NCBI GenBank assembly: GCA_015066225.1 | Contig: SVOT01000005.1 | Location: 4,498 to 68,497, forward strand | Length of the DNA stretch: 64,000 nt | Reading direction: 5' to 3' | Origin: Oscillospiraceae bacterium | GTDB taxonomy: Bacteria; Bacillota; Clostridia; Oscillospirales; Acutalibacteraceae | Shown here: positions 1 to 64,000 of the stretch, piece by piece | Numbering within the stretch: position 1 is the stretch's first letter | How the letters are laid out: each line of letters begins with the position of its first letter | Notes under the pieces: model-generated | The model's input: only the letters and a program-made list of their open reading frames with translations | Told to the model about the DNA's origin: nothing | Database searches by the model: none | Program-made: the position numbers and the translations under genes

Positions 1-829
1 CGTATTTGACGCCCAAATCAACCATTTTATCAAGAAAATCGTCGCTTGTGACCTGGCTGACATTTTTACTGGTGTAGCAAACAGAGATACCGAAAAGAAT
101 TTTTTCTTTTTTGAGAAGCTCCATCGCCTCAACTGTTTTTTCGTACGCACCCTCACCACGGCGGTCATCGTTAACACATTCATCACCCTCAATAGAAAGT
201 GCAAGTGTTATGTTGCCGCATTTTTTAATGTCGTCACACAGCTTTTTATCTATAAGCGTTGCGTTTGTATAAATAAGAAATGTGCACTCGGGGTTTTCAG
301 AGGCAAGCGTTATTACATCGTCTTTTCTGATAAGGGGCTCACCGCCCGTCAGCATATAAAAGTGTGTACCAAGCTCCTTGCCCTGGGAAACAATTCTGCG
401 CATATCGTCAAGAGAAAGCTGGAAGCTGTGACCATACTCCGCCGCCCAACAGCCCTTACATTTCAGGTTACAGGCACTTGTGGGGTCAAAAAGAATGATA
501 AAAGGAATATTGCAATTATACTTGTCACGCTTTGCACGGACTGTTTTTGTGCCGAAATAGCCGGCGTGAATGCCGAGGGAAATAAGAAGACTTTTCACCA
601 AATCACGGTCAACATCCCACAGAATGTTTTTCGCAAGCTTGGTGTAAGCGTTATTCTCATCGCCAATTACGTTGCGCATTTTTTGGTAATTCTCTTTGGG
701 GTACATTGTGAAGTATTTTTCAGCAACCCGTAAAATTTTCAAAAGATTCTTTTCAGGTGCTTTGTCAACATACCTGAGAATTCTTGACAGCGCTTTATCT
801 GCCGCAAAATGAACCAGTCTGTGTTCCAA
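1..829 (-). CDS. radical SAM protein (N-terminal part; 3' end lies outside the window)
   Basis: My translation of the minus strand from TTG at 829 (GGAGG 8 nt upstream) reads LEHRLVHFAADKAL...FDPTSACNLKCKGCWAAEYG...MLTGGEPL, which contains a CxxxCxxC radical SAM motif. It is missing from the ORF track because it runs off the window edge. Confidence 0.75.
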   Translation of the reverse strand, partial: MEHRLVHFAADKALSRILRYVDKAPEKNLLKILRVAEKYFTMYPKENYQKMRNVIGDENNAYTKLAKNILWDVDRDLVKSLLISLGIHAGYFGTKTVRAKRDKYNCNIPFIILFDPTSACNLKCKGCWAAEYGHSFQLSLDDMRRIVSQGKELGTHFYMLTGGEPLIRKDDVITLASENPECTFLIYTNATLIDKKLCDDIKKCGNITLALSIEGDECVNDDRRGEGAYEKTVEAMELLKKEKILFGISVCYTSKNVSQVTSDDFLDKMVDLGVKY

Positions 830-963
830 TTGCAATACCTCCTTTCAAAAAAATATAACTGCATAATTGTATCACAAATGACATTATTTGTAAACCTTTG
901 AAAAATATATCGGCAAAAAAAATTATTGGTTTTATCCTTCTGTTTTATACATTCTCAAATTTC

Positions 964-992
964 TTGACACTCATCGTATTTATATCTATAAT
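964..992 (+). promoter_or_regulatory. sigma-70 type promoter, TTGACA-17 bp-TATAAT
   Basis: Perfect consensus hexamers at 964-969 and 987-992 with a 17-bp spacer, about 30 bp upstream of the ATG at 1021. Confidence 0.6.
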
Positions 993-1020
993 GGGTTTAT
1001 CAATATTTAGGAGTGTTTTT

Positions 1021-2406
1021 ATGAGCAAAAACAAAGTAAAAGCCCCGTCTGAAAGCAAGCTTCCGGGCAGAACCTGGTTTAACCTTTGTCTTTTCGGGCT
1101 TGTGGGTCAGATAGCATGGAACCTTGAGAATATGTACTACAACACCTTTATGTACAACACAGTTTACGAGGGTGGCACCGTTACGGGTACCCTTTCTTCT
1201 ATGACGGCCATCCGTCTTATGGTTGCACTCAGCGCAATCACCGCAGTTGTTACCACCTTTATTATGGGTAACCTTTCCGACAAAATGAACAAGCGTAAGG
1301 TTTTCATCTCTGTCGGTTACCTTATCTGGGGTGTTATTACCGCTGCTTTCGGTTTTCTCACAAAAGAGAACATCGGCGGTCTTTTAGGCCTCAGCGACAC
1401 AGCGCAAATTGTCACAGCAACCGCAATTTCAATTATTGCTATGGACTGCATTATGACCTTTGTGGGCTCAACAAGCAACGACTCTGCATTTAACGCATGG
1501 GTAACGGATATCACCACCACCAAAAACCGCGCAACTGCAGAAAGCGTTCTTTCAATTCTTCCCATTGTCGCAACTGTAGTAGTTGTTATTCTCGGCGGTA
1601 TGATTGAGCCCCTCGGCGGTTATTCTAACTTCTTCTTTATACTTGGCGGTTTTGTTATTCTTTGCGGCGTTATTGGTCTTTTCACTCTTAAAGATTCAAG
1701 AAACGGCGAAAGAAACCCCAATGCAAGCTATTGGAAAGACCTTGTTTACGGCTTCAAGCCCTCTGTTATAAAAGAAAACAGCAAGCTTTACATTGCACTT
1801 GCGGCAGTCGGAATTTATTCTGTTGCCGTGCAGATTTTCTTCCCCTATCTTCTTATTTATCTCGGCAAGCTCGGCCTCAAGGTTGAAGACCTTGGTCAGT
1901 ATCTTACAACACCCGTTCTTATTGCCGCACCCTTCATTCTTGTTGGTGCAGGTGCACTCATAATCGGTGCAGGTAAATTAATTGACAAAATCGGTAAAAA
2001 GAACTTCGTTTTAATTGCTACTGTTCTTTTCGTTGCCGGCCTTATTATCGCAGGCTTTGCAGACACTCTCGGCTTGTTCGGCATTGCTGCAGTTCCTCTT
2101 CTTACCGGCTATGCGCTTCTTGGTATTATGCTCAACTCTACCGTGCGCGACTACACGCCCGATGACAAGGTTGGTCTTTTCCAGGGTATCAGAATGATTT
2201 TCTTTGTTCTTATTCCCATGGTTGTGGGTCCTGCCATCGGCGATGCTGTTTGTAAAGCAGCCGCTTCCGGCACATATTTTGAAAACGGTATGGAAAAATA
2301 CGAGCCTTGTGCAGAAATGTTCCTTGCAGCGGGTGCAGTTGCTGTATTTATGCTCATTCCCCTCATCATTCTTCGTAAAAAAGGAATTGACAAAAAAGAG
2401 GATTAA
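1021..2406 (+). CDS. MFS-type glycoside transporter
   Basis: Multi-TM ORF. I prefer ATG 1021 (TAGGAG RBS 7 nt upstream) over the track's TTG 898, because the consensus promoter lies inside the 898 extension. The stop is 2 nt before the DUF4091 gene. Confidence 0.75.
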   Translation: MSKNKVKAPSESKLPGRTWFNLCLFGLVGQIAWNLENMYYNTFMYNTVYEGGTVTGTLSSMTAIRLMVALSAITAVVTTFIMGNLSDKMNKRKVFISVGYLIWGVITAAFGFLTKENIGGLLGLSDTAQIVTATAISIIAMDCIMTFVGSTSNDSAFNAWVTDITTTKNRATAESVLSILPIVATVVVVILGGMIEPLGGYSNFFFILGGFVILCGVIGLFTLKDSRNGERNPNASYWKDLVYGFKPSVIKENSKLYIALAAVGIYSVAVQIFFPYLLIYLGKLGLKVEDLGQYLTTPVLIAAPFILVGAGALIIGAGKLIDKIGKKNFVLIATVLFVAGLIIAGFADTLGLFGIAAVPLLTGYALLGIMLNSTVRDYTPDDKVGLFQGIRMIFFVLIPMVVGPAIGDAVCKAAASGTYFENGMEKYEPCAEMFLAAGAVAVFMLIPLIILRKKGIDKKED

Positions 2407-2408
2407 TT

Positions 2409-4034
2409 ATGAAAACGTTATTACTTTCTTCGCTTACTAAAGTTTTTAAAGAAAAAGAGCCCAACTTTAACGAATTGTGTTCCTTTTCGTGTTTGAAAAA
2501 CGAAAAATTCTCTTTTCAGCTCGGCTTTATGGCTGAAAACAAAGATGAAACAAAGCTTTCTGTTTCGGTGAGTTCACCGTTAAAGGAGGATTTGAAGCTT
2601 TATCTTGTTAAAGATATCCCCGCAGGGAAAAACGGATACGATAATTCCGATTCCTTCCACTATGACCTTTCAAGAAAATCGTTCCCCGATTTACTCCAGC
2701 CGATTGACGGTGAAATAGTCGTAAAAAAAGGCGATTGGAACTCAATCTGGGTAGAGTATTCGCCCACAAAAGGTGCAACGGGTAAAAAGAAAATCACGTT
2801 GAAGCTCAATGCGGGTGAAGAGGCTTTTGAGAGAGCTTTTACGCTTAATATAATTGACAAAGAGCTTCCCAAGCAGGATATTCTTTTTACAAACTGGTTC
2901 CATAACGATTGCCTTTGCACATACTACAACGTTGAGGTTTTCTCTGATAAATACTGGGAAATAGTGGAGAATTACATAAGAAATGCCGCAGAACACGGCG
3001 TTAATATGCTTCTCACACCTGTTTTTACCCCTCCCCTTGACACGGCAGTTGGCGGTGAACGCCCCACAGTTCAGCTTGTGAAGGTCACAAAAGAAAACAA
3101 TAAATATTCTTTTGATTTCGAAAATTTCAGAAAATACGTTAAGCTTTGCCTTGATTGCGGTATTGAAGCCTTTGAAATATCCCATTTCTTCACACAGTGG
3201 GGCGCAAAGCACGCACCAAAAATCATCGCCACCGTAAACGGCAAGGAGAAGCAGATTTTCGGTTGGAACACCGCCGCCGGCGGCAAGCCCTACACTGAAT
3301 TTCTTGAAGCATTCTCAAAAGCATTCACAAAAGAGGTGAAATCTCTCGGCATCAAAAACCGTTGTTGGTTACACGTTTCGGATGAACCAAACCAAGAACA
3401 ATTCAAAGACTACAAAAAGGCTGCAGACACCCTCCACAGGCTATTCCCCGGATTTAACACCTTTGACGCCCTTTCGGATATCGAGTATTACAGAAAGGGA
3501 CTCATTAAAACCCCCGTTTGCACCGAGGGTGAGGCTGACCTGTTCAAGGGCGAGGTCAAAAATTTCTGGACCTATTATTGCTGCTGTCAGGTTGACAACT
3601 TCTTACCAAACAGAATGTTCTCCCAGCCATCACAGCGAAACAGAGTTCTGGGCATTCTTCTCTATAAATACGAGGCAAAGGGCTTCTTACAATGGGGTCA
3701 CAATTTCTGGTATTCACAATATTCAAAATACCCCATCGACCCGTATAAGGTAACGGATGCCGGCAACGCCTTCCCCTCCGGTGATGCATTTGTTGTTTAC
3801 CCCGGCAAGGACGGCAAGCCCCTGAATTCTCTCAGACACCTTGTTTTCAACGAAGCATTCCAGGATTTGAGAGCTTTGAAGCTTCTTGAAACACTCACCT
3901 CAAGAAAACACGTAATGAGCATTCTTGAGTTCGGGCTTGATACCCCGCTTTCATTCAGCACTTATCCGCATGAGCAGCAGTGGCTGTTGGAGCTCAGAGA
4001 AAGAATAAACAAGGAAATAGCACTCAACATATAA
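2409..4034 (+). CDS. DUF4091 domain protein (GH123-like putative glycoside hydrolase)
   Basis: 541 aa. The segment WFHNDCL..YWEIVENYIRNAAEHGVNMLLTPVFTPPLDTAVGGERPTVQLV matches my recollection of the DUF4091 family. It forms an operon with the MFS transporter. Confidence 0.55.
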   Translation: MKTLLLSSLTKVFKEKEPNFNELCSFSCLKNEKFSFQLGFMAENKDETKLSVSVSSPLKEDLKLYLVKDIPAGKNGYDNSDSFHYDLSRKSFPDLLQPIDGEIVVKKGDWNSIWVEYSPTKGATGKKKITLKLNAGEEAFERAFTLNIIDKELPKQDILFTNWFHNDCLCTYYNVEVFSDKYWEIVENYIRNAAEHGVNMLLTPVFTPPLDTAVGGERPTVQLVKVTKENNKYSFDFENFRKYVKLCLDCGIEAFEISHFFTQWGAKHAPKIIATVNGKEKQIFGWNTAAGGKPYTEFLEAFSKAFTKEVKSLGIKNRCWLHVSDEPNQEQFKDYKKAADTLHRLFPGFNTFDALSDIEYYRKGLIKTPVCTEGEADLFKGEVKNFWTYYCCCQVDNFLPNRMFSQPSQRNRVLGILLYKYEAKGFLQWGHNFWYSQYSKYPIDPYKVTDAGNAFPSGDAFVVYPGKDGKPLNSLRHLVFNEAFQDLRALKLLETLTSRKHVMSILEFGLDTPLSFSTYPHEQQWLLELRERINKEIALNI

Positions 4035-4037
4035 AAT

Positions 4038-4074
4038 CAGCCATCGTCGGAATACCGACGATGGCTGTTTTTTA
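4038..4074 (+). terminator. rho-independent terminator (bidirectional, between convergent genes)
   Basis: Hairpin CAGCCATCGTCGG-aatac-CGACGATGGCTG followed by TTTTTT. Confidence 0.7.
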
Positions 4075-4941
4075 TTTTGCTGCAGCAGCTTTCTTTTCTG
4101 CTTTTCTTTTTTTGTTTTTATAGGTATTGAGCTCTTTAACGCATTCATCGGGCAAATCGCAATCGCCGATTGAAACAACGTTTTTATTGTAGAGACCCTT
4201 GAAGTTTGAACCGCCTGTAGTGAGAATTTTGTTTTTCTTTGCGAATTTTATGTATTCCGCCTTTTTATCCTCGGGCATATCAGGTGTGTAAACCTCAATA
4301 CCGTCAAGCCCTGCGGCTACAAGAGCATCAACAAGCTTTTCATTTTTGACCTCGTTAGGCTTTATAAGAACAGCTATGCCACCTGCATCGTGAATTTCCT
4401 GAAGAACGTTGAAAATATCTTCGTATTCAACGGGGCTGAGCACGTTACCCTCGTTTTCAGGGCTAAAGAGCTCGTCCCAAAGGTCGCCGTGTATTTTATC
4501 TGTGAAGCCATTTTCCATCAACGCCTGCATAATGTGAACGTCGAAAACATTTGTAGAGCCTGCGGCACACTTTGTTTCAACAAACTCGGGAGTCACAGCG
4601 AATTTTCTCGCAGCCTTGAGCACCATTTTTTTAGCGGCAAGCTTTCTTGTTATTGAATTGCGGCGGCAAAGGCCCTCAAGCCTGTCGGGAAAATCGGGCT
4701 TGTAGCAAATGAGGTGAACTTCCTGACCGTTTTCTTTATCGGTTGCAGAAATTTCAACACCCGCAATAACATTAACGCCAAATCTTTCACCGATAACCTT
4801 GCCCCTTACAGTACCTGCAAGGCAATCATGGTCGGTGATTGCGATAGTTTCCACGCCACGTTTTTTGGCAAGTGTAATTAAATCTTCTATGCCGAGAGAG
4901 CCGTTTGATAATCTTGTGTGGCAATGTAAATCCGCTGACAA
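4072..4941 (-). CDS. PHP domain phosphoesterase
   Basis: N-terminus DLHCHTRLSNGSLGIEDLITLAKKRGVETIAITDHD is a typical PHP metal-binding signature. Confidence 0.75.
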   Translation of the reverse strand: MSADLHCHTRLSNGSLGIEDLITLAKKRGVETIAITDHDCLAGTVRGKVIGERFGVNVIAGVEISATDKENGQEVHLICYKPDFPDRLEGLCRRNSITRKLAAKKMVLKAARKFAVTPEFVETKCAAGSTNVFDVHIMQALMENGFTDKIHGDLWDELFSPENEGNVLSPVEYEDIFNVLQEIHDAGGIAVLIKPNEVKNEKLVDALVAAGLDGIEVYTPDMPEDKKAEYIKFAKKNKILTTGGSNFKGLYNKNVVSIGDCDLPDECVKELNTYKNKKRKAEKKAAAAK

Positions 4942-5216
4942 AATAATTCATCCTTCCTGTTCTCTTTATTAATCCCATACCCCATATCCGGTTTTTCAGG
5001 CGTGCTCTGAAAAGTTCGCAGAAACACAAAAAACAGTTTCTTTTAAAAAAATGCAAACATACCCCGAATATATTAATACTTGTATTTTACATTATTTTAC
5101 ACAAAAAAGCAAGTAAAAATTTTACACATACCCCATATTTTTTTGAAAAATTGTAACAACTCTTTGATTTTTTATACCTACTGTGTTATCATAATTCAGG
5201 TATATTATTTTTTAAG

Positions 5217-6257
5217 GTGATTACTATAAAAAACATCTACGTTGCCTTGAGCGGAGGCGTTGATTCCGCTGTTGCGGCAATTCTTCTTAAAGAGCAGGGC
5301 TACAACGTTATCGGCGTTACCCTGAGGCTGAAGCCCGGTAACCTTGCAGACGGCGATATTGCTGATGCAAAGGCTGTTGCAGACAAGCTTGGTATCCCCC
5401 TTGAAATTGTGGATTTACGCAACGAATTCAAAGCTGTTACCGACTATTTTTGTCGCGAATATCTTGAGGGAAAAACCCCTAACCCCTGTGTGCTTTGCAA
5501 CCCCACCGTAAAGCTGGGGAAATTGGTTGAGCACGCTTTAAAAAACGGGGTCGACTGTGTAGCAACAGGGCACTATGCCGAAATCATCAAAGACTCCGAA
5601 GGTAAATTTTTAATAAAAAGAAACCCCTCGGGCAAAGACCAGAGCTATTTTTTGTGCCGTCTTAACCAACACATTCTCTCACACGTAATTTTCCCCATAG
5701 CAGAGCTGACGAAGCCCGAAATCCGCGAGATTGCCGAAAGGCACGGCATCCCTGTGGCACAGAAGAAGGATTCGCAGGAGGTTTGCTTCATCCCTGATAA
5801 TGACTATATTTCATTTATAGAGCGTGAATTCTCACCCGAAGCAATTCCCGGTGACTTTGTTTCTTCAAGCGGTGAAAAGCTTGGCACACACGCAGGAATT
5901 TACAAATACACCATAGGTCAGCGAAAGGGTCTCGGTGCATTCGGTAAGCCTATGTACGTTCTTGGTATAGATGCCAAAAACAACAAGGTCATAATCGGCG
6001 ACAACGAGGAGCTTTTTAAAACAGAAATAAGCGTTGAAAATCTGAATTTTCTCAGCAAAAAGCCCACAGAAGACCGCTTGAGGTGCTCAATTAAAATCCG
6101 TTGCGCCGCAAAGCCGGCAGATGCGGTTATCGAAATTTCACACAACAGCGCAAAAATCACCTTTGACTCACCTCAGCGAGCCGCCGCACCCGGTCAGACA
6201 GCGGCAATTTACATTGACGATATATTAATCGGAGGAGGCACTATATGCAATCCCTGA
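5217..6257 (+). CDS. mnmA: tRNA 2-thiouridine(34) synthase MnmA
   Basis: PP-loop ALSGGVDSAVAA, cysteine motif NPCVLCN, 346 aa. The GTG start overlaps an AAGGTGA sequence, so the exact start is uncertain. Confidence 0.85.
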   Translation: MITIKNIYVALSGGVDSAVAAILLKEQGYNVIGVTLRLKPGNLADGDIADAKAVADKLGIPLEIVDLRNEFKAVTDYFCREYLEGKTPNPCVLCNPTVKLGKLVEHALKNGVDCVATGHYAEIIKDSEGKFLIKRNPSGKDQSYFLCRLNQHILSHVIFPIAELTKPEIREIAERHGIPVAQKKDSQEVCFIPDNDYISFIEREFSPEAIPGDFVSSSGEKLGTHAGIYKYTIGQRKGLGAFGKPMYVLGIDAKNNKVIIGDNEELFKTEISVENLNFLSKKPTEDRLRCSIKIRCAAKPADAVIEISHNSAKITFDSPQRAAAPGQTAAIYIDDILIGGGTICNP

Positions 6258-7450
6258 AAAAACTCTATAAAATCGGCAAGGGTCCCTCAAGCTCCCATAC
6301 AATGGGCCCCCAGTATGCCGCTGAATACATCAACGAGCAATTCCCCGATGCCGCATTTGTAAAGGTTATTCTTTACGGATCACTTGCTTTAACGGGCGAG
6401 GGTCACGGCACAGACAAGGTGCTCAAGGACACCCTGATAAAGCCCAACGAGATTATTCTCAACACAACCGAAACTGACCTGCCCCACCCCAACACCCTTG
6501 ATTTTATAATCTGCGACGAAAATAAAGCAGAAATAAAAACCGTAAGAGCGATGAGCATTGGTGGTGGCGAAATACGAATCGAGGGCGTACCCGCAATAAT
6601 AGCCCCCGAAATTTATCCTCAGAAAAACTTTGAAGAGGTAAAAGAATATTGCCTTATGCACCATCTCAGGCTCAGCGACTATGTTGCCCAGTATGAGGGT
6701 CAGGAAATTTTCCTTTTCCTTAAATCAATCTGGGAGCAAATGAAAGCAACCGTAAGAGAGGGGCTTGCCGTTGAAGGCATTTTGCCCGGCGGTCTCGAGG
6801 TTGAAAGAAAGGCAAAATTTCTCTATGCACAGCGCCATATGGACGAAACCCCCGAAACCAGAGAAAACAGGCTTGTGTGCGCCTACGCTTTCGCCGCAAG
6901 CGAGCAGAATGCAGGCGGCGGTATGATAACAACAGCCCCCACCTGTGGCGCATCAGGTGTTTTGCCCGCAGTTCTCTTTTATATGCAGGAGAAAAAGGGC
7001 TTCACCGATTTTGAAATTGCAAAGGCTCTTGCCGTTGCGGGAATCATCGGCAGCATAGTTAAGCAAAACGCCTCAATCAGCGGTGCAGAAGCAGGCTGTC
7101 AGGCAGAAATCGGCACAGCCTGTTCGATGGCTGCCGCCGCACTTGCAGAGCTCCACTTTATGGACCTTGACCAGATAGAGTACGCCGCAGAAAATGCAAT
7201 GGAGCATTATCTCGGCCTTACCTGTGACCCCGTTTGCGGTCTTGTGCAGATTCCCTGTATTGAGAGAAACGCCGTTGCGGCGATGAGGGCAATCAACTCC
7301 CTTTCTCTTGCAAACTTCCTCACCTCAACAAGAAAGGTTAAATTTGACACGGTGGTTGAAACGATGTACCAGACAGGCAAAGACCTGAAGCATAACTACC
7401 GTGAAACAAGCGAGGGCGGTCTTGCCGCCAACTACGAAGCATTGGATTAA
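6245..7450 (+). CDS. sdaA: L-serine ammonia-lyase, iron-sulfur dependent, single chain
   Basis: Contains the GKGPSSSHTMGP signature and the C-terminal alpha-domain cysteines (TAPTCGASG...). Overlaps the mnmA stop by 13 nt. Confidence 0.8.
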   Translation: MQSLKKLYKIGKGPSSSHTMGPQYAAEYINEQFPDAAFVKVILYGSLALTGEGHGTDKVLKDTLIKPNEIILNTTETDLPHPNTLDFIICDENKAEIKTVRAMSIGGGEIRIEGVPAIIAPEIYPQKNFEEVKEYCLMHHLRLSDYVAQYEGQEIFLFLKSIWEQMKATVREGLAVEGILPGGLEVERKAKFLYAQRHMDETPETRENRLVCAYAFAASEQNAGGGMITTAPTCGASGVLPAVLFYMQEKKGFTDFEIAKALAVAGIIGSIVKQNASISGAEAGCQAEIGTACSMAAAALAELHFMDLDQIEYAAENAMEHYLGLTCDPVCGLVQIPCIERNAVAAMRAINSLSLANFLTSTRKVKFDTVVETMYQTGKDLKHNYRETSEGGLAANYEALD

Positions 7451-7460
7451 GGAGGTAGCT

Positions 7461-8894
7461 ATGGCTAACGAAGTAATCGAGAAAAAAGAGCATCCAAACA
7501 AAATCGGTGTGCGTGAGGGCATCGGCTATATGCTGGGCGACGGCGGCAACCTTTTTGTGCTCACTTACGTTTCATCTTATCTAAAGGTTTTTTACACCGA
7601 CATTTTAAAAATCCCCACAACACAGGTTGCGAACCTGTTTCTTTTCACCCGCTTGTGGGATGCGATAAACGACCCTATGTGGGGTGCGATTGTTGCTAAA
7701 AAACGCCCCAATAAAGATGGTAAATACCGACCCTATCTCAAATGGCTGGCAATTCCCCTTGCCATTACCCAGATACTTTGCTTTATAAATGTAACGGAAT
7801 ACACACAAAATCCCGTTCTGATTCTTATTTTTGCATACATTACATATATCGCATTCGGTATGCTTTACACGGGGATGAACGTGCCCTTCGGCTCCCTTGC
7901 ATCGGTTATCACCGATGACCCCGACGGCAGAACACTTCTTTCCACCTTCCGCACAATCGGCAGCGGTGTTGGCGGTGCCGCACCTGCACTTCTTGCGCCA
8001 TTCCTCATTTATGCCACAAAAACTGCGGCAGACGGCAGCAAATATAACGTTGCAGATGCAAGCGGTATGTTCAACTTCGCTCTTGTAATGGGCGGCCTCG
8101 CAATCGTATTTTATTACGCCTGCTACGGCATGACAAAGGAGCGGGTTCCCTCAGAGGCTGAGCCAAAGGTAGATATGAAGAAAATCTATGGCGGAATGTT
8201 TAAAAGCAAGCCCTTTGTTGTGCTTGCTCTGACAGGCATTCTCATCAGCGGTCAGCTTCAGTTCAACTCTCTCAACCAATATCTTTACAAAAACTATTTC
8301 TGTGACACCTCGCTTTCTGTTATGGGAACAATCGCACAGTATGCCCCCCTTGTTCTTATGCTACCATTCTCCGGAAAGCTTGTTAAAAAGTTCGGCAAAA
8401 AAGAAATCTGCGGCGTAACTTCGTTTGTTGCGGCGGCGGCAGCGGTTGCCACATTCTTTATAAAGCCCGCTCCCGACCAGGCATGGCTTTTCCTTGTGCT
8501 TCAGTTCATTATCGGCTTTGGCTATTCTTTCGTTTCAATCACAAACTGGGCTATTGTTGCCGACGTTATCGACTACCAGTTCTATAAAACCGGCTTCAGA
8601 AACGAAAGTGCGGTTTATGCCGTTTACACATTCTGCAGAAAGCTTGGCCAGACTGCCGCAGACTACGGCGGACTTATTCTTCTCGGTAAAATCGGCTACG
8701 ATGCAGCAACTATGGCAGATGCAGGCTTCGTGCCCGGCATAAGTGAGGGCATCCTCACGGTTTGCACCCTGATCCCCGCAATCACATACACACTCGTTTT
8801 CATTCTCTACAAATTCTTCTATCCCCTCACAAAGGAGAAGCTGGAGCCCGTTTACGAATACGTGAGAGAATCAAACACAGTTGCAGAAAACTAA
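7461..8894 (+). CDS. GPH/MFS family glycoside-pentoside-hexuronide transporter
   Basis: ATG 7461 with AAGGAGG RBS. Twelve-TM-like profile with the LFLFTRLWDAINDPMWG motif typical of GPH symporters. Confidence 0.75.
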   Translation: MANEVIEKKEHPNKIGVREGIGYMLGDGGNLFVLTYVSSYLKVFYTDILKIPTTQVANLFLFTRLWDAINDPMWGAIVAKKRPNKDGKYRPYLKWLAIPLAITQILCFINVTEYTQNPVLILIFAYITYIAFGMLYTGMNVPFGSLASVITDDPDGRTLLSTFRTIGSGVGGAAPALLAPFLIYATKTAADGSKYNVADASGMFNFALVMGGLAIVFYYACYGMTKERVPSEAEPKVDMKKIYGGMFKSKPFVVLALTGILISGQLQFNSLNQYLYKNYFCDTSLSVMGTIAQYAPLVLMLPFSGKLVKKFGKKEICGVTSFVAAAAAVATFFIKPAPDQAWLFLVLQFIIGFGYSFVSITNWAIVADVIDYQFYKTGFRNESAVYAVYTFCRKLGQTAADYGGLILLGKIGYDAATMADAGFVPGISEGILTVCTLIPAITYTLVFILYKFFYPLTKEKLEPVYEYVRESNTVAEN

Positions 8895-8902
8895 ATTCAA
8901 AA

Positions 8903-8932
8903 AGCAGACAGTTTCGACTGTCTGCTTTTTTT
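8903..8932 (+). terminator. rho-independent terminator
   Basis: Hairpin AGCAGACAG-tttcga-CTGTCTGCT followed by TTTTTT. Confidence 0.75.
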
Positions 8933-8984
8933 AGTTGGAAGTTGCAGGTGGCTGGTGGCAAGTTTCGGGGCGCAAGCGCCGATT
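8933..8984 (+). repeat. terminal repeat (TR), copy at one end of element E1
   Basis: Sequence AGTTGGAAG TTGCAGG TGGCTGG TGGCAAG TTTCGGG GCGCAAGCGCC GATT: a heptamer array plus a GC hairpin. The same architecture occurs at five other loci. Confidence 0.8.
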
Positions 8985-9002
8985 TTATTAATATGTAAAA
9001 TT

Positions 9003-9174
9003 GTTGCGAAGCCTATCATCCCTGTGCACGCAAGTGCATAGGGAGGGGGACCGCGCCTAAGTGTAACGAAGGCGGGGTGGTGGGTCGCCACCTTATTGTT
9101 TTCCTTCGCAGATGAAACGGAAAATCTCACCTCTCATTTACCTCCCTTCGAAGAGAGGTAAAACACCACCAAAA
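9003..9174 (-). ncRNA. candidate structured RNA module, long form (E1 copy)
   Basis: The reverse complement aligns end to end with 42738-42903: TTTTGGTGGTG, hairpin TACCTCTCTTCGAAGGGAGGTA, hairpin TTTTCC..GGAAAA, then the shared core with covarying hairpins. No family name is known to me. Confidence 0.5.
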
Positions 9175-9185
9175 CAAATTATTAC

Positions 9186-9288
9186 AATCGGCACGTAGTG
9201 CCCCGAAACTGGAGGCTGGCGACCGGTGGCTGGTAGCTAAACACCTTGCGCCCCGAAACTTGCCACCTGCCACTCTCAACTTGCAACT
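9186..9288 (-). repeat. two tandem TR copies (inverted relative to 8933-8984)
   Basis: 9238-9288 reverse-complements to AGTTGCAAG TTGAGAG TGGCAGG TGGCAAG TTTCGGGGCGCAAGG. 9186-9237 reverse-complements to CTACCAG CCACCGG TCGCCAG CCTCCAG TTTCGGG GCACTACGTGCC GATT, a variant heptamer set with a compensated hairpin. Confidence 0.75.
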
Positions 9289-9396
9289 AAAAAAGCGGCT
9301 TGGATTTAACCAAACCGCCTTTGTAATATTAAATTGAGTTAATCCGGGTCAATCACAGAACCGTCCTCTGTCTTACTCCCCTGTCTTATCCCTACC

Positions 9397-9951
9397 TTAT
9401 GTCTTATGTGTTTGTCCTTTTATCAATGGAATAACAAATACGGCACCGCAAAAGCTGAACGCAATTAACGCTAACATAAGACCTATTTTATCACCAAGCA
9501 AACGATCCACAAGAAAAAGCATAACGATAGAAATAATGGTTATCAGTTTAATGTTTGTTGTTATTATTGATATAAATCTCTTGGGAAAGCGAACTCTTTT
9601 CAAAAATGCAAATGCGACAACAAAAACTAAAACTACCAAACATAATATTATAAATGCTATAACTCTTTCCGCAGTTGTAAGTTCAAAAATAGAAACACAT
9701 TGAATTATTGATAAAACCGAATTGCACAATCCAAAAGCGCCAATATATTTATGGCTATTATTTTGTGTAATTACATTTTTTAAAAGCAGAAAAGCAAAAA
9801 ACAGAGCCATAACCGCAACAAAAATGGCTGTGCCTATCAACGCGGGTGATTTACGTGTTAAAAATACCAGAAAACCAAACATTATATCCGCCAACAAGTA
9901 AACCGAAAGGATTATAGCAACATTTTTCTTTACATCTTTTTTTTGCTTCAT
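9397..9951 (-). CDS. hypothetical polytopic membrane protein
   Basis: 184 aa with about 5-6 hydrophobic segments and AT-rich codon usage. I recognise no family. A hairpin with a T-run follows at about 9295-9335. Confidence 0.5.
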   Translation of the reverse strand: MKQKKDVKKNVAIILSVYLLADIMFGFLVFLTRKSPALIGTAIFVAVMALFFAFLLLKNVITQNNSHKYIGAFGLCNSVLSIIQCVSIFELTTAERVIAFIILCLVVLVFVVAFAFLKRVRFPKRFISIITTNIKLITIISIVMLFLVDRLLGDKIGLMLALIAFSFCGAVFVIPLIKGQTHKT

Positions 9952-10008
9952 TGATACAACTCCTTTGTGTCACGTCAAAAAACCGAGAAAAATCAGAGAT
10001 TTAGTTTA

Positions 10009-10593
10009 TTATTTGATTGGCTTAAATGATTGATTCTTCCTAAAACGAATACAAACAAATAAAACAGCCACAAAAATAAAAACTGAAAAAACAGTTATAT
10101 AGAGTTTGACGCAATAGTCTGACAACGGCATCAAATAAACAACTTTATTACCATCGTCAGTTTCTTTTATAATTTTAGTTCTCCCAAAATTGAAAACCTG
10201 CTTATAAACTGTTCCATCTTTTTTTACAAATTCTGCTTTGTTTTCTCTATATTCATATAGAGAGCCTGTACTTTTAAGTTCTTCTAAAACATTGCCATTC
10301 AAATCTAACAAATAAACTTTACTGCTTATCAAATATATTGTATCATCTTCAAGAATAGTAAATTCATACCCTCTACTTGTCATTGCTGAGATTGTTTCAA
10401 AAGAAAAACCATCTTTATATTTTACAATTTTACCATTTGATAACCCAACATAAACATTATCATTACTATCAACTGCAAAACCATAAAAAGAAATATCAAA
10501 CCAACCAACTGTCACGCCAAAAAAGGAAAACAGATAGCAGCCTAAAAGGACTCCGATTACTAGCATAAGAATAAAACTATCAATTTTTTTCAT
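10009..10593 (-). CDS. hypothetical protein with N- and C-terminal TM helices
   Basis: 194 aa. TM helices flank a beta-rich middle region (DSNDNVYVGLSNGKIVKY...DDTIYLISSKVYLLDLNGNV). GGAG RBS. AT-rich. Confidence 0.5.
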   Translation of the reverse strand: MKKIDSFILMLVIGVLLGCYLFSFFGVTVGWFDISFYGFAVDSNDNVYVGLSNGKIVKYKDGFSFETISAMTSRGYEFTILEDDTIYLISSKVYLLDLNGNVLEELKSTGSLYEYRENKAEFVKKDGTVYKQVFNFGRTKIIKETDDGNKVVYLMPLSDYCVKLYITVFSVFIFVAVLFVCIRFRKNQSFKPIK

Positions 10594-10940
10594 AAATCAA
10601 CTCCGAAATAAAACAGAAGCCATCTCTCTGTCTTATTTTGTTTTCACCGTTATTAAAAACGGACACCTAAACTATCCTTTCCACAACGCCTTTCGGCGTG
10701 TAAAAATCTTTAATCTATCAATCCAAATATTAATCTTAACAAAACTAATATAACACTAATTTTCGTTTTCTTCAACACAGCGTAAAGAAGGCAACCACCC
10801 CCTGTCGTTTTAAGATCCCCTAGGTGGGTGAATTATTTAAATTCACCCTATATATTTTTAACCCTCATCCATATATGTTTTTTATCATCAAATTACTACA
10901 ATTTTTTGCAAAATTTTTTTAGTTTTTCACACATTTGTAG

Positions 10941-10975
10941 GGTTGCACAGGTTCTGGTGGCGGGATTTGTTAAAA
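10941..10975 (+). repeat. degenerate TR copy (start of element E2)
   Basis: GGTTGCACAGGTTCTGGTGGCGGGATTTG resembles the heptamer-array part of the TR. Confidence 0.4.
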
Positions 10976-10987
10976 ATGCAAAAGCGA

Positions 10988-11125
10988 GACGGTCAAGACC
11001 GTCCCCTACGTTGTTCGTTTCAGCAATAAAGAGCGTCCGCAAGGGGGCGACCCACCACCAAAAGCGCAGCTTTTGGTCCCCCTCCCTATTTTGCTACGCA
11101 AAACAGGGATGATAGGCTTCGCAAC
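10988..11125 (+). ncRNA. candidate structured RNA module, short form (E2 copy)
   Basis: Hairpin GACGGTC-aa-GACCGTC, then CTACGTTGTTCGTTTCAGCAATAAAGAGCGTCCGCAAG, then the shared core GGGGGCGACCCACCACC..CAGGGATGATAGGCTTCGCAAC. The 5' part matches 58203-58240. Confidence 0.5.
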
Positions 11126-11142
11126 ACTTTTATATATCAATA

Positions 11143-11195
11143 CAATCGGCGCTTGCGCCCCTTAACTTGCCACTTGCCATTTGCCACTTGCAACT
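11143..11195 (-). repeat. TR copy (inverted; end of element E2)
   Basis: Reverse complement reads AGTTGCAAG TGGCAAA TGGCAAG TGGCAAG TTAAGGG GCGCAAGCGCC GATTG. Confidence 0.8.
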
Positions 11196-11291
11196 AATTT
11201 ATTTAACTTTCCACTTGTTTTAGTTTTTTATCTCTGTTATACTGTATTATGTATTTTTATGATATAAAAACATCTGTTACGGAAGTGTGAT

Positions 11292-12284
11292 ATGAAAAAT
11301 ATTTTAAAGCGGGCAATCGCTCTTGTGACAACATTTTGCTGTGTAGCCTCTCTGCTTGTTTTCAGCGGATGCTCTACCCCCAAAAAGCAACCGGTTATGT
11401 CTATAAACGGCGTTGAAATCAGCAACGACGTTTTCACATATTTTTTAGACTGTGCAACAGTTGAGCTGGGTGTGGATGCACCCCTTGAATCGCTGAAGAA
11501 AAAGGCTTCGACTCTTGCGGGAACTTATTTTAAAATAAACTCCCTTGCAAACAAGCACGGGGTCACCCTCACAACGGGCGAGAAAAAGGCTGTTTCTGAA
11601 AAAGTGGATGCTCATTGGCACTTTTTCGGTGAGTATTATACAGAAATCGGCATAAGCCGTGAAACTCTCACAAAGGTTTTTACCGCCGATGCATACAGAG
11701 ATGCTCTTCTGATGTTCTTTTACGGCACAGGCGGCGAGGAGGAAATCCCCGTTGCACGACTTTTTGGTGAATTTAAAACAAACTACATCGTTTTTCAGGC
11801 TATTACGGGTTATTTCACAAAAACCGACATAAACGGCAGACCCGTTAAAATACCCGAAACCGAAGCAGAGGCGCTTATTCTCAAGTTTCAGAATATTGCC
11901 GCTATGGTAAACGCCGGCGAGCAGACTATGGAGGAGGCCGCAGATTTCCTTGCTGAAACCGGCTACAAAAGCTCGGTGCAGACGGTTATTCTAAACAAGG
12001 ATGACACGAGCTACCCTGCAGGCTTTTTTGAAAGGGTTAAAAAAATCGATGCTAAAAAAGCAACCGTCATCGGCACGGATGAGTACATTTTCCTTGTACT
12101 CAGGGGCGACGCAGGTGTAAACAGTGAATATTTCATTGAGAAAAAGACTGAAATGATTAAAATAATTGTCGGCGATGAAATTGACAACAAAATCGCAGAC
12201 TCCATGGTGGTTGACGTTGTAATCTCAGATTCCGACGTAAACGGCTATTACGCCTTGATAAAGGATGCAAAAACCGAAAAATAA
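11292..12284 (+). CDS. lipoprotein, possibly a PrsA/SurA-like foldase
   Basis: Lipobox LVFSGC after a signal peptide. The overall layout resembles SurA-N/parvulin-like chaperones, but I saw no clear PPIase signature. Confidence 0.4.
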   Translation: MKNILKRAIALVTTFCCVASLLVFSGCSTPKKQPVMSINGVEISNDVFTYFLDCATVELGVDAPLESLKKKASTLAGTYFKINSLANKHGVTLTTGEKKAVSEKVDAHWHFFGEYYTEIGISRETLTKVFTADAYRDALLMFFYGTGGEEEIPVARLFGEFKTNYIVFQAITGYFTKTDINGRPVKIPETEAEALILKFQNIAAMVNAGEQTMEEAADFLAETGYKSSVQTVILNKDDTSYPAGFFERVKKIDAKKATVIGTDEYIFLVLRGDAGVNSEYFIEKKTEMIKIIVGDEIDNKIADSMVVDVVISDSDVNGYYALIKDAKTEK

Positions 12285-12294
12285 GAGGTGCATT

Positions 12295-12834
12295 ATGAAC
12301 AGCGCTATTGAAAATATAATGACACGGCAAACGATACGTGAATACACCGCCCAACAAATACCCGATTCTTTATTGCAGACGGTGCTTGATGCGGCTATCA
12401 GAGCCCCCAGCGGCAGAAACACCCAGCCCTGCCACCTCCGCATTTTATCAAACAAAGAAAAGCTTGACGAAATGAACACGGATTTTAAAAACATTGTTGG
12501 TTGGGACACTCCCGCCTACACCGGTTGGGATATTCGCCCCGTTTACCACAATGCGCCCACCTTTATTTTTATTTTCGCAAAAGACAAAAGCGATATGGCT
12601 GCCGGGCTTATGGCTGAAAATATTGCACTCGCTGCCCACGCTGTTGGCCTTGGTTCTTGCATGATTGGTTCACTCGGCGCACTTTTTGACGATGAAAACG
12701 GTGCAAGAAAATGGAAAAAATATCTTGAAATCCCCGAAGATTGGCACTTTCTTTTAGGGCTGACAATCGGCTACCCTAACGAAAAGCCCCCTATGAAGGA
12801 CAGGGAAGACGGTCACATTAAATTTATAAAATAA
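12295..12834 (+). CDS. nitroreductase family protein
   Basis: The segment RQTIREYTAQQIPDSLLQTVLDAAIRAPSGRNTQPCHL is typical of the family. ATG 12295 with AGAGGTG RBS. Confidence 0.8.
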   Translation: MNSAIENIMTRQTIREYTAQQIPDSLLQTVLDAAIRAPSGRNTQPCHLRILSNKEKLDEMNTDFKNIVGWDTPAYTGWDIRPVYHNAPTFIFIFAKDKSDMAAGLMAENIALAAHAVGLGSCMIGSLGALFDDENGARKWKKYLEIPEDWHFLLGLTIGYPNEKPPMKDREDGHIKFIK

Positions 12835-12843
12835 GGACTTTTT

Positions 12844-14709
12844 ATGAAATACTTTGCAGACAATTATGATGTTGCGGTTATCGGCGCAGGCCACGCAGGC
12901 ATTGAAGCGGCTCTTGCCGCCGCAAGACTTGGAGCAAAAACCGTAATTTTCACGGTCAACCTTGATTGGATCGGAAATATGGCGTGCAACCCCTCCATCG
13001 GCGGCACGTCAAAGGGTCACCTTGTGCGCGAAATTGATGCCCTGGGCGGTGAGATGGGCAAGGCCGCTGACAAAACTCTTATACAGAGCAGAATTCTCAA
13101 TCTCGGCAAAGGTCCCGCCGTGCATTCACTTAGGGCGCAGATAGACCGCCGTGACTACACACAATATATGAAGCATTGCCTTGAAAATCAAGCAAACCTT
13201 GATATGAAGCAGGGCGAAATTGTTTCGCTTGTCAAAAAAGATGACGGTCTGTGGGAGTTTGAAACACGTCTTGAGGCTGTTTACACCGCAAAATGCGTTG
13301 TTATTGCAACAGGCACCTTCCTGCGGGGCAGAGTTTACGTCGGCGACGTTTCTTATGAAAGCGGTCCCGACGGAATGTTCCCCTCAAACGAGCTTTCGGA
13401 TTCACTTTTAAAGCTCAACATCCCTCTCAGACGCTTCAAAACGGGAACCCCCCCGCGAGTTAACAGAAACAGCGTCAACTTCGAGGGTCTTGAGGAACAG
13501 GTTGGCGATGAAGAAATCACTCCATTCTCATTTGAAACGCCCGAGGGGGTTCTCGAAAACAAGGCTATTTGCCACATCACATACACAAACGCAGACACTA
13601 AACAGGTTATTCTTGATAACCTTCACCGTTCCCCCCTTTATTCAAAAAAAATCGAGGGTGTTGGGCCCAGATATTGCCCCAGCATCGAGGATAAAATTGT
13701 GCGATTTGCAGAAAAAGGTCGCCACCAGGTTTTTATTGAGCCTTGCGGCCTTGATACCGAGGAGTTATATCTTCAGGGACTTTCTTCATCATTACCCGAG
13801 GATGTTCAATTGAAAATACTCAGAAGCATAAAGGGTCTTGAAAACGTTAAAGTTATGCGCACGGCGTACGCAATTGAATACGACTGTGTTGACCCCTTGG
13901 CGCTCAAATCAACCCTTGAATTCACAGAGCTTGACGGTCTTTTCGGTGCGGGTCAGTTCAACGGCTCCTCCGGCTATGAGGAAGCCGCCGCACAGGGTCT
14001 TGTTGCGGGTGTCAATGCCGCACACAAAGCCCTCGGCAAAGAGCCCTTTACCCTGGACAGAAGCACATCATACATCGGCACACTTATAGACGACCTTGTA
14101 ACAAAGGGTTGCCGTGACCCGTACAGAATGATGACTTCACGAAGTGAATACCGCCTGATTTTAAGAGAGGATAACGCCGATTTACGCCTTACCGAAACAG
14201 GCTACAAGCTTGGTCTTATAAGCGAAGAGCGTTACAATGCGCTTCTTGAAAAAATAAAGCTTATTGAAGAAGAAACGGCAAGAGTTGAGAAAATCACAAT
14301 TGCCCCGTCAAAGGAATTGTCTGCCGTTCTTGAAGAAGCAGGCACAGCCCCAACAATTACAGGTTGCCGACTTTCAGAGCTTCTCAAGCGTCCTCAACTT
14401 TCCTACAAGCTACTGACCCCCTTTGACAAAAAACGTCCCGATCTGCCCCGCGAGGTGTTTGAGCAGGTTGAAATAAACCTGAAATATGCGGGCTACATAA
14501 AGCGCCAGCTTGCACAGGTTGAGGAGCAAAAAAGGCTTGAGGTTAAAAAGATTCCCGAAAGCATCAACTATGATGAAATCACAAATCTTCGCCTTGAAGC
14601 CATTGAAAAACTAAAAAAAATCCGCCCCGAAACAATCGGTCAGGCATCACGAATCAGCGGTGTTTCCCCTGCCGATATCGCGGTTTTGTTAATTTATCTC
14701 AAAAAATAA
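12844..14709 (+). CDS. mnmG: tRNA uridine 5-carboxymethylaminomethyl modification enzyme MnmG
   Basis: FAD motif VIGAGHAGIEAALAAAR, 621 aa, conserved GidA blocks (GPRYCPSIEDK). Confidence 0.9.
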   Translation: MKYFADNYDVAVIGAGHAGIEAALAAARLGAKTVIFTVNLDWIGNMACNPSIGGTSKGHLVREIDALGGEMGKAADKTLIQSRILNLGKGPAVHSLRAQIDRRDYTQYMKHCLENQANLDMKQGEIVSLVKKDDGLWEFETRLEAVYTAKCVVIATGTFLRGRVYVGDVSYESGPDGMFPSNELSDSLLKLNIPLRRFKTGTPPRVNRNSVNFEGLEEQVGDEEITPFSFETPEGVLENKAICHITYTNADTKQVILDNLHRSPLYSKKIEGVGPRYCPSIEDKIVRFAEKGRHQVFIEPCGLDTEELYLQGLSSSLPEDVQLKILRSIKGLENVKVMRTAYAIEYDCVDPLALKSTLEFTELDGLFGAGQFNGSSGYEEAAAQGLVAGVNAAHKALGKEPFTLDRSTSYIGTLIDDLVTKGCRDPYRMMTSRSEYRLILREDNADLRLTETGYKLGLISEERYNALLEKIKLIEEETARVEKITIAPSKELSAVLEEAGTAPTITGCRLSELLKRPQLSYKLLTPFDKKRPDLPREVFEQVEINLKYAGYIKRQLAQVEEQKRLEVKKIPESINYDEITNLRLEAIEKLKKIRPETIGQASRISGVSPADIAVLLIYLKK

Positions 14710-14721
14710 GGAGTGCTGAAA

Positions 14722-16443
14722 ATGATACCAAGAAACGAACACCCCAATCCTAACTTTAAAAGAAGCGATTACATCATTCTCAATGGCGAATGGGATTTTG
14801 AATTTGATTTCGGCAACAGCGGCAAGGAAAGAAAGCTTTTCGACGTTGATGCTAAGTTTTCCAAGAAAATCAGTGTGCCCTTCTGCCCCGAAAGCGAGCT
14901 TTCAGGCATCGGCTACAAGGATTTTATGGCGGCTGTGTGGTACAAAAGAACAGTTGAAGTTACAAAAGAGCAGTTAAAGGGCAAGGCATTCATCGTTTTC
15001 GGCGCTGTTGATTTCCACGCAAGCGTTTACGTTAACGGCGAATTTGCAGGCGAGCACTTCGGTGGCTACACCTCATTCAGAATTGACGCAACAAAGCTCC
15101 TCAATGCCGGTGAGAACGTTATAACAGTCTGCGCTGAGGACGACACCCGTTCACCCTTGCAGGCACGCGGTAAACAAAGCGAGCTTGTTTACTCCCACGA
15201 TTGTGACTACACAAGAACAACAGGCATCTGGCAGACAGTTTACATGGAATTCTGCCCTGAAAATTACATTAAATCGGTTAAATATTTCCCCAACATTGCA
15301 GACGGCAACGTAACAATCACTGCTGAGGTTTGCGGCGACGCTCTTTTCTCAGCTACAGCTTTCTGGGATGGCGAAGAGGTCGGCAGCAAGCACGTTATGG
15401 CATACGGTCAAACAGTAACCTTGACTATTGACCTTGCAGAAAAGCACCTCTGGGAGGTCGGCAAGGGTGGCCTTTACTCCCTCGAGCTTCGCTTCGGTGA
15501 CGATTGCGTAACAAGCTATTTCGGTCTTCGTGAGGTCAAGCTCACAGATAACGCCGTTGAAATCAACGGTAAACCTGTTTTTCAGCGACTTATTCTTGAC
15601 CAGGGCTTCTACCCCGACGGCATCTACACCGCACCCTCTGCAGAAGCTCTTAAAAATGACATTCTTCTTTCAATGAAGGTGGGCTTTAACGGCGCAAGAC
15701 TTCACCAAAAAATTTTCGAGCCCCTTTTCCTGCACTATTGCGATGAGCTCGGCTACATTGTGTGGGGCGAGCACGGCAACTGGGGCGCAGACCACACAAA
15801 CTTTGAATCCCTAAGATATTTCCTTCTTGAAATCGAGGAAGAAATTGAAAGAGATTTCAATCATCCTGCACTTATCGGCTGGTGTCCCTACAACGAAACA
15901 TGGGATATTGCAGGCAGAAAGCAGGATGATGACATTATCAAAATCGTTTACAGAACCGTAAAAGCTCTTGACAAAACACGTCCCTGTATCGACACAAGTG
16001 GCAACTTCCATGTTGAAACAGATATTTATGACGTTCACGATTACGACCAGGATTGCGACGTTTTCTGCAAGCATTATGAAGAGCTTGCAACAAAGAATGT
16101 TCTTTTTGAACACCAAGCTCACCGCCAGACGTGGAAGGGCGAGCCCGTGTTTATGAGCGAATACGGCGGAATTCGTGTTGAGCTCAATGAATTTCAGGAA
16201 AATGACAAGGAAAAGGCCTGGGGCTACGGCAATGCCGCAACAAGTCTTGAGGAATTCTATAACCGTTATGACAGGCTCACAACTTCCTTGATTGACTGCC
16301 CGAAAATGATTGGCTTCTGCTACACTCAGCTCACAGACGTCGAACAGGAATTGAACGGCATTTACAGATATGACCGTTCGGAAAAATTCGATTCCGATAT
16401 TCTTTACAAAATCAACACAAAAAAGGCTGCTATTGAAAAGTAA
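14722..16443 (+). CDS. glycoside hydrolase family 2 protein
   Basis: GH2 sugar-binding block VFGAVDFHASVYVNGEFAGEHFGGYTSFRIDAT and TIM-barrel region (NGARLHQ.., WCPYNE). ATG 14722 after AAGGAG. Confidence 0.75.
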   Translation: MIPRNEHPNPNFKRSDYIILNGEWDFEFDFGNSGKERKLFDVDAKFSKKISVPFCPESELSGIGYKDFMAAVWYKRTVEVTKEQLKGKAFIVFGAVDFHASVYVNGEFAGEHFGGYTSFRIDATKLLNAGENVITVCAEDDTRSPLQARGKQSELVYSHDCDYTRTTGIWQTVYMEFCPENYIKSVKYFPNIADGNVTITAEVCGDALFSATAFWDGEEVGSKHVMAYGQTVTLTIDLAEKHLWEVGKGGLYSLELRFGDDCVTSYFGLREVKLTDNAVEINGKPVFQRLILDQGFYPDGIYTAPSAEALKNDILLSMKVGFNGARLHQKIFEPLFLHYCDELGYIVWGEHGNWGADHTNFESLRYFLLEIEEEIERDFNHPALIGWCPYNETWDIAGRKQDDDIIKIVYRTVKALDKTRPCIDTSGNFHVETDIYDVHDYDQDCDVFCKHYEELATKNVLFEHQAHRQTWKGEPVFMSEYGGIRVELNEFQENDKEKAWGYGNAATSLEEFYNRYDRLTTSLIDCPKMIGFCYTQLTDVEQELNGIYRYDRSEKFDSDILYKINTKKAAIEK

Positions 16444-16455
16444 CCATAAAAAACA

Positions 16456-16490
16456 CAGCTCTCAGAATTATTCTGAGAGCTGATTTTTTT
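16456..16490 (+). terminator. rho-independent terminator (bidirectional)
   Basis: Hairpin CAGCTCTCAGAAT/ATTCTGAGAGCTG followed by TTTTTTT, between convergent genes. Confidence 0.7.
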
Positions 16491-17421
16491 ATTTTAAAAA
16501 TATTGGGTTTGCCCAGGCTTTTCTGCCGTTTTTATCAACTACTGTTGCACGAATATATTCATAGTTGTTTTTTAAATCCGCCGCAGCACAAACAAGAGGC
16601 TCACCTTCTGCAACAAACATTTTAGAGGGGTGCTTGTCGCACTGGAAAATAATTTTTTCACATTCGCTTGTTTCAATGTGAACAACGTTCTTGTCATCCA
16701 CATAAAAATCCTTGATTTCAGGCCCGCATGAGGAATAAAATGCGCCGTCATTTAAGGCTTCAAGTATTGATTTTACGTTGTCCTCAGCGTTTACCATAAC
16801 CCAACCCTTGCAATGCTGGTACATCTCGTGGCCGTCGTCGGTTGCAACGGCAAAAATTCTTTTGCCCATACCGAGAAGCTCATCCCAGCAATAGCCGTTA
16901 TCGGTATCCATATCGTCCTCAATAGCACATCCGCTATTCCACACCTCAATGGCAAAATTGCCGATCATTTCATCAAAATATCTTGTGGGTGTTGAGCTCC
17001 ACTGTGGGTGACAATATATTGTAAGGTTGTTTTTTTCGTGGGCGTCGTCAAGATATTTTTGGAATTCTTGTTGATTTTTAGCTTCGCCTCTGTCCACCTT
17101 TTCATCCTGAGAAAAGCCGTTTGTTCCGTCATCGGGGCCGATAAACACTGTGTGGAACGTTCTGAAGCCGCTTTCTCTTTCAAAGGTGTTGTCAAATTCC
17201 ATACCGGGGATAATTGTAATTTTCGTTTCCTCGGCAAAATTTTTATAATTATATATTCTGTGGTCTGTAAGTGCAAGAAAGTCGTAGCCGTTTTCTTTAT
17301 GAAGTTTTATAACCTCATCCGGTGTGCCCTTGCCGTCAGAGCGTGTCGTGTGACAATGAAGACCACCCTTGAGCATTTTATTATTATCGATGAATGCTCT
17401 CTGCCTTTTCATATCCATCAC
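16489..17421 (-). CDS. PHP-domain (CehA/McbA-like) metallohydrolase
   Basis: GGLHCHTTRSDGKGTPDEVIKLHKENGYDFLALTDH signature, 310 aa. Its start lies 1 nt after the stop of the upstream gene. Confidence 0.65.
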   Translation of the reverse strand: MMDMKRQRAFIDNNKMLKGGLHCHTTRSDGKGTPDEVIKLHKENGYDFLALTDHRIYNYKNFAEETKITIIPGMEFDNTFERESGFRTFHTVFIGPDDGTNGFSQDEKVDRGEAKNQQEFQKYLDDAHEKNNLTIYCHPQWSSTPTRYFDEMIGNFAIEVWNSGCAIEDDMDTDNGYCWDELLGMGKRIFAVATDDGHEMYQHCKGWVMVNAEDNVKSILEALNDGAFYSSCGPEIKDFYVDDKNVVHIETSECEKIIFQCDKHPSKMFVAEGEPLVCAAADLKNNYEYIRATVVDKNGRKAWANPIFLK

Positions 17422-17422
17422 C

Positions 17423-18628
17423 TTATTGTGTTTCGGTTGTTTCTGTTTTTTCGGTTGTTTTTCTTTCTACAATCCACGCATTGGGGAGATATCTGCCCGT
17501 TGGCATATTTCTTGCAGAGGGCTTATTTATAACCTCACCGTTATAACCGATAACCGATGATGAACCGCCGTCACAGGCACCCGCCGTAACTGCACCGTAT
17601 TGAAGAAGAATGTCTGCACAATCCTCCATTGTGGCGCCGAGAGAATAGCCAACCTGCCTGCCGTCTGCAACAAGGAAAAGAACTACGCCGTTTTCGCATT
17701 GACCCACAACAGTTCTTGGCTGAAGTCCCCAGCCTGCAGAATCCTCAACAACCTTTTCGCCGTTGAGAATAAGCGATGGGCGGTACTGGAAGCCGTCTCT
17801 GATATTGTATTCATCCCAATCCTCTATTCCGCCGACCACAAGCCTGTCCTTATCATCAAAGCCGACGAGGGTGTATTTTGAGCTGTAGGTTCCCCAATAT
17901 TCGCCGCCTGACACACACAAGCCAACAAGGGTGCCGCCAAGACTGACACCGCCCTTATCCTGAAAGCCCGATGCGTTAATACCAACAACGGCATTTTCTT
18001 TTTCAAGATAATCACAAACAAACTCACCGCGGGAGCCTTTGTAGTCTGTAGTGGCAAGACGTACTCTTGACGGATCATCAATAAGAACAAGCTTACCGAC
18101 AAAGTTTGTTTCTTTGATTTCGAGAATAACTACGCCTTCCTCAATATCGTTTGCAAAAACCACATTGCCGAATTTATCTTTTTCGCCAACAACAAGCTTT
18201 GACTGACCTAAAATATCTTCACTTTGCTCACCGTAAATATCAGTAACGGTTATATCCTTTATGTCAACCTGTCTGCTCATAACGTCGTCTATGAGCCAGT
18301 CGGGGAAAAAGCTTGTGGCAAGCCATTTATGCTGGTCTGTTGTCATTGCAGTTTCAATCCAGATGTTGCGCCATTTCACAACAAATGGAATATTGCCGAA
18401 AACAACGGTAACGTAACCGAGAACACCTATTGCCGCCACAAGAGCAACAATGAAAATTGCCACAACTGCTTTATGCACCTTGCTTTTTTTCTGTTTGGGT
18501 TTTTCGTTGCTTTCTTTTTTTATTTCTTTTTTGTTATCCTTTTTATTTGGCGCGTGTCTTTTCACTTCGCTCATACCGTCAGCCATATCTTCCAGGCTGA
18601 CAACCTCTTCTTCGCCGATTTCTACCAT
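17423..18628 (-). CDS. phosphodiester glycosidase family protein (DUF2233-like), membrane anchored
   Basis: C-terminal block VVGQCENGVVLFLVADGRQ..GATMEDCADILLQYGAVTAGACDGGSS is typical of the family, with one N-terminal TM. I prefer ATG 18628 (GGGAGG RBS), because the track start 18670 lies inside the trxB terminator. Confidence 0.65.
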   Translation of the reverse strand: MVEIGEEEVVSLEDMADGMSEVKRHAPNKKDNKKEIKKESNEKPKQKKSKVHKAVVAIFIVALVAAIGVLGYVTVVFGNIPFVVKWRNIWIETAMTTDQHKWLATSFFPDWLIDDVMSRQVDIKDITVTDIYGEQSEDILGQSKLVVGEKDKFGNVVFANDIEEGVVILEIKETNFVGKLVLIDDPSRVRLATTDYKGSRGEFVCDYLEKENAVVGINASGFQDKGGVSLGGTLVGLCVSGGEYWGTYSSKYTLVGFDDKDRLVVGGIEDWDEYNIRDGFQYRPSLILNGEKVVEDSAGWGLQPRTVVGQCENGVVLFLVADGRQVGYSLGATMEDCADILLQYGAVTAGACDGGSSSVIGYNGEVINKPSARNMPTGRYLPNAWIVERKTTEKTETTETQ

Positions 18629-18659
18629 AATCAAACCTCCCACGAACACCATTGTAGCA

Positions 18660-18692
18660 CAAAAAGACAACGTTTTTTCTCAACCGTTGTCT
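18660..18692 (-). terminator. rho-independent terminator downstream of trxB
   Basis: On the minus strand: AGACAACG-loop-CGTTGTCT followed by TTTTTG. Confidence 0.55.
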
Positions 18693-18711
18693 TTTTACAT
18701 ATTCTTTACAT

Positions 18712-19617
18712 TTAATTCAAATTATCGATATATTTACAAGCGGCAAGAGCGGCTGTAGCACCGTCTGCTGTTGCGGTAGTAATCTGTCTTACTGTTTTTT
18801 TACGGCAATCGCCTGCAACAAAAACACCGTTTGTTTTTGTCACACAGCTTTCGTCAGCATCAAAGTAGCCGTATTCATCAAGTGTGGCATTTTCTGAGAA
18901 AGCTGAGTTCTTGGGCTCAAGACCGATAGCAACGAAAACTCCGTCAACCTCAACGGTTTTTTCACCGTCCCTTGTATTAAGAACAACAGCCTCAAGCTCG
19001 TCCTCTCCACGAAGACCGGCAACTGTAACCTCAGTCATAAACTCAACGTTTGGCTTGTTTTCAAGAATGTCAATGAGCTTCTTCTCACCTGTGAAGAAAG
19101 GAAGATTCTGGAAAAGATAAACCTTTTCGCAAATATCAGAGAGAAGAACAGCCTCCTGAAGAGCAGAGTTACCGCCGCCCACAACACCGACTGTCTGGCC
19201 CTTGAAAAATGCGCCGTCACAAACAGCACAATATGAAACACCTTTGCCCACAAGCTCGTTTTCTCTTTCAACGCCAAGCTGCCTGTGACGAACACCCACA
19301 GCGATAATAACCGCTTTTGCTTCATAAGCCTTGTTGCCCGCAAAAACAGTTTTATGAGTTCCGAAATCCGAAATACCTGTAACTGCTTCCATTTCAACCT
19401 CGGCGCCCATTGTAAGAACCTGGTCAAGAAGCTTGTCTGCAAACTCGTTACCGCTCATTTCAGCAAAGCCGGGGTAATTTTCAATTTTGGGAGAAAAGGT
19501 CACCTGACCCCCAAAGGTTGATTTTTCTATAACAAGCACACTTTTTGATGCTCTGAGAGCATAGAGTGCGGCGGTGAGCCCCGCAGGACCTGCACCGACA
19601 ATTATAATATCGTACAT
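18712..19617 (-). CDS. trxB: thioredoxin-disulfide reductase
   Basis: IIIVGAGPAGLTAALYA FAD motif, redox-active CAVCDG, 301 aa. Confidence 0.9.
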   Translation of the reverse strand: MYDIIIVGAGPAGLTAALYALRASKSVLVIEKSTFGGQVTFSPKIENYPGFAEMSGNEFADKLLDQVLTMGAEVEMEAVTGISDFGTHKTVFAGNKAYEAKAVIIAVGVRHRQLGVERENELVGKGVSYCAVCDGAFFKGQTVGVVGGGNSALQEAVLLSDICEKVYLFQNLPFFTGEKKLIDILENKPNVEFMTEVTVAGLRGEDELEAVVLNTRDGEKTVEVDGVFVAIGLEPKNSAFSENATLDEYGYFDADESCVTKTNGVFVAGDCRKKTVRQITTATADGATAALAACKYIDNLN

Positions 19618-19684
19618 AAATATTGCTCCGTTTATGCAAATGGGCTGTAAAAAACTTGTTTTTCACAGCCCATTTCATTATTTA

Positions 19685-22066
19685 TTAAAGAGATTCTATG
19701 AAATCCTTGATTGCAGGAAGGTCTGCGATTTTTTCAGCAACATCACCCTTCTGAACAACAAGGGTGGGTGCCTGTTTGAGCTCAAGCTCCTTTGCAAGCT
19801 CAACATTTTCTTCTACGAAAAGCTTTTCGTATGCAATGCCTTTTTTCTCAAGAAGCTGTGCCGCTATCTTGCATTTGGGGCAGGTTTTTGTTGCAAAAAG
19901 GATGAATTTTGCGTCGCTGTCAACAACTACCTTTTCTTTTTTGCAGCCGCAATCACAATGAGCATGGTCAATTGTTCTTTCGGATTTTTCAAACCTTGAG
20001 TTTGCAACGTCATAAACTTTTCTGTCCTTGAATTCCTGAGCTTTACCGTCGTTGAAGTTCTGAACGGGACGATAGTAGCCTGTGATACGGCTGTAAACCT
20101 CTGTGGTGTTGCCGCAATCGGGACACTCATATTCTTCACCTGCAATATAACCGTGGTTGCAGCAAACTGAATATGTGGGTGAAATTGAATAATAAGGAAG
20201 CCTGTAGTTATCGGCAATTTTCTTGACAATATCTGCAGCGGCTTTCCAATCGGGGAGCTTCTCGCCAAGGAATGCGTGGAAAACAGTACCCGAAGTGTAA
20301 AGTGTGTGAAGCTCATCCTGAGCATCAAGAGCCTCGAAAATGTCTGCTGTGTAGCCAACGGGAAGGTGTGAAGAGTTGGTGTAGTAGGGTGTGCCGTTTT
20401 CATTTGCTGTGATAATTGCGGGATAGTGCTTTTTATCGTGCTTTGCAAAACGGTAGGTTGTGGACTCTGCGGGAGTAGCCTCAAGGTTATAGAGGTCGCC
20501 GTAAAGCTCCTGGTAGTCTGAAAGTCTTTCTCTCATATGGTTGAGAACGTTCTTTGCAAACTCCTGAGTCTCTTTATGTGTCATATCCTTACGGAGCCAT
20601 TTTGCGTTGAGACCAACCTCGTTCATGCCGATAAGACCGATTGTTGAGAAGTGGTTGTTGAATGTGCCGAGGTATCTCTTTGTGTAGGGATAAAGACCTT
20701 CGTCAAGAAGCTTTGTGATAATCTCTCTCTTAACCTTGAGAGAACGTGCAGAGATATCCATAAGCTTATCGAGTCTTCTGTAGAAATCCTCAACATCTTC
20801 TGAAAGGTATGCGATTCTGGGAAGGTTAATTGTTACAACACCGATTGAACCTGTGCTTTCGCCGCTACCGAAGAAGCCACCGCTCTTTTTACGGAGCTCA
20901 CGAAGGTCAAGACGAAGTCTGCAGCACATTGAACGTACGTCGCTGGGCTCCATATCGGAGTTAACATAGTTTGAGAAATATGGTGTGCCGTATTTTGCGG
21001 TCATTTCAAAGAGAAGCTTGTTGTTCTCTGTCTCTGACCAGTCAAAATCTCTTGTGATTGAATATGTGGGGATGGGATACTGGAAGCCTCTGCCGTGAGC
21101 ATCGCCCTCGATCATTGTTTCAATGAAGGCTCTGTTGACCATATCCATCTCTTTTTTACAGTCGCCGTATGTGAAATCCATCTCTTTGCCGCCGACGATA
21201 GCAGGCATATCCTTGAGGTCTGCGGGAACAGTCCAGTCAAGAGTGATGTTTGAGAAGGGTGCCTGTGTACCCCAGCGAGAAGGTGTATTTACACCGAAGA
21301 TGAAGGATTCGATGCATTTTTTAACCTGCTTGTAGTCAAGATTATCAACCTTAACAAAGGGTGCAAGATATGTGTCAAAGGATGAGAAAGCCTGAGCACC
21401 TGCCCACTCATTCTGCATAATACCAAGGAAGTTTACCATCTGGTTGCAAAGAGTTGCAAGGTGGCTTGCGGGAGCAGAGGTAATCTTGCCGGGAACGCCG
21501 CCGAGACCCTCCTGAATAAGCTGTTTAAGAGACCAACCTGCACAGTAACCTGTAAGCATTGAAAGGTCGTGGATGTGAATGTCACCGCTACGGTGTGCAT
21601 TTGCAACCTCTTCGTCATAAACCTCAGAGAGCCAGTAGTTGGCAGTGATTGCACCGGAGTTTGAAAGGATAAGACCACCAACAGAATATGTTACTGTTGA
21701 GTTTTCTTTAACACGCCAGTCTGTAACCTTAACGTAGCTGTCAACAAGATCCTTATAGTCAAGGATTGTTGATTTCATATTACGGATCTTTTCACGGTTT
21801 TTTCTGTAAAGAATGTACGCCTTCGCAACATCTGCATAACCCGCCTGAACAAGAACAGACTCAACGCTGTCCTGAACGTCCTCAACAGCAATGAGATTGT
21901 TGCTGATTTTGGGCTCGAAGTTCGCTGTAACTTTAAGTGCAAGGAAATCAATGATGTTGTCGTTATACTGTTTGTTGCATGCTTCAAATGCTTTTTTGAT
22001 GGCTACGGCAATTTTGGATATGTCAAAATCCGCAACGTCGCCGTCTCTTTTAATTACCTGATACAT
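19685..22066 (-). CDS. nrdD: anaerobic ribonucleoside-triphosphate reductase (class III) with a fused C-terminal glutaredoxin/NrdH-like domain
   Basis: ATP-cone start MYQVIKRDGDVADF (ATG 22066, GGAG RBS), Zn-ribbon CPDCG, glycyl radical site SRITGYYRP. About 115 extra C-terminal residues contain FATKTCPKCK in a thioredoxin-fold-like context. Confidence 0.9.
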   Translation of the reverse strand: MYQVIKRDGDVADFDISKIAVAIKKAFEACNKQYNDNIIDFLALKVTANFEPKISNNLIAVEDVQDSVESVLVQAGYADVAKAYILYRKNREKIRNMKSTILDYKDLVDSYVKVTDWRVKENSTVTYSVGGLILSNSGAITANYWLSEVYDEEVANAHRSGDIHIHDLSMLTGYCAGWSLKQLIQEGLGGVPGKITSAPASHLATLCNQMVNFLGIMQNEWAGAQAFSSFDTYLAPFVKVDNLDYKQVKKCIESFIFGVNTPSRWGTQAPFSNITLDWTVPADLKDMPAIVGGKEMDFTYGDCKKEMDMVNRAFIETMIEGDAHGRGFQYPIPTYSITRDFDWSETENNKLLFEMTAKYGTPYFSNYVNSDMEPSDVRSMCCRLRLDLRELRKKSGGFFGSGESTGSIGVVTINLPRIAYLSEDVEDFYRRLDKLMDISARSLKVKREIITKLLDEGLYPYTKRYLGTFNNHFSTIGLIGMNEVGLNAKWLRKDMTHKETQEFAKNVLNHMRERLSDYQELYGDLYNLEATPAESTTYRFAKHDKKHYPAIITANENGTPYYTNSSHLPVGYTADIFEALDAQDELHTLYTSGTVFHAFLGEKLPDWKAAADIVKKIADNYRLPYYSISPTYSVCCNHGYIAGEEYECPDCGNTTEVYSRITGYYRPVQNFNDGKAQEFKDRKVYDVANSRFEKSERTIDHAHCDCGCKKEKVVVDSDAKFILFATKTCPKCKIAAQLLEKKGIAYEKLFVEENVELAKELELKQAPTLVVQKGDVAEKIADLPAIKDFIESL

Positions 22067-22130
22067 AGACTTTCTCCTTCTTTTTATTTCTTTATTTTTT
22101 CTGGCATTGTCGAAATGCCGACCGATAGAA

Positions 22131-22159
22131 ATAATAGCAGATATGCACACCATTGTCAA
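22131..22159 (-). promoter_or_regulatory. putative nrdD promoter, TTGACA-17-TATTAT (minus strand)
   Basis: Hexamers read on the minus strand. It lies immediately downstream of NrdR box 1. Confidence 0.4.
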
Positions 22160-22166
22160 TAGCAAA

Positions 22167-22224
22167 ACACAATATATTGTGTCTGTATTTGAATTATTTT
22201 TCTTGCAAACACAAGATATTGGTG
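22167..22224 (-). promoter_or_regulatory. NrdR boxes 1 and 2
   Basis: ACACAATATATTGTGT (22167-22182, perfect palindrome) and ACACAAGATATTGGTG (22209-22224) match the published NrdR box consensus acaCwAtATaTwGtgt. Confidence 0.7.
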
Positions 22225-22314
22225 GTTTTTGTGCAAAATATAGCAAATTTGCACATATCTCCACTCGTCTTTTTGTGTATTATTTTGTCGATTGTGAAAA
22301 ACGCAAAAAACATA

Positions 22315-22352
22315 CCACAAGATATAGTGGTCAAATACACTATATCTTGTGG
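22315..22352 (-). promoter_or_regulatory. NrdR boxes 3 and 4
   Basis: CCACAAGATATAGTGG (22315-22330) and ACACTATATCTTGTGG (22337-22352), arranged as an inverted pair 22 bp apart. Confidence 0.65.
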
Positions 22353-22403
22353 TTAACAACAAAATATCACTCATATTTTTCTATATGCGAGTGTGCAGAA
22401 ATC

Positions 22404-23093
22404 TCAGATTCCGCGGAGCTCAGCAGTGGGAATATGCTTTCTTGCCGCCTCCAGCATAAGATGCATTTCAGCCTTGCTCACACCCTTGCAGGCGCTGTCA
22501 ATAAGGTTGCCTGAATCAACAAAATTCTGCAAAAAATATTTTTTCGTGCCCTTTATCCACTCCGCCGCCTTTTCGATGCTTTCAACCGTGTGAAAATCGG
22601 CAGTTACGGTGGTTCTGAATTCGTAGTCAACACCGCTGTTCTGAAGAAGCCTTATGCTTTCCTCAACAGGGACAATATCAAAGCTCTCAACACCTACTGT
22701 ACGGGCATATTTTTCAGGGCTGTTTTTTATATCCATTGCCACATAATCTGCAAGGCCAAGCTGAAGAATACCGTCGAGCTTTTCGGGGTAGCAGCCGTTT
22801 GTGTCAAGCTTGACAAGAAAGCCCTTGTCCTTTATCTCGTAAAGAAATCGCTCAATATCCTTTTGCAAAAGAGGCTCGCCGCCTGTTACCGCAACACCGT
22901 CTAAAACGTTTTTTCGCCTATCAAGATGCTCAAAAATCTCTTCCTCGCTGAAAAAAACATCGTTCTGCTCCGTTACAAGCAGAGCATTGTGGCAGAAGGG
23001 ACAGCGAAGATTGCAACCCGCCGTAAAAACCGTGCAGGCGGTCTTACCCGGGAAATCTAAAAGAGTCAGCTTCTGAAATCCTTTGATTATCAT
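22404..23093 (-). CDS. nrdG: anaerobic ribonucleoside-triphosphate reductase activating protein (radical SAM)
   Basis: FTAGCNLRCPFCHN cluster motif, about 229 aa. I prefer ATG 23093 because AGGTGA sits 5 nt upstream; the track's GTG 23102 lies inside that RBS. Confidence 0.85.
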   Translation of the reverse strand: MIIKGFQKLTLLDFPGKTACTVFTAGCNLRCPFCHNALLVTEQNDVFFSEEEIFEHLDRRKNVLDGVAVTGGEPLLQKDIERFLYEIKDKGFLVKLDTNGCYPEKLDGILQLGLADYVAMDIKNSPEKYARTVGVESFDIVPVEESIRLLQNSGVDYEFRTTVTADFHTVESIEKAAEWIKGTKKYFLQNFVDSGNLIDSACKGVSKAEMHLMLEAARKHIPTAELRGI

Positions 23094-23229
23094 TTTTATC
23101 ACCTATGGGAATTATATATCCACCTCCGGCATTAGTCAACAAAAAACCGTTTTTTTCTTAAAAACAACAATATTCGCAAAAATCACAATATCTATACAAT
23201 AATGGTTTATTAAAACTGTATTTTGTGTA

Positions 23230-23258
23230 TTTACATTTGAAAACATTTGTGTTATAAT
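23230..23258 (+). promoter_or_regulatory. promoter TTTACA-17-TATAAT with extended -10 (TGT)
   Basis: Hexamers at 23230-23235 and 23253-23258, with TG at -15/-14, about 38 bp upstream of ATG 23296. Confidence 0.55.
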
Positions 23259-23295
23259 GCTCTTACATATATTAGACATTTTGGAGGAATTTATC

Positions 23296-23916
23296 ATGAA
23301 AACAAGAAAAGCTCTTGCTGTTATGCTTGCAGTTGTTATGCTTGTTGTGCCTATGGCAGTTTCATCAATGGCTGCTGTTACAATAGCTGACCCTGCTGTC
23401 AAAACAGCTTACACAGACGCTGAGTGCTTCAATCCCCAGGGCTTGGTCGTTAACGTTGACGGTGTTAGAGTTGAATACTCCGCAACAGACGTAAACTTCC
23501 GTTTTGTTCCCTCTCTCAACGAGTTCCTTTCCGTTGACGACACAGAAGTTTTCGTTTATTACAAAAACGAGCTTGTAGGTAGCGTTGCCATCACTGTTGA
23601 GCACACTCTCGGTGAGCTCACAAGCATCGACAACGGTCACGGCAGATATTGCCTCGGCTGTGGCGAGCTTCACGAATTTGAAGAGCATGTTATCAACGAG
23701 TGGATCCCTAACGATGACGGTGGCGTTTTCGTACCCCAGACTCAGACAGGTACCTGCGAAATCTGTGGCGGTACTTTCACACAGAGCATCCCCGGCTCCG
23801 AGCACTTCGCAAACCTCTTCGACTTCGATAATATGACATCTCTTGAAAGCACAATCGTTGGTTACATTTACCAGATCGCTGTTTCTCTCATCCAGATGCT
23901 TGTCGGCATTTATTAA
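23296..23916 (+). CDS. secreted protein with a double CxxCG/His module and a hydrophobic C-terminal tail (paralog 1)
   Basis: Signal peptide MKTRKALAVMLAVVMLVVPMAVSSMAA. Module HTLGEL..HGRYCLGCGELHEFEEH..TGTCEICGG, with tail IVGYIYQIAVSLIQMLVGIY. GGAGG RBS. Confidence 0.6.
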   Translation: MKTRKALAVMLAVVMLVVPMAVSSMAAVTIADPAVKTAYTDAECFNPQGLVVNVDGVRVEYSATDVNFRFVPSLNEFLSVDDTEVFVYYKNELVGSVAITVEHTLGELTSIDNGHGRYCLGCGELHEFEEHVINEWIPNDDGGVFVPQTQTGTCEICGGTFTQSIPGSEHFANLFDFDNMTSLESTIVGYIYQIAVSLIQMLVGIY

Positions 23917-23935
23917 TCCAAGGAGGCACTAAACA

Positions 23936-25039
23936 ATGAAAGCAAAAAAACTTATTTCCGCAGTTCTTGTTGTTGCTATGCTTTTCACAATAATGAGCAT
24001 CAGCGTAAGTGCTGCTTCCCTTACTTTTACCAATACGGTAACATACGACATCACCAGCTTGGCTGAGCTTAACCCTGATAACTTTGACATTTCTGTTAAA
24101 GTTGACGAAAGCAAATACGTTGCCGGTGAAGGTGGTTCAAAAGCATACACAACAGAGGTTACTTCTGCAGTTGTTGACGGTGTTGACTACTTTGTTGAGC
24201 CCGAAGCATTCTTTGAAATTTTTGCACAGAATGTTGGCGAAGGAGCAAAAAGTAAAACAATTGAAATAACCTTCTCTATCGTTTTTGAAGACGACTCTGT
24301 TTTCGGTGAGCTTGATTACGAAGTTATCATCAAGGGCTTCTCACTCCCCTCAACATCAGGCGGAGATGACCTTATCGGTGGCGCTCTTGAAAACATCAAG
24401 GTTGCTACAGACCTCAAAATTCCCGGCACATTTGCTGACTTCCCCGCAATTGTTGCAAGCTCTATCGTTACAGTTTCAAAACCCGAGAAAACTGATTTCT
24501 TCGATACAGAAAAATACTCTTTGGAAGGCACAGTAATTGAATTCCGGTTGTCAACAGGTGTGAATGCATCTCTTGAATACAACGAAAATACCAAGAATAT
24601 GTTCTCAACTGTTCCCTCAACATCAGGTAACCTTTCGGTTAACGATTCTGAGGTTGCTGTATTCTTCAACAACACTCTTATCTTCTACTCTCCCATTTCT
24701 GTTCAGCACAAATGGTCAGATGGTTATGTAAACATCACAACAGGTAAATACACAGCTACAAAACCCGGTTACCACGCTGTCGTTTGTGAAGGCTGCGGCG
24801 AAACACACGATGCTCAGCCCCACGTTGTTGACGACAACGCCTGGACTTACAACAACGACCAGACCTTCGTTGCTAACGGAACTGAATCTACAAAATGCCT
24901 TGATTGTGGCACAGTTCTCACAAGAGACACTTTCCACACTGCTGATTACAACACAGCATTTGGCGATCTTCACTTCCTTCTTGTAATCTTTGACTACATC
25001 AACGTTCTTCTCAGATTCATCGGTGCAGCAATCGGCTGA
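23936..25039 (+). CDS. secreted protein with a double CxxCG/His module and a hydrophobic C-terminal tail (paralog 2)
   Basis: Signal peptide MKAKKLISAVLVVAMLFTIMSISVSAAS. Module HKWSDG..YHAVVCEGCGETHDAQPH..STKCLDCG, with tail LHFLLVIFDYINVLLRFIGAAIG. Confidence 0.6.
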   Translation: MKAKKLISAVLVVAMLFTIMSISVSAASLTFTNTVTYDITSLAELNPDNFDISVKVDESKYVAGEGGSKAYTTEVTSAVVDGVDYFVEPEAFFEIFAQNVGEGAKSKTIEITFSIVFEDDSVFGELDYEVIIKGFSLPSTSGGDDLIGGALENIKVATDLKIPGTFADFPAIVASSIVTVSKPEKTDFFDTEKYSLEGTVIEFRLSTGVNASLEYNENTKNMFSTVPSTSGNLSVNDSEVAVFFNNTLIFYSPISVQHKWSDGYVNITTGKYTATKPGYHAVVCEGCGETHDAQPHVVDDNAWTYNNDQTFVANGTESTKCLDCGTVLTRDTFHTADYNTAFGDLHFLLVIFDYINVLLRFIGAAIG

Positions 25040-25062
25040 TAGATAAATTCCTAATATATATT

Positions 25063-25099
25063 AACCGCTACTCAAATGAGTAGCGGTTTTCTTTTTTTG
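25063..25099 (+). terminator. rho-independent terminator
   Basis: Hairpin AACCGCTACTC-aaat-GAGTAGCGGTT followed by a T-rich run. Confidence 0.75.
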
Positions 25100-25130
25100 T
25101 GTTGACAAATGGAAAAATATATGTTACTGT

Positions 25131-25161
25131 GTAACTGTGATAGCACACATATCACAGTTAC
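25131..25161 (+). promoter_or_regulatory. perfect 12-bp inverted repeat, likely GntR/YtrA operator
   Basis: GTAACTGTGATA-gcacaca-TATCACAGTTAC lies just downstream of TTGACA (25102)-17-TACTGT and 16 bp upstream of the GntR start. Confidence 0.55.
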
Positions 25162-25176
25162 GAAGGAGGTGACGAA

Positions 25177-25554
25177 GTGATAAACATTGACCCTTACAGT
25201 CGCACACCGATTTTTGAGCAAATTAAGGAGCAAATCCTTAACCTTATTAATATAGGGGAGCTCAAGCCCGGTGACAAGCTGCCCTCGATACGTCAGCTGG
25301 CTTCAGACCTGGAACTGAATGTCAACACCGTTAAAAGGGCTTTTCAGGAGCTTGAAACCGAGCAGGTAACCTATTCCGTGCCGGGAAAAGGTGTTTTCAT
25401 CAGCAATTCCGCTATCGCAAACACAATTGTTCTCGACAGCGCGCAAAAGGAATTATTGCGTATTCTCACTTCTTCAAAAGCAAAAGGAATGACTTATGAT
25501 ATGGTTATTTCTTTGGCAAAAACAATATACGAAAAGGGTGATACAGATGATTGA
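25177..25554 (+). CDS. GntR family (YtrA-like) transcriptional regulator
   Basis: 125 aa. wHTH block KLPSIRQLASDLELNVNTVKRAFQELETEQVTYSVPGKGVFI. GTG start with GGAGG RBS. Confidence 0.8.
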   Translation: MINIDPYSRTPIFEQIKEQILNLINIGELKPGDKLPSIRQLASDLELNVNTVKRAFQELETEQVTYSVPGKGVFISNSAIANTIVLDSAQKELLRILTSSKAKGMTYDMVISLAKTIYEKGDTDD

Positions 25555-26452
25555 AATCAAATCCGTAACGAAGAAATACGGCGATTTTACCGCAATAGAA
25601 AACATTTCGCTGACGGTTGAGGATTCCTCCGTGTTGGGTCTTGCGGGCTTCAACGGCAGCGGCAAAACAACCCTGCTTAATGTTTGTGCCGGTATTTACA
25701 GAGCAGAAAACGGTTGCGTGCTCCTTGACGGAAAAGATGCATTTGACAACAACAATGAGCGCCTTTCCCTTTTTTATCTGCCGGATAATCTTTGGTTTCC
25801 CAAAGGTTCAACAATAAAATCTGCCGCAAAGCGCTATGCAAGCTACTTCCCCGATTTCGATTTTAATATCCTTAACAAAATATGCGATATTTTCGGTCTT
25901 GACCCGAAAAAAAGCATCAGAAGCCTTTCAAAGGGTATGGCAAGACAGGCAAGCCTGGCTATTGCGTTTGCCGCAAAGCCTAAATACCTTTTGATTGACG
26001 AAACCTTCGACGGGCTTGACCCCCACAAAAAAGAGCTTGTGAGAAAGCTTCTCACAGAATACATAAACGACACAGAGGCTTCGGTCATAATCAGCTCACA
26101 CGACCTGAGAGAAATTGCCGGCGTTTGCGACCAAGTAGCAATCATCAACGGCAAAAGCGTTATTCTCTCCTGCCCGTTGGGGGATGTCAGCCAACATTAC
26201 AGAAAGGTTGAAATGACCTTTAATATGCCTGTAACCGAGCTTCAGTTTTCCGCAATCAATTACAGAAAACTGAAATTATCGGGTAAAAAGGCATACTTGA
26301 CCATATGTGGTGATGTTGAAGCTGAGCTTCAGAAGCTCAATAGTCTTGGTGCGGTGGAAATCAATACTACGCTCCTTACACTCGACGAAGTATTTTCAGA
26401 AGAAACGGAGGCTGTGACAGATAATGAAAAAATCAAATCTCTCTTTAAATAA
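25547..26452 (+). CDS. ABC transporter ATP-binding protein
   Basis: Walker A GFNGSGKTT, signature LSKGMARQ, Walker B LLIDETFDGLD. ATG 25547 overlaps the GntR stop. Confidence 0.85.
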   Translation: MIEIKSVTKKYGDFTAIENISLTVEDSSVLGLAGFNGSGKTTLLNVCAGIYRAENGCVLLDGKDAFDNNNERLSLFYLPDNLWFPKGSTIKSAAKRYASYFPDFDFNILNKICDIFGLDPKKSIRSLSKGMARQASLAIAFAAKPKYLLIDETFDGLDPHKKELVRKLLTEYINDTEASVIISSHDLREIAGVCDQVAIINGKSVILSCPLGDVSQHYRKVEMTFNMPVTELQFSAINYRKLKLSGKKAYLTICGDVEAELQKLNSLGAVEINTTLLTLDEVFSEETEAVTDNEKIKSLFK

Positions 26453-28607
26453 ACATGTTGCGAGAAAAGATGTTTTTGAGGGTTTGAGTATTTTTACCGC
26501 CCTTGTGATTATCGCAACGTCTATAACGCTTTTTATATACACCTTCGGCACGACTTACAAGGTTGGCGATACGCTCGTTTGCGAGCTGAGTGAGAGTTTA
26601 CGTATAGAATATGTTTCCCCAAGCTATAATTTTAGTGTTTCTGAAGCTGAAAGCTATACGCTTCTTGCCTTGGCGGGTGCCGTCACCTCTTTGCTGCAAT
26701 TCTCATTTGCACAAAGGAAGGATTATTGCCTGGCTCTTTTCAGCCATGCGGTTAAACGCAAAACCGTATTTTTAAACAGAATAAACATCCCCATAGCTTG
26801 TTTTTTTACAACGATCACAGCTTGTATGGTGGGTGCACTTGCCATCAACATTAATAAATTCGGCTTGTCACAAAAACTTATTTTGCTATTTTTTGAAGAA
26901 TATCTTTCTTTGCTTGCCGTTTTCATCTTTTCTTTCACCGCAGGTGTTTTCGGAAGCCTTTTAACAGGTAAAAGAATCGAAGCTGTTGCGGGTACACTGA
27001 GTATTGGATTGCTGCCGTTGGCTGTGGGATTCCTCACAGTAGCCGTACCCACCAACTTCCTTTACGGTTATACCCCAAATTATTACACCGAAAGCTTTGA
27101 ATATACTATAGGCAAAGCAGACCCCACAAGAATACTTTTATCGCAATTGGGTTATGGCGATTGGCACGAGCAATATTTTGTAGATGCAGAAATAGGTTAC
27201 CTTCCGATTCTTGGTGTTATTTTCGCTGTTTTTTGGATAACTGTCAGCGTGGCAACGCTCGCTTTTCTGCGCAGATATTTTGCAAAAAGCTTCAAGGTTG
27301 AGGAAATCGGTGCAAAAGGCAAAAACAAATTTATGGTCTTTGTAACCTCGCTCACCCTCCCCTTGGGCTTAGCCGCATATTTCACGGCATACGCAGGAAC
27401 ATATCACGTTTTTTCCCCCGTGAAAAAGCTGCTTATTTTCACCATAATCGGCACAGTTATTGCAATGCTGAGCGCACTTGGCTGCAACATTATTATTCAC
27501 TTTTCTTTCAAAAAGCTAAAAACAGGGCTTTTGGCCGCCGTTACGGTGTTGTGTGCCGTTGCCGTTGCTACCGTTATTTCTCTAACCGGTGTTTTCGGAA
27601 CATACTACACGCCCCCTGCAACAGAGGATATTGAGGAAGTTTATCTGACTATTCCATTTAATGAGTTTTTGAACGATCCCGACGGCAGTCTTTTTGAAAA
27701 CCAGGTTGCCTCACAGTGGCTTAACGGAATACCGGTTACAGACCCAAAGGATATTCAGACAATTTGTGACATACAAAAAACAATCGCAAAGAGCGGACCC
27801 GGTACCGTTGCAGGTGTTTTTGAGGTAAGATATACCTTAAAAAACGGCAACACAAAATACAGATCATTCAATTATTTAGACGAGAAATGCTTGGATAAAC
27901 TTTTTTCTCTTTGGGAGCTTGATACTGTTAAGGAATATTATAAAACCCTACTCTTGCCGGAAGAGAACAGCAACAAGGACGAATACACCCACGATGTTTG
28001 TGAATACACCGATGCGGGTGCAAATTTAACCATCATATCAAAATATGGTGTTGAAAATGTCGTTCTCGAAAAAATAACGGAAGCAGACTATCTGACTCTG
28101 AGAAAAGCGATATACAAAGACATTTGCGAAACATCAGGTGAAAAGTGGTTCAAGCCCGAAAAGAGCCAGCTTGGCACATTATCATTTTTGATATACATTG
28201 ATGAGGATTACTCGTCGGGCTGCTACTTCTACATTTCGGGTGATATGAAAAACACTATAAAGGTGCTAAAGGATACCGGTCTTTATGAATATTTTGAAAA
28301 AGGCAAGGAAATCAAAGAGATTTTCACAATCTCCACAAAGGATTGGTTTGAATATTCATTAAACAACTACCCCGAAACACATTCGCCATATTTCACCTAT
28401 GCCTCCTCGCTTTCAACAGTCTCGTTTTTCGATTATCAACCTGAATACAAAGATCCGCCGCCCATTAAAGAAATCAAAGGCTCTGATGAAATAAAAAAAG
28501 TTTTCGATTCCTGCTATAACGCATATTGCGTTCATAACGACGGCGACCTTGTATTTGTTAAATTTGCAGACGATACAACAATCGCTTACGTTATCCCGAA
28601 CAAATAA
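26424..28607 (+). CDS. polytopic membrane protein (putative ABC permease partner) with a large C-terminal soluble domain
   Basis: 727 aa. About 10 TM segments in the first ~400 aa, then a ~330-aa hydrophilic region with no family I recognise. Overlaps the ATPase gene. Confidence 0.5.
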   Translation: MKKSNLSLNKHVARKDVFEGLSIFTALVIIATSITLFIYTFGTTYKVGDTLVCELSESLRIEYVSPSYNFSVSEAESYTLLALAGAVTSLLQFSFAQRKDYCLALFSHAVKRKTVFLNRINIPIACFFTTITACMVGALAININKFGLSQKLILLFFEEYLSLLAVFIFSFTAGVFGSLLTGKRIEAVAGTLSIGLLPLAVGFLTVAVPTNFLYGYTPNYYTESFEYTIGKADPTRILLSQLGYGDWHEQYFVDAEIGYLPILGVIFAVFWITVSVATLAFLRRYFAKSFKVEEIGAKGKNKFMVFVTSLTLPLGLAAYFTAYAGTYHVFSPVKKLLIFTIIGTVIAMLSALGCNIIIHFSFKKLKTGLLAAVTVLCAVAVATVISLTGVFGTYYTPPATEDIEEVYLTIPFNEFLNDPDGSLFENQVASQWLNGIPVTDPKDIQTICDIQKTIAKSGPGTVAGVFEVRYTLKNGNTKYRSFNYLDEKCLDKLFSLWELDTVKEYYKTLLLPEENSNKDEYTHDVCEYTDAGANLTIISKYGVENVVLEKITEADYLTLRKAIYKDICETSGEKWFKPEKSQLGTLSFLIYIDEDYSSGCYFYISGDMKNTIKVLKDTGLYEYFEKGKEIKEIFTISTKDWFEYSLNNYPETHSPYFTYASSLSTVSFFDYQPEYKDPPPIKEIKGSDEIKKVFDSCYNAYCVHNDGDLVFVKFADDTTIAYVIPNK

Positions 28608-28631
28608 CAAGCGAATAACTCCTTTTCAAAA

Positions 28632-28676
28632 GAGGGAGCCCAACCAAAATTGGTTGGGCTCCCTCACTTTTTATTT
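28632..28676 (+). terminator. bidirectional rho-independent terminator
   Basis: Hairpin GAGGGAGCCCAACCA/TGGTTGGGCTCCCTC flanked by A- and T-runs, between convergent genes. Confidence 0.75.
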
Positions 28677-29960
28677 TTATTCTGCTGAGGTTATATCCGG
28701 AATTTCAAGTATCCCGTCGGCTATGCCTGTTTCAAGCTCCTCCACGCCTTTGAGCTTTTTCTGAATAATATCATTTCTGTGGCGTGCTTCGTCAAGGCTC
28801 TTGCCTGCCTCATCGATTTTTTTGCGTGCCTTTTCAAGGACATTGCCAAAGGTTTCATACTGTGTCTTTGCCGCCGCAAGCAGCTTTCTTACCTCGTCGG
28901 CTTTTTCGTTGATTGCCATAGCCTTGAAGCCCATTGCAAAGGAGTTAAGAAGCGCCGTTATTGTTGACGGACCCGCCACCATAACGTTTTGCGCCTGAAG
29001 CTTTTCTGCAATGCCGGATTTTGAGGATGCTATTTCTGCATAAAGCCCCTCGGTTGCAAGGTAAAGAACTGCAAATGGAGTTGTTTTTGGAACAACGATA
29101 TATTTCTTTATATCCTTTGCCTCTGCAAGAACTCTGTCTTCAAGGGCTTTTCTTGCCGCCTTGAGAGCGTCGGGGTCGGCTCTGTCTGCCGCCTCGCATA
29201 CTCTGACATAATCCTCAAGGGGAAATTTGGAGTCGATTGGCAAATAGATATCCTCACCGCTTTTGTCACTATTGGGGAATCTTATTGCAAACTCAACGTG
29301 CTCACTGTTGTTTTTTGGTGAATAGTTTTTAACGTAGAGCCCCGGGATTGTCTGGTCAAGAATCGCCTCAAGCTGAACCTCTGCCCAGGTGCCTCGTGCC
29401 TTAACATTTGAAAGAATTCTGTTAAGAGAGGTTACGTTGGATGTAACTCCCTGTGAAAGCTCTTTCATTTCGCCGAGAGATTTATAAACGTTTTCGAGCT
29501 GTTCAGAAACAGTCTTGAATGAGGAGTTGAGCCTTGTTGTGAGAGTCTGTGTAAGCTTTTCGTCAACTGTAAGACGCATTTCTTCAAGCTTTTTCTCGTT
29601 GCTCTCCTGCATTTTCGAAATAGATTCGCTGACTGCTTTAGACTGCCTTTCTGCACTTTGAAAATTCTGCTCCTGAATTGACTTGAGGGAGGCAGAGATT
29701 TTCTCACTCATATCAATTCTGCTCTGGTAGTTTTCTTTCACCATTGTGCTGAGCTTTTCTTCAATTTTACCGAGGGCTGCATTTGTTTCTTCACGGGTTT
29801 CTCTGCCGGAGCGTGCCATTTCTTCACGGTTACGGCGAAATTCCTCATAAATTGCATCGTTATTTTTGCTTTTCTTCAAAGAAAGAACAAGAACAATGCA
29901 AACAATTGAAAGTGCAACAGTCAGCGCACCGAATAATATAATTAATGTTTCTGTATTCAT
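28677..29960 (-). CDS. rmuC: DNA recombination protein RmuC
   Basis: N-terminal TM, long coiled-coil, conserved block ARGTWAEVQLEAILDQ, 427 aa. Confidence 0.85.
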   Translation of the reverse strand: MNTETLIILFGALTVALSIVCIVLVLSLKKSKNNDAIYEEFRRNREEMARSGRETREETNAALGKIEEKLSTMVKENYQSRIDMSEKISASLKSIQEQNFQSAERQSKAVSESISKMQESNEKKLEEMRLTVDEKLTQTLTTRLNSSFKTVSEQLENVYKSLGEMKELSQGVTSNVTSLNRILSNVKARGTWAEVQLEAILDQTIPGLYVKNYSPKNNSEHVEFAIRFPNSDKSGEDIYLPIDSKFPLEDYVRVCEAADRADPDALKAARKALEDRVLAEAKDIKKYIVVPKTTPFAVLYLATEGLYAEIASSKSGIAEKLQAQNVMVAGPSTITALLNSFAMGFKAMAINEKADEVRKLLAAAKTQYETFGNVLEKARKKIDEAGKSLDEARHRNDIIQKKLKGVEELETGIADGILEIPDITSAE

Positions 29961-29976
29961 GATACTCCTTTATTTA

Positions 29977-30029
29977 AGTGGCAAGTTAGAAGTTGCAAGT
30001 GGCAAGTTTCGGGGCGCTTTGCGCCGATT
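29977..30029 (+). repeat. TR copy (element E3)
   Basis: AGTGGCAAG TTAGAAG TTGCAAG TGGCAAG TTTCGGG GCGCTTTGCGCC GATT. It starts 17 nt upstream of the rmuC start codon, on the opposite strand. Confidence 0.8.
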
Positions 30030-30044
30030 ATAATTGGTATATTA

Positions 30045-30329
30045 CAGGTTTGCGGAATTGTGAAGCAACGCTGTACAAAGGTACTGCAAGCTGAACAAAA
30101 CACAAAGATTGCTTATTTTAAAAAACCATAAAGAATTTTCTTAGATTGCGTCAGGTTCGTGGCTTTGTGAAACGCAGGCGTACAAAGGTACATCAAGTTG
30201 AACAACCCACAAAATGCTGCAACGTATAGAATTTTCTTAGATTGTAGCAGGTTTGCGGAATTGTGAAGCGACGCTGTACAAAGGTACTGCGAGCTGAACA
30301 AAACGCAAAGATGCTGCAATATAAGGAAA
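30045..30329. repeat. three tandem direct repeats of about 96-107 bp
   Basis: Units begin at 30045, 30152 and 30248 (CAGGTTTGCGGAATTGTGAAGC.ACGCTGTACAAAGGTACTGC.AGCTGAACAAAAC.CAAAGA..). Units 1 and 3 are near identical and unit 2 is diverged. Confidence 0.8.
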
Positions 30330-31829
30330 TTATTCCCAGTTGCGTGAACGGTCTACTGCTTTATGCCAACCATTTATCATCTTTTCTCTTGAATCGTTAT
30401 CGATTGCGGGGACAAAAATGCGGTCAACCTCACGAACACGCTCGATTTCGTCAAAATCCTTCCAGAAGCCAACGGCAAGACCTGCCATATAGGCGGCACC
30501 GAGAGCGGTTGTTTCAACAAGCTTTGGTCTGTTGACCTTAGATGAAATAAGGTTTGATTGAATCTGAAGAAGAATGTTGCTGACAGATGCACCGCCGTCA
30601 ACTCTCATTTCGCTGAGAAGAATGCCACTGTCTTTGGACATTGCGTCCACAAGGTCGGTTACCTGATAGGCGATGCTTTCAAGCACCGCTCTTGCAAAGT
30701 GGGCGCGGTTAACGCCTCTTGTAAGGCCAACAATACATCCCCTTGCGTACATATCCCAATAGGGTGCACCAAGACCCGTGAAGGCGGGCACAAGATATAT
30801 ACCGTTTGCATCCCTTACGCTTTCTGCAAGAAAATCACATTCGCTGGGCTCGGAAATAAGGCGGAGCTCGTCACGGAGCCATTTGATAACAGAGCCCGCA
30901 TTGAATGCACTGCCCTCAAGGTCATAGGTAACCTTGCCGTTTATTCCCCAAGCGATGCCTTCAATAAGGTTATTTTTTGAGCGGATGCGCTTTTCACCCG
31001 TATTCATAAGAAGGAAACAGCCTGTGCCGTATGTATTTTTTGCCTGACCCGCATTGAAGCAAGCCTGACCGAAAAGAGCCGCCTGCTGGTCACCGATTGC
31101 ACCCGAAATGGGAACACCGGCAAGCTCTTTGAGACCGGGTACATCGTCGGAAACGTAGCCGTAAACGGAGCTACATTCCCTCACCTCGGGGAGAATACTC
31201 ATCGGTATGCCCAGCTCGTTGCAAAGATGCTCATCCCAGCAAAGCTTTTCAATATCGAAAAGCATTGTTCTTGCGGCGTTACTGTAATCTGTGACGTGAA
31301 CCTGTTTGTTGGTGAGGTTCCAGATAAGCCACGTTTCAACAGTACCGAAAAGGAGCTTGCCATCAAGGGCAAGTGTTCTTGCCTCAGGAACATTGTCAAG
31401 AATCCATTTTATTTTTGTTGCGCTGAAATATGCATCAATAAGAAGACCTGTGTGCTCTTTTACATAGTCCTCAAGGCCATCTGCTTTGAGCTTTTCACAG
31501 ATGGGTGCCGTTCTGCGACACTGCCACACAATAGCATTGTAAACAGGCTTGCCTGTGTCTTTATCCCAAAGAATGGTTGTTTCGCGCTGGTTTGTGATGC
31601 CGATTGCGGCAATTTCTTTGGGGTCAATTTTGCCGTTTATGAGTGCCATGGAAAGGGAGCGAAGCTGTGAATCAAGAATTTCATAGGGGTTGTGCTCCAC
31701 CCAGCCTGTTTTAGGATAAATCTGTTCAAATTCAAACTGAGCCTTAGATACTATTCTGCCTTTTTTGTCAAAAACTATAGTTCTTGAGCTTGTTGTGCCC
31801 TGGTCAAGGGCGAGAACATATTTTTTCAT
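30330..31829 (-). CDS. glpK: glycerol kinase
   Basis: The start [24 protein letters not shown] and the FGGY family blocks are present. 499 aa. Confidence 0.9.
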
Positions 31830-31844
31830 TTTGATCCCCCTGTT

Positions 31845-32900
31845 TTATTGAGCTGTTTCCCATTGGAAATCGGTGTATTCTATCGCGTGTGTTTTTGAAA
31901 AGCACACATCCTTAACCTTTGCAAGACCGGAAAATGAATTTGTTTTTACAGTGGCATCTGAAACGTACATTTCTGACTCATACTCAATTTTATAAGAAAT
32001 AACATCTCCGTTTGCACCGTCAAGAACAAGTGTAAGTACACAGTTTTTGAATTCACGAAGCATTTCTGCATCTACTGCGTCGCTGTCAAGAAGCTTAACA
32101 AGCGTGCTGTTTGTTTCATCAAGCATTATTTCGGTATTGAGAACCTTTGAATATGAGGACTGTGTTACACCCTCAATCTCAGTGTCGGCAAGTGCAACCT
32201 TGAGGGTAAGCTCACCCGATTCTTTATCGTAGCTTGCCTTGACACCGTGAAGGTCACTTACAGAAAGCTTTGATACATAAGGCGAGCCTTCAATAGACAT
32301 AAGGCTGTAGTTCTGGCTACCGTTATTTATATTTGTTGTAACGAATTCATCGTCCTCTGAAATGATAATATCCTGTATCAAGCCGGCAACAGCACTTGAT
32401 GCCGTGCCGAAGTTTATACCGATAAATTCAACCTCACCCATTTCGAAGCCTGTAAGCTGGTCATCCTCGGTCTTTATGAATGAAACAGCATAGCCGTTTT
32501 CTTCGGTTTTTATTCTGTTGAGGTAGGTGTTGAACATTGCAACAACAGTTTCTTCATCTAAATTAAGGTCGTCCTGACATTCGAATCCGTCAAACGCACC
32601 CGAGGGCTGAAGGCTCAGGGTGCCCGTTGCACCTCTGAGAATCTGGCGGGCATCGAAAAGTGTGATTTCGCCGTCGCCGTTGATATCTGCACGTTCAAAG
32701 GCTTCGCTGTCGTCGATTGTTTCAATGCCTGCAACAACGTTGAGAACAGCCTTTGCATCGTTTGTATCCACTTTTTTGTCGCCGTTGACGTCGCCGTAGA
32801 GAAAGCTCGCCTCATAAACCGCCGAGGCGGGAACACTCATTGACAAGGCAACAACAAGAAGAGAAAGAATAACAAGTGTTGATATAACCTTTTTTGCCAT
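31845..32900 (-). CDS. secreted dockerin-containing protein of unknown function
   Basis: A signal peptide is followed by two dockerin Ca-binding repeats, DVNGDKKVDTNDA and DINGDGEITLFDA. I did not recognise the remaining ~250 aa. Confidence 0.7.
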   Translation of the reverse strand: MAKKVISTLVILSLLVVALSMSVPASAVYEASFLYGDVNGDKKVDTNDAKAVLNVVAGIETIDDSEAFERADINGDGEITLFDARQILRGATGTLSLQPSGAFDGFECQDDLNLDEETVVAMFNTYLNRIKTEENGYAVSFIKTEDDQLTGFEMGEVEFIGINFGTASSAVAGLIQDIIISEDDEFVTTNINNGSQNYSLMSIEGSPYVSKLSVSDLHGVKASYDKESGELTLKVALADTEIEGVTQSSYSKVLNTEIMLDETNSTLVKLLDSDAVDAEMLREFKNCVLTLVLDGANGDVISYKIEYESEMYVSDATVKTNSFSGLAKVKDVCFSKTHAIEYTDFQWETAQ

Positions 32901-32903
32901 GAA

Positions 32904-33725
32904 TCAAACCTCCTTTATGGCATTGTAAATATCTTTTACCGAATCAAGGATATAATCCGGTTTAACGTCGCTGTTTTTATAATCCTCCATTGTGGTTTCG
33001 CCCGACAAAACAAGCACAGACGTTACCCCTGCATTTATGCCTGTTTTAACATCGGTATAAATTCTGTCGCCCACCATAGCAATATTCTCATATGGAACAT
33101 TCTCTGCTTTTGCGAGAATATCAATCATTGTGCGATCAGGCTTGCCGAGGAAAACGGGGCGCCTTTTCACCGCATTTTCAAACATATCGGCAAAGCTGCC
33201 GCAATCGGGCAAATATCTGCCACCCTCAATGGGGCAAACCATATCGATATTTGTTGCGTAATAGTCTGCGCCACCGTCAAGAAGGTCACACACTATACGG
33301 ATTTTTTTGTAATCGAGCTCGGTGTCGTAGCCCAAAAGAACTGTATCGGCACCAACACCATCCTCACTTATATTCACACCGTATTTTTTAAGCTCCGCCC
33401 TGAGAGATTCTGTTCCGCAAACAAAAACGAGGGAATCCTTTTTTCTTTCCTGCAGGAACATTCCCGCCGCCATACCCGATGTGAAAACGTTTTCTTTTTC
33501 ACAGGGAAAGCCCAGTGAACGCATCTTTTCAACGTAATCGTTGGCATTTCGTGAGGAGTTATTGGTAAGAAAAATATAATTTTTTCCCTGTTCCTTTAAG
33601 GTACAAAGAAACTCCTTTGCACCGTCAATAGTGTCGTAGCCTAGATTTACGGTTCCGTCCATATCCAATAAAAACAAAGTGATATTTTTTAAATCTGCCA
33701 TAATATTACCTGCCGTAAAGTTCAT
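32904..33725 (-). CDS. HAD-IIA family hydrolase (NagD-like sugar phosphatase)
   Basis: FLLDMDGTV motif I and GDRIYTDV motif IV. The start could instead be ATG 33701. Confidence 0.7.
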   Translation of the reverse strand: MNFTAGNIMADLKNITLFLLDMDGTVNLGYDTIDGAKEFLCTLKEQGKNYIFLTNNSSRNANDYVEKMRSLGFPCEKENVFTSGMAAGMFLQERKKDSLVFVCGTESLRAELKKYGVNISEDGVGADTVLLGYDTELDYKKIRIVCDLLDGGADYYATNIDMVCPIEGGRYLPDCGSFADMFENAVKRRPVFLGKPDRTMIDILAKAENVPYENIAMVGDRIYTDVKTGINAGVTSVLVLSGETTMEDYKNSDVKPDYILDSVKDIYNAIKEV

Positions 33726-35139
33726 TCAAATCCTTGAAATAGTTTTTGTCAATCAAATCAAGCTGGCTTTTTGTTATTCTGTAAAGCCAATTACCCTCTG
33801 CCCTGCCGGGAACGTTGAGTCGGGTGTCACTTCCGTAGCCCAACAAATCCTGAATAGGGAATATTGTAAGACCCGCCGCACTACCCATAATGGTTTTTAT
33901 TATTGCACGGCAACCGTCCTCATTCCACCTGTCTTCGTTACAGGAGCAATAACGCATAATGCCCTTTTTAACATCCATTGGTGTTTCCCAAAGGTAACCG
34001 AGAAGCGTGTTATTGTCGTGGGTGCCGGAATATGCAACACAGTTATTTACGTAGTTATGAGGCTTGTGGGGTGTGTCACCGCCGAAAAAGCCGAATTGGA
34101 ATACTCGCATACCGGGGAATCCGCTTTCCTCCACAAGCTCATAGACTTCTTTTGTTATATCGCCCAAATCCTCGGCAATAATGAGCTTGTCACCTGCTAC
34201 AGCTTTGATTGCGTTAATAAGCTTCATACCCGGGCCCTTTATCCATCTGCCCTCTTTGGCTGTTTCGGCATCACCCTTTACCGCCCAAAAGCTCTCAAAA
34301 GCTCTGAAGTGGTCTATTCTGACACCATCGAAAAGGTTAAGTGCTAAAGAAATTCTGTCTTTCCACCAGGAATAATCGGTTCTTTCCATTTCAGCCCAAT
34401 CATAAAGGGGATTACCCCAAAGCTGACCATCCTCTGCAAAATAATCCGGGGGAACGCCCGCAACATCGGTCATTTTGTTATTATCGTCAAGCATAAAAAG
34501 GCTTTTATCAAAATAGACATCGGCTGAATCATAGGAAACATAAATCGGTATATCGCCGATTATGCCAATACCCTTGGAGCTTGCATAGCTTTTAATTTCC
34601 GCCCATTGACTAAAGAACATATACTGAATAAAACGCCAACCAAACTCTGTTTCGCCGTCGTACTCTTCGCTTTGCCACATCGTCCATGGGAGGTCTTCGT
34701 TTTTTGTTTTAAGCGCCATAAAAACGCAGAAGTCTTTTAAATATTTATTGGAATCAATAAAGCGGTTGATTTTTTCACGGAGCTCGCCCCCCGCTCTTTT
34801 AGAGGCTTCAGTAAGAAGCTTTACCCTTTCTTCGACAAGCTTCGGAAATTCACAATAATAAGGTGTTGACTGGCGTGCACTGTTTAATTCGTCGGAAGTG
34901 ATGAGTCCCTTTTCAAAAAGGTCTGTTAAATCGACAAAATAGGGGTTACCGCCGAAGGTTGAATATGATTTATACGGAGAATTACATTCATCTACCAAGC
35001 CGAAGGGCAAAACCTGCCAATATGAAAAGCCACAGGAAGAAAGAAAATCTATAAACTCCTTTGCTTCTTTACCAAAGCTGCCGCAGGAATACTCCCCCCA
35101 TAAGGAGGAAATATGCATAAGCACTCCGCTTTTTCGTTC
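33706..35139 (-). CDS. malQ: 4-alpha-glucanotransferase (amylomaltase)
   Basis: Start MERKSGVLMHISSLWGEY and GH77 blocks (RIDHFRAF, GDIPIYVSYDSADV). ATG 35139 with AGGTGA RBS. Confidence 0.85.
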   Translation of the reverse strand, partial: ERKSGVLMHISSLWGEYSCGSFGKEAKEFIDFLSSCGFSYWQVLPFGLVDECNSPYKSYSTFGGNPYFVDLTDLFEKGLITSDELNSARQSTPYYCEFPKLVEERVKLLTEASKRAGGELREKINRFIDSNKYLKDFCVFMALKTKNEDLPWTMWQSEEYDGETEFGWRFIQYMFFSQWAEIKSYASSKGIGIIGDIPIYVSYDSADVYFDKSLFMLDDNNKMTDVAGVPPDYFAEDGQLWGNPLYDWAEMERTDYSWWKDRISLALNLFDGVRIDHFRAFESFWAVKGDAETAKEGRWIKGPGMKLINAIKAVAGDKLIIAEDLGDITKEVYELVEESGFPGMRVFQFGFFGGDTPHKPHNYVNNCVAYSGTHDNNTLLGYLWETPMDVKKGIMRYCSCNEDRWNEDGCRAIIKTIMGSAAGLTIFPIQDLLGYGSDTRLNVPGRAEGNWLYRITKSQLDLIDKNYFKDLNELYGR

Positions 35140-35317
35140 CATAAAAATCACCTTTCAGGGCATAATTACACATATACAATAGTATATCATATTTTCAACA
35201 TTCTTGTAAATAGACAAAGAGCCAAAACACTTATTACATTTCTGTTTAGAATGACAAAATAAAAAGGTGCTTTCCATTCAGGAAAGCACCCAAAATACAT
35301 ATTAATTATGCGGCAGA

Positions 35318-36907
35318 TTACAAGGAGTTGATGAGATCCATATAAGCATTTACAAATGCTGAACCGGCTGTATCGCAAATAACGTTGATTTCTTCGTTCT
35401 CTGTGAACATTGAGTGATACTCGTTATCTCTGAGAACGTAACCCGCCTGGTCATTTGTAAGACCGAATACCATTACGTTTTCGCAAGGTGTGAGGTCTTT
35501 GATGTCGGGATATTCCCACTCTGTGCCGGACCAAGAAGCACTGCCTGATTCAGGACCGCCGTAGAAGAGGATGGGGTCAAATTCACCGGGAGCAAGGAAG
35601 ATAGCTACCTCGTTACCCAATTCCATATAACCGATTTCGGTAATCATCTGATAATCGTCATCAGTTTTAACGATAACGGGGTTAAGAACATCTTCACGGG
35701 CAGCAAGAGTGAGGATTTCGTTTGTTACGTCAAGACGAACCTCCTGCATTCTTACATTGAGAACGGGGTCAAGCTTAACGTCGTTATTAATAGCGATGAC
35801 TCTGTTTGCAACTGTTTCGCCATAAATTCTCATTCTATCGATACCGTCGATATCTTCGGGGAGATTAAGTGTATCACAATCTGTTGTGATAGCAAGCTCT
35901 GCACCCTGAACGTAAACAACGTTTGCACCTACAGTTTCGCGAATGGTTTTTTCAATGTAGTAGGGGAAGTCTGCTGTGAGTTCATCGGGACCGGCACCAA
36001 GCATTGTGCAATGGATGCCTGCTTCAAGAATCCATGTTTCATTCAAGCCGTCTTCAGGAACAAAGCGAAGTCTGTTGATGTTGGGGTCAATCGCCTGAGG
36101 ATCACGTTTGTCGTAAATTAATTCGCCGATGTCTGCTGTGCCGTAGTAAAGGTCACCCTTTTTCATATTAACGACAGCTTTTTTCATTGAATTAACTGTT
36201 TTCTGATAAAGATTCTCCATAAAGTGCTCGTTCTTCTGGATTTTAAGCTCATCAAGAAGACCGCCTGTTGCAGCGTTACCTGTGTTGAGGATAAGAGCGG
36301 GAGCAAGAGGAACGTTCATACCGAGAGTATCGATACAGGAATGCTGATGAAGAACGGAAACGTTAACAGCAACAATGCCGTATTTCTCAGCAAAATCTGC
36401 CAATCTCGAACGGATTTCCTGCACGTCGCCTCTGGAAAAGCCGAAGCCGTCGATAACTGCATGAAGAACAATACCGCTAAGACCGTCGCTGATTGCGAAC
36501 ACACGAACTCTCTGGTCGTCAAGAACCTTTGTGGGCACACGGCCAACGATGGGTTCAAGTGTACCTGCGAGATAGTAGTCGCCATCAAGGGGCTCAATGC
36601 CTTCAAGAAGAGATGCTCCTGCGTAGCCAACCTCCCAGTTTGCATCGGGGTTAACTTCTCTGTCGAACTCTGCTTCGCCCTCATAGAAGTTTTCGGGCAC
36701 GTAGCCATCGTCAGTTACCCATTTATCCTCATAACCCGGCCAGAACTGGTTGAGATATGTGAGAACAAATGAAATAAGCTTATCAATTAATGTGTTGAAA
36801 ATGTTTTCGATGTTGAAGCTCGCAACGTCAGCCGCGCTAACGGGAACTGCAACTGCCGAAAAGGCAATAATAAGTGATAAAACTATTGCCAATACCTTTT
36901 TTGACAT
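35318..36907 (-). CDS. secreted protein, possibly a neutral ceramidase-like N-terminal domain hydrolase
   Basis: Signal peptide ending VSAAD. The block VRVFAISDG..VLHAVIDGFGFSRGDVQEIR...NVSVLHQHSCIDTLG is reminiscent of the ceramidase_alk N-domain. This is a weak call from memory. Confidence 0.35.
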   Translation of the reverse strand: MSKKVLAIVLSLIIAFSAVAVPVSAADVASFNIENIFNTLIDKLISFVLTYLNQFWPGYEDKWVTDDGYVPENFYEGEAEFDREVNPDANWEVGYAGASLLEGIEPLDGDYYLAGTLEPIVGRVPTKVLDDQRVRVFAISDGLSGIVLHAVIDGFGFSRGDVQEIRSRLADFAEKYGIVAVNVSVLHQHSCIDTLGMNVPLAPALILNTGNAATGGLLDELKIQKNEHFMENLYQKTVNSMKKAVVNMKKGDLYYGTADIGELIYDKRDPQAIDPNINRLRFVPEDGLNETWILEAGIHCTMLGAGPDELTADFPYYIEKTIRETVGANVVYVQGAELAITTDCDTLNLPEDIDGIDRMRIYGETVANRVIAINNDVKLDPVLNVRMQEVRLDVTNEILTLAAREDVLNPVIVKTDDDYQMITEIGYMELGNEVAIFLAPGEFDPILFYGGPESGSASWSGTEWEYPDIKDLTPCENVMVFGLTNDQAGYVLRDNEYHSMFTENEEINVICDTAGSAFVNAYMDLINSL

Positions 36908-36976
36908 AGGTACTCCTCCTATACATAATTATACGATTTGATTATATAACTTTTTTCACAGATAATCAACAATTAA

Positions 36977-37759
36977 TTATACTGTTGCTTCTTCTTTGGC
37001 ATTTTTAGCCAAATCAGCTTCAATAATTTTGTTAATATTGTTCTTACCTGTGTGTCTGTAAGGACGAATTCTGAGGATAACGTACATAATAACGGCACCA
37101 ATAGCGTTGAGAATTGCATCGCCCATTGTATCCATAAGGGCAAATCTTGCTTCAAATCTTGCATCGTCAAGGGGTATAAGCATAAAGATGTTATCTCTGT
37201 TGCCGCCGGCCTCCTGTATTGCAAGCTCAAGATTCCAATGCTGGCAGTCGCCACCGAACCACTGATCGAAAACGAATTCGAAAAGCTCCCAACCGGAAGC
37301 AAAAACAAAAGCTATACCAAAAGCACAAAGTGCTGCGATTTTACCCGGAACAACAACTTTGTCACGGAGCTGCATTGCACAGATAAGCTCATAGCCGATA
37401 AAAACAGCCTCCATACAGCCGAGCATATGACAAACCTTGTCATATGCGGGAATGCTATAGTAAAAGTTTAAGAATGCGCCGCCGAAGGATGCTATAAAGA
37501 AGCACAAAGCGGTTATATTCTGAACGTATGCCGGAATGAGTCTCGGGAATGTGCCCTTAGGGAACATCTGGCAGATTTCAAGAGCAAACATACCGAGAAG
37601 GTTTGCCGCCATCTGCATAGGCTGATACATTCCCAATTTGTCAGATTCGATAAGACGAATTATGATTCCCACAATCATAGCGATACGAAGAGCCCACCAG
37701 AAAACGTATTCCCACGGCCTTCCCATGGTGCAAATTCTTTTGAAATAATCTTTAACCAT
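36977..37759 (-). CDS. hypothetical integral membrane protein
   Basis: 260 aa with about 6 TM segments. No family recognised. Confidence 0.5.
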   Translation of the reverse strand: MVKDYFKRICTMGRPWEYVFWWALRIAMIVGIIIRLIESDKLGMYQPMQMAANLLGMFALEICQMFPKGTFPRLIPAYVQNITALCFFIASFGGAFLNFYYSIPAYDKVCHMLGCMEAVFIGYELICAMQLRDKVVVPGKIAALCAFGIAFVFASGWELFEFVFDQWFGGDCQHWNLELAIQEAGGNRDNIFMLIPLDDARFEARFALMDTMGDAILNAIGAVIMYVILRIRPYRHTGKNNINKIIEADLAKNAKEEATV

Positions 37760-37915
37760 AATCTTTTCTCCACAAAAATTTTAGCTGAAAAATCGTCAGT
37801 AATGAGATAATACCAAATACACGTGCAATTATTTTTCTTTTTTAGAATTTTATTTCCAATATTATATTAAATTTTCGAAAGTTACGTATAATAGCGGCAA
37901 TTTTTATTATTTCTG

Positions 37916-37944
37916 TTGAAAAATTGTTTGTTTGATTGTATAAT
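37916..37944 (+). promoter_or_regulatory. promoter TTGAAA-17-TATAAT
   Basis: Hexamers at 37916-37921 and 37939-37944, upstream of the dCMP deaminase gene. Confidence 0.55.
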
Positions 37945-37979
37945 GTATTTTGGATTTTAGTGGAATAAGGAGAAATACT

Positions 37980-38480
37980 ATGGCTAAACGAGAAGGTTAC
38001 ATTTCATGGGATGAGTTCTTTATGGGTGCGGCTGTTCTTTGTGCCGAAAGAAGCAAAGACCCAAATACTCAGGTTGGTGCTTGCATAGTCAACAACGAAA
38101 ACAGAATCCTTTCGGTTGGCTACAACGGCTTCCCTGCCGGGTGCGACGACGATGTTTTCCCCTGGGAGCGCAGCGGTGACGACCCTTACGACACAAAATA
38201 CCTTTACGTCTGCCACGCTGAGCTCAACGCAATCCTGAATTGCAGAGGTCAAAGCCTTGAAAACAGCAGAATTTACGTTGCGCTTTTCCCCTGCAACGAA
38301 TGTGCAAAGGCAATCATTCAGAGCGGCATCAAAGAAGTTGTTTACCTTTCCGACAAATACAAGGACACGTCTGCCACAAGAGCATCAAAAAGAATGTTTG
38401 ATGCCGCCGGCGTGAAATACACAAAGCTCGTGCCCGCAAGAAAAGAGCTTGTGCTTGATTTGAGGGAAGAAAACATATAA
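37980..38480 (+). CDS. dCMP deaminase (ComEB family)
   Basis: Zinc motifs VCHAELNAI and PCNECAKAI. ATG 37980 with AAGGAG RBS. Confidence 0.85.
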   Translation: MAKREGYISWDEFFMGAAVLCAERSKDPNTQVGACIVNNENRILSVGYNGFPAGCDDDVFPWERSGDDPYDTKYLYVCHAELNAILNCRGQSLENSRIYVALFPCNECAKAIIQSGIKEVVYLSDKYKDTSATRASKRMFDAAGVKYTKLVPARKELVLDLREENI

Positions 38481-38517
38481 ATCAGTTTTAAAAATTTTTA
38501 TTATAGGAGTGTTAAAA

Positions 38518-39384
38518 ATGGCTTTAGTTAACGCAAAAGACATGCTCACAAAAGCAAAAGCAGGCCACTATGCAGTCGGTCAGTTCAACATCAACAACCT
38601 TGAATGGACAAAATCCATTCTCCTCACAGCGCAGGAAATGAACTCACCCGTTATCCTCGGTGTTTCCGAAGGTGCAGGTAAGTATATGTGCGGCTTCAAA
38701 ACAGTTGCAAGCATGGTTAAGGCTATGATTGATGACCTTGGCATCACAGTTCCCGTTGCTCTTCACCTTGACCACGGTTCATACGAAGGTGCAAAAGCTT
38801 GTATCGAAGCAGGCTTCTCTTCAATTATGTTCGACGGTTCACACTACCCCATCGACGAAAACATTGCAAAAACAAAAGAGCTCGTTGCTATCTGCGAAGA
38901 AAAAGGTCTTTCTATCGAGGCTGAGGTTGGCTCAATCGGTGGCGAAGAGGATGGCGTTGTTGGTGCAGGCGAATGTGCTGACCCCGACGAGTGTAAAATG
39001 ATTGCTGACCTTGGCGTTACAATGCTCGCAGCAGGCATCGGCAACATCCACGGCAAATATCCCGAAAACTGGGCAGGTCTTTCTTTCGACACTCTTGCAG
39101 CAGTTCAGGAAAAAACAGGTACAATGCCCCTCGTTCTTCACGGTGGTACAGGTATCCCCGCTGATATGATTAAAAAGGCTATCGAGCTCGGCGTTTCAAA
39201 AATCAACGTTAACACAGAGTGCCAGCTTGCATTCCAGGATGCTACAAGAAAATACATCGAAGCAGGTAAAGACCTTCAGGGTAAAGGCTTCGACCCCAGA
39301 AAGCTTCTTGCACCCGGTTGCGAAGCTATCAAAGAAACAGTACGTGAAAAAATCGAGCTCTTCGGCTCAAAGGATAAGGCATAA
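38518..39384 (+). CDS. fba: class II fructose-1,6-bisphosphate aldolase
   Basis: GHYAVGQFNINNLEW, LHLDHG and the GNIHG block are present. 288 aa. Confidence 0.9.
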   Translation: MALVNAKDMLTKAKAGHYAVGQFNINNLEWTKSILLTAQEMNSPVILGVSEGAGKYMCGFKTVASMVKAMIDDLGITVPVALHLDHGSYEGAKACIEAGFSSIMFDGSHYPIDENIAKTKELVAICEEKGLSIEAEVGSIGGEEDGVVGAGECADPDECKMIADLGVTMLAAGIGNIHGKYPENWAGLSFDTLAAVQEKTGTMPLVLHGGTGIPADMIKKAIELGVSKINVNTECQLAFQDATRKYIEAGKDLQGKGFDPRKLLAPGCEAIKETVREKIELFGSKDKA

Positions 39385-39392
39385 TCCCGCTT

Positions 39393-39932
39393 ATGAACGA
39401 AAAGAAAAGGAAAATTCTTCACACCATATTCGGTGTGATAGCCGTTGCTTCTGCGATAGTGACTGTGTTGTTGACTCCTTTTGCTAAAAATCTTTTAAAA
39501 GGTGACGGCAAAGCGGAGCCCACCACGCAAGCACCGCCCACAACACAAGCGGCAGAGGAAGTAAAACGGATTTATACGATTTTTATTTATGAAAAAGAGT
39601 ATAGCATAACGCGTGAAAACGGCGTTACAACTGCAATCGCCAACGATAACAGCAGCGTTACGATGGTTATTACTCAACACGAGGGCAAAGACTATGCAAC
39701 TCTTTGCAACGAAACTGCACAATATCTTTCGTTCGAGGATGATATTGCAGCTCTCAACACAACCTCGCCATACTCGGCATATTCTGCAACTGAGGGCGCC
39801 GTTACCACAAAAGTTTACTGCGTTGACGGCGGGGACTACGGCTCGGTTGAAATAAAAATCCAGCTCCCCGAAAATACACAGAAGCATCAGAAAAACTTTG
39901 ACATTTTCCTTTCTACATTCAAGCTACTGTAA
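39393..39932 (+). CDS. hypothetical membrane-anchored protein
   Basis: 179 aa with a single N-terminal TM and a Pro/Thr/Gln linker. No family recognised. Confidence 0.5.
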   Translation: MNEKKRKILHTIFGVIAVASAIVTVLLTPFAKNLLKGDGKAEPTTQAPPTTQAAEEVKRIYTIFIYEKEYSITRENGVTTAIANDNSSVTMVITQHEGKDYATLCNETAQYLSFEDDIAALNTTSPYSAYSATEGAVTTKVYCVDGGDYGSVEIKIQLPENTQKHQKNFDIFLSTFKLL

Positions 39933-39941
39933 CAACAGCAA

Positions 39942-39980
39942 ATCCCCTTACTTGTTCAAAACGAGTAAGGGGATTTTTTT
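39942..39980 (+). terminator. rho-independent terminator (bidirectional)
   Basis: Hairpin ATCCCCTTACT/AGTAAGGGGAT followed by TTTTTTT. Confidence 0.75.
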
Positions 39981-39982
39981 CT

Positions 39983-40909
39983 TTATCTTACGATATTCTT
40001 ACCGTCGAAGACGATAATTCCGTGACCGTGACCTGTTTTACCACCGCTGAGAACAAGCTGTTTGAATGCTCTGCGCATTGAGGTATCCTCAGGCCAATGC
40101 TTGGGTGATTTGTAGCCGTATTTGTCAAAAATTCTCCAGGCATCATCAAATTTATCCTTGGGCTCACTAGACACGATTTCAAAATCGTTAATGAATTTAA
40201 TTGTATTTGAATTCTCCGGGAGAATATCCTTGTAGCCCTCGTAAATGAGCCAGGAACCGCACTCGAAAATCATCAGACCGTCTTCACGGCGATAATCTGT
40301 GAAGAATTCATACGCCTGTCTGAAGGAATCAAGTCTTACCTCGTCTGTGAGGGGGATTCCCGATGATGGAATGTGGAAGCCAAGGGTTTTATCGCCTTTT
40401 TTGATTGTTATGCCTGCGGATGTGGTGAAATCCTCGCCGCCGTATGTAGTCATATCAAACTGATATCTGCCAAGACAAAAACGTCGAAGTGCAAAAAACT
40501 CCGTATTCCAACCGGCAACGAAGGTTCCGTGAACCTCCTTGCATTTAACACACTCATCATATTTATATTTGAGATCCATAATCGTATTCCAGAAAAGGTC
40601 CTCGCTGAGACCTCTTTCTTTGTATTTATCGTGCATAAGCTCTGTTGCACGAATGAGGAAAACCATATCAAGTGTGTATTCCTTAATGCCATAGATTATC
40701 GAAAGGGGCTTTATTTTATCAAAGCATTTGCCGAAATCGTGAGCCTCGGGAAAAAGGAACTCATTAAAAATGGCTTCAAACTTTTTGTTGAGGCTTTTTG
40801 ATTTTTCAATTTTCTCGGCACATTTCTCGAAAACTGCAACAGCCTCCGCCGGGAAGCCTAATTTTTTTTCTACTTCTTTGAAATGTTCGTTAAGTATTAT
40901 CATATTCAC
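39983..40909 (-). CDS. acyltransferase-domain protein (DUF5596 / GNAT-like C-terminal type)
   Basis: 308 aa. Layout and blocks (LSEDLFWNTIMDLKYK.., RFCLGRYQFDM, LGFHIPSSG.PLT) match my recollection of this uncharacterised family. Confidence 0.45.
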   Translation of the reverse strand: MNMIILNEHFKEVEKKLGFPAEAVAVFEKCAEKIEKSKSLNKKFEAIFNEFLFPEAHDFGKCFDKIKPLSIIYGIKEYTLDMVFLIRATELMHDKYKERGLSEDLFWNTIMDLKYKYDECVKCKEVHGTFVAGWNTEFFALRRFCLGRYQFDMTTYGGEDFTTSAGITIKKGDKTLGFHIPSSGIPLTDEVRLDSFRQAYEFFTDYRREDGLMIFECGSWLIYEGYKDILPENSNTIKFINDFEIVSSEPKDKFDDAWRIFDKYGYKSPKHWPEDTSMRRAFKQLVLSGGKTGHGHGIIVFDGKNIVR

Positions 40910-40916
40910 ACTACCT

Positions 40917-42275
40917 TTAATTTTTCAAACTGTTAAGAGGTGCAGGAATTCTACCGCCCCTGTTTATAAAATCCACACTACTCTCGCCGTGAACGGGCAT
41001 AACCGGTGCTGTACCGAGAAGGCCGCCCATCTCAATCGAATCGCCCACCTTTTTACCGGGTGCGGGAATAATTCTGACAGCCGTTGTTTTGTTGTTTATC
41101 ATACCGATTGCCGCTTCATCTGCAATGATTGCGGAAATGGTTTCTGCAGAGGTGTCGCCGGGAACGGCTATCATATCAAGACCAACAGAGCAGACACAGG
41201 TCATAGCCTCAAGCTTATCGAGAGTGAGAACACCCTGCTGTGCGGCGGCAATCATACCCTCATCCTCAGAAACGGGGATGAATGCACCTGAAAGACCACC
41301 AACGTGGGATGATGCCATAACTCCACCTTTTTTTACAGCATCATTGAGCATTGCAAGTGCGGCTGTTGTGCCGTGAGTTCCACAGACTCCAACACCGATT
41401 TCTTCAAGAATTCTTGCAACAGAATCGCCGATTGCGGGAGTGGGTGCAAGACTGAGGTCAACAATGCCGAACTCGGCACCCAACCTTTTTGAAGCCTCAC
41501 AGGCAATAAGCTGACCCATTCTTGTGATTTTGAATGCTGTTTTCTTTATTGTTTCGGCTACAACGTCAAAGGGCTGACCCTTGACACCCTTGAGAGCGTG
41601 GTAAACAACGCCGGGGCCGGAAACACCCACATTTATTGCGCACTCCGGCTCGCCGACACCGTGGAAGGCGCCCGCCATAAAGGGGTTATCCTCAACAGCG
41701 TTGCAGAAAACAACAAGCTTTGCACAGCCGAAGCCGTCACGGTCCTTAGTTCTTTCGGCGGCTTGCTTTATTGTTTCGCCCATAAGCTTTACGGCATCCA
41801 TATTGATACCCGCCCTTGTGGAGCCAACGTTAACCGAGGAGCAAACGTAGTCTGTCACCGCAAGAGCCTCGGGAATGGATTTTATCAGCTTTCTGTCGCC
41901 GATTGTGAGACCTTTCTGAACAAGTGCGGAGAAGCCGCCAATGAAATTGACGCCACATTCCTTTGCCGCTTTGTCGAGAGCCTTTGCAAAAATTGTATAA
42001 TCCTCAGTTTCGCAGCTTTCAGCCGCAATAGCGATGGGGGTTACAGAAATTCTTTTGTTGATAATGGGGATACCCATTTCTTTTTCAATTTCCTCACCTG
42101 TTTTTACAAGGTTTTCGGCATATTTTGTGATTTTGTCATACATCTTTTCAGCACAGATTACGGGGTCGGGATGTGCGCAGGAGCGCAGAGAAATGCCCAT
42201 TGTAATTGTGCGTATATCAAGATGCTGTTCATCTATCATATTGAGAGTTTCAAATATTTCGTGCTGGTTAAGCAT
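40917..42275 (-). CDS. UPF0210 / DUF711 (PFL-like) family protein
   Basis: 452 aa. The start [25 protein letters not shown] is typical, and the gene is paired with an ACT protein as usual. Confidence 0.8.
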
Positions 42276-42283
42276 ATTCCACC

Positions 42284-42553
42284 TCAGATTCTGTGCATAG
42301 CATTAAAAATATCTTCTCTTTGAATGCGGATGCTCACACCAAGGCGCTCACCCTCAGCGTCGAGAGCCTCAACAATCTGAGGATAGCTGACATTAGCTTT
42401 TTCAACGTCAACAAGCATATTCATTGTGAACATATTCTGCATAACAGTCTGGCTGATGTCGAGAATGTTTACATTGATTTTTTGAAGAGCAACGCAAACG
42501 CCCGCCATAATACCGACCTTGTCTTTGCCGACAACGGTTATAATAGCATTCAT
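42284..42553 (-). CDS. ACT domain protein (UPF0237)
   Basis: 89 aa, [19 protein letters not shown]..; the conserved partner of UPF0210. Confidence 0.8.
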
Positions 42554-42681
42554 TTTTCTACCTCATTCCGAACAATATTCAATTTATTTTATCATATCAA
42601 TCCACGGAATACAACAAATTTTGAAAGAAAAATAGGCATGTTATTTTTCTTCACAGCGAGCGTGTGAACATCACTAGATCG

Positions 42682-42726
42682 AGTTGCAAGTGGCAGATGG
42701 CAAGTTTCGGGGCACAAGCGCCGATT
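42682..42726 (+). repeat. TR copy (element E4)
   Basis: AGTTGCAAG TGGCAGA TGGCAAG TTTCGGG GCACAAGCGCC GATT. Confidence 0.8.
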
Positions 42727-42737
42727 GTATTGATGTG

Positions 42738-42903
42738 TTTTGGTGGTGTTTTACCTCTCTTCGAAGAGAGGTAAAAGAAAGGTGAGCTTTTCCGATTCAT
42801 CTGCGAAGGAAAGAGGTAAGGGGGCGACCCACCACCAAAAGCATAGCTTTTGGTCCCCCTCCCTATTTGCCGTTGGCAAACAGGGATGATAGCTCTTCGC
42901 AAC
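42738..42903 (+). ncRNA. candidate structured RNA module, long form (E4 copy)
   Basis: TTTTGGTGGTG; perfect hairpin TACCTCTCTTCGAAGAGAGGTA; hairpin TTTCC..GGAAA; core GGGGGCGACCCACCACC-(ACCAAAAGC/GCTTTTGGT)-CCCCCTCCCTAT-(TTTGCC/GGCAAA)-CAGGGATGATAGCTCTTCGCAAC. Confidence 0.5.
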
Positions 42904-42912
42904 GCCGCAACA

Positions 42913-42943
42913 CAAAAAAGCTCCGCAAGTTGCCTTGCGGAGC
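42913..42943 (-). terminator. rho-independent terminator of the secreted PHP gene
   Basis: On the minus strand: GCTCCGCAAG-gcaa-CTTGCGGAGC followed by TTTTTTG. Confidence 0.7.
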
Positions 42944-42959
42944 GGTTTTGATTATTCAA

Positions 42960-44462
42960 TCAGTTGAGTGCATCCCAAATGATGCCGAAGATGTCGAGAG
43001 AACCGAGGAATCTTACAAGTGTATCGGGGATGATAGCGATAAGCTTCCAGAAATCCTTGAAATCTGCATCAACGTTTGAAGAAACCTCACCATCGTGGTC
43101 GAGGAGGAAAGCCTGTGTATAAACAATGCCGCCTTCACCGAAAACCTCTGCTCTTACGTAGCTGCCGATTTCGCCGCTGTAATCGTCAAGGTCGATTGTT
43201 TCACCGTAAGCGAGAGTTCTGCCGTTTGTTATCCAGCGAACACACATTCCGTCAGTAACGTCCAGAGAAATTGTATCAGCGTCGTCGTCAACAGCAATCT
43301 CGTTAATGCGGGGAGCTTCAACATCAAGGGGAGCTTCGTATTTTGCGTTGTAATCCTCTGCCTGTCTGTCGAGAATATCCTGACCGATTGCAGATGCTTT
43401 TTTGTTACCGCTTTCGATGAGGTAGTTTGCATAAAGCTCAAGCTCCTCGTGGTTGCCGAGGCATTTGCTTGCAGCAAAGAACTGACCGTTGCTCATAGCA
43501 TATTTAAGATTATCAACAGTATTTTCGGGCATAAGCATCATTGTATAGCCTGTGTAAGCGGCTGAAACGCTGTGAGCGTCACTTGTTGCAATGCCGAGAA
43601 CATTTCTTCCATCGGGAGCGAGATTCATAAGAAGAATATCCCAAAGCTTTCTGTCGAAACGTGTTCTGGAGTCACCCTTTGAGTTCACATCAATACCCAT
43701 ACATGAGGGATATTTTGAAAGAATGCTTGTGAATTTGTCGATATAGTATTTGTAAATGGGGTCGTTGTAATCGTATGCGTCCTCTGTGCAATCCTCGTCA
43801 CGTGCATTTGTGTATTCGCCGGGGTGGTTGATAACAGAGAGACCGCCCAATTCATCAACAGCCTTGATGGGTGTTTCGTATTCGCTTGTGCCACCGAGGA
43901 TACCGTGGCCGTAATCTACAAACCATGTGTTAACGTGAGCATTGTTGAGAGAAGTGGGGTTCTGCTCATTGGCGAAAGGTACTCTGAGCATTTTCTGACC
44001 CTCTGAGCCGTCTTCGTATGTCTGGTAGTAATAGTCGCCGCCGTTTTCGGTAACAACGTTATATTTGTCGCCGTCGAAGGTATAGCCGCCGTTGGGATCA
44101 AGAGAAACGAGCTCTGTGCCGGGATTTCTCATATCAAGGAAAACCTTAAGAGCCGGGATTACCTGCTGCTCTGTCCAGCTGTAGCTTGTCATACCGTGGT
44201 CGGAAACAGCATAAACATCAAAGCCGTATTTATAGTTGATTTCGAGCATCTCTTTAAGAGTGTTTCTTCCGTCGGATGCTGTTGTGTGGGTGTGGAGGTC
44301 TGCTTTATACTGATCCCATGACCAGTCAACACCCTCATAGGGGTTGGTAATTGCGAAATCTCGGTCATACGCCGCCACGGCTGCTACTGAAAGGGCACCG
44401 ACAAGCATAGCGATAACGCAAATAACTGCAATAAGCTTTTTCATTTTTTTCATTGTCATCAA
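42960..44462 (-). CDS. secreted PHP-domain protein
   Basis: Signal peptide/TM KKLIAVICVIAMLVGALSVAAVAA, then DLHTHTTASDGRNTLKEMLE..YAVSDHG. 500 aa. The start overlaps the upstream transporter stop (ATGA). Confidence 0.65.
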   Translation of the reverse strand: MMTMKKMKKLIAVICVIAMLVGALSVAAVAAYDRDFAITNPYEGVDWSWDQYKADLHTHTTASDGRNTLKEMLEINYKYGFDVYAVSDHGMTSYSWTEQQVIPALKVFLDMRNPGTELVSLDPNGGYTFDGDKYNVVTENGGDYYYQTYEDGSEGQKMLRVPFANEQNPTSLNNAHVNTWFVDYGHGILGGTSEYETPIKAVDELGGLSVINHPGEYTNARDEDCTEDAYDYNDPIYKYYIDKFTSILSKYPSCMGIDVNSKGDSRTRFDRKLWDILLMNLAPDGRNVLGIATSDAHSVSAAYTGYTMMLMPENTVDNLKYAMSNGQFFAASKCLGNHEELELYANYLIESGNKKASAIGQDILDRQAEDYNAKYEAPLDVEAPRINEIAVDDDADTISLDVTDGMCVRWITNGRTLAYGETIDLDDYSGEIGSYVRAEVFGEGGIVYTQAFLLDHDGEVSSNVDADFKDFWKLIAIIPDTLVRFLGSLDIFGIIWDALN

Positions 44463-45943
44463 CCTTTCTTTACAAAAGCTTCCTCTTTTATAAAATCTTT
44501 TTTATTATCAAGCTGTGCAATGGCTTCCTCACGTGTGATTTTACCGTTGTTTGCCTCAGTCATAAGCTGAACGTCGTGGTCGCTCAAGCGGTAGAAGAAC
44601 CAGCAGATTGAAGCGATGGCAACACCGATTGCGGGAACCATAATGAAGATGAACCAAAGACCCTCAAGAGTTTCGGGGGTCTGAGTAATACCAAGCTTTT
44701 CGAGTTGCTCAAAGTTTTCTGCGGCTGAAATATCCTTCCACTTGATAACACCGAGAAGGAAGAGTGAAAGTGCAGAGGAAACGGCACCTGTGAGCTTAAC
44801 CATAAAGGTCTGGATTGCGAAGGTGATACCCTTTGCCTCGATGCCTGTTTTGAATTTGCCGTATTCTGCGCAGTCGGGTGTGAACATAAAGAGCATAACG
44901 CCCTGAATACCCTGGGGAATTGCACGAAGAACACAAAGTGCAACGAATATCCACATATTTGCGTAGCCGATGACCCACATAACAACACTGAGAGCAACGG
45001 TGAGCACGGAGCAAGTGAGGAATATTTTGATTTTGTCGTATTTTTGAACCATCTTGGGAACAAGAAGTGCAAACACGAGCATGGGAAGAGCAGAAAGCAC
45101 CATAACAACCATGCTGAATCTTGAATCGTGGAAGAGATAGAAGGATGCTGCAAGGTTAAGCGTCGACATAATGTTGAAAGCGCCATTGAAGAAATAGCCG
45201 AAATAATAAACAAGTAATTTCTTGTTTGAGAAAAGGTATTTGAACATTTTTCTTATAGTGAAGCTTTCGTCAATTTCGCCACCGCAACGCTCAACACCGT
45301 TTTTGCAGATGGGGAACATTGTGAGAAGGGCGCCAACAGCAACGACTATTGAAACAACGCTGTAGTTAAGGCCGATACCCTCACCAACGAGTATTGTCGC
45401 GATGATTGTCGAAAGACCCGAACCGATGCCGCCCCAGATGCTCTTATAGGACTGAAGGGCTGTTCTTTCATCAACTCGCTCGGTCATTGCGGTAACCATA
45501 CCGTAAATCGGAACGTCGCAAAGTGTATATGCGGTATCCCAAAGCATATATGTGATTGCATACCACGCTAATTTAAACACATCGCTGCCGCCTTTGGGCA
45601 TAGAGAAAAGAAGAACCGTTGTGAGAGGAATCGCAAAAAGAGAAACCTTCAACCAAGGGATAAATTTCTTGCCGCTTTTGAAGCGAACCTTGTCAAAAAT
45701 GCAACCGAAGATTGCATCGTTAACAGCATCCCAGATTTTAATGGCAAGGGTAATTCCCGCCGCTTTACTTACATCAACACCCTGGAACAATAACGCCGTC
45801 ATCAAAAAGGACGTTACAAGGGTGTAAATCATATTCTGGCCGCAAAAATAAACGTAATAGCTCATACGCTCCTTTTTGCTTGTTTGCCAGAGTGGATTTT
45901 TATTTGGTTTTGCCAAAAATATCACTCCATCCTGTGAAGACAC
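44459..45943 (-). CDS. GPH/MFS family glycoside transporter
   Basis: Polytopic, with the AIKIWDAVNDAIFG motif typical of GPH symporters. The start is uncertain; TTG 45916 with a GGAG RBS is an alternative. Confidence 0.7.
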   Translation of the reverse strand: MSSQDGVIFLAKPNKNPLWQTSKKERMSYYVYFCGQNMIYTLVTSFLMTALLFQGVDVSKAAGITLAIKIWDAVNDAIFGCIFDKVRFKSGKKFIPWLKVSLFAIPLTTVLLFSMPKGGSDVFKLAWYAITYMLWDTAYTLCDVPIYGMVTAMTERVDERTALQSYKSIWGGIGSGLSTIIATILVGEGIGLNYSVVSIVVAVGALLTMFPICKNGVERCGGEIDESFTIRKMFKYLFSNKKLLVYYFGYFFNGAFNIMSTLNLAASFYLFHDSRFSMVVMVLSALPMLVFALLVPKMVQKYDKIKIFLTCSVLTVALSVVMWVIGYANMWIFVALCVLRAIPQGIQGVMLFMFTPDCAEYGKFKTGIEAKGITFAIQTFMVKLTGAVSSALSLFLLGVIKWKDISAAENFEQLEKLGITQTPETLEGLWFIFIMVPAIGVAIASICWFFYRLSDHDVQLMTEANNGKITREEAIAQLDNKKDFIKEEAFVKKG

Positions 45944-46050
45944 TTAAAAAGATACCTCCACACATAATAAGTTATTCTATATTGTAATACTTTACCAAAT
46001 ATATTTCAAGCAACAACATTAATGAATTTTATCTGAAATTTATGTGCAAA

Positions 46051-46086
46051 ACAACATTAAAAGGCACTCCGCAAAGGGAGTGCCTT
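46051..46086 (-). terminator. probable rho-independent terminator
   Basis: On the minus strand: AAGGCACTCC-ctttgc-GGAGTGCCTT followed by TTTTAATGTTGTTTT. Confidence 0.5.
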
Positions 46087-46102
46087 GAATACTATTTTTG
46101 TT

Positions 46103-46321
46103 TTAGTCCTTTTTTTTGGGTGCGCCCGCTTTGTTAAGAAGCGACACGCTGAGAATGATGATGCCGACTACGATAAAAATACCAACCATACCGGCTGCAG
46201 AATCGAGTAGCGCATCACCTACATTTTCTGTATTGAATCCAACTTTTGCAACTTCTGAAGCAATTTCTGAAGCGACTTCTGTGGCTTCGGGCGAAAGTGC
46301 CTTTGAAAGTAAACTAAACAT
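46103..46321 (-). CDS. small single-TM protein, possibly an OadG-like decarboxylase subunit
   Basis: 72 aa with one TM (MVGIFIVVGIIILSVSLL), immediately downstream of the beta-subunit gene. The assignment is weak. Confidence 0.4.
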   Translation of the reverse strand: MFSLLSKALSPEATEVASEIASEVAKVGFNTENVGDALLDSAAGMVGIFIVVGIIILSVSLLNKAGAPKKKD

Positions 46322-46366
46322 AAACTAATCCTCCTGTTTCTATAATATCAAATGATTTTCAGGTTA

Positions 46367-47533
46367 TTATATGAAATCTTTGAAGAAATTCAAAATCATA
46401 CCACCGGCAATAACCGATGCAACCTGACCCGAAACGTTAACACCTGTTGCGTGCATAAGAAGGAAGTTCTGGTTATCTTCTTCAAGACCAATTTTGTGAA
46501 CAACACGTGAGCTCATAGGGAAGGCAGAGATACCTGCCGCACCAATCATGGGGTTGAACTTTTTGCCCTCGGGGAGGAAGATGTTGAGGAATTTTGCAAA
46601 CATAATGCCACCGGCTGTGTCGAAAATGAAAGCAACAAGGCCAAGACCGAGAATGAGCGCGGTTTCCCATGAAAGGAACTTATCTGCACTCATATTCTTA
46701 GCAACTGTAATTCCAAGAAGAATTGTGATAAGATTTGCGAGAACCTTCTGCGCTGTTTCTGAAAGTGAATCAAGCACACCGCATTCTCTGATAAGGTTAC
46801 CGAACATAAGGAAGCCGATAAGCACCGCAGACTGGGGTGAAACAACACCTGCAATAACAGAAACGACGATGGGGAAAAGGATTTTTGTTCTCTTGGATAT
46901 TGCCTTACCCTCATATTTCATACGAATACGGCGTTCTTTCTTTGTTGTGAGAAGCTTGATAACAGGGGGCTGAACAACAGGAACAAGCGCCATATATGAA
47001 TATGCGGCAACCATAATTGCACCCATATACTGAGAATTCAATTTATCAGCAACAATAATGGATGTAGGACCGTCTGCCGCACCGATGATAGCGATTGAAG
47101 CCGCCTCATTCAAGGGGAAGAAAAGTGATGCCATGGTATATGTGAAGAAAATACCAAACTGAGCCGCCGCACCGAAAATCATAAGCTTCGGATTTGATAA
47201 AACCGGACCGAAATCAATCATCGCACCGATACCGATAAACAAAAGCAACGGGAATAACTCATTCGCGATACCCGCATCAAACAATATTTTTATTGCACCC
47301 TCATCCGACGTGACTCCGACATCCGCAGCCAGAGGAAGGTTTACAAGAATTGTACCAAAGCCCATGGGCAAGAGAAGTGTGGGCTCCATATCCTTTGCAA
47401 TTGCAAGGTAAATAAGCAAGCCGCCTATCGCCCACATAATAACCATAGGCAGCATTTCAGTTAATGGGTCCATATCTAACAAGGCTTCAAAAATAATACC
47501 AATTTTTGAACCTAATTCTGACAATGTTTCCAT
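46367..47533 (-). CDS. sodium ion-translocating decarboxylase, beta subunit
   Basis: 388 aa, polytopic. The blocks AIAKDMEPTLLLPMGFGTILVNLP and GAADGPTSI are typical of OadB/GcdB/MmdB. Confidence 0.8.
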   Translation of the reverse strand: METLSELGSKIGIIFEALLDMDPLTEMLPMVIMWAIGGLLIYLAIAKDMEPTLLLPMGFGTILVNLPLAADVGVTSDEGAIKILFDAGIANELFPLLLFIGIGAMIDFGPVLSNPKLMIFGAAAQFGIFFTYTMASLFFPLNEAASIAIIGAADGPTSIIVADKLNSQYMGAIMVAAYSYMALVPVVQPPVIKLLTTKKERRIRMKYEGKAISKRTKILFPIVVSVIAGVVSPQSAVLIGFLMFGNLIRECGVLDSLSETAQKVLANLITILLGITVAKNMSADKFLSWETALILGLGLVAFIFDTAGGIMFAKFLNIFLPEGKKFNPMIGAAGISAFPMSSRVVHKIGLEEDNQNFLLMHATGVNVSGQVASVIAGGMILNFFKDFI

Positions 47534-47587
47534 ATTTTTCCTTCTTTCTTCTTTCTTCTTTCTTTTTTCTGTTATTCTACCGCAAAA

Positions 47588-47616
47588 TTGACAAGGGTTT
47601 TTGCTTGTGCTATTCT
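47588..47616 (+). promoter_or_regulatory. promoter TTGACA-17-TATTCT
   Basis: Hexamers at 47588-47593 and 47611-47616, upstream of bioY. Confidence 0.45.
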
Positions 47617-47633
47617 ATGCGGGGTGAAAAAAA

Positions 47634-48197
47634 TTGAGTGACGCAAATAACAAAACTTCGTTTTCAAAAACAAAAATCAAAAACATTGCTTTAATATCTC
47701 TTTTTTCCGCAATTATCGCGGTTTGCGCCTTTATAAGTGTGCCCTTTGCCGTGCCGTTCACAATGCAGCTTTTCGGTATTTTTTGCGCCCTTTATCTTTT
47801 GGGTGGCAAAAACGCAACGCTGGCAATTTTGCTGTATGTTTTTCTGGGGGCGGTGGGCTTGCCTGTTTTTTCAGGCTTCACCGGCGGAATCGGAAGACTT
47901 CTTGACGCCACCGGCGGTTTTATTTGGGGTTTTCTTCTTTCCGGCATCAGCTTTTGGGCTGTTACCCACTTTTTGAAAAATAAAAAACACTCAAAAATAA
48001 TCGCTTTGTTTGTTGCGCTTTTTGTTTGCTACATATCGGGTGGGCTGTGGTTCGCATTTTTTAGCGAAGCCCCGTTTTTTGAAAGCCTCAAAACCGCTTT
48101 GTTGACCTGCATTGTGCCATTTATTATTCCCGATATTTTAAAAATACTTCTGACTGTTCTTCTCTGTCGGAAGGTCGAAAAACACAAATTTTTTTAA
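47634..48197 (+). CDS. bioY: biotin transporter BioY (ECF S component)
   Basis: VPFTMQLFGIFCALYLLGGKNA..VFLGAVGLPVFSG..TGGFIWGF is typical of BioY. TTG start after GGGGTGA. Confidence 0.8.
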   Translation: MSDANNKTSFSKTKIKNIALISLFSAIIAVCAFISVPFAVPFTMQLFGIFCALYLLGGKNATLAILLYVFLGAVGLPVFSGFTGGIGRLLDATGGFIWGFLLSGISFWAVTHFLKNKKHSKIIALFVALFVCYISGGLWFAFFSEAPFFESLKTALLTCIVPFIIPDILKILLTVLLCRKVEKHKFF

Positions 48198-48201
48198 CTG
48201 T

Positions 48202-48235
48202 GCTTGCTCCCTCTCGGGAGCAAGCTTTTATTTAT
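48202..48235 (+). terminator. rho-independent terminator
   Basis: Hairpin GCTTGCTCCC-tctc-GGGAGCAAGC followed by TTTTATTTAT. Confidence 0.7.
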
Positions 48236-48245
48236 AAACAATGTT

Positions 48246-50711
48246 TTACCCTACTATACCTTCAAGGAAGTTAACTTCCTTAACGTTTGTGTCGCGATCA
48301 ACACGGAAGGTTTTTATTTCGTGCTTGCCGATATCAAACCAGAAGCCGTTATCAAAGAGCTTTGACATAAGATAGCATCTTGTGTTATCCTCGCCCTTTG
48401 TTTCATAAAGGCGGATAATAAGGTCACCGCTGCCGTCCTCACAGCGTTTGAGGGCGGTGATAACAACATTATCTGCATTTGTGTACATAAAGCAATCCTT
48501 TTCAGGGAGCTCACCCTTATGATAGCTTTCGGGCACTGCTACAACATTGTTGTTGAAAAGATGTGCTTCTTTTACAACGTCGCTCTTCTCGGCTTCGCCG
48601 GAGTGAACGTAAATGCCGTATGAGAAACGGTTAAGCCCCTCGTCTGTGAAATCAAAATCTGCCGCAGGTCTGTATGAATAGTGGTCGGCAAAAATAACAT
48701 TTCTGAGAGCTGTGAGTCTGAGCTCTGCACCGGGGCAATCGTAGCTGTATTTTGAATCACTCATAACAGCAACGCCCATACGCTTGCCATCCTTTGTAAC
48801 GGTAAGGTCCGCCCAGTTAAGTGCAGGCTCCTCATCGCCATCGCATGGACGCTTGATGAAGCCGCAGGGGATTTCATAGGTGGATATTTCTTCGTTACCG
48901 CCAACGGGGAAAGCAAATTTAAGAAGCGAGAATTTTTCTTGCCAGAGTGCCTTGCAATCAACTCTTACGGTTTTTTGACCCTTTGCAAGTATGAAATCCT
49001 GTGTAAGATAGCTTTCACCGAACTTGTGCTTTGTGCGGATTACGGAACGAAGAGCGCCGTTTTCAACTCTTTCAATGCTCTGAAGCTCCATAAGACCTTT
49101 AATTTCGTGGAATTTAAAGACATTGTGTGCCCACGTGTCGGTTTTGTCGTCGTTGATAACCGTGGGGATTGCAAGGAAGTTTTCACCTGCAAGGTCATCG
49201 CCCGTTTCTTTGTTTACAAGCTTTTTGATGAAGCCTGTCTGATTGTCGATTTCAACGCAGACAAATTCATTTTCCATAAGGAAGTTTTCTTCGCCTGAAA
49301 GCTCTTTTTCTGCCTGAACATTGTCGCACTCGAGCCAATAGGTTGCATAGCCGAAGGGCTCAACCTCTGCCATAAAGAGTGTGTCGAGGTGCTCGTCGTT
49401 TGAGCGAGATGAACGAACATTCTGGAAAAGAACCTCGTTACCCTCAGAATCGGTAACCGCCTTTGAGGGGTGGTATGTTCTTACAGGCATTTTAATTTTA
49501 TATGAATGGGGGTTAAAGACAACTACGGGTCTTGGGAAGCCGTTATCCGCACCTGTGTAGTGACGGGTGTGAAGCACAGCGTCGCTGACGCCCTCAACCC
49601 AGGTATCAATTCTTCTTGCTATGCGAAGAACTGCATTGTTGTAGCTCTCACCTGCTATTGTTGTTGCATAGCCCTGTGACTCAACAAAATCGTCATAAGC
49701 CTCTCTTATGGAGCAGCCGCAGAGAATATCGTGGAACTGATTGAAGCAGACCTTTTTCCATGCAGCCTCAAACTCTTTCGTCTGAGGTGCGCAATCTGTA
49801 ACAACAGATGAAATTGTATCCCACTTTTCAGCCGCCGCAAGAACATTTTCCGCCTTGCGGTTGAGCTCCTTTACAAGTGATGTTGCGCTGTAGCAACCGC
49901 TTGCGTGGTGCTGAAGCTCGTCATTCCAAGAGGGAAGCTCAATAAACTGATTGAGCATATCCTCAAAATAATCGTCGGGAGAAGAGAATTCAAGCTCGTT
50001 ATAGCCTTCTCTTTCAAGCATTGTTTCGAGATATTCGATATCGCCCTTTGTGGGGCCGCCGCCGTGGTTGCCCACGCCGTAGAACAGCATCATTCCGTGG
50101 CCTGTCTGCTCAGCTCTCTCGTTTGCATCCTCGATTTTTCTGTCGAGAGCCTCCTTGCCGTTTCCTGCATAGCTGTCGGGAAGACGGTATGTGAGAACTC
50201 TTGTGCCGTCGGCACTGTCCCACCAGAAGAGATTTTCGGGAATTTCGTCGTTTTCATGCATACCGGGACGCTGGAAAACATAGCTGTTCATTCCGCCCTT
50301 TTTAAGAAGCTGGGGAAGAGAGGCTGCGTGACCGAAGGAGTCAACATTATAGCCTGTTGAACAGATTTTGCCGAATTTCTCATAATAATAAAGCTGGCTG
50401 TAAAGTGCCTGGCGAGCAAAGCTCTCACCCGAAGGCATATTGCAATCGGGCTGAACCCACCAACCGTTGATGGGAACCCATCTGCCCCTTCTCACCATTG
50501 TTTTGATTTCTTCAAACATCTGAGGATCAATTTTTTCGACCCACTCATAATATGCGGCTGAAGAACAGGTGAAAACAAAGTCGTTATATTCTTTTAATCT
50601 GTCAAGAGCACTGCGGAACGTCTGCAGCACCTCGCCACAGCCCTCCTGCCAACGCCAGAGCCAGATAGGGTCAAGGTGAGCGTTGCCTATAAGTTTTATT
50701 GTTTTATCCAT
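48246..50711 (-). CDS. alpha-mannosidase, glycoside hydrolase family 38
   Basis: IGNAHLDPIWLWRWQEG and the GVGNHGGGP block are present. 821 aa. Confidence 0.85.
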   Translation of the reverse strand: MDKTIKLIGNAHLDPIWLWRWQEGCGEVLQTFRSALDRLKEYNDFVFTCSSAAYYEWVEKIDPQMFEEIKTMVRRGRWVPINGWWVQPDCNMPSGESFARQALYSQLYYYEKFGKICSTGYNVDSFGHAASLPQLLKKGGMNSYVFQRPGMHENDEIPENLFWWDSADGTRVLTYRLPDSYAGNGKEALDRKIEDANERAEQTGHGMMLFYGVGNHGGGPTKGDIEYLETMLEREGYNELEFSSPDDYFEDMLNQFIELPSWNDELQHHASGCYSATSLVKELNRKAENVLAAAEKWDTISSVVTDCAPQTKEFEAAWKKVCFNQFHDILCGCSIREAYDDFVESQGYATTIAGESYNNAVLRIARRIDTWVEGVSDAVLHTRHYTGADNGFPRPVVVFNPHSYKIKMPVRTYHPSKAVTDSEGNEVLFQNVRSSRSNDEHLDTLFMAEVEPFGYATYWLECDNVQAEKELSGEENFLMENEFVCVEIDNQTGFIKKLVNKETGDDLAGENFLAIPTVINDDKTDTWAHNVFKFHEIKGLMELQSIERVENGALRSVIRTKHKFGESYLTQDFILAKGQKTVRVDCKALWQEKFSLLKFAFPVGGNEEISTYEIPCGFIKRPCDGDEEPALNWADLTVTKDGKRMGVAVMSDSKYSYDCPGAELRLTALRNVIFADHYSYRPAADFDFTDEGLNRFSYGIYVHSGEAEKSDVVKEAHLFNNNVVAVPESYHKGELPEKDCFMYTNADNVVITALKRCEDGSGDLIIRLYETKGEDNTRCYLMSKLFDNGFWFDIGKHEIKTFRVDRDTNVKEVNFLEGIVG

Positions 50712-52501
50712 TATTCTTCGCCCTCCTCAATAAATCCGAAATATCTGCCTAACCAATAGGAGAAGGTGTAAACGTAACAGCTTTCGACACAGAAAACGCC
50801 GCCGCTGTCTTCATTTTTATATTCAAGGGGGTCTCTGTCAAGCTTTGCAATGAAGCGCTCATCATTGGGGGGGAGCGCAGAAACCTCACGGTAGTCGCCC
50901 ATAAATAATTTCACAGGGTAATCACGTCTTGATGTGAGTGAAACTGCACTTGCCAGACGTGACACGTTGAAACGATAGAACCATGTTTTTACTCTTTCCT
51001 CATCGGGCTGAGCCTCAGGGTCGCTGAGGAAATAAGGGAAATCGTACGCAGGTGTGTATTCGGGAGCAAGAGAATATCTCCAGCTTCTGAAGGCTTTAAT
51101 GAACATCTCTCTGCGCTCCTCGTCGGGCTCAAGAGTAACAAGGCCCCAAAGGGAAAGAACGGCAAGGTTGTGGTCACCGTACATAATATCCTCACGGTCA
51201 TCTATGCCGCCCTGCAGACAAACCTTGTGAAATCTGTCGAAGTGACCCATTGTGAGCTTATCGTATCCTCTTTCGCAGAGCATATCGTAGGTTTCCTGCC
51301 ATTTGCCGGCTTCCCCGGTGATGTGCATTGTAACACGAAGAAACATAAGAAGCTCGGCAGCGTTAAGGCAGGCATCTGCCCAACCCATAGCGGAGTTGAA
51401 ATAATCCTCGTTCCACTTTGCCCAGGTGGTGGGGTTGCCGTCTGCCTCACGAAGCTGGAATCCGTTATCTATAATGTGGTTCATTGTATTTCTTGCGGCT
51501 GTTTTGAGAAGCTCGTCATATTCGGGGTCTTCACAGCCCAAAAACTCGTGGGCAACAAGAAGATGCATATAGTGGTGAGTGATTTCATCACTGCTTGTGT
51601 CACCCTTGTAGGTGATATCTGTATCCTCATAGCCCTCCTCGGTGTACATCTTGCGAAGTCTTTCGGGGATGGGGGCATCTGCTTTGACCTCAAGGCCCAC
51701 AACCTTTTTGTGGCGGGCATCTGTTGTGTTGAGACAGGATGCTGTGGCACCGTTCTTTTTATAGAAAAGACCGTCATCGGGCACAGGCTCGTCTTTTGTG
51801 AGATATGTTCTTGCAACAAAACCGTTGCCTCTTCCTGCAATATACATTAAAAGAAGGTTTGCTTCGCTGGCACGCATTGCAACCTCTCTTGCTCTGAGAG
51901 TTTCTTCATCATAAGCACCCTTCTCTTTTTTGAGAGTTGCATAATGGAAAATTTCACCCATAGCATAAGCAGATGAAAAGCTGCCGTCGTTATCTGAATG
52001 CCCGTAAGGCAGAGCAGATTTAAGGTTGCCCGCCTCTGCAAGACGCTTCTGGCTGACCATTCCGTGACGCTGAACATAGGTGAGAGTTTCGTCAAGAAGC
52101 CTGTATGCCTTTTCTTCCATTGACATTTTCACCATTTCGATGTGGGTAACACCGTTTGCGGTGAGAACCCACACCCCGTCGCCATCTGCAAAAAGAGCCT
52201 GAACGTTGTTATCAAGAAGGTCACGGCTTGCACCGAAATACATAACAATGTCATAGATGCTTTTTGCGTTGGGGTCGTAACGTGTTACACCGCCGTTTGA
52301 GCCGTACCACATAACACCGTTTGCACCCTCGCAAAAGCAGGTGTAATCCTTCTTTTTCTGGGGAAGCGGATAGGGGAAATCGGTCAAATCGGGCTTTTTG
52401 GCTTTTGCTTCAAGCAAAGCCTTGGGCACTTCAATATCGAACTTTTTGAAGTGACTTACAACCCTCGTTAACTGAGGAAAGAGTTTAATAGGTTGTGCCA
52501 T
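50711..52501 (-). CDS. hypothetical protein translationally coupled to the GH38 gene
   Basis: 596 aa with no signal peptide. The stop overlaps the GH38 start (TAATG). I recognise no family. Confidence 0.5.
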   Translation of the reverse strand: MAQPIKLFPQLTRVVSHFKKFDIEVPKALLEAKAKKPDLTDFPYPLPQKKKDYTCFCEGANGVMWYGSNGGVTRYDPNAKSIYDIVMYFGASRDLLDNNVQALFADGDGVWVLTANGVTHIEMVKMSMEEKAYRLLDETLTYVQRHGMVSQKRLAEAGNLKSALPYGHSDNDGSFSSAYAMGEIFHYATLKKEKGAYDEETLRAREVAMRASEANLLLMYIAGRGNGFVARTYLTKDEPVPDDGLFYKKNGATASCLNTTDARHKKVVGLEVKADAPIPERLRKMYTEEGYEDTDITYKGDTSSDEITHHYMHLLVAHEFLGCEDPEYDELLKTAARNTMNHIIDNGFQLREADGNPTTWAKWNEDYFNSAMGWADACLNAAELLMFLRVTMHITGEAGKWQETYDMLCERGYDKLTMGHFDRFHKVCLQGGIDDREDIMYGDHNLAVLSLWGLVTLEPDEERREMFIKAFRSWRYSLAPEYTPAYDFPYFLSDPEAQPDEERVKTWFYRFNVSRLASAVSLTSRRDYPVKLFMGDYREVSALPPNDERFIAKLDRDPLEYKNEDSGGVFCVESCYVYTFSYWLGRYFGFIEEGEE

Positions 52502-52626
52502 CTCTTTTTCTCCTTTTCGGGATATTTTTTACAATGAAACCAAATTTTCACATTCTATATTTTATCAAAACGCAGTTCAAAGTTCAATATATATTCAAAA
52601 TATTATTTAAAATTTACAGATTAATA

Positions 52627-52655
52627 TTGGCATATGCAAAACAAAGTGATATAAT
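52627..52655 (+). promoter_or_regulatory. promoter TTGGCA-17-TATAAT with extended -10
   Basis: Hexamers at 52627-52632 and 52650-52655, with a TGA immediately before the -10. Confidence 0.55.
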
Positions 52656-52694
52656 GCAATTTGGTATTTTAATTTTTTCCATTCTGAAAGGGAA

Positions 52695-53960
52695 ATGTCT
52701 ATGAACACATCTATTTTTGACAAGTATGAATCCGAGGTTCGCTCCTATTGCAGAAACTTCCCTGCTGTCTTCACCACAGCAAAGGATTCCTTCATTTTTG
52801 CTGAGGACGGCAAAAAATACATCGACTTTTTCTGCGGTGCAGGTGCCCTCAACTACGGCCACAATAACGACTACATCAAAAAGCAGATTATAAGCTACCT
52901 TGAAAGCGACGGTATAATCCATTCTCTTGATATGTTCACCTCTGCCAAAAGAGATTTTATTGAATATTTCGAGAAAAATATTCTTGAGCCCCGTGGCTTT
53001 GATTACAAAATTCAGTTCCCCGGCCCCACAGGCACTAATGCCGTTGAGGCGGCGCTCAAGCTTGCAAGAAAGGTCAAAAAAAGAAACAATATTTTCGCAT
53101 TTATGGGTGCATTCCACGGTATGACTCTCGGCTCCCTTTCAATGACCACCGACCGTGACTCCCGCGAGGGTGCGGGCGTTGTGCTCACAGATGTTACGCA
53201 TATGCCCTCCCCCTATATGTTCCCCGAGCTTGACGTTATAAAATATATGCAAACCCTTATTGACGACGACCATTCGGGCATTTCGAAGCCTGCGGCTGTT
53301 TTCATTGAACCCGTTCAGGCTGACGGCGGCATACACGTTTTCAGCGTGGAGTTCCTCAAGGGCTTGCGTGAGTTCTGCACAAGGAACGATATTCTTCTTG
53401 TCTGCGACGATATCCAGGTGGGCTCTGCAAGAACAGGCACATATTTCTCTTTCGAAAGAGCAGGCATCACCCCCGATATTGTTACACTTTCAAAATCCAT
53501 CGGCGGCTACGGTATGCCCTTTGCCCTTGTTCTTTTCAAGCCCGAGCTTGACGTTTGGAAGCCCGGCGAGCACAACGGAACCTTCCGCGGAAGCCAGCTT
53601 TCAATAGTTGCGGCAAAAGCCGGTCTTGAAATAATGCTCAAGGAAAACGTTGAAAAAGAGGTTCAGCGCAAGGGCGAAATCATCAAAGAATACCTGGCAA
53701 GGGTTAAAGAAATCAACGAAAACTTTGATATCAGGGGCATCGGCTTTATGTGGGGCGTTGACTGCAACAAGGTCGCTCCCGACGCTGTTTCACGTGCAAT
53801 AGTGAGAGAATGCTTCGACAACGGACTTATTGTTGAAAGAGCGGGCAGAAACAACGACGTTGTTAAATTGATGCCCTGCCTTCTCGCAGATGACGAAACT
53901 CTCAAGCAAGGTCTTGAAATATTCGTGAATGCTGTGAAAACAGTTGTTGAAAAAATGTGA
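52695..53960 (+). CDS. diaminobutyrate--2-oxoglutarate transaminase-like class III aminotransferase
   Basis: The N-terminus FDKYESEVRSYCRNFPAVFTTAKDS..DFFCGAGALNYGHNN is typical of EctB/Dat. The PLP lysine context is LSKSIGG. Confidence 0.7.
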   Translation: MSMNTSIFDKYESEVRSYCRNFPAVFTTAKDSFIFAEDGKKYIDFFCGAGALNYGHNNDYIKKQIISYLESDGIIHSLDMFTSAKRDFIEYFEKNILEPRGFDYKIQFPGPTGTNAVEAALKLARKVKKRNNIFAFMGAFHGMTLGSLSMTTDRDSREGAGVVLTDVTHMPSPYMFPELDVIKYMQTLIDDDHSGISKPAAVFIEPVQADGGIHVFSVEFLKGLREFCTRNDILLVCDDIQVGSARTGTYFSFERAGITPDIVTLSKSIGGYGMPFALVLFKPELDVWKPGEHNGTFRGSQLSIVAAKAGLEIMLKENVEKEVQRKGEIIKEYLARVKEINENFDIRGIGFMWGVDCNKVAPDAVSRAIVRECFDNGLIVERAGRNNDVVKLMPCLLADDETLKQGLEIFVNAVKTVVEKM

Positions 53961-53976
53961 GCTTGGTTACAGCTTT

Positions 53977-54007
53977 AAAGGATGGTCATAGGGACCATCC
54001 TTTTTTT
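53977..54007 (+). terminator. rho-independent terminator
   Basis: Hairpin GGATGGTC-atagg-GACCATCC followed by TTTTTTT. Confidence 0.75.
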
Positions 54008-54085
54008 ATATTTCTCTTTAATTTGTAATAAATATATGCTAAAATGTATTTTGTATAAGTTTAATCTGTCTTGCGAGGAGAAAAA

Positions 54086-55849
54086 ATGAAAAACAAATCT
54101 GAAAACAAAATGACCACTCCCAAGCTCTTAAAGCGTTTCCTTCCCTATTATAAATTACATATCCGAACGTTGGTTTTTGACCTTTTCTGTGCCTCTCTGA
54201 CAACCGTTTGCGAGCTGGCGCTTCCGATGATAGTGCGCTTTATAACAGATGCTGTTACAACTGACATTTCCGTTTTGACCCCTGCCGTTATTTTGGGCGT
54301 GGGCGGAATTTATCTTGTTATGAGGATAATTGATGCGGTGGCAAACTACTATATGGCGTCTGTGGGTCATATAATGGGCACAAAAATGGAGACTAAAATG
54401 CGAAAGGATTTATTCGAGCATTTGCAGAAGCTCTCCAACAACTACTACGACAACACAAAGGTCGGCACAATTATGACCCGTATAACATCTGACCTTTTCG
54501 ATGTTACGGAATTCGCCCACCACTGCCCCGAAGAATTTTTCATCGCAGGTATTAAAATTGCAGTCTCCTTTGCAATTCTCAGCTTTATCAATCTGCCGTT
54601 AACACTTCTCCTTTTTGCGGTTATCCCCGTTATGGCACTCTGCCTTAAAAAATTCAAAAAAAGAATGCATGAGGGCTTCCGCGAATCAAGAGTGGTTGTT
54701 GGTGAATTAAACTCACAGATTGAGGATTCACTCCTCGGTGTGCGTGTTGTAAAATCCTTTGCCAACGAAAATCTTGAAGAAAAGAAATTCAAAAAAGGCA
54801 ATGAGAAATTCCTCACAATAAAATCCAAGGTCTATAAATATATGGGCTCTCACAGCTCTATTAACAGGGTTTTTGAGGGCGTGATGTATATCCTCATAGT
54901 TGTTGCAGGTGCTTTTGCTCTCGTTGGCGGCAAGATCACTGCGGCAGACTACATCGCATATCTTCTCTATATTTCAACGCTTCTTACCTCAATCAGAAAA
55001 ATCATCGACTTTGCCGAGCAATTCCAACGAGGCATGACAGGTATCGAGCGATTTGCCGAGATTATGGACACCGAGCCCGACATAATTGATAAGCCCAACG
55101 CAGTTGAATTGAGCGTTACAAGCGGTGCAATTACCTTCGACAATGTTTCTTTCAGGTATTCCGACGCTTCTGATGATGTTCTTGACAACGTCAATATTGA
55201 TATAAAAAGCGGCGAAAGCATTGCCCTCGTTGGCCCCTCGGGCGGTGGCAAAACCACAATATGCAACCTTATCCCCCGCTTTTATGAGCTCACCGACGGC
55301 AGTATTAAAATCGACGGAACGGATATCCGTGACGTTACCTTGAAAAGCCTTCGTGAAAACATCGGCATCGTTCAGCAGGATGTTTATCTTTTCTCGGGCA
55401 CGGTGCGTGAAAATATTGAATACGGCAACCCCGGTGCTACGGATGAAGAAATTTTTGAAGCCGCCCGCCTTGCAGGTGCACAAGAATTCATTGAAAAGCT
55501 CCCCAACGGCTTTGATACCTATGTTGGCGAAAGGGGCGTCAAGCTTTCGGGCGGTCAGAAGCAGCGCATAAGCATTGCCCGTGTATTTCTTAAAAATCCG
55601 AAAATACTTATTCTTGACGAGGCAACAAGTGCCCTCGACAACGAAAGCGAATACCTTGTTCAGCAGTCCCTTGAAAGGCTGGCAAAGGGCAGAACAACAA
55701 TAACCGTTGCCCACAGGCTCACAACTGTCAAAAACGCCGACAAAATCCTCGTTATCACAAAGGACGGCATCGCAGAAAGCGGCAACCACGACGAGCTCGT
55801 TGAGAAAAACGGCTTGTATGCAACGATGTATAAGATGTACAGGGTTTAA
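54086..55849 (+). CDS. ABC exporter, fused permease/ATP-binding protein
   Basis: Six-TM domain followed by Walker A GPSGGGKTT, LSGGQKQR and ILILDEATSALD. ATG 54086 with GAGGAG RBS. Confidence 0.85.
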   Translation: MKNKSENKMTTPKLLKRFLPYYKLHIRTLVFDLFCASLTTVCELALPMIVRFITDAVTTDISVLTPAVILGVGGIYLVMRIIDAVANYYMASVGHIMGTKMETKMRKDLFEHLQKLSNNYYDNTKVGTIMTRITSDLFDVTEFAHHCPEEFFIAGIKIAVSFAILSFINLPLTLLLFAVIPVMALCLKKFKKRMHEGFRESRVVVGELNSQIEDSLLGVRVVKSFANENLEEKKFKKGNEKFLTIKSKVYKYMGSHSSINRVFEGVMYILIVVAGAFALVGGKITAADYIAYLLYISTLLTSIRKIIDFAEQFQRGMTGIERFAEIMDTEPDIIDKPNAVELSVTSGAITFDNVSFRYSDASDDVLDNVNIDIKSGESIALVGPSGGGKTTICNLIPRFYELTDGSIKIDGTDIRDVTLKSLRENIGIVQQDVYLFSGTVRENIEYGNPGATDEEIFEAARLAGAQEFIEKLPNGFDTYVGERGVKLSGGQKQRISIARVFLKNPKILILDEATSALDNESEYLVQQSLERLAKGRTTITVAHRLTTVKNADKILVITKDGIAESGNHDELVEKNGLYATMYKMYRV

Positions 55850-55895
55850 CTTCGGCATCAAGCCTCACAACATTTTTATATAAGGAGGAAACACT

Positions 55896-56639
55896 ATGAA
55901 CTACCCTACCCCTCACATAAACGCAACACCTGAGGATTTTGCAAAAACCGTGCTTATGCCCGGCGACCCCCTCAGAGCAAAATTTATTGCGGAAAGCTTT
56001 CTTGAAAATGCAAGACTTGTTAACAACGTGCGCGGAATTCACGGCTACACGGGAACATACAAGGGAGTGCCCGTTTCGGTTATGGCATCAGGTATGGGTA
56101 TGCCCTCTATCGGCATTTACAGCCACGAGCTTTTCAACTTTTTCGGAGTTGAAAACATTATCCGTGTAGGGTCTGCCGGAGGTATGTGTGAGAAAGTCAA
56201 GGTAAGGGACATTATTATCGCTCAGGGTGCCTGCACCGACTCAAGCTATGCCCACACCTTTAACCTGCCCGGCACCTTTGCCCCAATTGCAGATTACTCT
56301 CTTCTTAAAGCCTCTGCGGACATTGCTGAAGAAATGAACCTTTCATACGTGGTGGGCAACATTGTTTCATCCGACACCTTTTACAACGACAACGAAAACC
56401 TGCCCGAGGGCATGACATCTGCGGACTTGTGGCGAAAAATGGGTGTTCTCGGTGTTGAAATGGAGGCTGCGGCGCTTTATATGAATGCCGCAAGAAGCGG
56501 CAAAAGAGCCCTCGCAATTCTCACCGTTTCAGACCACCTTGTCACAGGGGAATCGCTTTCGTCTGACGAAAGACAGAATTCCTTCACAGATATGATGAAG
56601 CTTTCACTTGAAACGGCGGTAAAATTGGCAAATGAATAA
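55896..56639 (+). CDS. deoD: purine nucleoside phosphorylase, DeoD type
   Basis: TPHINATPEDFAKTVLMPGDPLRAKFIAE..GMGMPSIGIYSHEL and VEMEAAALY blocks are present. Confidence 0.9.
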   Translation: MNYPTPHINATPEDFAKTVLMPGDPLRAKFIAESFLENARLVNNVRGIHGYTGTYKGVPVSVMASGMGMPSIGIYSHELFNFFGVENIIRVGSAGGMCEKVKVRDIIIAQGACTDSSYAHTFNLPGTFAPIADYSLLKASADIAEEMNLSYVVGNIVSSDTFYNDNENLPEGMTSADLWRKMGVLGVEMEAAALYMNAARSGKRALAILTVSDHLVTGESLSSDERQNSFTDMMKLSLETAVKLANE

Positions 56640-57756
56640 CATAAAAAGAGTGTTTCTCATTGTTCTCGACAGCTGCGGTATCGGCGACGCACCCGATGCC
56701 GAGCTCTTCGGTGATTATGGCGCAAACACAATAAAATCAATTTCAAAATCAAAAGAATTTAATATAAAAAATCTTCTCTCAATAGGCTTTTCTCGCATCG
56801 ACGGTCTTTCTTATCTTGGCGGTGGCGAGCTGAAATGCACCGTTGCAAGACTTTGTGAAAAATCGAAGGGCAAGGACACAACAATCGGTCATTGGGAAAT
56901 TACGGGTGTGGTTTCAGAAAAGCCTCTGCCCACCTTTCCACATGGCTTTCCCGAGGATTTCCTCAAGGATTTTTCGAAAAAAATCGGTAGAGGAGTTATC
57001 TGCAACAAGACCTACTCGGGCACAGAGGTTATCAAGGATTACGGCGAAGAGCATTTGAAAACAGGTGATTTGATTATTTACACCTCCGCCGACAGCGTTT
57101 TTCAGATTGCCGCCCACGAAAGCCTTGTGCCACCCGAAAAGCTGTATGAATATTGCAGAATTGCCCGTGAAATGCTGAAAGGCGATTTGGGCGTCGGCAG
57201 AGTTATTGCAAGACCCTTTGAGGATGATTACCCATTTAAAAGAACGCCCCGCCGCCACGATTTTTCTATTGAGCCCCCAAAAGATACGCTTCTTGACGAG
57301 CTGAATTCTTCGGGCTTTGACGTTATCGGCGTTGGCAAAATCCACGACATATTTGCAGGAAAGGGTCTTACCGAACACGTTTTCACCCAAAACAATCTTG
57401 ACGGAATGACAAAAACAACAGAATACCAGAAAAAAGACTTCAACGGTCTTTGCTTTGTGAATCTCGTTGATTTCGATATGGTTTTCGGCCACAGGCGAGA
57501 TGTTGACGGCTACGCAAATGCTCTTTCGGAGTTTGACGAATGGCTTGGCGGCTTCATTAATAATATGAAAAGCGACGATGCTCTCATAATCACCGCTGAC
57601 CACGGCTGTGACCCCCTTTACAAGGGCACCGACCACACAAGAGAATGTGTGCCGTTTGTTCTTTACTCTAAAGACATTACACCCGAAAATCTCGGCACAA
57701 CAGACGGCTTTGATTTTATCAGCCGAAAAATAAAACAAATACTTGTAAAAGAGTGA
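56632..57756 (+). CDS. deoB: phosphopentomutase
   Basis: RVFLIVLDSCGIG and ITADHGCDP metal-site blocks are present. Overlaps the deoD stop. Confidence 0.85.
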   Translation: MNNIKRVFLIVLDSCGIGDAPDAELFGDYGANTIKSISKSKEFNIKNLLSIGFSRIDGLSYLGGGELKCTVARLCEKSKGKDTTIGHWEITGVVSEKPLPTFPHGFPEDFLKDFSKKIGRGVICNKTYSGTEVIKDYGEEHLKTGDLIIYTSADSVFQIAAHESLVPPEKLYEYCRIAREMLKGDLGVGRVIARPFEDDYPFKRTPRRHDFSIEPPKDTLLDELNSSGFDVIGVGKIHDIFAGKGLTEHVFTQNNLDGMTKTTEYQKKDFNGLCFVNLVDFDMVFGHRRDVDGYANALSEFDEWLGGFINNMKSDDALIITADHGCDPLYKGTDHTRECVPFVLYSKDITPENLGTTDGFDFISRKIKQILVKE

Positions 57757-57760
57757 TTTT

Positions 57761-58168
57761 ATGACAGATAAAAAATTATATAACCTTGCAAAAGAGGCTA
57801 TGAAAAACTCCTATTCACCTTATTCCGACTGCAAGGTAGGGGCGGCGTTTCTCACAGCAAGCGGAAAGGTTTTTACAGGCACAAATATCGAAAATGCCGC
57901 TTTCGGCCCCACAGTCTGCGCCGAAAGGGTTGCAATTTTTAAAGCCGTTTCCGAGGGCGAAAGAAGTTTTTCAAAAATCGCCGTTGTCGGCGGCAAGGGC
58001 GGGGTAATTGACGGTATTTTTGCCCCCTGCGGAGTGTGCCGACAGGTTCTCAGAGAATTCTGCGACGACGATTTCACACTTCTTCTGGGCGAAACCCCCG
58101 ACAGCTTTAAAACTTTAACGTTAAAGGATTTATTGCCATTATCATTCAGCCCTGAAAACGTGAAATAA
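57761..58168 (+). CDS. cdd: cytidine deaminase
   Basis: Zinc motifs CAERVAIFKA and PCGVCRQVL. 135 aa. Confidence 0.9.
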   Translation: MTDKKLYNLAKEAMKNSYSPYSDCKVGAAFLTASGKVFTGTNIENAAFGPTVCAERVAIFKAVSEGERSFSKIAVVGGKGGVIDGIFAPCGVCRQVLREFCDDDFTLLLGETPDSFKTLTLKDLLPLSFSPENVK

Positions 58169-58178
58169 ATTCAAACTT

Positions 58179-58330
58179 ACGGGTAAGCCCCGAAGCTTGC
58201 AACTACGTTATTCGTTTCACCAACGAAGAGCGTCCGCAAGGGGGCGACCCACCACCCCGCCTGCGTTACACTACGGCGCGGTCCCCCTCCCTATTTGCCG
58301 TTGGCAAACAGGGATGATAGGCTTCACAAC
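58179..58330 (+). ncRNA. candidate structured RNA module, short form (E5 copy), preceded by a truncated TR
   Basis: ACGGGTAAGCCCCGAAGCTTGCAACT (TR hairpin plus last heptamer), then CTACGTTATTCGTTTCACCAACGAAGAGCGTCCGCAAG, then the core with hairpins ACCCCGCC../..GGCGCGGT and TTTGCC/GGCAAA, ending GGGATGATAGGCTTCACAAC. Confidence 0.5.
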
Positions 58331-58351
58331 ACTTTAACAATAGAGGTAATT

Positions 58352-59653
58352 ATGAGAATATACGACATTATAAAAAAGAAACGTGACGGTTTTGCACTTT
58401 CAAAGGAAGAAATCGAATTTTTTATAAAGGGCTACATTGACGGCTCAATTCACGACTACCAGGCGTCTGCTCTTTGCATGGCAATATTTTTTCGTGGTAT
58501 GAACGAAAAAGAAACTGCAGATTTGACCCTTGCCATGGCGCATTCAGGCGACACGGTTGATTTGTCACGCTTTGGTGAGCTCACCGTTGACAAACACAGC
58601 ACAGGCGGCGTAGGTGACAAAACCACCTTGATTGTTGCCCCCATTGTTGCCTCCCTTGGCTGCGTTATTGCAAAAATGAGTGGCAGGGGGCTTGGCCACA
58701 CAGGTGGCACGGTTGACAAGCTCGAATCTATTGAGGGCTTCAACACAGAGCTTTCAAATGAAGAATTTTTTCAACAGGTGGAAAAAATCGGTATCGCCGT
58801 TATCGGGCAAACGGGCAACCTTACACCTGCCGATAAAAAGCTTTATGCCCTGCGTGACGTTACCGCCACGGTTGATAATCTCTCGCTTATTGCTTCAAGC
58901 ATAATGAGCAAGAAGCTTGCCGCAGGCTCGCACACAATAGTGCTTGATGTTAAATACGGCTCGGGGGCTTTTATGAAAACACCCGAGGCTGCAAAAGAGC
59001 TTGCAGAGGCTATGGTAAAAATCGGCAACAGCTGCGGCAGAAAAACGGCGGCCGTTATTACTAATATGGACATCCCCCTTGGTGCCAACATCGGCAACGC
59101 TTTAGAGGTTAAAGAGGCAATAGAAGTCCTCAAAGGCAACGGTGCAGATGACCTCAGAGAGGTTTGCCTCACTCTTGCGACACAGATTGTCTCACTTTCC
59201 AAAAACATCCCCGAAAACGAAGCGAGAGCTCTCACGGAGGATGCTCTTTATTCGGGCAAGGCATTCCTGAAATTCAAAGAATGGATTGAAACCCAGGGCG
59301 GAAACCCGAAAATGATTGAAAACCCCGAGCTTCTTCCCTCACCCGCATTCAGCCGTGAGGTGAAAGCCCCCGCAGACGGCTACGTTGAAAAAATTGATAC
59401 GGAGGCCGTGGGAATAGCCTCGGTTATTCTCGGTGCAGGCAGAAAGACAAAAGAAGACAGCATTGATATGAGTGCAGGTATTATCATTTCCAAAAAAACA
59501 GGCGACAATATAAAAGCGGGCGACACCCTCGCCACACTTTACACATCAACCGAAAACACACTCGATTCAGCAGAAGAAAAATTTCTTTCCGCCCTCAGCT
59601 TTTGTGAAAACCCGCCTGAAATTTCACCCCTTATTTATGAGGTGTTAAAATAA
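58352..59653 (+). CDS. pdp: pyrimidine-nucleoside phosphorylase
   Basis: Start MRIYDIIKKKRDG and the DKHSTGGVGDKT block are present. 433 aa. ATG 58352 after AGAGGT; the track's upstream extension runs through the repeat. Confidence 0.9.
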   Translation: MRIYDIIKKKRDGFALSKEEIEFFIKGYIDGSIHDYQASALCMAIFFRGMNEKETADLTLAMAHSGDTVDLSRFGELTVDKHSTGGVGDKTTLIVAPIVASLGCVIAKMSGRGLGHTGGTVDKLESIEGFNTELSNEEFFQQVEKIGIAVIGQTGNLTPADKKLYALRDVTATVDNLSLIASSIMSKKLAAGSHTIVLDVKYGSGAFMKTPEAAKELAEAMVKIGNSCGRKTAAVITNMDIPLGANIGNALEVKEAIEVLKGNGADDLREVCLTLATQIVSLSKNIPENEARALTEDALYSGKAFLKFKEWIETQGGNPKMIENPELLPSPAFSREVKAPADGYVEKIDTEAVGIASVILGAGRKTKEDSIDMSAGIIISKKTGDNIKAGDTLATLYTSTENTLDSAEEKFLSALSFCENPPEISPLIYEVLK

Positions 59654-59688
59654 TCGTTAATGTAGAAAATAATTAAACAGAGAATAAG

Positions 59689-59731
59689 CAAACAAACCGA
59701 GAGTTTTTTGATACTCTCGGTTTGTTTTTTT
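59689..59731 (+). terminator. rho-independent terminator (bidirectional)
   Basis: Hairpin CAAACAAACCGAGAG/CTCTCGGTTTGTTT followed by TTTTT. Confidence 0.75.
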
Positions 59732-59748
59732 GTTTTAAATATTCATAA

Positions 59749-60045
59749 TCAGAATATTCCCTTGTTGTATTTGAACTGACCGTAGATAATTACGCCAATA
59801 CCCGCAACAAGGCATACTATTGTGAGAATAAAGCTCTCTTTGAAAAATGAAATTATACCGTCGGTTAGCATGCCAATGCCTATAAGCCCTGTGCCAAGGC
59901 CAACCGTTCTGCCGTAGGGGATGCGTGTTTCCTCGGTTATTCTTTTTATGTGATAAGAATGCATCAGCTCAATATGCCCCTTTGAAAGGGCAATACCCAT
60001 AGCCACAAAAACAACGCCCAAAAAGATAACAAGAATGTTCTTCTC
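59749..60045 (-). CDS. small membrane protein (3 TM), function unknown
   Basis: I prefer the start MEKNILVIFLGV (60045), because the longer track ORF runs through the glyQS terminator hairpin. Confidence 0.5.
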   Translation of the reverse strand, partial: EKNILVIFLGVVFVAMGIALSKGHIELMHSYHIKRITEETRIPYGRTVGLGTGLIGIGMLTDGIISFFKESFILTIVCLVAGIGVIIYGQFKYNKGIF

Positions 60046-60060
60046 CATAGCTATAACTCC

Positions 60061-60090
60061 AAAAAACGCCCGAATCAGCAGATTCGGGCG
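60061..60090 (-). terminator. rho-independent terminator of glyQS
   Basis: On the minus strand: CGCCCGAATC-tgct-GATTCGGGCG followed by TTTTTT. Confidence 0.75.
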
Positions 60091-60099
60091 CACAATTAA

Positions 60100-61482
60100 T
60101 CAGAATGCGATTTTTTCTTCAATGTAGCTTTCAAGCTCATTTATAGAAATGCGAACCTGCTCCATTGTATCTCTGTCACGTACTGTTACGCAACCGTCTT
60201 CAACGCTTTCAAAGTCGTATGTGATGCAGAAGGGTGTGCCGATTTCATCCTGACGGCGATATCTTTTACCGATTGAGCCTGCGTCATCATAATCAACGTT
60301 GAACTTTTTGGAAAGAGAGGTGAACACCTCTGTTGCCTGCTCGTTGAGCTTCTTTGAAAGGGGAAGAATTGCACATTTGAAGGGTGCAAGTGTGGGATGA
60401 AGACGAAGAACAACTCTTGTGTCGTTCTTTTCTGCGTCAACAACCTCTTCATCATAAGCCTCTGTGAGGATTGTGAGGAAAAGTCTTTCAACGCCGAGAG
60501 AGGGCTCGATAACGTAGGGAATGTATCTCTCGTTTGTTTCGGGGTCGAAATAATCAAGGCTCTTACCTGAGGTATTGATGTGCTGAGTGAGGTCATAGTC
60601 TGTTCTGTCGGCAACGCCCCAAAGCTCGCCCCAGCCGAAGGGGAAAAGGTATTCAAAGTCTGTTGTAGCCTTTGAATAGAAGCAAAGCTCCTCGGGGTCG
60701 TGGTCACGAAGACGAAGGTTTTCTTCTTTAATGCCCAGAGAATAGAGCCAGTCACGGCAGAAGCCACGCCAATATTCAAACCATTCAAGGTCTGTGCCGG
60801 GCTTGCAGAAAAATTCAAGCTCCATCTGTTCAAACTCACGAACACGGAAAATGAAGTTACCGGGTGTGATTTCGTTACGGAATGATTTACCGATCTGAGC
60901 AACACCGAAGGGAACCTTCTTTCTTGTTGTTCGCTGAATATTTGCAAAGTTTACAAAAATACCCTGTGCAGTTTCGGGGCGAAGATAAAGCTCGTTTTTG
61001 CTGTCCTCAGTAACACCCTGGAAGGTTTTGAACATAAGGTTAAACTGACGGATATCTGTAAAATTATGCTTGCCGCACTGGGGGCAGGCAATTTCTTTTT
61101 CTTTGATGTATTCCATCATCTGCTCATTTGACCAGCCTGCAACATTTGTGCCGTCGAAATCCTCAATGAGGTTGTCTGCTCTGTGGCGTGTTTTACATTC
61201 ACGGCAATCCATAAGCGGGTCAGAGAAGCCGCCAAGGTGACCTGATGCAACCCATGTCTGGGGATTCATGAGAATTGCGCTGTCAAGACCAACGTTGTAG
61301 GGGTTCTCCTGAATAAACTTCTTTCTCCAAGCATTTTTGATGTTTGTTTTGAGCTCAACACCAAGGGGACCGTAGTCCCAAGTGTTTGCAAGACCGCCGT
61401 AGATTTCACTGCCGGCATACACGAAACCCCTGCCCTTGCAAAGAGCAACGAGTTTTTCCATCGACTTTTCTGTGTTTTTCAT
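60100..61482 (-). CDS. glyQS: glycine--tRNA ligase (homodimeric type)
   Basis: 460 aa. Blocks [31 protein letters not shown] and [13 protein letters not shown] (class II motifs). Confidence 0.9.
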
Positions 61483-61506
61483 AGTGTTTATCCTTTCAGA
61501 TTAAAT

Positions 61507-61559
61507 AGTTGCAAGTGGCAAGTTGCAAGTGGCAAGTTTCGGGACCTGCGGTCGGCATT
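61507..61559 (+). repeat. TR copy (E6, glyQS-proximal)
   Basis: AGTTGCAAG TGGCAAG TTGCAAG TGGCAAG TTTCGGG ACCTGCGGTC GGCATT. The hairpin stem is changed but still complementary. Confidence 0.8.
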
Positions 61560-61597
61560 ATAACTAACACCACTCTCACTTACTTTGCACCATTAAA

Positions 61598-61951
61598 TTA
61601 CTTTTGTAGGTTGTTTTTAGTTGTTCTGACTATTGCATACAGTGTTTTCTCTATCTCTACACATTCTGCCAAAATAGATTCCACTTCTCTCTCGGTCAAT
61701 TTCCCTGTCGCTTTTAAAAGCCTCAACCAATATTTGGTTTCGCTGTTTTCTTTTAATGCAATATTCATTTTCGTCAAAAAATCTGCTTGACTTTGAGCCT
61801 GTTGTGCTTCCGCGACATTTGCGCCTATACTTGTTCCAGAACGCAAAATCTGGCTGCTGATATCATACTCGTTTGTGTGTTTAAGCAAGTAATCCTTCAA
61901 ATTCACAATTCTGACAGCAAAGTCAAAAGTGCGTTTTTCAATATCAGCCAT
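61598..61951 (-). CDS. four helix bundle protein (TIGR02436 / 23S rRNA intervening-sequence protein family, Avd-like)
   Basis: QILRSGTSIGANVAEAQQAQSQADFLTKMNIALKENSETKYWLRLL matches the family signature (RS.TSIGANIAEA...S..DF..K..IALKE..ET.YWL.LL). ATG 61951 with GAAGG RBS. Confidence 0.85.
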   Translation of the reverse strand: MADIEKRTFDFAVRIVNLKDYLLKHTNEYDISSQILRSGTSIGANVAEAQQAQSQADFLTKMNIALKENSETKYWLRLLKATGKLTEREVESILAECVEIEKTLYAIVRTTKNNLQK

Positions 61952-61988
61952 ATATACGCCTTCATTCAAATATCTTTTTATTGTTTTA

Positions 61989-62042
61989 CAATCGGCGCAT
62001 AGCGCCCCTTAATTTGCCACTTGCCACTCTCAACTTGCAACT
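61989..62042 (-). repeat. TR copy (E6, distal, inverted)
   Basis: Reverse complement reads AGTTGCAAG TTGAGAG TGGCAAG TGGCAAA TTAAGGG GCGCTATGCGCC GATTG. Confidence 0.8.
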
Positions 62043-62047
62043 TGTTA

Positions 62048-63997
62048 TCAGTTGTCTGTATCAAGCTTTTTATCTGATACCTTGCCGCCGAATTGACTGT
62101 AATACATATCTGCATAAAGACCGTCTGCTGCCATAAGCTGGTCGTGAGTTCCCCTTTCTTTTACGGCGCCGCCGTCGATAAAGAGGATTTCGTCTGCCTT
62201 TCTGATGGTTGAAAGACGGTGGGCGATAACAAAGTTTGTTCTGCCCTTCATAATTTCGCTCATAGCCGCCTGAACAAGAAGCTCTGTTCTTGTGTCAACG
62301 GAGCTTGTAGCCTCGTCAAGAATAAGAATTTGCGGGTCCTTGAGAAGTGCCCTTGCTATTGTAAGAAGCTGTCGCTGACCCTGTGAAAGGTTTGCGCCGT
62401 TTTCTTCGAGAATTGTTTCATAGCCGTCGGGCAATTCTTTTATGAATTCTTCGGCTCTTGCCGCCTTTGCCGCCGCAATAACCTCTTCATCTGTTGCACC
62501 GAGCCTGCTGTAACGGATGTTATCCTTAACAGAGCCGTTGAAAAGCCACGTATCCTGAAGAACCATACCGTAAAGCGACCTGAGCTCATCTCGGGGCACG
62601 TCTCTTATATCTGTTCCGTCAATGGTGATTTTGCCGCCGTTGACGTCGTAAAAACGCATTAACAGGTTAACAAAGGTTGTTTTGCCTGCACCCGTGGGGC
62701 CAACAAGGGCAACCAGGCCACCTCTTTTAACGGTGATGTCAAGGTGCTCCATAAGAGGCTTTTCGGGGTCGTATGAAAATGACACATCCTCAAACTTCAG
62801 TTCTTTTTCGAAGGTGAGCTTTGCTTTGTCGCTGTCTGCATCCTCCTCGGGCTCGTCTAAAAGAGCAAAAACTCTTTCGGATGAAGCCATGCTCGATTGA
62901 AGATTGTTTGCAATCTGCGCAAGCTGTGAAATTGGGGATGTAAACAATTTTGAGTATGTGATAAAGGTGAGAATGCCGCCAATAGTGAAGCTTTCACCCA
63001 TATCGTAAATAACCGTTCCGCCAATTGCGAAAACGCCGTTGTTGACAATAAGGAAGCCACCCAACACCGCAATAATAATATAGCCGATGTTGTCAACAAG
63101 GTTAATAAACGGGGCAATTATGCCCGAAATAAACTGGGCTCTGCGTGAAACGTCGGTGAGCTCGTCGTTTATGTCGTTGAACTCGTCAACCGCCAACTGC
63201 TCCTGCCCGAAGAGGCGAACAATTTTGTGGCCTGTGTACATTTCTTCAACGTGGCCGTTAAGCTCGCCCATTCTGTCCCATTGCTTTTTAAACAGCTTCT
63301 TGGACACCCTCATAATGCTGAGCGCTATTGCCGCCGCGGGGGGCACAACAGCCACAACCGCAAGGGTAAGAAACCAGTTTGTTGCAAGCATCATTCCGAA
63401 AACGCCCACAATGGTCACTATGGAAGTGATGATTGAAACCATATTGTGCTGGAGGGTGTTGCTGATATTGTCAATATCGTTGATTATTCTCGAAAGAATA
63501 TCACCCTTTGCGTTGGAGTCAAAATATTTAAGCGGAAGGTGTGAGAGCTTGTGGTTAATATCCTCTCGCAGACGGCGGACTATTTTCGCCGTTACGCCTG
63601 CCATTGTGTATTGCTGAATAAACGAGAAAACAGCCATACCTCCATAAGCCACAAGAATCAGCACTAAATACGGCACAAGAGCCTCCGCAGAAATCTGCTG
63701 ACCGTGAATTTTAAGCTCAACCTGCTCACTGAGCACGTCGAGTGCTTCACCAATGTAGGTGGGGCCAACAACGTTGCCAATGGTGCTGAGAATGCAGGTG
63801 ATAAGCACAATCACCATGCCCACCTTGTGTTCAAACAAATACTTTACAAGTCGTTTTGCCGTTGGCACAAAGCTCTGGGGCTTTTCGCCCGTTTCCTTGT
63901 TACTTCTGTATGAGGAATATCTCTGTTGGCGGGTTTTTCGCCTGTTTTCAAGAACCTTCTGCCTTTTTTCGTCAAGATTTCGTGCTTGGGGTTTCAT
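62048..63997 (-). CDS. ABC exporter, fused permease/ATP-binding protein
   Basis: Six-TM domain followed by Walker A GPTGAGKTT, LSQGQRQL and ILILDEATSSVD. 649 aa. The start is at the window edge. Confidence 0.8.
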   Translation of the reverse strand: MKPQARNLDEKRQKVLENRRKTRQQRYSSYRSNKETGEKPQSFVPTAKRLVKYLFEHKVGMVIVLITCILSTIGNVVGPTYIGEALDVLSEQVELKIHGQQISAEALVPYLVLILVAYGGMAVFSFIQQYTMAGVTAKIVRRLREDINHKLSHLPLKYFDSNAKGDILSRIINDIDNISNTLQHNMVSIITSIVTIVGVFGMMLATNWFLTLAVVAVVPPAAAIALSIMRVSKKLFKKQWDRMGELNGHVEEMYTGHKIVRLFGQEQLAVDEFNDINDELTDVSRRAQFISGIIAPFINLVDNIGYIIIAVLGGFLIVNNGVFAIGGTVIYDMGESFTIGGILTFITYSKLFTSPISQLAQIANNLQSSMASSERVFALLDEPEEDADSDKAKLTFEKELKFEDVSFSYDPEKPLMEHLDITVKRGGLVALVGPTGAGKTTFVNLLMRFYDVNGGKITIDGTDIRDVPRDELRSLYGMVLQDTWLFNGSVKDNIRYSRLGATDEEVIAAAKAARAEEFIKELPDGYETILEENGANLSQGQRQLLTIARALLKDPQILILDEATSSVDTRTELLVQAAMSEIMKGRTNFVIAHRLSTIRKADEILFIDGGAVKERGTHDQLMAADGLYADMYYSQFGGKVSDKKLDTDN

Positions 63998-64000
63998 TGG

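Follow-up and report, generated by a model that had tools for sequence, protein, structure and literature searches.

A conserved, structured module as the probable core of a mosaic intergenic repeat in gut and rumen Clostridia

The hairpin-rich module at positions 42738-42903 (+) is, in the reading that we favor with modest confidence, the conserved core of a modular intergenic repeat of the MITE or REP/BIME kind, present in many copies in gut and rumen Oscillospirales (Acutalibacteraceae-like) and in many related Clostridia and Negativicutes; in this reading it is neither an RNA that regulates a particular gene nor an sRNA gene. The spread and reshuffling of such a repeat would take place at the DNA level, by transposition with a trans-acting enzyme and by recombination between dispersed copies, and the host would be affected incidentally, through a weak promoter-like site directed outwards, through the sequestration of an SD-like GGGAGG and through the very stable structures that read-through transcripts would form. 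If this is true, rumen and gut Clostridia contain a rich family of mosaic repeats that was found neither in Rfam nor in the literature searched, and the question is raised which enzyme recognises the shape of the core.

Copies in the window and covariation of the stems

The window (the whole 64-kb stretch of DNA that was analysed) contains four copies of the module, exactly those listed in the original prediction. Copy 1, described there as the best one (42738-42903, +), comprises a long 5' domain (42738-42815, +), which contains TTTTGGTGGTG and two hairpins, and the core (42816-42903; covariance-model core 42824-42892, 40.3 bits). Copy 2 (58179-58330, +; covariance-model core 58244-58320) has the short 5' domain and lies between cdd and pdp, with its 3' end ~22 nt ahead of the pdp start codon. 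Copy 3 (10988-11125, +; covariance-model core 11047-11115) also has the short 5' domain and occupies a divergent intergenic region. Copy 4 (9003-9174, -; covariance-model core 9013-9088) has the long 5' domain and is embedded in a complete arm-module-arm element between two convergent terminators. The genes neighboring these modules are mutually unrelated. The string GGCGACCCACCACC occurs four times in the window (0.16 expected) and the 3' block three times in exact or near-exact form (0 expected), which excludes chance as the source of the four copies; in the 42.8k copy the 3' block carries a small indel, GATAGCTCTTCGCAAC. With filters switched off, the core covariance model reported exactly four matches across the window (38.6-40.3 bits, E 3e-7 to 7e-7), followed by a next-best match with E of about 1, i.e. 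no fifth copy.

The core consists of a 7-nt C-rich strand, hairpin 1, the trinucleotide CCC and hairpin 2. In copy 1 the C-rich strand preceding hairpin 1 is ACCCACC (42827-42833, +), the proposed third strand of the triple helix discussed below. It is followed by hairpin 1 (42834-42854, +; ACCAAAAGC-ATA-GCTTTTGGT) and hairpin 2 (42858-42888, +), the latter composed of a pyrimidine strand CCTCCCT (42858-42864), a variable apical hairpin (42865-42881) and a purine strand AGGGATG (42882-42888). The closing ACC/GGT of hairpin 1 is invariant and its interior is free in sequence and length; hairpin 2 has a CCTCCC/GGGAGG-like lower stem and a free apical part. Re-reading of the sequence bore out the hairpin-2 stems reported originally (TTTGCC/GGCAAA, TTTTGC/GCAAAA and TGCAC/GTGCA, closed by TCCCT..AGGGA), the two types of hairpin 1 (ACCAAAAGC/GCTTTTGGT and ACCCCGCC../..GGCGCGGT), the alternative long and short 5' domains and the complementarity of TTTTGGTGGTG to CACCACC. 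One correction has to be made, as the second hairpin-1 type contains a C.C mismatch at the fourth pair, and one feature can be added, a conserved A.C mismatch in hairpin 2 (TCCCT-A...C-AGGGA).

The collected copies contain 110 distinct hairpin-1 sequences, nearly all of them perfectly complementary. Among 145 distinct rows the stems are paired in 92% of cells, compared with 84.5% after shuffling and 37-58% when the partner strand is slid, and the observed covariation score was reached by none of 500 shuffles. The claim that the element is conserved and structured as a nucleic acid, with compensatory changes in its stems, is supported. The changes in hairpin 1 are genuinely compensatory; for the most part they reflect the exchange of old alternative hairpin alleles, the same ones being found repeatedly in different genomes.

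Spread, turnover and comparison with known RNAs

A search of contigs identified at least 118 loci carrying the motif; the loci listed come mostly from MAGs of Acutalibacteraceae, Oscillospiraceae and other Clostridia, with Veillonellaceae and Selenomonadaceae in addition, and several contigs per MAG. More than 160 copies are present in rumen and gut Clostridia and Negativicutes: the architecture is complete in 163 of 172 pattern matches, and the covariance model reported 165 copies in 735 kb. With respect to neighboring genes the orientation is unbiased in low-GC genomes (20 copies as >M>, 25 as <M<, 12 as <M> and 12 as >M<), as it is with respect to the majority coding strand (26 vs 36). Neighboring copies form 32 inverted and 13 direct pairs, many with gaps of 40-240 nt. 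The module thus occurs as many extragenic palindromic copies, clustered and alternating, in the manner of REP/BIME sequences. Two of the four copies in the window are not upstream of a co-oriented gene, one being located between two convergent terminators and the other antisense to both neighbors. Two copies in the window are placed past terminators.

Comparison of related strains and species revealed replacement of the parts. In strain L151 a variant of the arm (see below) takes the place of the 42.8k module between identical flanks. In species L097, 80% identical across the neighboring genes, heptad arms without a core are found between cdd and pdp, and a core is found ahead of deoD. The motif was present at none of 80 orthologous pdp loci. 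The parts of the repeat combine variously, are swapped between strains and species and sit in either orientation between genes. If the mobile-repeat interpretation is true, heptad arms, hairpins, the core and small selfish ORFs would be reshuffled on the time scale of strains, which would matter for the assembly of MAGs, for strain typing and for the risk of mistaking repeats for regulatory RNAs.

These observations bear on the leaning of the original prediction towards an RNA in its own right, be it a riboswitch, a self-cleaving ribozyme or a family of trans-acting small RNAs. We now regard this as very improbable. Such an RNA would agree with the long invariant single-stranded segments, the covarying stems and the lack of coding potential, and it would be new, as no known family matches: Rfam 15 at the gathering score yielded no match in the whole window or in nine related loci (the families covered include hammerhead, twister, pistol, hatchet, HDV, HEARO, IS605-orfB, ROOL, raiA and T-box), relaxation to E<=10 around the best copy gave only unrelated weak matches outside the module, and ARAGORN reported no tRNA or tmRNA genes in the window. 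The absence of a known family, already suspected, was thereby upheld. The idea of a discrete, strand-specific non-coding RNA did not fare as well. No conserved promoter-like site was found upstream of any copy in the window and no terminator of its own downstream, the nearby terminators belonging to neighboring genes; hence the module lacks the promoter and terminator, kept between copies, of an independent sRNA gene. Neither is there a fixed, co-oriented place before one gene family, as expected of a riboswitch or cis-leader, given the 80 pdp loci without the motif and the unbiased orientation; indeed, no association with any gene family was detected, both orientations occur and inverted pairs are common. 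Moreover, the invariant residues are nearly all C, and their covariation is explained by the proposed triple helix. As to ribozymes, the hammerhead, twister, pistol, hatchet and HDV models gave no match even at E<=10, and manual threading of an HDV-like fold failed, since nothing upstream can pair with the strand that follows hairpin 1 and the double pseudoknot is therefore impossible.

Two other RNA candidates were discarded. A permuted tmRNA or tRNA-like structure (GGGGGCGA... / ...CCACC) has no T-arm, in addition to the negative ARAGORN result. Cuckoo RNAs (alphaproteobacterial sRNAs with CCUCCUCCC loops) and anti-SD sRNAs resemble the module in their C-rich, anti-SD-like sequence, compensatory variable stems and several copies per genome (PMC4615179). 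However, the C-rich motif of cuckoo RNAs resides in hairpin loops of bona fide sRNAs, whereas in the module it is a stem strand paired to GGGAGG, and no Rfam match supports the relationship. A full-text literature search with the invariant 12-mers returned no occurrences, and no description of the element was found in searches of the literature on IVSs and four-helix bundles, Clostridial repeats, GTA intergenic repeats or REPINs.

Arms, cargo and relationship to known repeats

The modules adjoin, or sit between, arms of ~55 nt composed of heptad repeats and a GC hairpin, which had been missed before. The left arm of copy 1 (42682-42737, +) contains heptads (GGCAAGT-like) followed by TTTCGGGG, the GC hairpin and CCGATTGTATTGAT, and is kept in strain L151; the right arm after copy 3 (11136-11197, +) matches the arm at 42682 in reverse complement. 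Copy 2 is without full arms and shows a degenerate arm remnant at its 5' side only. The order of the full element is a heptad/GC-hairpin arm, a long or short 5' domain, the core and an inverted arm. One complete element of ~370 nt (8927-9294, -) comprises the arms 8927-8976 and 9245-9294, a second partial arm and copy 4 of the module; heptads plus GC hairpin span 8927-8984 and 9245-9294 at this locus. The two 50-nt arms are 90% complementary, as are the terminal inverted repeats of a MITE, and a single strand of 8920-9300 is predicted to fold as one long branched hairpin with a ~55-bp terminal stem (MFE -173 kcal/mol, z = -8.4). Both arms are present at only one of the four module copies in the window.

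The arms are also associated with other cargo. A sister cassette (61500-62044, -) has arms at 61500-61547 and 61999-62044 that flank a four-helix-bundle gene of the 23S-IVS type (61598-61951, -; 117 aa; PF05635 / TIGR02436), and at 29970-30330 (+) an arm (29970-30030) is followed by three tandem ~100-nt units, each of which folds into a long hairpin. A general link between the module and the four-helix-bundle gene was rejected, as the gene occurs near a module in only one further locus of about 120. A pattern search with arm pairs for large cargo gave few matches, the arms being too species-specific. Among the collected loci, two inverted modules flank a DUF559 ORF in L123, and L080 contains a ~1-kb nested palindrome of heptads, hairpin and modules, with an 85-nt insertion inside one copy of hairpin 1. 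Repeat units share ends, and tandem copies are also seen. In L097 the heptad arrays on either side of a module are not complementary. We considered binding of a HutP- or TRAP-like protein to NAG-N4 heptads, as the heptads of the phage copies (see below) read UAG-N4 or AAG-N4, and set it aside: other arms do not read so, either orientation of the arms is found, and a protein of this kind was not encountered.

A close parallel to the sister cassette is provided by the 23S rRNA IVSs with a four-helix-bundle ORF (Leptospira, Coxiella; PF05635 / TIGR02436). Common features are the selfish behavior, the PF05635 gene between arms at 61500-62044 and a long terminal stem (here a predicted fold) like those typical of RNase III substrates. 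It could be argued that the complete arm-module-arm elements are themselves IVS-like, i.e. that the transcribed ~55-bp arm duplex would be cut by RNase III, releasing or destroying the interior and splitting the host transcript, and that this RNA-level effect is the main selected trait. The predicted hairpin fold of 8920-9300 would suit such a role, and the same arms flank an ORF typical of rRNA IVS elements, which one study describes as selfish elements in a terminal stem (PMC4990558). Nonetheless, we find this scenario hardly plausible: three of the four module copies in the window lack one or both arms, the heptad arrays of L097 would not form a duplex, the phage copies (see below) have heptads on one side only, the repeats lie between protein genes and none of them in rRNA, and the module itself has no ORF.

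A mobile mosaic repeat has to be compared with the known families of small repeats. REP, BIME and REPIN sequences of Enterobacteria and Pseudomonas and the rhizobial RIME are likewise short, GC-rich extragenic palindromes in many copies, form mosaics with other short motifs and inverted doublets, keep their shape more than their sequence and show no orientation bias to genes. In contrast to REP, the module has no conserved 5' GTAG (none was found at the foot of the hairpin) and no match to a RAYT (Y1 transposase) in the 1.68 Mb searched, and its core consists of two hairpins and a third strand instead of one palindrome. The MITEs (Neisseria Correia, pneumococcal BOX and RUP, enterobacterial RU/ERIC) are similar in being intergenic, non-coding, 100-400 nt long and bounded by terminal inverted repeats, in forming a long stable hairpin if transcribed and in having an outward promoter-like site; BOX also has a modular A-B-C-like build with optional parts. 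They differ in that no autonomous IS with the same ends is known for the element described here, that its ends are heptad arrays differing between species and even between the sides of one element, and that its internal core is also found alone, without the ends. The TA flanking 8927-9294, read off the sequence, is a possible target duplication. Cyanobacterial STRR heptamers and small dispersed repeats share the tandem heptanucleotide intergenic arrays and the nested small palindromes (as the insertion in hairpin 1 of L080), but belong to other phyla and have other sequences, and we know of no triplex-type core described with them.

What counts against the repeat interpretation is the distribution of the core, of which 21 nt are common to Firmicutes and Alphaproteobacteria. 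A REP or MITE family is normally confined to one species, so that a core sequence shared across phyla is unusual. No transposase or other mobilising enzyme was found in the collected loci, and no transposase between the arms. For TnpA of the IS200/IS608 type, tblastn reported no match in 1.68 Mb of collected loci, with queries that are approximate and for a gene that, if single-copy, could lie elsewhere. Strand-specific insertion in the style of IS200/IS605 was rejected, given the lack of bias to the majority coding strand and the lack of a TnpA match. No pair of filled and empty sites was found; the polymorphic sites are not empty and hold other parts of the repeat.

Three-strand covariation and the phage and GTA copies

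Across seven alleles of the purine strand in hairpin 2, the 7 nt preceding hairpin 1 covary with that strand in mirror register. The correspondence of bases is G<->C and A<->A/T on one strand, and G*G-C, A*A-T and T*A-T on the other. This triplex rule fits 86.5% of positions at register 0, compared with 46-56% when shifted in parallel, joint deviations from it fall on the diagonal, and the observed fit of the third strand was reached by none of 5000 permutations. About half a dozen copies violate the rule at one position; variant C, if parsed as CTCTCC+ACC, fits it perfectly. At the level of sequence, the core thus has the base code and the correct polarity of an intramolecular triplex, both kept through sequence change, and we infer that a single strand of it forms an intramolecular triple helix, with the two variable hairpins as clamps. 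Covariation of three strands is seldom encountered in sequences, and the triple helix predicted from it can be tested directly with oligonucleotides. H-DNA and RNA triple helices (ENE / MALAT1-type, pseudoknot C+ triples) exhibit the same mirror relation of the third strand and the purine strand. However, the core has all three strands on one strand, joined by two hairpins, without the long homopurine mirror tract of H-DNA; its triplex, predicted from covariation, encompasses 6-7 triples and is not U*A-U rich like that of ENEs.

Only the G-rich strand, opposite to the one that the original prediction called forward, makes all of the predicted triplex contacts canonical. Mismatches in the stems read A.C on that forward strand and G.T on the opposite one; the C-rich strand has ~80 non-standard stem cells, judged mostly A.C, and 3 G.U cells. 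The G-rich strand also folds better, in 147 of 150 copies as RNA and in all four copies of the window with DNA parameters. Because of the G*G-C, A*A-T and T*A-T triples and the G.T mismatches, the G-rich strand is the likelier folded one, which in turn points to single-stranded DNA recognised by shape and not by sequence. The earlier hint at an RNA read in the forward direction, based on a G-T pair in the 9.1k copy, did not hold, since the mismatches favor the opposite strand.

A site acting at the DNA level for the host or its phages could be either a shape-specific or topological one (a BIME-like gyrase or nucleoid site, H-DNA) or a recombination signal, with the G-rich strand GGTGGTGG resembling proteobacterial Chi. 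The mirror repeat and triplex signature are classic for H-DNA, the core is kept across phyla, and the location is extragenic with unbiased orientation; furthermore, BIMEs bind gyrase and phage Mu requires a strong gyrase site. We nevertheless judge such a site improbable. A host-beneficial site is not expected to come and go between strains, the core is embedded in arms that also carry selfish small ORFs, and to our knowledge the core has no protein partner. The Chi-like interpretation of GGTGGTGG in particular is unlikely because Chi sequences differ between phyla and the core does not.

Copies of the core in a Mu-like phage and in GTA clusters are arranged differently from those in Clostridial chromosomes. 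In the Mu-like phage L013 nine out of nine copies are on the gene strand, each in the layout stop codon, 4 to 7 heptads (on this one side only), core, 17 to 80 nt, start codon. GTA clusters of Alphaproteobacteria contain up to five same-strand copies, 10-30 nt before the starts, and these recur at identical junctions in different species (in front of portal, g6, major tail, g12 and g15-like genes), with compensatory differences in hairpin 1. All phage and GTA copies are sense-oriented, 10-80 nt before a start codon. In another locus (L025) two divergent copies are each aimed at their own gene. BLAST searches with the alphaproteobacterial version against plasmids and phages reported only short partial matches. 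The uniform sense placement in the phage and the GTA clusters looks like a function in the transcript, on the C-rich strand.

With a sense-oriented core before nearly every gene of the phage and of the GTA clusters, the C-rich (sense) strand could conceivably act in cis as a functional RNA element, either in intercistronic positions or within 5' UTRs. The hairpin-triplex might block exonucleases such as RNase J after upstream cleavage, as a 5' stabiliser, or control translation via the sequestered SD-like GGGAGG, with the Clostridial chromosomal copies spread by a mobile carrier. The divergent copies of L025 and the position of the 58.2k copy ahead of pdp are in line with such a role, RNA can accommodate a triplex of the pyrimidine motif (C+*G-C, U*A-U), and SD-like 5' stabilisers (STAB-SD) are known in Bacillus. 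We consider it doubtful, however. In bacterial chromosomes the orientation is unbiased, two of the four copies in the window cannot be in a sense 5' UTR, and the motif is missing from the 80 orthologous pdp loci and replaced between strains. The C-rich strand most often places an A opposite A-U in the third strand, a non-canonical contact; it also has A.C mismatches in the stems, and runs of C+ require acidic conditions. The uniform orientation in operons could also arise if the opposite one, which yields G-rich, SD-like RNA, is selected against.

A broader possibility, which we put forward tentatively, is that the core is an undescribed fold common to several phyla, a helix of 6-7 triples between two variable hairpins with a function of its own, and that the Clostridial repeats are its selfish expansion. 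That function might be exerted either by an intercistronic RNA in Mu-like phages and GTA clusters (an exonuclease-resistant or pH-sensitive 5' cap for each cistron) or by a single-stranded DNA shape read by mobilisation or recombination machinery. The placement in phage and GTA clusters offers a handle on whether such repeats are merely tolerated or used for operon expression, e.g. in mRNA stabilisation or processing.

Module copies and hairpin covariation

The original prediction of a hairpin-rich module in four copies was confirmed for its coordinates (9003-9174 on the minus strand, 10988-11125, 42738-42903 and 58179-58330) and its sequence description; the hairpin variants, the two alternative 5' domains and the complementarity of TTTTGGTGGTG to CACCACC are likewise present. 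Recurrence of the invariant blocks is far above chance: GGCGACCCACCACC occurs four times in the window (0.16 expected) and the 3' block three times (0 expected). A covariance model of the core (a 7-nt C-rich strand, hairpin 1, CCC and hairpin 2), run on the whole window with filters off, reported exactly four matches (38.6-40.3 bits, E-values 3e-7 to 7e-7), the fifth-best having an E-value of ~1. As predicted, the module matched no known RNA family: neither the window nor any of nine related loci gave an Rfam match at the gathering score, and relaxing the cutoff to E<=10 around the best copy added nothing relevant. A search for tRNA and tmRNA found none, and the invariant 12-mers are absent from the searched full-text literature.

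No upstream promoter or terminator of its own was found for any of the four window modules; one of them lies between convergent genes and another is antisense to both neighbours, both past terminators. The two copies with a right arm carry at their 3' end a weak outward sigma-70-like site (TTCGCA, 17-nt spacer, TACAAT or TAAAAT; 11118-11146 on the plus strand and 9010-8982 on the minus strand, score 9/12). The inverted pair at 9.0k and 11.0k encloses minus-strand ORFs of 184 and 194 aa (9397-9951 and 10009-10593), and a plus-strand ORF of 330 aa (11292-12284) directly follows the 11.0k module; none of the three has a significant Pfam or NCBIfam match.

In species-representative genomes, a scan for the exact pattern revealed at least 118 loci. 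Nearly all the matches listed come from MAGs of Acutalibacteraceae, Oscillospiraceae and other Clostridia assembled from gut samples (ruminant, rabbit and others); Veillonellaceae and Selenomonadaceae are also represented, and several contigs per MAG carry the pattern. The complete architecture is present in 163 of 172 pattern matches; the other nine are the scattered high-GC matches and are due to chance. The core model found 165 copies in 735 kb of matched loci. Hairpin 1 has a constant ACC/GGT closure around 110 different interiors (8-38 nt, 172 matches), almost all perfectly complementary, with a mean contiguous helix of 6.8 pairs against 4.0 in shuffled inserts. The model-based alignment bears out the proposed stem covariation: 92% of cells are paired (84.5% when shuffled, 37-58% with the partner slid), eight pairs show double-sided changes, and the observed score was not reached in 500 shuffles. 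Since hairpin-1 variants recur across genomes, much of this covariation reflects the shuffling of old alternative hairpins, as the two hairpin types described originally had already suggested.

A putative triple helix in the core

The tracking of three strands in the core is a new result. In parallel (mirror) register, the 7 nt preceding hairpin 1 follow the hairpin-2 purine strand, with G matched by C and A by A or T: AGGGAGG goes with (T/A)CCC(A/T)CC, GGGGAGG with CCCC(A/T)CC, AGAGAGG with ACTCTCC or TCTCACC, AGGAGGG with ACCTCCC, GGAGAGG with CCACTCC, AAGGAGG with ATCCTCC and AGGGGGG with TCCCCCC, and the Watson-Crick pyrimidine strand of hairpin 2 has a matching change in every allele. Among 37 distinct classes, the rule holds for 86.5% of positions at register 0, against 46-56% in shifted parallel registers; one antiparallel register reaches 83% because GGAGG is its own mirror image, and it fails on the informative variants. 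Joint deviations fall on the diagonal, at a value reached by none of 5000 permutations, and about six copies depart from the rule at a single position. As mirror repeats are not made by any duplication mechanism, the tracking argues for a structural constraint, and we take the core as a putative intramolecular triple helix in which hairpin 1 is the connector.

On the C-rich strand the core would read as a pyrimidine-motif triplex (C+·G-C, U/T·A-T) requiring protonation, with a non-canonical A·A-T in the commonest variant. On the G-rich strand it would belong to the purine motif, for which G·G-C, A·A-T and T·A-T are each canonical; this accounts for the tolerance of either A or T. Conserved mismatches in the stems agree with the purine-motif reading: the C-rich strand has them as A.C (~80 non-standard cells, mostly A.C by our judgement, against 3 G.U cells), hence G.T on the G-rich strand. 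The latter is also the better fold, with RNA parameters in 147 of 150 copies and with DNA parameters in each of the four window copies, opposite to the strand originally called forward. RNA strands are reportedly excluded from purine-motif triplexes (Semerad and Maher 1994), so the G-rich reading leans to single-stranded DNA.

At 42820-42833, 58240-58253 and 11043-11056, the CCC of the putative third strand can pair instead with an upstream GGG in a GGG-GNRA-CCC mini-hairpin (GCGA or GCAA loop), found also in GGGGCAA-type copies of other genomes. In this subfamily the upstream G run could alternatively pair with CCCCC after hairpin 1; either pairing is a possible alternative to the triplex.

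Arms, cargo and turnover

The modules lie within a second repeat that was overlooked originally, a ~55-nt arm in which GGCAAGT-like heptad repeats are followed by TTTCGGGG, a small GC hairpin and CCGATT (8927-8984, 9245-9294, 11136-11197, 29970-30030, 42682-42738, 61500-61547 and 61999-62044). The GC-hairpin stem varies with compensation (GGCGC/GCGCC, GGCAC/GTGCC, GGACC/GGTC). At 8927-9294 a module is enclosed by two arms (50 nt, 90% complementary), and 8920-9300 (381 nt) is predicted to fold into a single branched hairpin (-173 kcal/mol, z = -8.4). Arms of the same kind also enclose a minus-strand gene for a 117-aa four-helix-bundle protein (61598-61951; PF05635 23S_rRNA_IVP/TIGR02436, weakly Avd-like), identical in at least 23 metagenome contigs; 61500-62044 is an IVS-like cassette, with an ABC-transporter gene on one side and glyS on the other. 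Downstream of rmuC, 29970-30330 comprises an arm followed by three tandem ~100-nt units (65-76% identical), each folding into a 26-pair hairpin with 4 pairs changed on both sides; the units have no Rfam match even at E<=1 and are a second unclassified hairpin repeat.

Relative to flanking genes, modules (M) of low-GC loci are unbiased by crude gene calls (20 >M>, 25 <M<, 12 <M>, 12 >M<; 26 against 36 relative to the majority coding strand). Neighbouring copies are inverted in 32 cases and direct in 13, often spaced by 40-240 nt, and can serve as inverted ends of small cassettes. In one related locus (L123, 6720-7645) an inverted pair (124 nt, 85% complementary) encloses a 132-aa DUF559 ORF (Vsr-like endonuclease fold), a further small and selfish-looking cargo of this repeat system. 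Another (L080, 5660-6740) is a ~1-kb nested palindrome devoid of ORFs, in the order heptads, hairpin, reverse module (with an 85-nt insertion within hairpin 1), inner inverted pair (variant CTCTCC/CCTCTC/GAGAGG), forward module, hairpin, heptads. Units share ends, and tandem copies occur.

Strains near-identical to the window organism are found in many metagenome assemblies. In a related strain (L151) the 42.7k site has identical flanks and the same arm, and a 58-nt arm variant (heptads GCCGGNC plus hairpin) replaces the 160-nt module. Between cdd and pdp, an Acutalibacteraceae MAG (L097; ~80% identity to the window organism along 2.3 kb of the deo operon) lacks the core and has two inverted heptad arrays with an unrelated interior; a core precedes its deoD, where the window has none. 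In 80 orthologous pdp loci (54-75% identity), no copy of the motif lies within 2.5 kb. The original interpretation holds in part: the element is structured, unclassified and covarying, but its behaviour in this genome is that of a mobile mosaic repeat's core rather than that of an ncRNA gene, riboswitch or ribozyme.

The core in phage and GTA-like clusters

The core was found in 18 viral contigs, most of which are alphaproteobacterial GTA-like head-tail clusters of 62-66% GC (L011, L012, L014, L016-L019, L023, L024, L027 and L028). These hold up to five copies on one strand, each 10-30 nt before a start codon (portal, g6, major-tail, g12 and g15-like genes), at the same junctions across species, with different but compensated hairpin-1 sequences. 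The core reads AAGAAAC-CCCACCACC-hairpin-GGTCCCCCTCCCC-loop-GGGGAGG-TAYAAGA, in some copies preceded by a sister domain, GCCCCCTCCG-hairpin-CACCTCCCC-loop-GGGGAGG. A Mu-like phage of 51% GC (L013; IMGVR_UViG_3300025316_001112, 10-kb locus, minus strand), encoding the Mu transposase C-terminus, a MuB-like ATPase, Gam, GemA, Mor and gp27, has nine copies at gene junctions, all on the gene strand.

Phage and GTA copies are uniformly sense within operons, unlike chromosomal ones. This is the main support for a genuine cis-RNA element on the sense, C-rich strand, also spread by a mobile carrier; the same orientation could equally arise from selection against the G-rich, SD-like orientation in transcripts, and we consider such an element rather improbable. 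We lean, by a modest degree, towards a selfish mosaic repeat that would be recognised, at the DNA level, by its shape; the remaining probability is shared among a DNA-level host site, IVS-like processing and an sRNA or ribozyme.

In the Mu-like phage the order at each copy is stop codon, 4 to 7 heptads, core, a gap of 17 to 80 nt and start codon; the heptads are purine-rich (UAG-N4 or AAG-N4), with a periodicity resembling that of sites bound by HutP and other ring-shaped RNA-binding proteins.

What the first reader, a model, noticed from the sequence alone, without database searches (positions are those of the whole stretch)
61507..62042. Four-helix-bundle (IVS/Avd-like) gene packaged as an inverted-repeat cassette between an ABC exporter and glyQS
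A 117-aa TIGR02436-type protein gene is flanked by ~50-bp inverted copies of the same terminal repeat that bounds the RNA modules elsewhere in the window. The two arms can form a ~37-bp imperfect stem in a transcript. This mirrors how 23S rRNA intervening sequences, which carry this gene family, are excised by RNase III; here the cassette sits in an mRNA context. The same protein family includes Avd, the accessory protein of diversity-generating retroelements. The cassette lies 5 nt after the ABC gene stop and 24 nt before the glyQS start, in the same orientation. Shared ends with different cargo suggest a modular, possibly mobile or RNA-processing cassette system that I have not seen described.
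Basis: partly seen in the sequence, partly recalled or inferred. Interest (0 to 1): 0.72.

Follow-up and report, generated by a model that had tools for sequence, protein, structure and literature searches.

The report
Heptamer-hairpin cassette carrying four-helix-bundle gene
A small, well-conserved gene of the "23S rRNA intervening-sequence protein" family sits between an ABC exporter gene and the glycyl-tRNA synthetase gene, enclosed by inverted runs of 7-base repeats, and the same packaging surrounds relatives of this gene in at least five bacterial phyla, linking three old puzzles: rRNA intervening sequences, cyanobacterial heptamer repeats and this protein family.

Summary
A 117-aa TIGR02436/PF05635 gene (61598-61951, minus strand) is bracketed by inverted copies of a terminal repeat. 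Each copy has 4-5 tandem heptamers (AAGTTGC/AAGTGGC) plus a small GC hairpin. Six more copies of this repeat lie in the window, most next to non-coding modules.

The arms fold into a long stem enclosing the ORF (z -4.5; -7.0 in an orthologue). The protein is under purifying selection. It is not a DGR Avd.

The main new result is that this packaging is the family norm:
- 67 of 74 metagenomic homologues have flanking inverted repeats above the 99th percentile of controls.
- 10 of 10 inspected plasmid-borne homologues (Cyanobacteria, Spirochaetota, Bacteroidota, Chloroflexota, Clostridia) have inverted heptamer arrays.
- The repeat period is 7 on about 75-80% of sides, against 1.6% of controls.

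The ORF-bearing 23S rRNA intervening sequence of Coxiella has heptamer repeats at its RNase III cut site.

Best reading: an IVS-type cassette living in an mRNA, probably cut at its stem by RNase III. In this ruminant-gut Acutalibacteraceae lineage its ends have multiplied as ORF-less mosaic repeats. RNA processing and the route of spread are inferred, not shown. No cassette-only empty site was found at ABC-glyQS. A strain-level cargo swap was found at another repeat-bounded module.

The parts
61987..62047 (-). 5' terminal repeat of the cassette in the sense (minus-strand) direction. It comprises the heptamer array 62014-62044 (AAGTTGC AAGTTGA GAGTGGC AAGTGGC AAATT), then AAGGGG, then a small hairpin GGCGC-uau-GCGCC (61994-62006), then GATTGTA.
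   Evidence: Inverted-repeat pair I1. TRF period 7. nhmmer terminal-repeat profile E = 6.4e-17.
61598..61951 (-). Gene for a 117-aa four-helix-bundle protein (TIGR02436 / PF05635, '23S rRNA intervening sequence protein' family). A GAAGG ribosome-binding site lies about 8 nt upstream of the ATG.
   Evidence: HMM scores. PDB 2RLD_A at E = 2.8e-33. dN/dS 0.04-0.11 against homologues.
61503..61565 (-). 3' terminal repeat of the cassette in the sense direction. Small hairpin GACC-ugc-GGUC (plus-strand coordinates 61543-61553), CCCGAAAC, then the heptamer array (61507-61538). It ends 24 nt before the glyQS ATG.
   Evidence: nhmmer E = 2.8e-14.
62048..63997 (-). Upstream context: ABC exporter gene (649 aa). 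Its stop codon lies 4 nt before the heptamer array.
   Evidence: Pfam ABC_membrane + ABC_tran on identical contigs.
60100..61482 (-). Downstream context: glyQS (glycine-tRNA ligase, 460 aa). No strong sigma-70-type promoter match between the cassette and the gene; no T-box leader.
8931..9291 (+). ORF-less module A, bounded by terminal repeats. Left repeat 8931-8993. Right side is a nested pair of repeats (9178-9240 and 9244-9291, inverted). Cargo is the R1 RNA-like element, 9001-9188.
10941..11199 (-). Module B: R1 element (10941-11128) followed by one terminal repeat (11135-11199).
29975..30319 (+). Module C: terminal repeat (29975-30039) followed by about three copies of a 96-nt tandem unit (TRF call: 30132-30319).
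   Evidence: No Rfam match.
42680..42905 (-). Module D: R1 element (42733-42905) plus one terminal repeat (42680-42735). In another strain the R1 cargo is replaced by a different short repeat unit.
58199..58333 (-). Fourth R1 copy in the window, without a detected terminal repeat.
   Evidence: nhmmer E = 1.9e-30.

Best explanation
This is an IVS-type cassette living in an mRNA. A functional gene for a PF05635/TIGR02436 four-helix-bundle protein is enclosed by inverted arrays of 7-nt tandem repeats, here elaborated with a small GC hairpin. It is inserted inside the ABC-exporter-to-glyQS transcription unit of an uncultured ruminant-gut Acutalibacteraceae bacterium.

Shown:
- The architecture, and its conservation in orthologous loci of sister species.
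- Its occurrence at unrelated loci in related genomes.
- The same architecture (ORF between inverted heptamer arrays, typically 4-5 units per arm) around most homologues in five phyla.

Inferred by analogy with the ORF-bearing 23S rRNA intervening sequences of Coxiella and Leptospira:
- The cassette is co-transcribed with its neighbours.
- The arms pair into a roughly 30-45-bp RNA stem.
- RNase III cuts in that stem. This releases the ORF-containing hairpin and separates the upstream RNA from the downstream glyQS RNA. That would explain why such an insertion is tolerated inside operons, tRNA operons and rRNA.

Inferred:
- The unit spreads as a whole by an unknown DNA-level route.
- In this lineage its ends (heptamers plus hairpin) have multiplied as ORF-less mosaic repeats carrying structured-RNA-like cargo.
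For: Architecture and non-randomness.

Predicted fold: a long terminal stem encloses the ORF, z = -4.5 in the window and -7.0 in the orthologue L058.

Orthologous cassettes:
- L058 and L069 keep ABC-cassette-glyQS. Protein identities are 4HB 71-79%, ABC about 80%, GlyRS 97.5-98%.
- In L058 both arms carry AAATGGC units where the window has AAGTTGC/AAGTGGC, and its arms match each other better.
- dN/dS is 0.04-0.11 with synonymous sites saturated, yet the arms remain recognisable.

Same cassette type at unrelated sites: dnaJ/ylmH-aldo-keto reductase, MatE/PqqD-NTP_transf_5, and tRNA-Leu operons.

Family-wide rule:
- 67 of 74 metagenomic homologues (46-68% identity) have flanking inverted repeats above the control 99th percentile. 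Median score 46 against 16; control maximum 26.
- 10 of 10 inspected plasmid-borne homologues from Nostoc, Aulosira, Planktothrix, Euhalothece, Gloeocapsa, Treponema, Bernardetia, Chlorohelix and Monoglobus have them too.
- Period 7 is found in 62/83 upstream and 67/83 downstream flanks, against 4/250 controls.
- Arm length peaks at 4-5 units.

Literature: the Coxiella 23S IVS is 428 nt, has a 28-bp terminal stem and an S23p ORF, is cut by RNase III, and has tandem heptamers GACAGAT with the 5' cut at the first repeat (PMC4990558).

Derivative repeats: 83 terminal-repeat copies in the window plus 48 loci from 12 related MAGs. A strain-level cargo swap occurs at module D.
Against: - No RNA-end data exist for this cassette. 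Cleavage is inferred only.
- Mismatches between arms show no excess of G.U-type over A.C-type pairs on the sense strand (62 against 67, p = 0.72). So the sequence gives no strand-specific RNA signature, and a DNA-level constraint would fit equally.
- No cassette-only empty site was found at ABC-glyQS.
- No target-site duplication is evident, and no recombinase or transposase recurs near the repeats, so the means of spread is unknown.
- glyQS, presumably essential, lies directly downstream with no strong promoter match of its own. Cleavage would therefore have to leave a functional glyQS mRNA.
- The controls for flank repeats were random positions, not flanks of other short genes.
Confidence: 0.6

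Rival explanations
1. A DNA-level transposable element. The heptamer arrays plus hairpin are terminal inverted repeats recognised by a transposase or recombinase encoded elsewhere. This would resemble a MITE or a mobile insertion cassette, with the four-helix-bundle gene as a passenger. Pairing in RNA would be incidental.
For: - Multi-copy ends: 83 copies in the sampled loci.
- Metagenome contigs break inside the arrays.
- The same cassette occurs at unrelated sites.
- Cargo swap between strains.
- Symmetric mismatch spectrum of the arms.
- Many solo ends abut terminator T-runs, which could reflect a target preference.
Against: - No target-site duplication is visible at five cassette junctions.
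- No transposase-like ORF family recurs next to the repeats in 48 loci.
- More than 40 different heptamer sequences are used across the family while period and arm length stay constant. That is unlike ends matched to one transposase.
- The gene is almost always the cargo and is under purifying selection. A random passenger would not be.
- Genuine members inside 23S rRNA are processed at the RNA level.
Confidence: 0.2
2. The heptamer arrays are binding sites for the encoded four-helix-bundle pentamer. This would be autoregulation of its own mRNA or DNA and, in this genome, binding in trans to the other heptamer-bounded modules. The inverted arrangement would be secondary.
For: - Heptamer sequence diverges in step with the protein. 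Mean distance is 0.03 of 7 positions at 90% or more protein identity, rising to 2.7-3.2 below 60%.
- Arms peak sharply at 4-5 units. The family forms homopentamers (Lin 2006, cited in PMC4990558; 2RLD has 5 chains).
- All terminal repeats in the window use the same heptamer flavour as the only 4HB gene found in it.
- A related genome mixes three flavours, and 4HB cassettes with similar flavours (AATGCAG; AATTAGG/AATGAGG) exist elsewhere.
Against: - Co-divergence is also expected from simple common descent of gene and arms.
- No nucleic-acid-binding evidence exists for non-Avd members.
- The protein has no PADLOC or PHROGs family match that would suggest a role.
- Whole genomes could not be searched for other paralogues.
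Confidence: 0.15
3. An accessory protein (Avd) of a diversity-generating retroelement, with the repeats being template or variable repeats.
For: Same protein superfamily (PMC10053308). Weak hit to the Avd model.
Against: - The Avd equivalog scores 16.6 bits against a cut-off of 80.
- Neighbours within about 6 kb are lysS, two ABC genes, glyQS and nucleoside-salvage genes, with no reverse transcriptase.
- The repeats are inverted heptamer arrays, not a template/variable repeat pair.
Confidence: 0.02
4. Chance inverted repeat or ordinary terminator hairpins around an ordinary small gene.
For: None beyond the AT-rich intergenic setting.
Against: Score 39 against a maximum of 28 in 2925 window controls. 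14 against 0.69 expected core matches. No T-run after the stem. Family-wide recurrence.
Confidence: 0.01

Closest known systems
ORF-bearing intervening sequences (IVS) of 23S rRNA (Coxiella burnetii helix 45; Leptospira; Ralph & McClelland 1993; Warrier et al. 2016, PMC4990558)
   Same: - Same protein family in the ORF (S23p / PF05635).
- Similar size (428 nt against about 545 nt).
- Terminal inverted repeats form a long stem that encloses the ORF.
- Tandem heptamers lie in the 5' arm next to the start codon.
- Already suspected of being a selfish or mobile element.
   Different: - The window cassette lies between protein-coding genes in an mRNA, not in an rRNA helix.
- Its ORF is under purifying selection, whereas the Coxiella ORF appears to be decaying and untranslated.
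- Its arms carry an extra conserved GC hairpin.
- The same ends also flank ORF-less RNA-like modules.
- RNase III cleavage has not been shown here.
Cyanobacterial STRR (short tandemly repeated repetitive) heptamer sequences and other intergenic heptamer arrays (Mazel 1990, from my own knowledge; PMC2670836; PMC4679880)
   Same: 7-bp tandem units in intergenic regions, often as inverted arrays able to form hairpins. Function unknown. Also found inside a stable RNA gene (RNase P RNA; Vioque 1997, cited in PMC2858038).
   Different: In the papers I could search, STRRs are described as repeats only, without a link to a gene. Here, and in 6 of 6 cyanobacterial plasmid examples inspected, the arrays bracket a TIGR02436 gene. 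The host here is a clostridial gut bacterium.
MITEs and mobile insertion cassettes (for example MIC231 of Bacillus cereus; from my own knowledge)
   Same: Shared terminal inverted repeats around varied, non-transposase cargo. Multi-copy. Intergenic. Strain polymorphism of cargo.
   Different: No target-site duplication and no cognate transposase was identified. The ends are tandem heptamer arrays whose sequence varies widely between lineages.
REP/BIME mosaics and REPIN-RAYT systems (from my own knowledge)
   Same: Mosaic intergenic repeats built from a small conserved hairpin combined with other motifs. One gene is flanked by the same repeats that are dispersed through the genome.
   Different: No GTAG-type REP motif. 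The flanked gene is a four-helix bundle, not a Y1 (HUH) transposase. No RAYT-like ORF family recurred in the sampled loci, although ORFs were clustered rather than annotated.
Avd of diversity-generating retroelements
   Same: Homologous four-helix-bundle fold. Avd is also a pentamer that works with RNA.
   Different: Fails the Avd model (16.6 against 80 bits). No reverse transcriptase and no template/variable repeats at the locus.

Membership tests
TIGR02436 / PF05635 four-helix-bundle ('23S rRNA intervening sequence protein') family | Profile score above the curated cut-off over the full length | tested here: met
   TIGR02436: 106.6 bits (cut-off 24), residues 5-112 of 117. PF05635: 95.8 bits (cut-off 33.8).
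TIGR02436 / PF05635 four-helix-bundle family | Four-helix-bundle fold forming a homopentamer | tested here: inconclusive
   Sequence match to the solved structure 2RLD_A, E = 2.8e-33, an entry with 5 chains. No structure was predicted or compared here.
23S rRNA intervening sequence (IVS) element | Located within a 23S rRNA helix (9, 25 or 45) | tested here: not met
   The cassette lies between the ABC exporter gene and glyQS. No rRNA or any Rfam family was detected in the window.
23S rRNA intervening sequence (IVS) element | Terminal inverted repeats forming a long stem that encloses the insert | tested here: met
   42-nt arms, 79% complementary. Terminal stem in the minimum-free-energy fold, z = -4.5.
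23S rRNA intervening sequence (IVS) element | Carries an S23p/IVP-family ORF (the ORF-bearing subclass) | tested here: met
23S rRNA intervening sequence (IVS) element | Tandem heptamer repeats in the arm next to the ORF (reported for Coxiella) | tested here: met
   Period-7 arrays in both arms. Coxiella description in PMC4990558.
23S rRNA intervening sequence (IVS) element | Excised from the precursor RNA by RNase III | not testable with these tools
   Requires RNA end mapping or in-vitro cleavage.
DGR accessory protein Avd | Meets the Avd equivalog model NF033474 | tested here: not met
   16.6 bits against a cut-off of 80.
DGR accessory protein Avd | Adjacent reverse transcriptase and template/variable repeat pair | tested here: not met
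   Genes within about 6 kb carry no RT domain. The only repeats are inverted heptamer arrays.
MITE / mobile insertion cassette | Terminal inverted repeats shared by many copies with different cargo | tested here: met
   8 copies in the window and 83 in the sampled loci. Cargo classes include the 4HB gene, R1, a 96-nt tandem unit, a terminator-like hairpin and a second heptamer array.
MITE / mobile insertion cassette | Target-site duplication at the junctions | tested here: inconclusive
   Flanks are A/T-rich, but no consistent direct repeat is seen at five cassette junctions.
MITE / mobile insertion cassette | Cognate transposase with matching ends in the same genome | tested here: inconclusive
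   ORFs from 48 loci of about 8 kb plus the window were clustered. The recurrent clusters looked like orthologous neighbouring genes, but their members were not annotated. Whole genomes could not be searched.
Cyanobacterial STRR-type heptamer hairpins | Tandem 7-bp units in intergenic DNA, in inverted arrays able to form a hairpin | tested here: met
   Definition from PMC2670836.
REP/BIME-RAYT | REP palindrome with conserved GTAG head, and a RAYT (Y1 transposase) gene flanked by REPs | tested here: inconclusive
   The hairpin consensus is (T/A)(T/A)(C/A)GGGGC(G/A)C-loop-G(C/T)GCCGATT, with no GTAG head. The flanked gene is a four-helix bundle. No RAYT-like family recurred in the sample, but the clustered ORFs were not annotated.

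The most novel reading that the evidence does not exclude
The four-helix-bundle pentamer is a sequence-specific binder of tandem heptamers in RNA or DNA, about one unit per subunit. It would be the trans-acting factor of a so far unrecognised class of heptamer-bounded elements, and three things would then be one system:
- ORF-bearing 23S rRNA intervening sequences;
- the ORF-containing 'autonomous' cassettes in mRNAs and tRNA operons;
- ORF-less heptamer hairpins (cyanobacterial STRRs, and the repeat-bounded RNA modules of this genome).

Each protein paralogue would be matched to its own heptamer 'flavour', and would control processing, stability or copying of all elements that carry it.
Probability: 0.2. 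Interest if true: 0.88.

Novelty: new variant of a known kind. Interest (0 to 1): 0.68.

Why it matters
ORF-bearing rRNA intervening sequences (known since about 1990), cyanobacterial heptamer repeats (STRRs, known since 1990) and the very large TIGR02436 protein family all lack a known function. They have been treated separately in the literature I could search.

The window cassette and the survey built on it show that the gene and inverted heptamer arrays travel together in at least five phyla. They are found in mRNAs, upstream of or within tRNA-Leu genes, inside restriction-modification operons and, according to the literature, in 23S rRNA.

This turns three vague puzzles into one testable object with obvious experiments:
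- RNase III mapping of the stem.
- Binding of the protein to its own heptamers.
- Matching of heptamer flavours to paralogues in complete genomes.

It also matters in practice. These repeats break metagenome assemblies, and here one sits directly upstream of the glyQS gene, which is presumably essential.

Tried and rejected
- **Rfam.** Nothing at gathering threshold in the whole window. Nothing meaningful at E <= 1 in 8800-11400, 61350-62150 or 29900-30450. No known RNA family explains the ends or the cargo.
- **tRNA scan of the window.** None found.
- **DGR/Avd reading.** Rejected.
- **Exact-protein look-ups of the 4HB and GlyRS proteins.** These returned only the same locus, 100% identical over the cassette, so they gave no polymorphism information.
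- **Search for an empty site at ABC-glyQS.** Relatives with 97.6% identical GlyRS lack the whole ABC-ABC-cassette block and have their own glyQS promoter. Others, at 94% identity, have a different neighbourhood. No cassette-only empty site was found.
- **Strand-specific RNA signature.** Tested by comparing G.U against A.C mismatches between arms. The result was null, 62 against 67.
- **Enzyme encoded next to the repeats.** ORFs from all repeat-bearing loci were clustered. Only clusters that looked like orthologous neighbouring genes recurred, and they were not annotated.
- **PADLOC and PHROGs.** No match for the protein.
- **glyQS promoter in the cassette's 3' part.** The conserved TTATAAT is part of the terminal-repeat consensus and has no convincing -35 box. 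The only scanner hit is a weak TTGACC-17-TATTTT inside the ORF.
- **Literature.** Six searches (a seventh query returned an error). No paper in the searchable library links TIGR02436/PF05635 genes to flanking heptamer arrays outside the Coxiella IVS description. This library lacks most subscription journals, so an earlier description cannot be excluded.
- **Modules A and B.** Identical in all 23 contigs read.
Full report
**1. What is at the coordinates**

All three genes lie on the minus strand:
- an ABC exporter gene (62048-63997);
- a small ORF (61598-61951, 117 aa from the ATG);
- glyQS (60100-61482).

The small protein is a full-length member of TIGR02436 (106.6 bits, cut-off 24) and PF05635 (95.8 bits, cut-off 33.8). 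Its closest solved relative is 2RLD (E = 2.8e-33, five chains).

It is not an Avd. The Avd equivalog scores 16.6 bits against a cut-off of 80. The genes within about 6 kb are lysS, two ABC genes, glyQS and nucleoside-salvage genes, with no reverse transcriptase.

The ORF is flanked by inverted arms at 61502-61543 and 62006-62047 (42 nt, 79% complementary). Each arm is a period-7 tandem array (AAGTTGC/AAGTGGC, 4-5 units). On the inner side of each array lies a short conserved spacer, a 4-5-bp GC hairpin and GATTGTA/ATTATAA.

The inverted repeat scores 39. The maximum among 2925 same-geometry controls in the window is 28.

**2. The same ends elsewhere in the window and in relatives**

The heptamer core occurs 14 times in the window against 0.69 expected. 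A profile of the whole terminal repeat (TR) finds eight copies in the window.

Besides the two cassette arms, the TR copies belong to non-coding modules at 8931-9291, 10941-11199, 29975-30319 and 42680-42905. Module A is bounded on both sides; the other three carry a TR on one side.

One scan of species-representative genomes with a TR pattern returned 56 loci:
- 48 lie in 12 MAGs of ruminant-gut Acutalibacteraceae or 'Clostridia bacterium';
- 8 lie in unrelated phyla, which is about the number expected by chance.

In the 48 related loci plus the window, the profile finds 83 TR copies at E < 1e-5.

The TR is a variable heptamer array joined to a conserved hairpin. Of the 83 copies, 57 have a perfect 5-bp stem: GGCAC/GTGCC (35 copies) or GGCGC/GCGCC (22 copies). 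That is one compensatory pair. Further variants include GACC/GGTC and GTGC/GCAC.

In L031, TR units with three different heptamer flavours are stacked in tandem, each followed by a similar GGGGCGC...GCGCC hairpin. The family is therefore a mosaic.

Two metagenome contigs end inside the arrays. This is expected for a multi-copy repeat.

**3. The cassette in relatives**

Exact-protein look-ups found only the same locus, identical in sequence.

Two sister species keep ABC-ABC-cassette-glyQS (L058, L069). Protein identities to the window are:

| Protein | Identity |
|---|---|
| 4HB | 71-79% |
| ABC transporters | about 80% |
| GlyRS | 97.5-98% |

At this site the cassette has therefore been inherited vertically together with the ABC block. 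dN/dS of the ORF is 0.04-0.11 with synonymous sites saturated. The protein is functional, and the non-coding arms are better conserved than neutral sites would be.

In L058 both arms carry AAATGGC units where the window has AAGTTGC/AAGTGGC, and its arms match each other better than those of the window. Both transcripts fold with a long terminal stem around the ORF (z = -4.5 and -7.0).

Other relatives with 97.6% identical GlyRS lack the whole ABC-ABC-cassette block. In them glyQS has its own TTGATT-17-TATAAT promoter. In the cassette-bearing species only 24 nt, including the ribosome-binding site, separate the arm from the glyQS ATG. The promoter scan lists no strong match there. glyQS must therefore be transcribed through the cassette or from within it. 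I found no cassette-only empty site at this locus.

The same cassette type, 65-75% identical in protein and with TR-like or bare heptamer arms, sits at unrelated sites:
- between a ylmH-like gene (downstream of dnaJ) and an aldo-keto reductase gene (L071, L072);
- between a PqqD-family gene (downstream of a MatE gene) and a gene cluster that includes an NTP_transf_5 gene (L074-L077);
- in front of tRNA-Leu genes (L078-L080).

**4. The general rule**

I aligned 24 homologues and fetched 80 metagenomic loci encoding relatives at 46-68% identity. I then compared 180 nt upstream with the reverse complement of 180 nt downstream.
- 67 of 74 testable loci exceed the 99th percentile of 530 shifted controls. 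The median is 46 against 16, and the control maximum is 26.
- The arms are almost always tandem heptamers, but of many sequences: AAATTGA/AAGTGGA, AGTTGAC, AGTGAAA, AATGGAT, AGTGAGG, AATGAAT, TAAACAT and others.

A tblastn search of plasmids found 31 records. All 10 that I inspected have inverted heptamer arrays around the gene:

| Organism | Heptamer unit |
|---|---|
| Aulosira, Nostoc flagelliforme | AATTCAA |
| Nostoc punctiforme | CAATTCG |
| Euhalothece | CCAGTGA |
| Planktothrix | AATCCCC / AATCGTA |
| Gloeocapsa | TTTAGAT |
| Treponema | GAAAGTG / GAGAGCG |
| Bernardetia | GATTAGT |
| Chlorohelix | GATGAAT |
| Monoglobus | AATTAGG / AATGAGG |

Further measurements:
- **Period.** Period 7 is the best period in 62/83 upstream and 67/83 downstream flanks, and on both sides in 53/83. 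Among controls it is 4/250.
- **Arm length.** It peaks sharply at 4-5 units. That bin holds 39 of 84 upstream and 43 of 84 downstream arms.
- **Co-divergence.** Heptamer sequence diverges in step with the protein.
- **Mismatch spectrum.** In 70 cassettes (2409 aligned arm positions, about 88% identical), mismatches show no excess of G.U-type over A.C-type pairs on the sense strand (62 against 67). The sequence alone cannot say whether the constraint acts on RNA or on DNA.

One caveat applies. The controls were random positions in the same loci, not flanks of other small genes.

**5. Comparison with what is known**

The ORF-bearing intervening sequence of Coxiella burnetii 23S rRNA (PMC4990558):
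- is 428 nt long;
- has terminal inverted repeats that form a 28-bp stem;
- encodes an S23p protein of this family;
- is cut by RNase III;
- has three tandem heptamers (GACAGAT), variable in number between strains, with the 5' cut at the first repeat.

The same paper records the old hypotheses that an IVS is a transposon remnant, or a mobile element whose ORF aids mobility.

Cyanobacterial STRRs are 7-bp repeats that form intergenic hairpins of unknown function (PMC2670836). They also occur inside the RNase P RNA gene (Vioque 1997, cited in PMC2858038). Heptamer arrays upstream of start codons have been described in Beggiatoaceae, Cyanobacteria and Bacteroidetes (PMC4679880).

None of the papers I could search links such arrays to TIGR02436 genes outside the Coxiella IVS. 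The library lacks most subscription journals.

The window cassette meets every sequence-level feature of an ORF-bearing IVS except location in rRNA. It is a new variant of that kind rather than a member in the strict sense.

**6. How it most likely works**

Shown: the architecture, its conservation and its generality.

Inferred from the IVS precedent:
- The cassette is co-transcribed with the ABC genes and glyQS.
- The arms pair.
- RNase III cuts the stem. This releases the ORF hairpin and uncouples the flanking RNAs.

Such self-insulating packaging would explain why these cassettes are tolerated within operons (here), inside restriction-modification operons, next to tRNA genes and in rRNA.

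How the unit spreads is unknown. No target duplication is evident, and no associated enzyme family recurred among the clustered neighbouring ORFs.

In this lineage the ends have multiplied without the ORF. They are dynamic: in one strain the R1 cargo of module D is replaced by a different short TR unit between flanks that are about 99% identical.

Rivals:
- A purely DNA-level TIR element mobilised in trans.
- Heptamers as binding sites for the encoded pentamer. This second idea is compatible with the main reading and is the basis of the novel case.

**7. Verdict**

The specific locus is one instance of a widespread association between a gene family and a repeat class. As far as I could find, that association has not been described.

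Noticed in passing
window 9001-9188(+), 10941-11128(-), 42733-42905(-), 58199-58333(-); 44 hits in window plus related loci: R1 is a conserved non-coding element of about 120-190 nt. Its core is GTTGCGAAGCCTATCATCCCTG-[variable hairpin]-TAGGGAGGGGGACC-[variable hairpin]-GGTGGTGGGTCGCCCC. It usually follows a terminal repeat directly. In 26 copies the first hairpin has 4 pairs with changes on both sides (5-11 sequences each). The predicted pairs include near-invariant G.U pairs, which would suggest that one specific strand folds. The second hairpin covaries by eye. There is no Rfam 15 match. It is a candidate new multi-copy structured RNA.
   Followed up: partly
L078 3395-4466; L079/L080 3404-3977; L110 259-824; also L090, L091, L096, L099, L108, L114, L116, L117, L121, L122, L139: In 15 of 92 loci scanned, a tRNA-Leu gene (CAG or TAG) lies about 40-180 nt downstream of the 4HB match on the same strand. 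tRNA-Arg (L136) and tRNA-Asn (L165) follow in the same way. In L078 (two tandem cassettes), L079/L080 and L110, each cassette is preceded by a copy of the 5' half of that tRNA (positions 1-39/40, up to the anticodon loop). The layout looks as if the unit had integrated into the anticodon loop while carrying its own tRNA 5' half.
   Followed up: partly
L183 (Monoglobus), L180 (Chlorohelix), L182 (Gloeocapsa), L181 (Planktothrix): Several heptamer-bracketed 4HB genes sit inside restriction-modification or defence-like operons: between hsdS and hsdR; between a helicase-related gene and an N6 DNA methylase gene; between a DUF1156 gene and a Swt1-family HEPN gene. They are co-oriented with the neighbours.
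   Followed up: no
L031 380-760 and 3070-3500: Terminal-repeat units with three different heptamer flavours (AATGCAG, AATTAGG/AATGAGG, AAGTGGC/AAGTTGC) are stacked in tandem around R1 elements. Each has a similar GGGGCGC...GCGCC hairpin. The outer arms of one element use different flavours on its two sides.
   Followed up: partly
window 42733-42905 against L172 1760-1870: Strain-level polymorphism. With flanks about 99% identical, the roughly 150-nt R1 cargo is replaced in one metagenome strain by a short unit, GCTGCCG GCCGCCG GTCGCCA GCCGCCG GTTTCGGGGGCTTCGCCC. The adjacent repeat hairpin differs by a compensatory change (GGCGCTTGTGCC against GGCACGAAGTGCC).
   Followed up: yes
window 30040-30319: About three tandem copies of a 96-nt unit (GGTTTGCGGAATTGTGAAGC...AAAGATGCTGCAA) directly follow the terminal repeat at 29975-30039. 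This is a third cargo class, with no Rfam match.
   Followed up: no
window 61483-61506 against L085-L088 2770-3000: No T-box leader was detected upstream of glyQS in this window (Rfam), and relatives have only short leaders. In species with the cassette, no strong promoter match lies next to glyQS. Relatives without the ABC-ABC-cassette block have a clear TTGATT-17-TATAAT promoter.
   Followed up: partly
window 9178-9291: The right end of module A is a nested pair of terminal repeats. The inner unit has GC-rich heptamers (GCTACCA GCCACCG GTCGCCA GCCTCCA). The outer unit is a truncated standard repeat. This suggests insertion of one repeat unit into another.
   Followed up: no
many terminal repeats, e.g. 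window 8905-8933, 9281-9320; L029, L042, L061: Many terminal repeats begin immediately after the T-run of a terminator-like hairpin of the neighbouring gene (...TTTTTT|AGTTGCAAG). This is either a target preference or part of the element.
   Followed up: no
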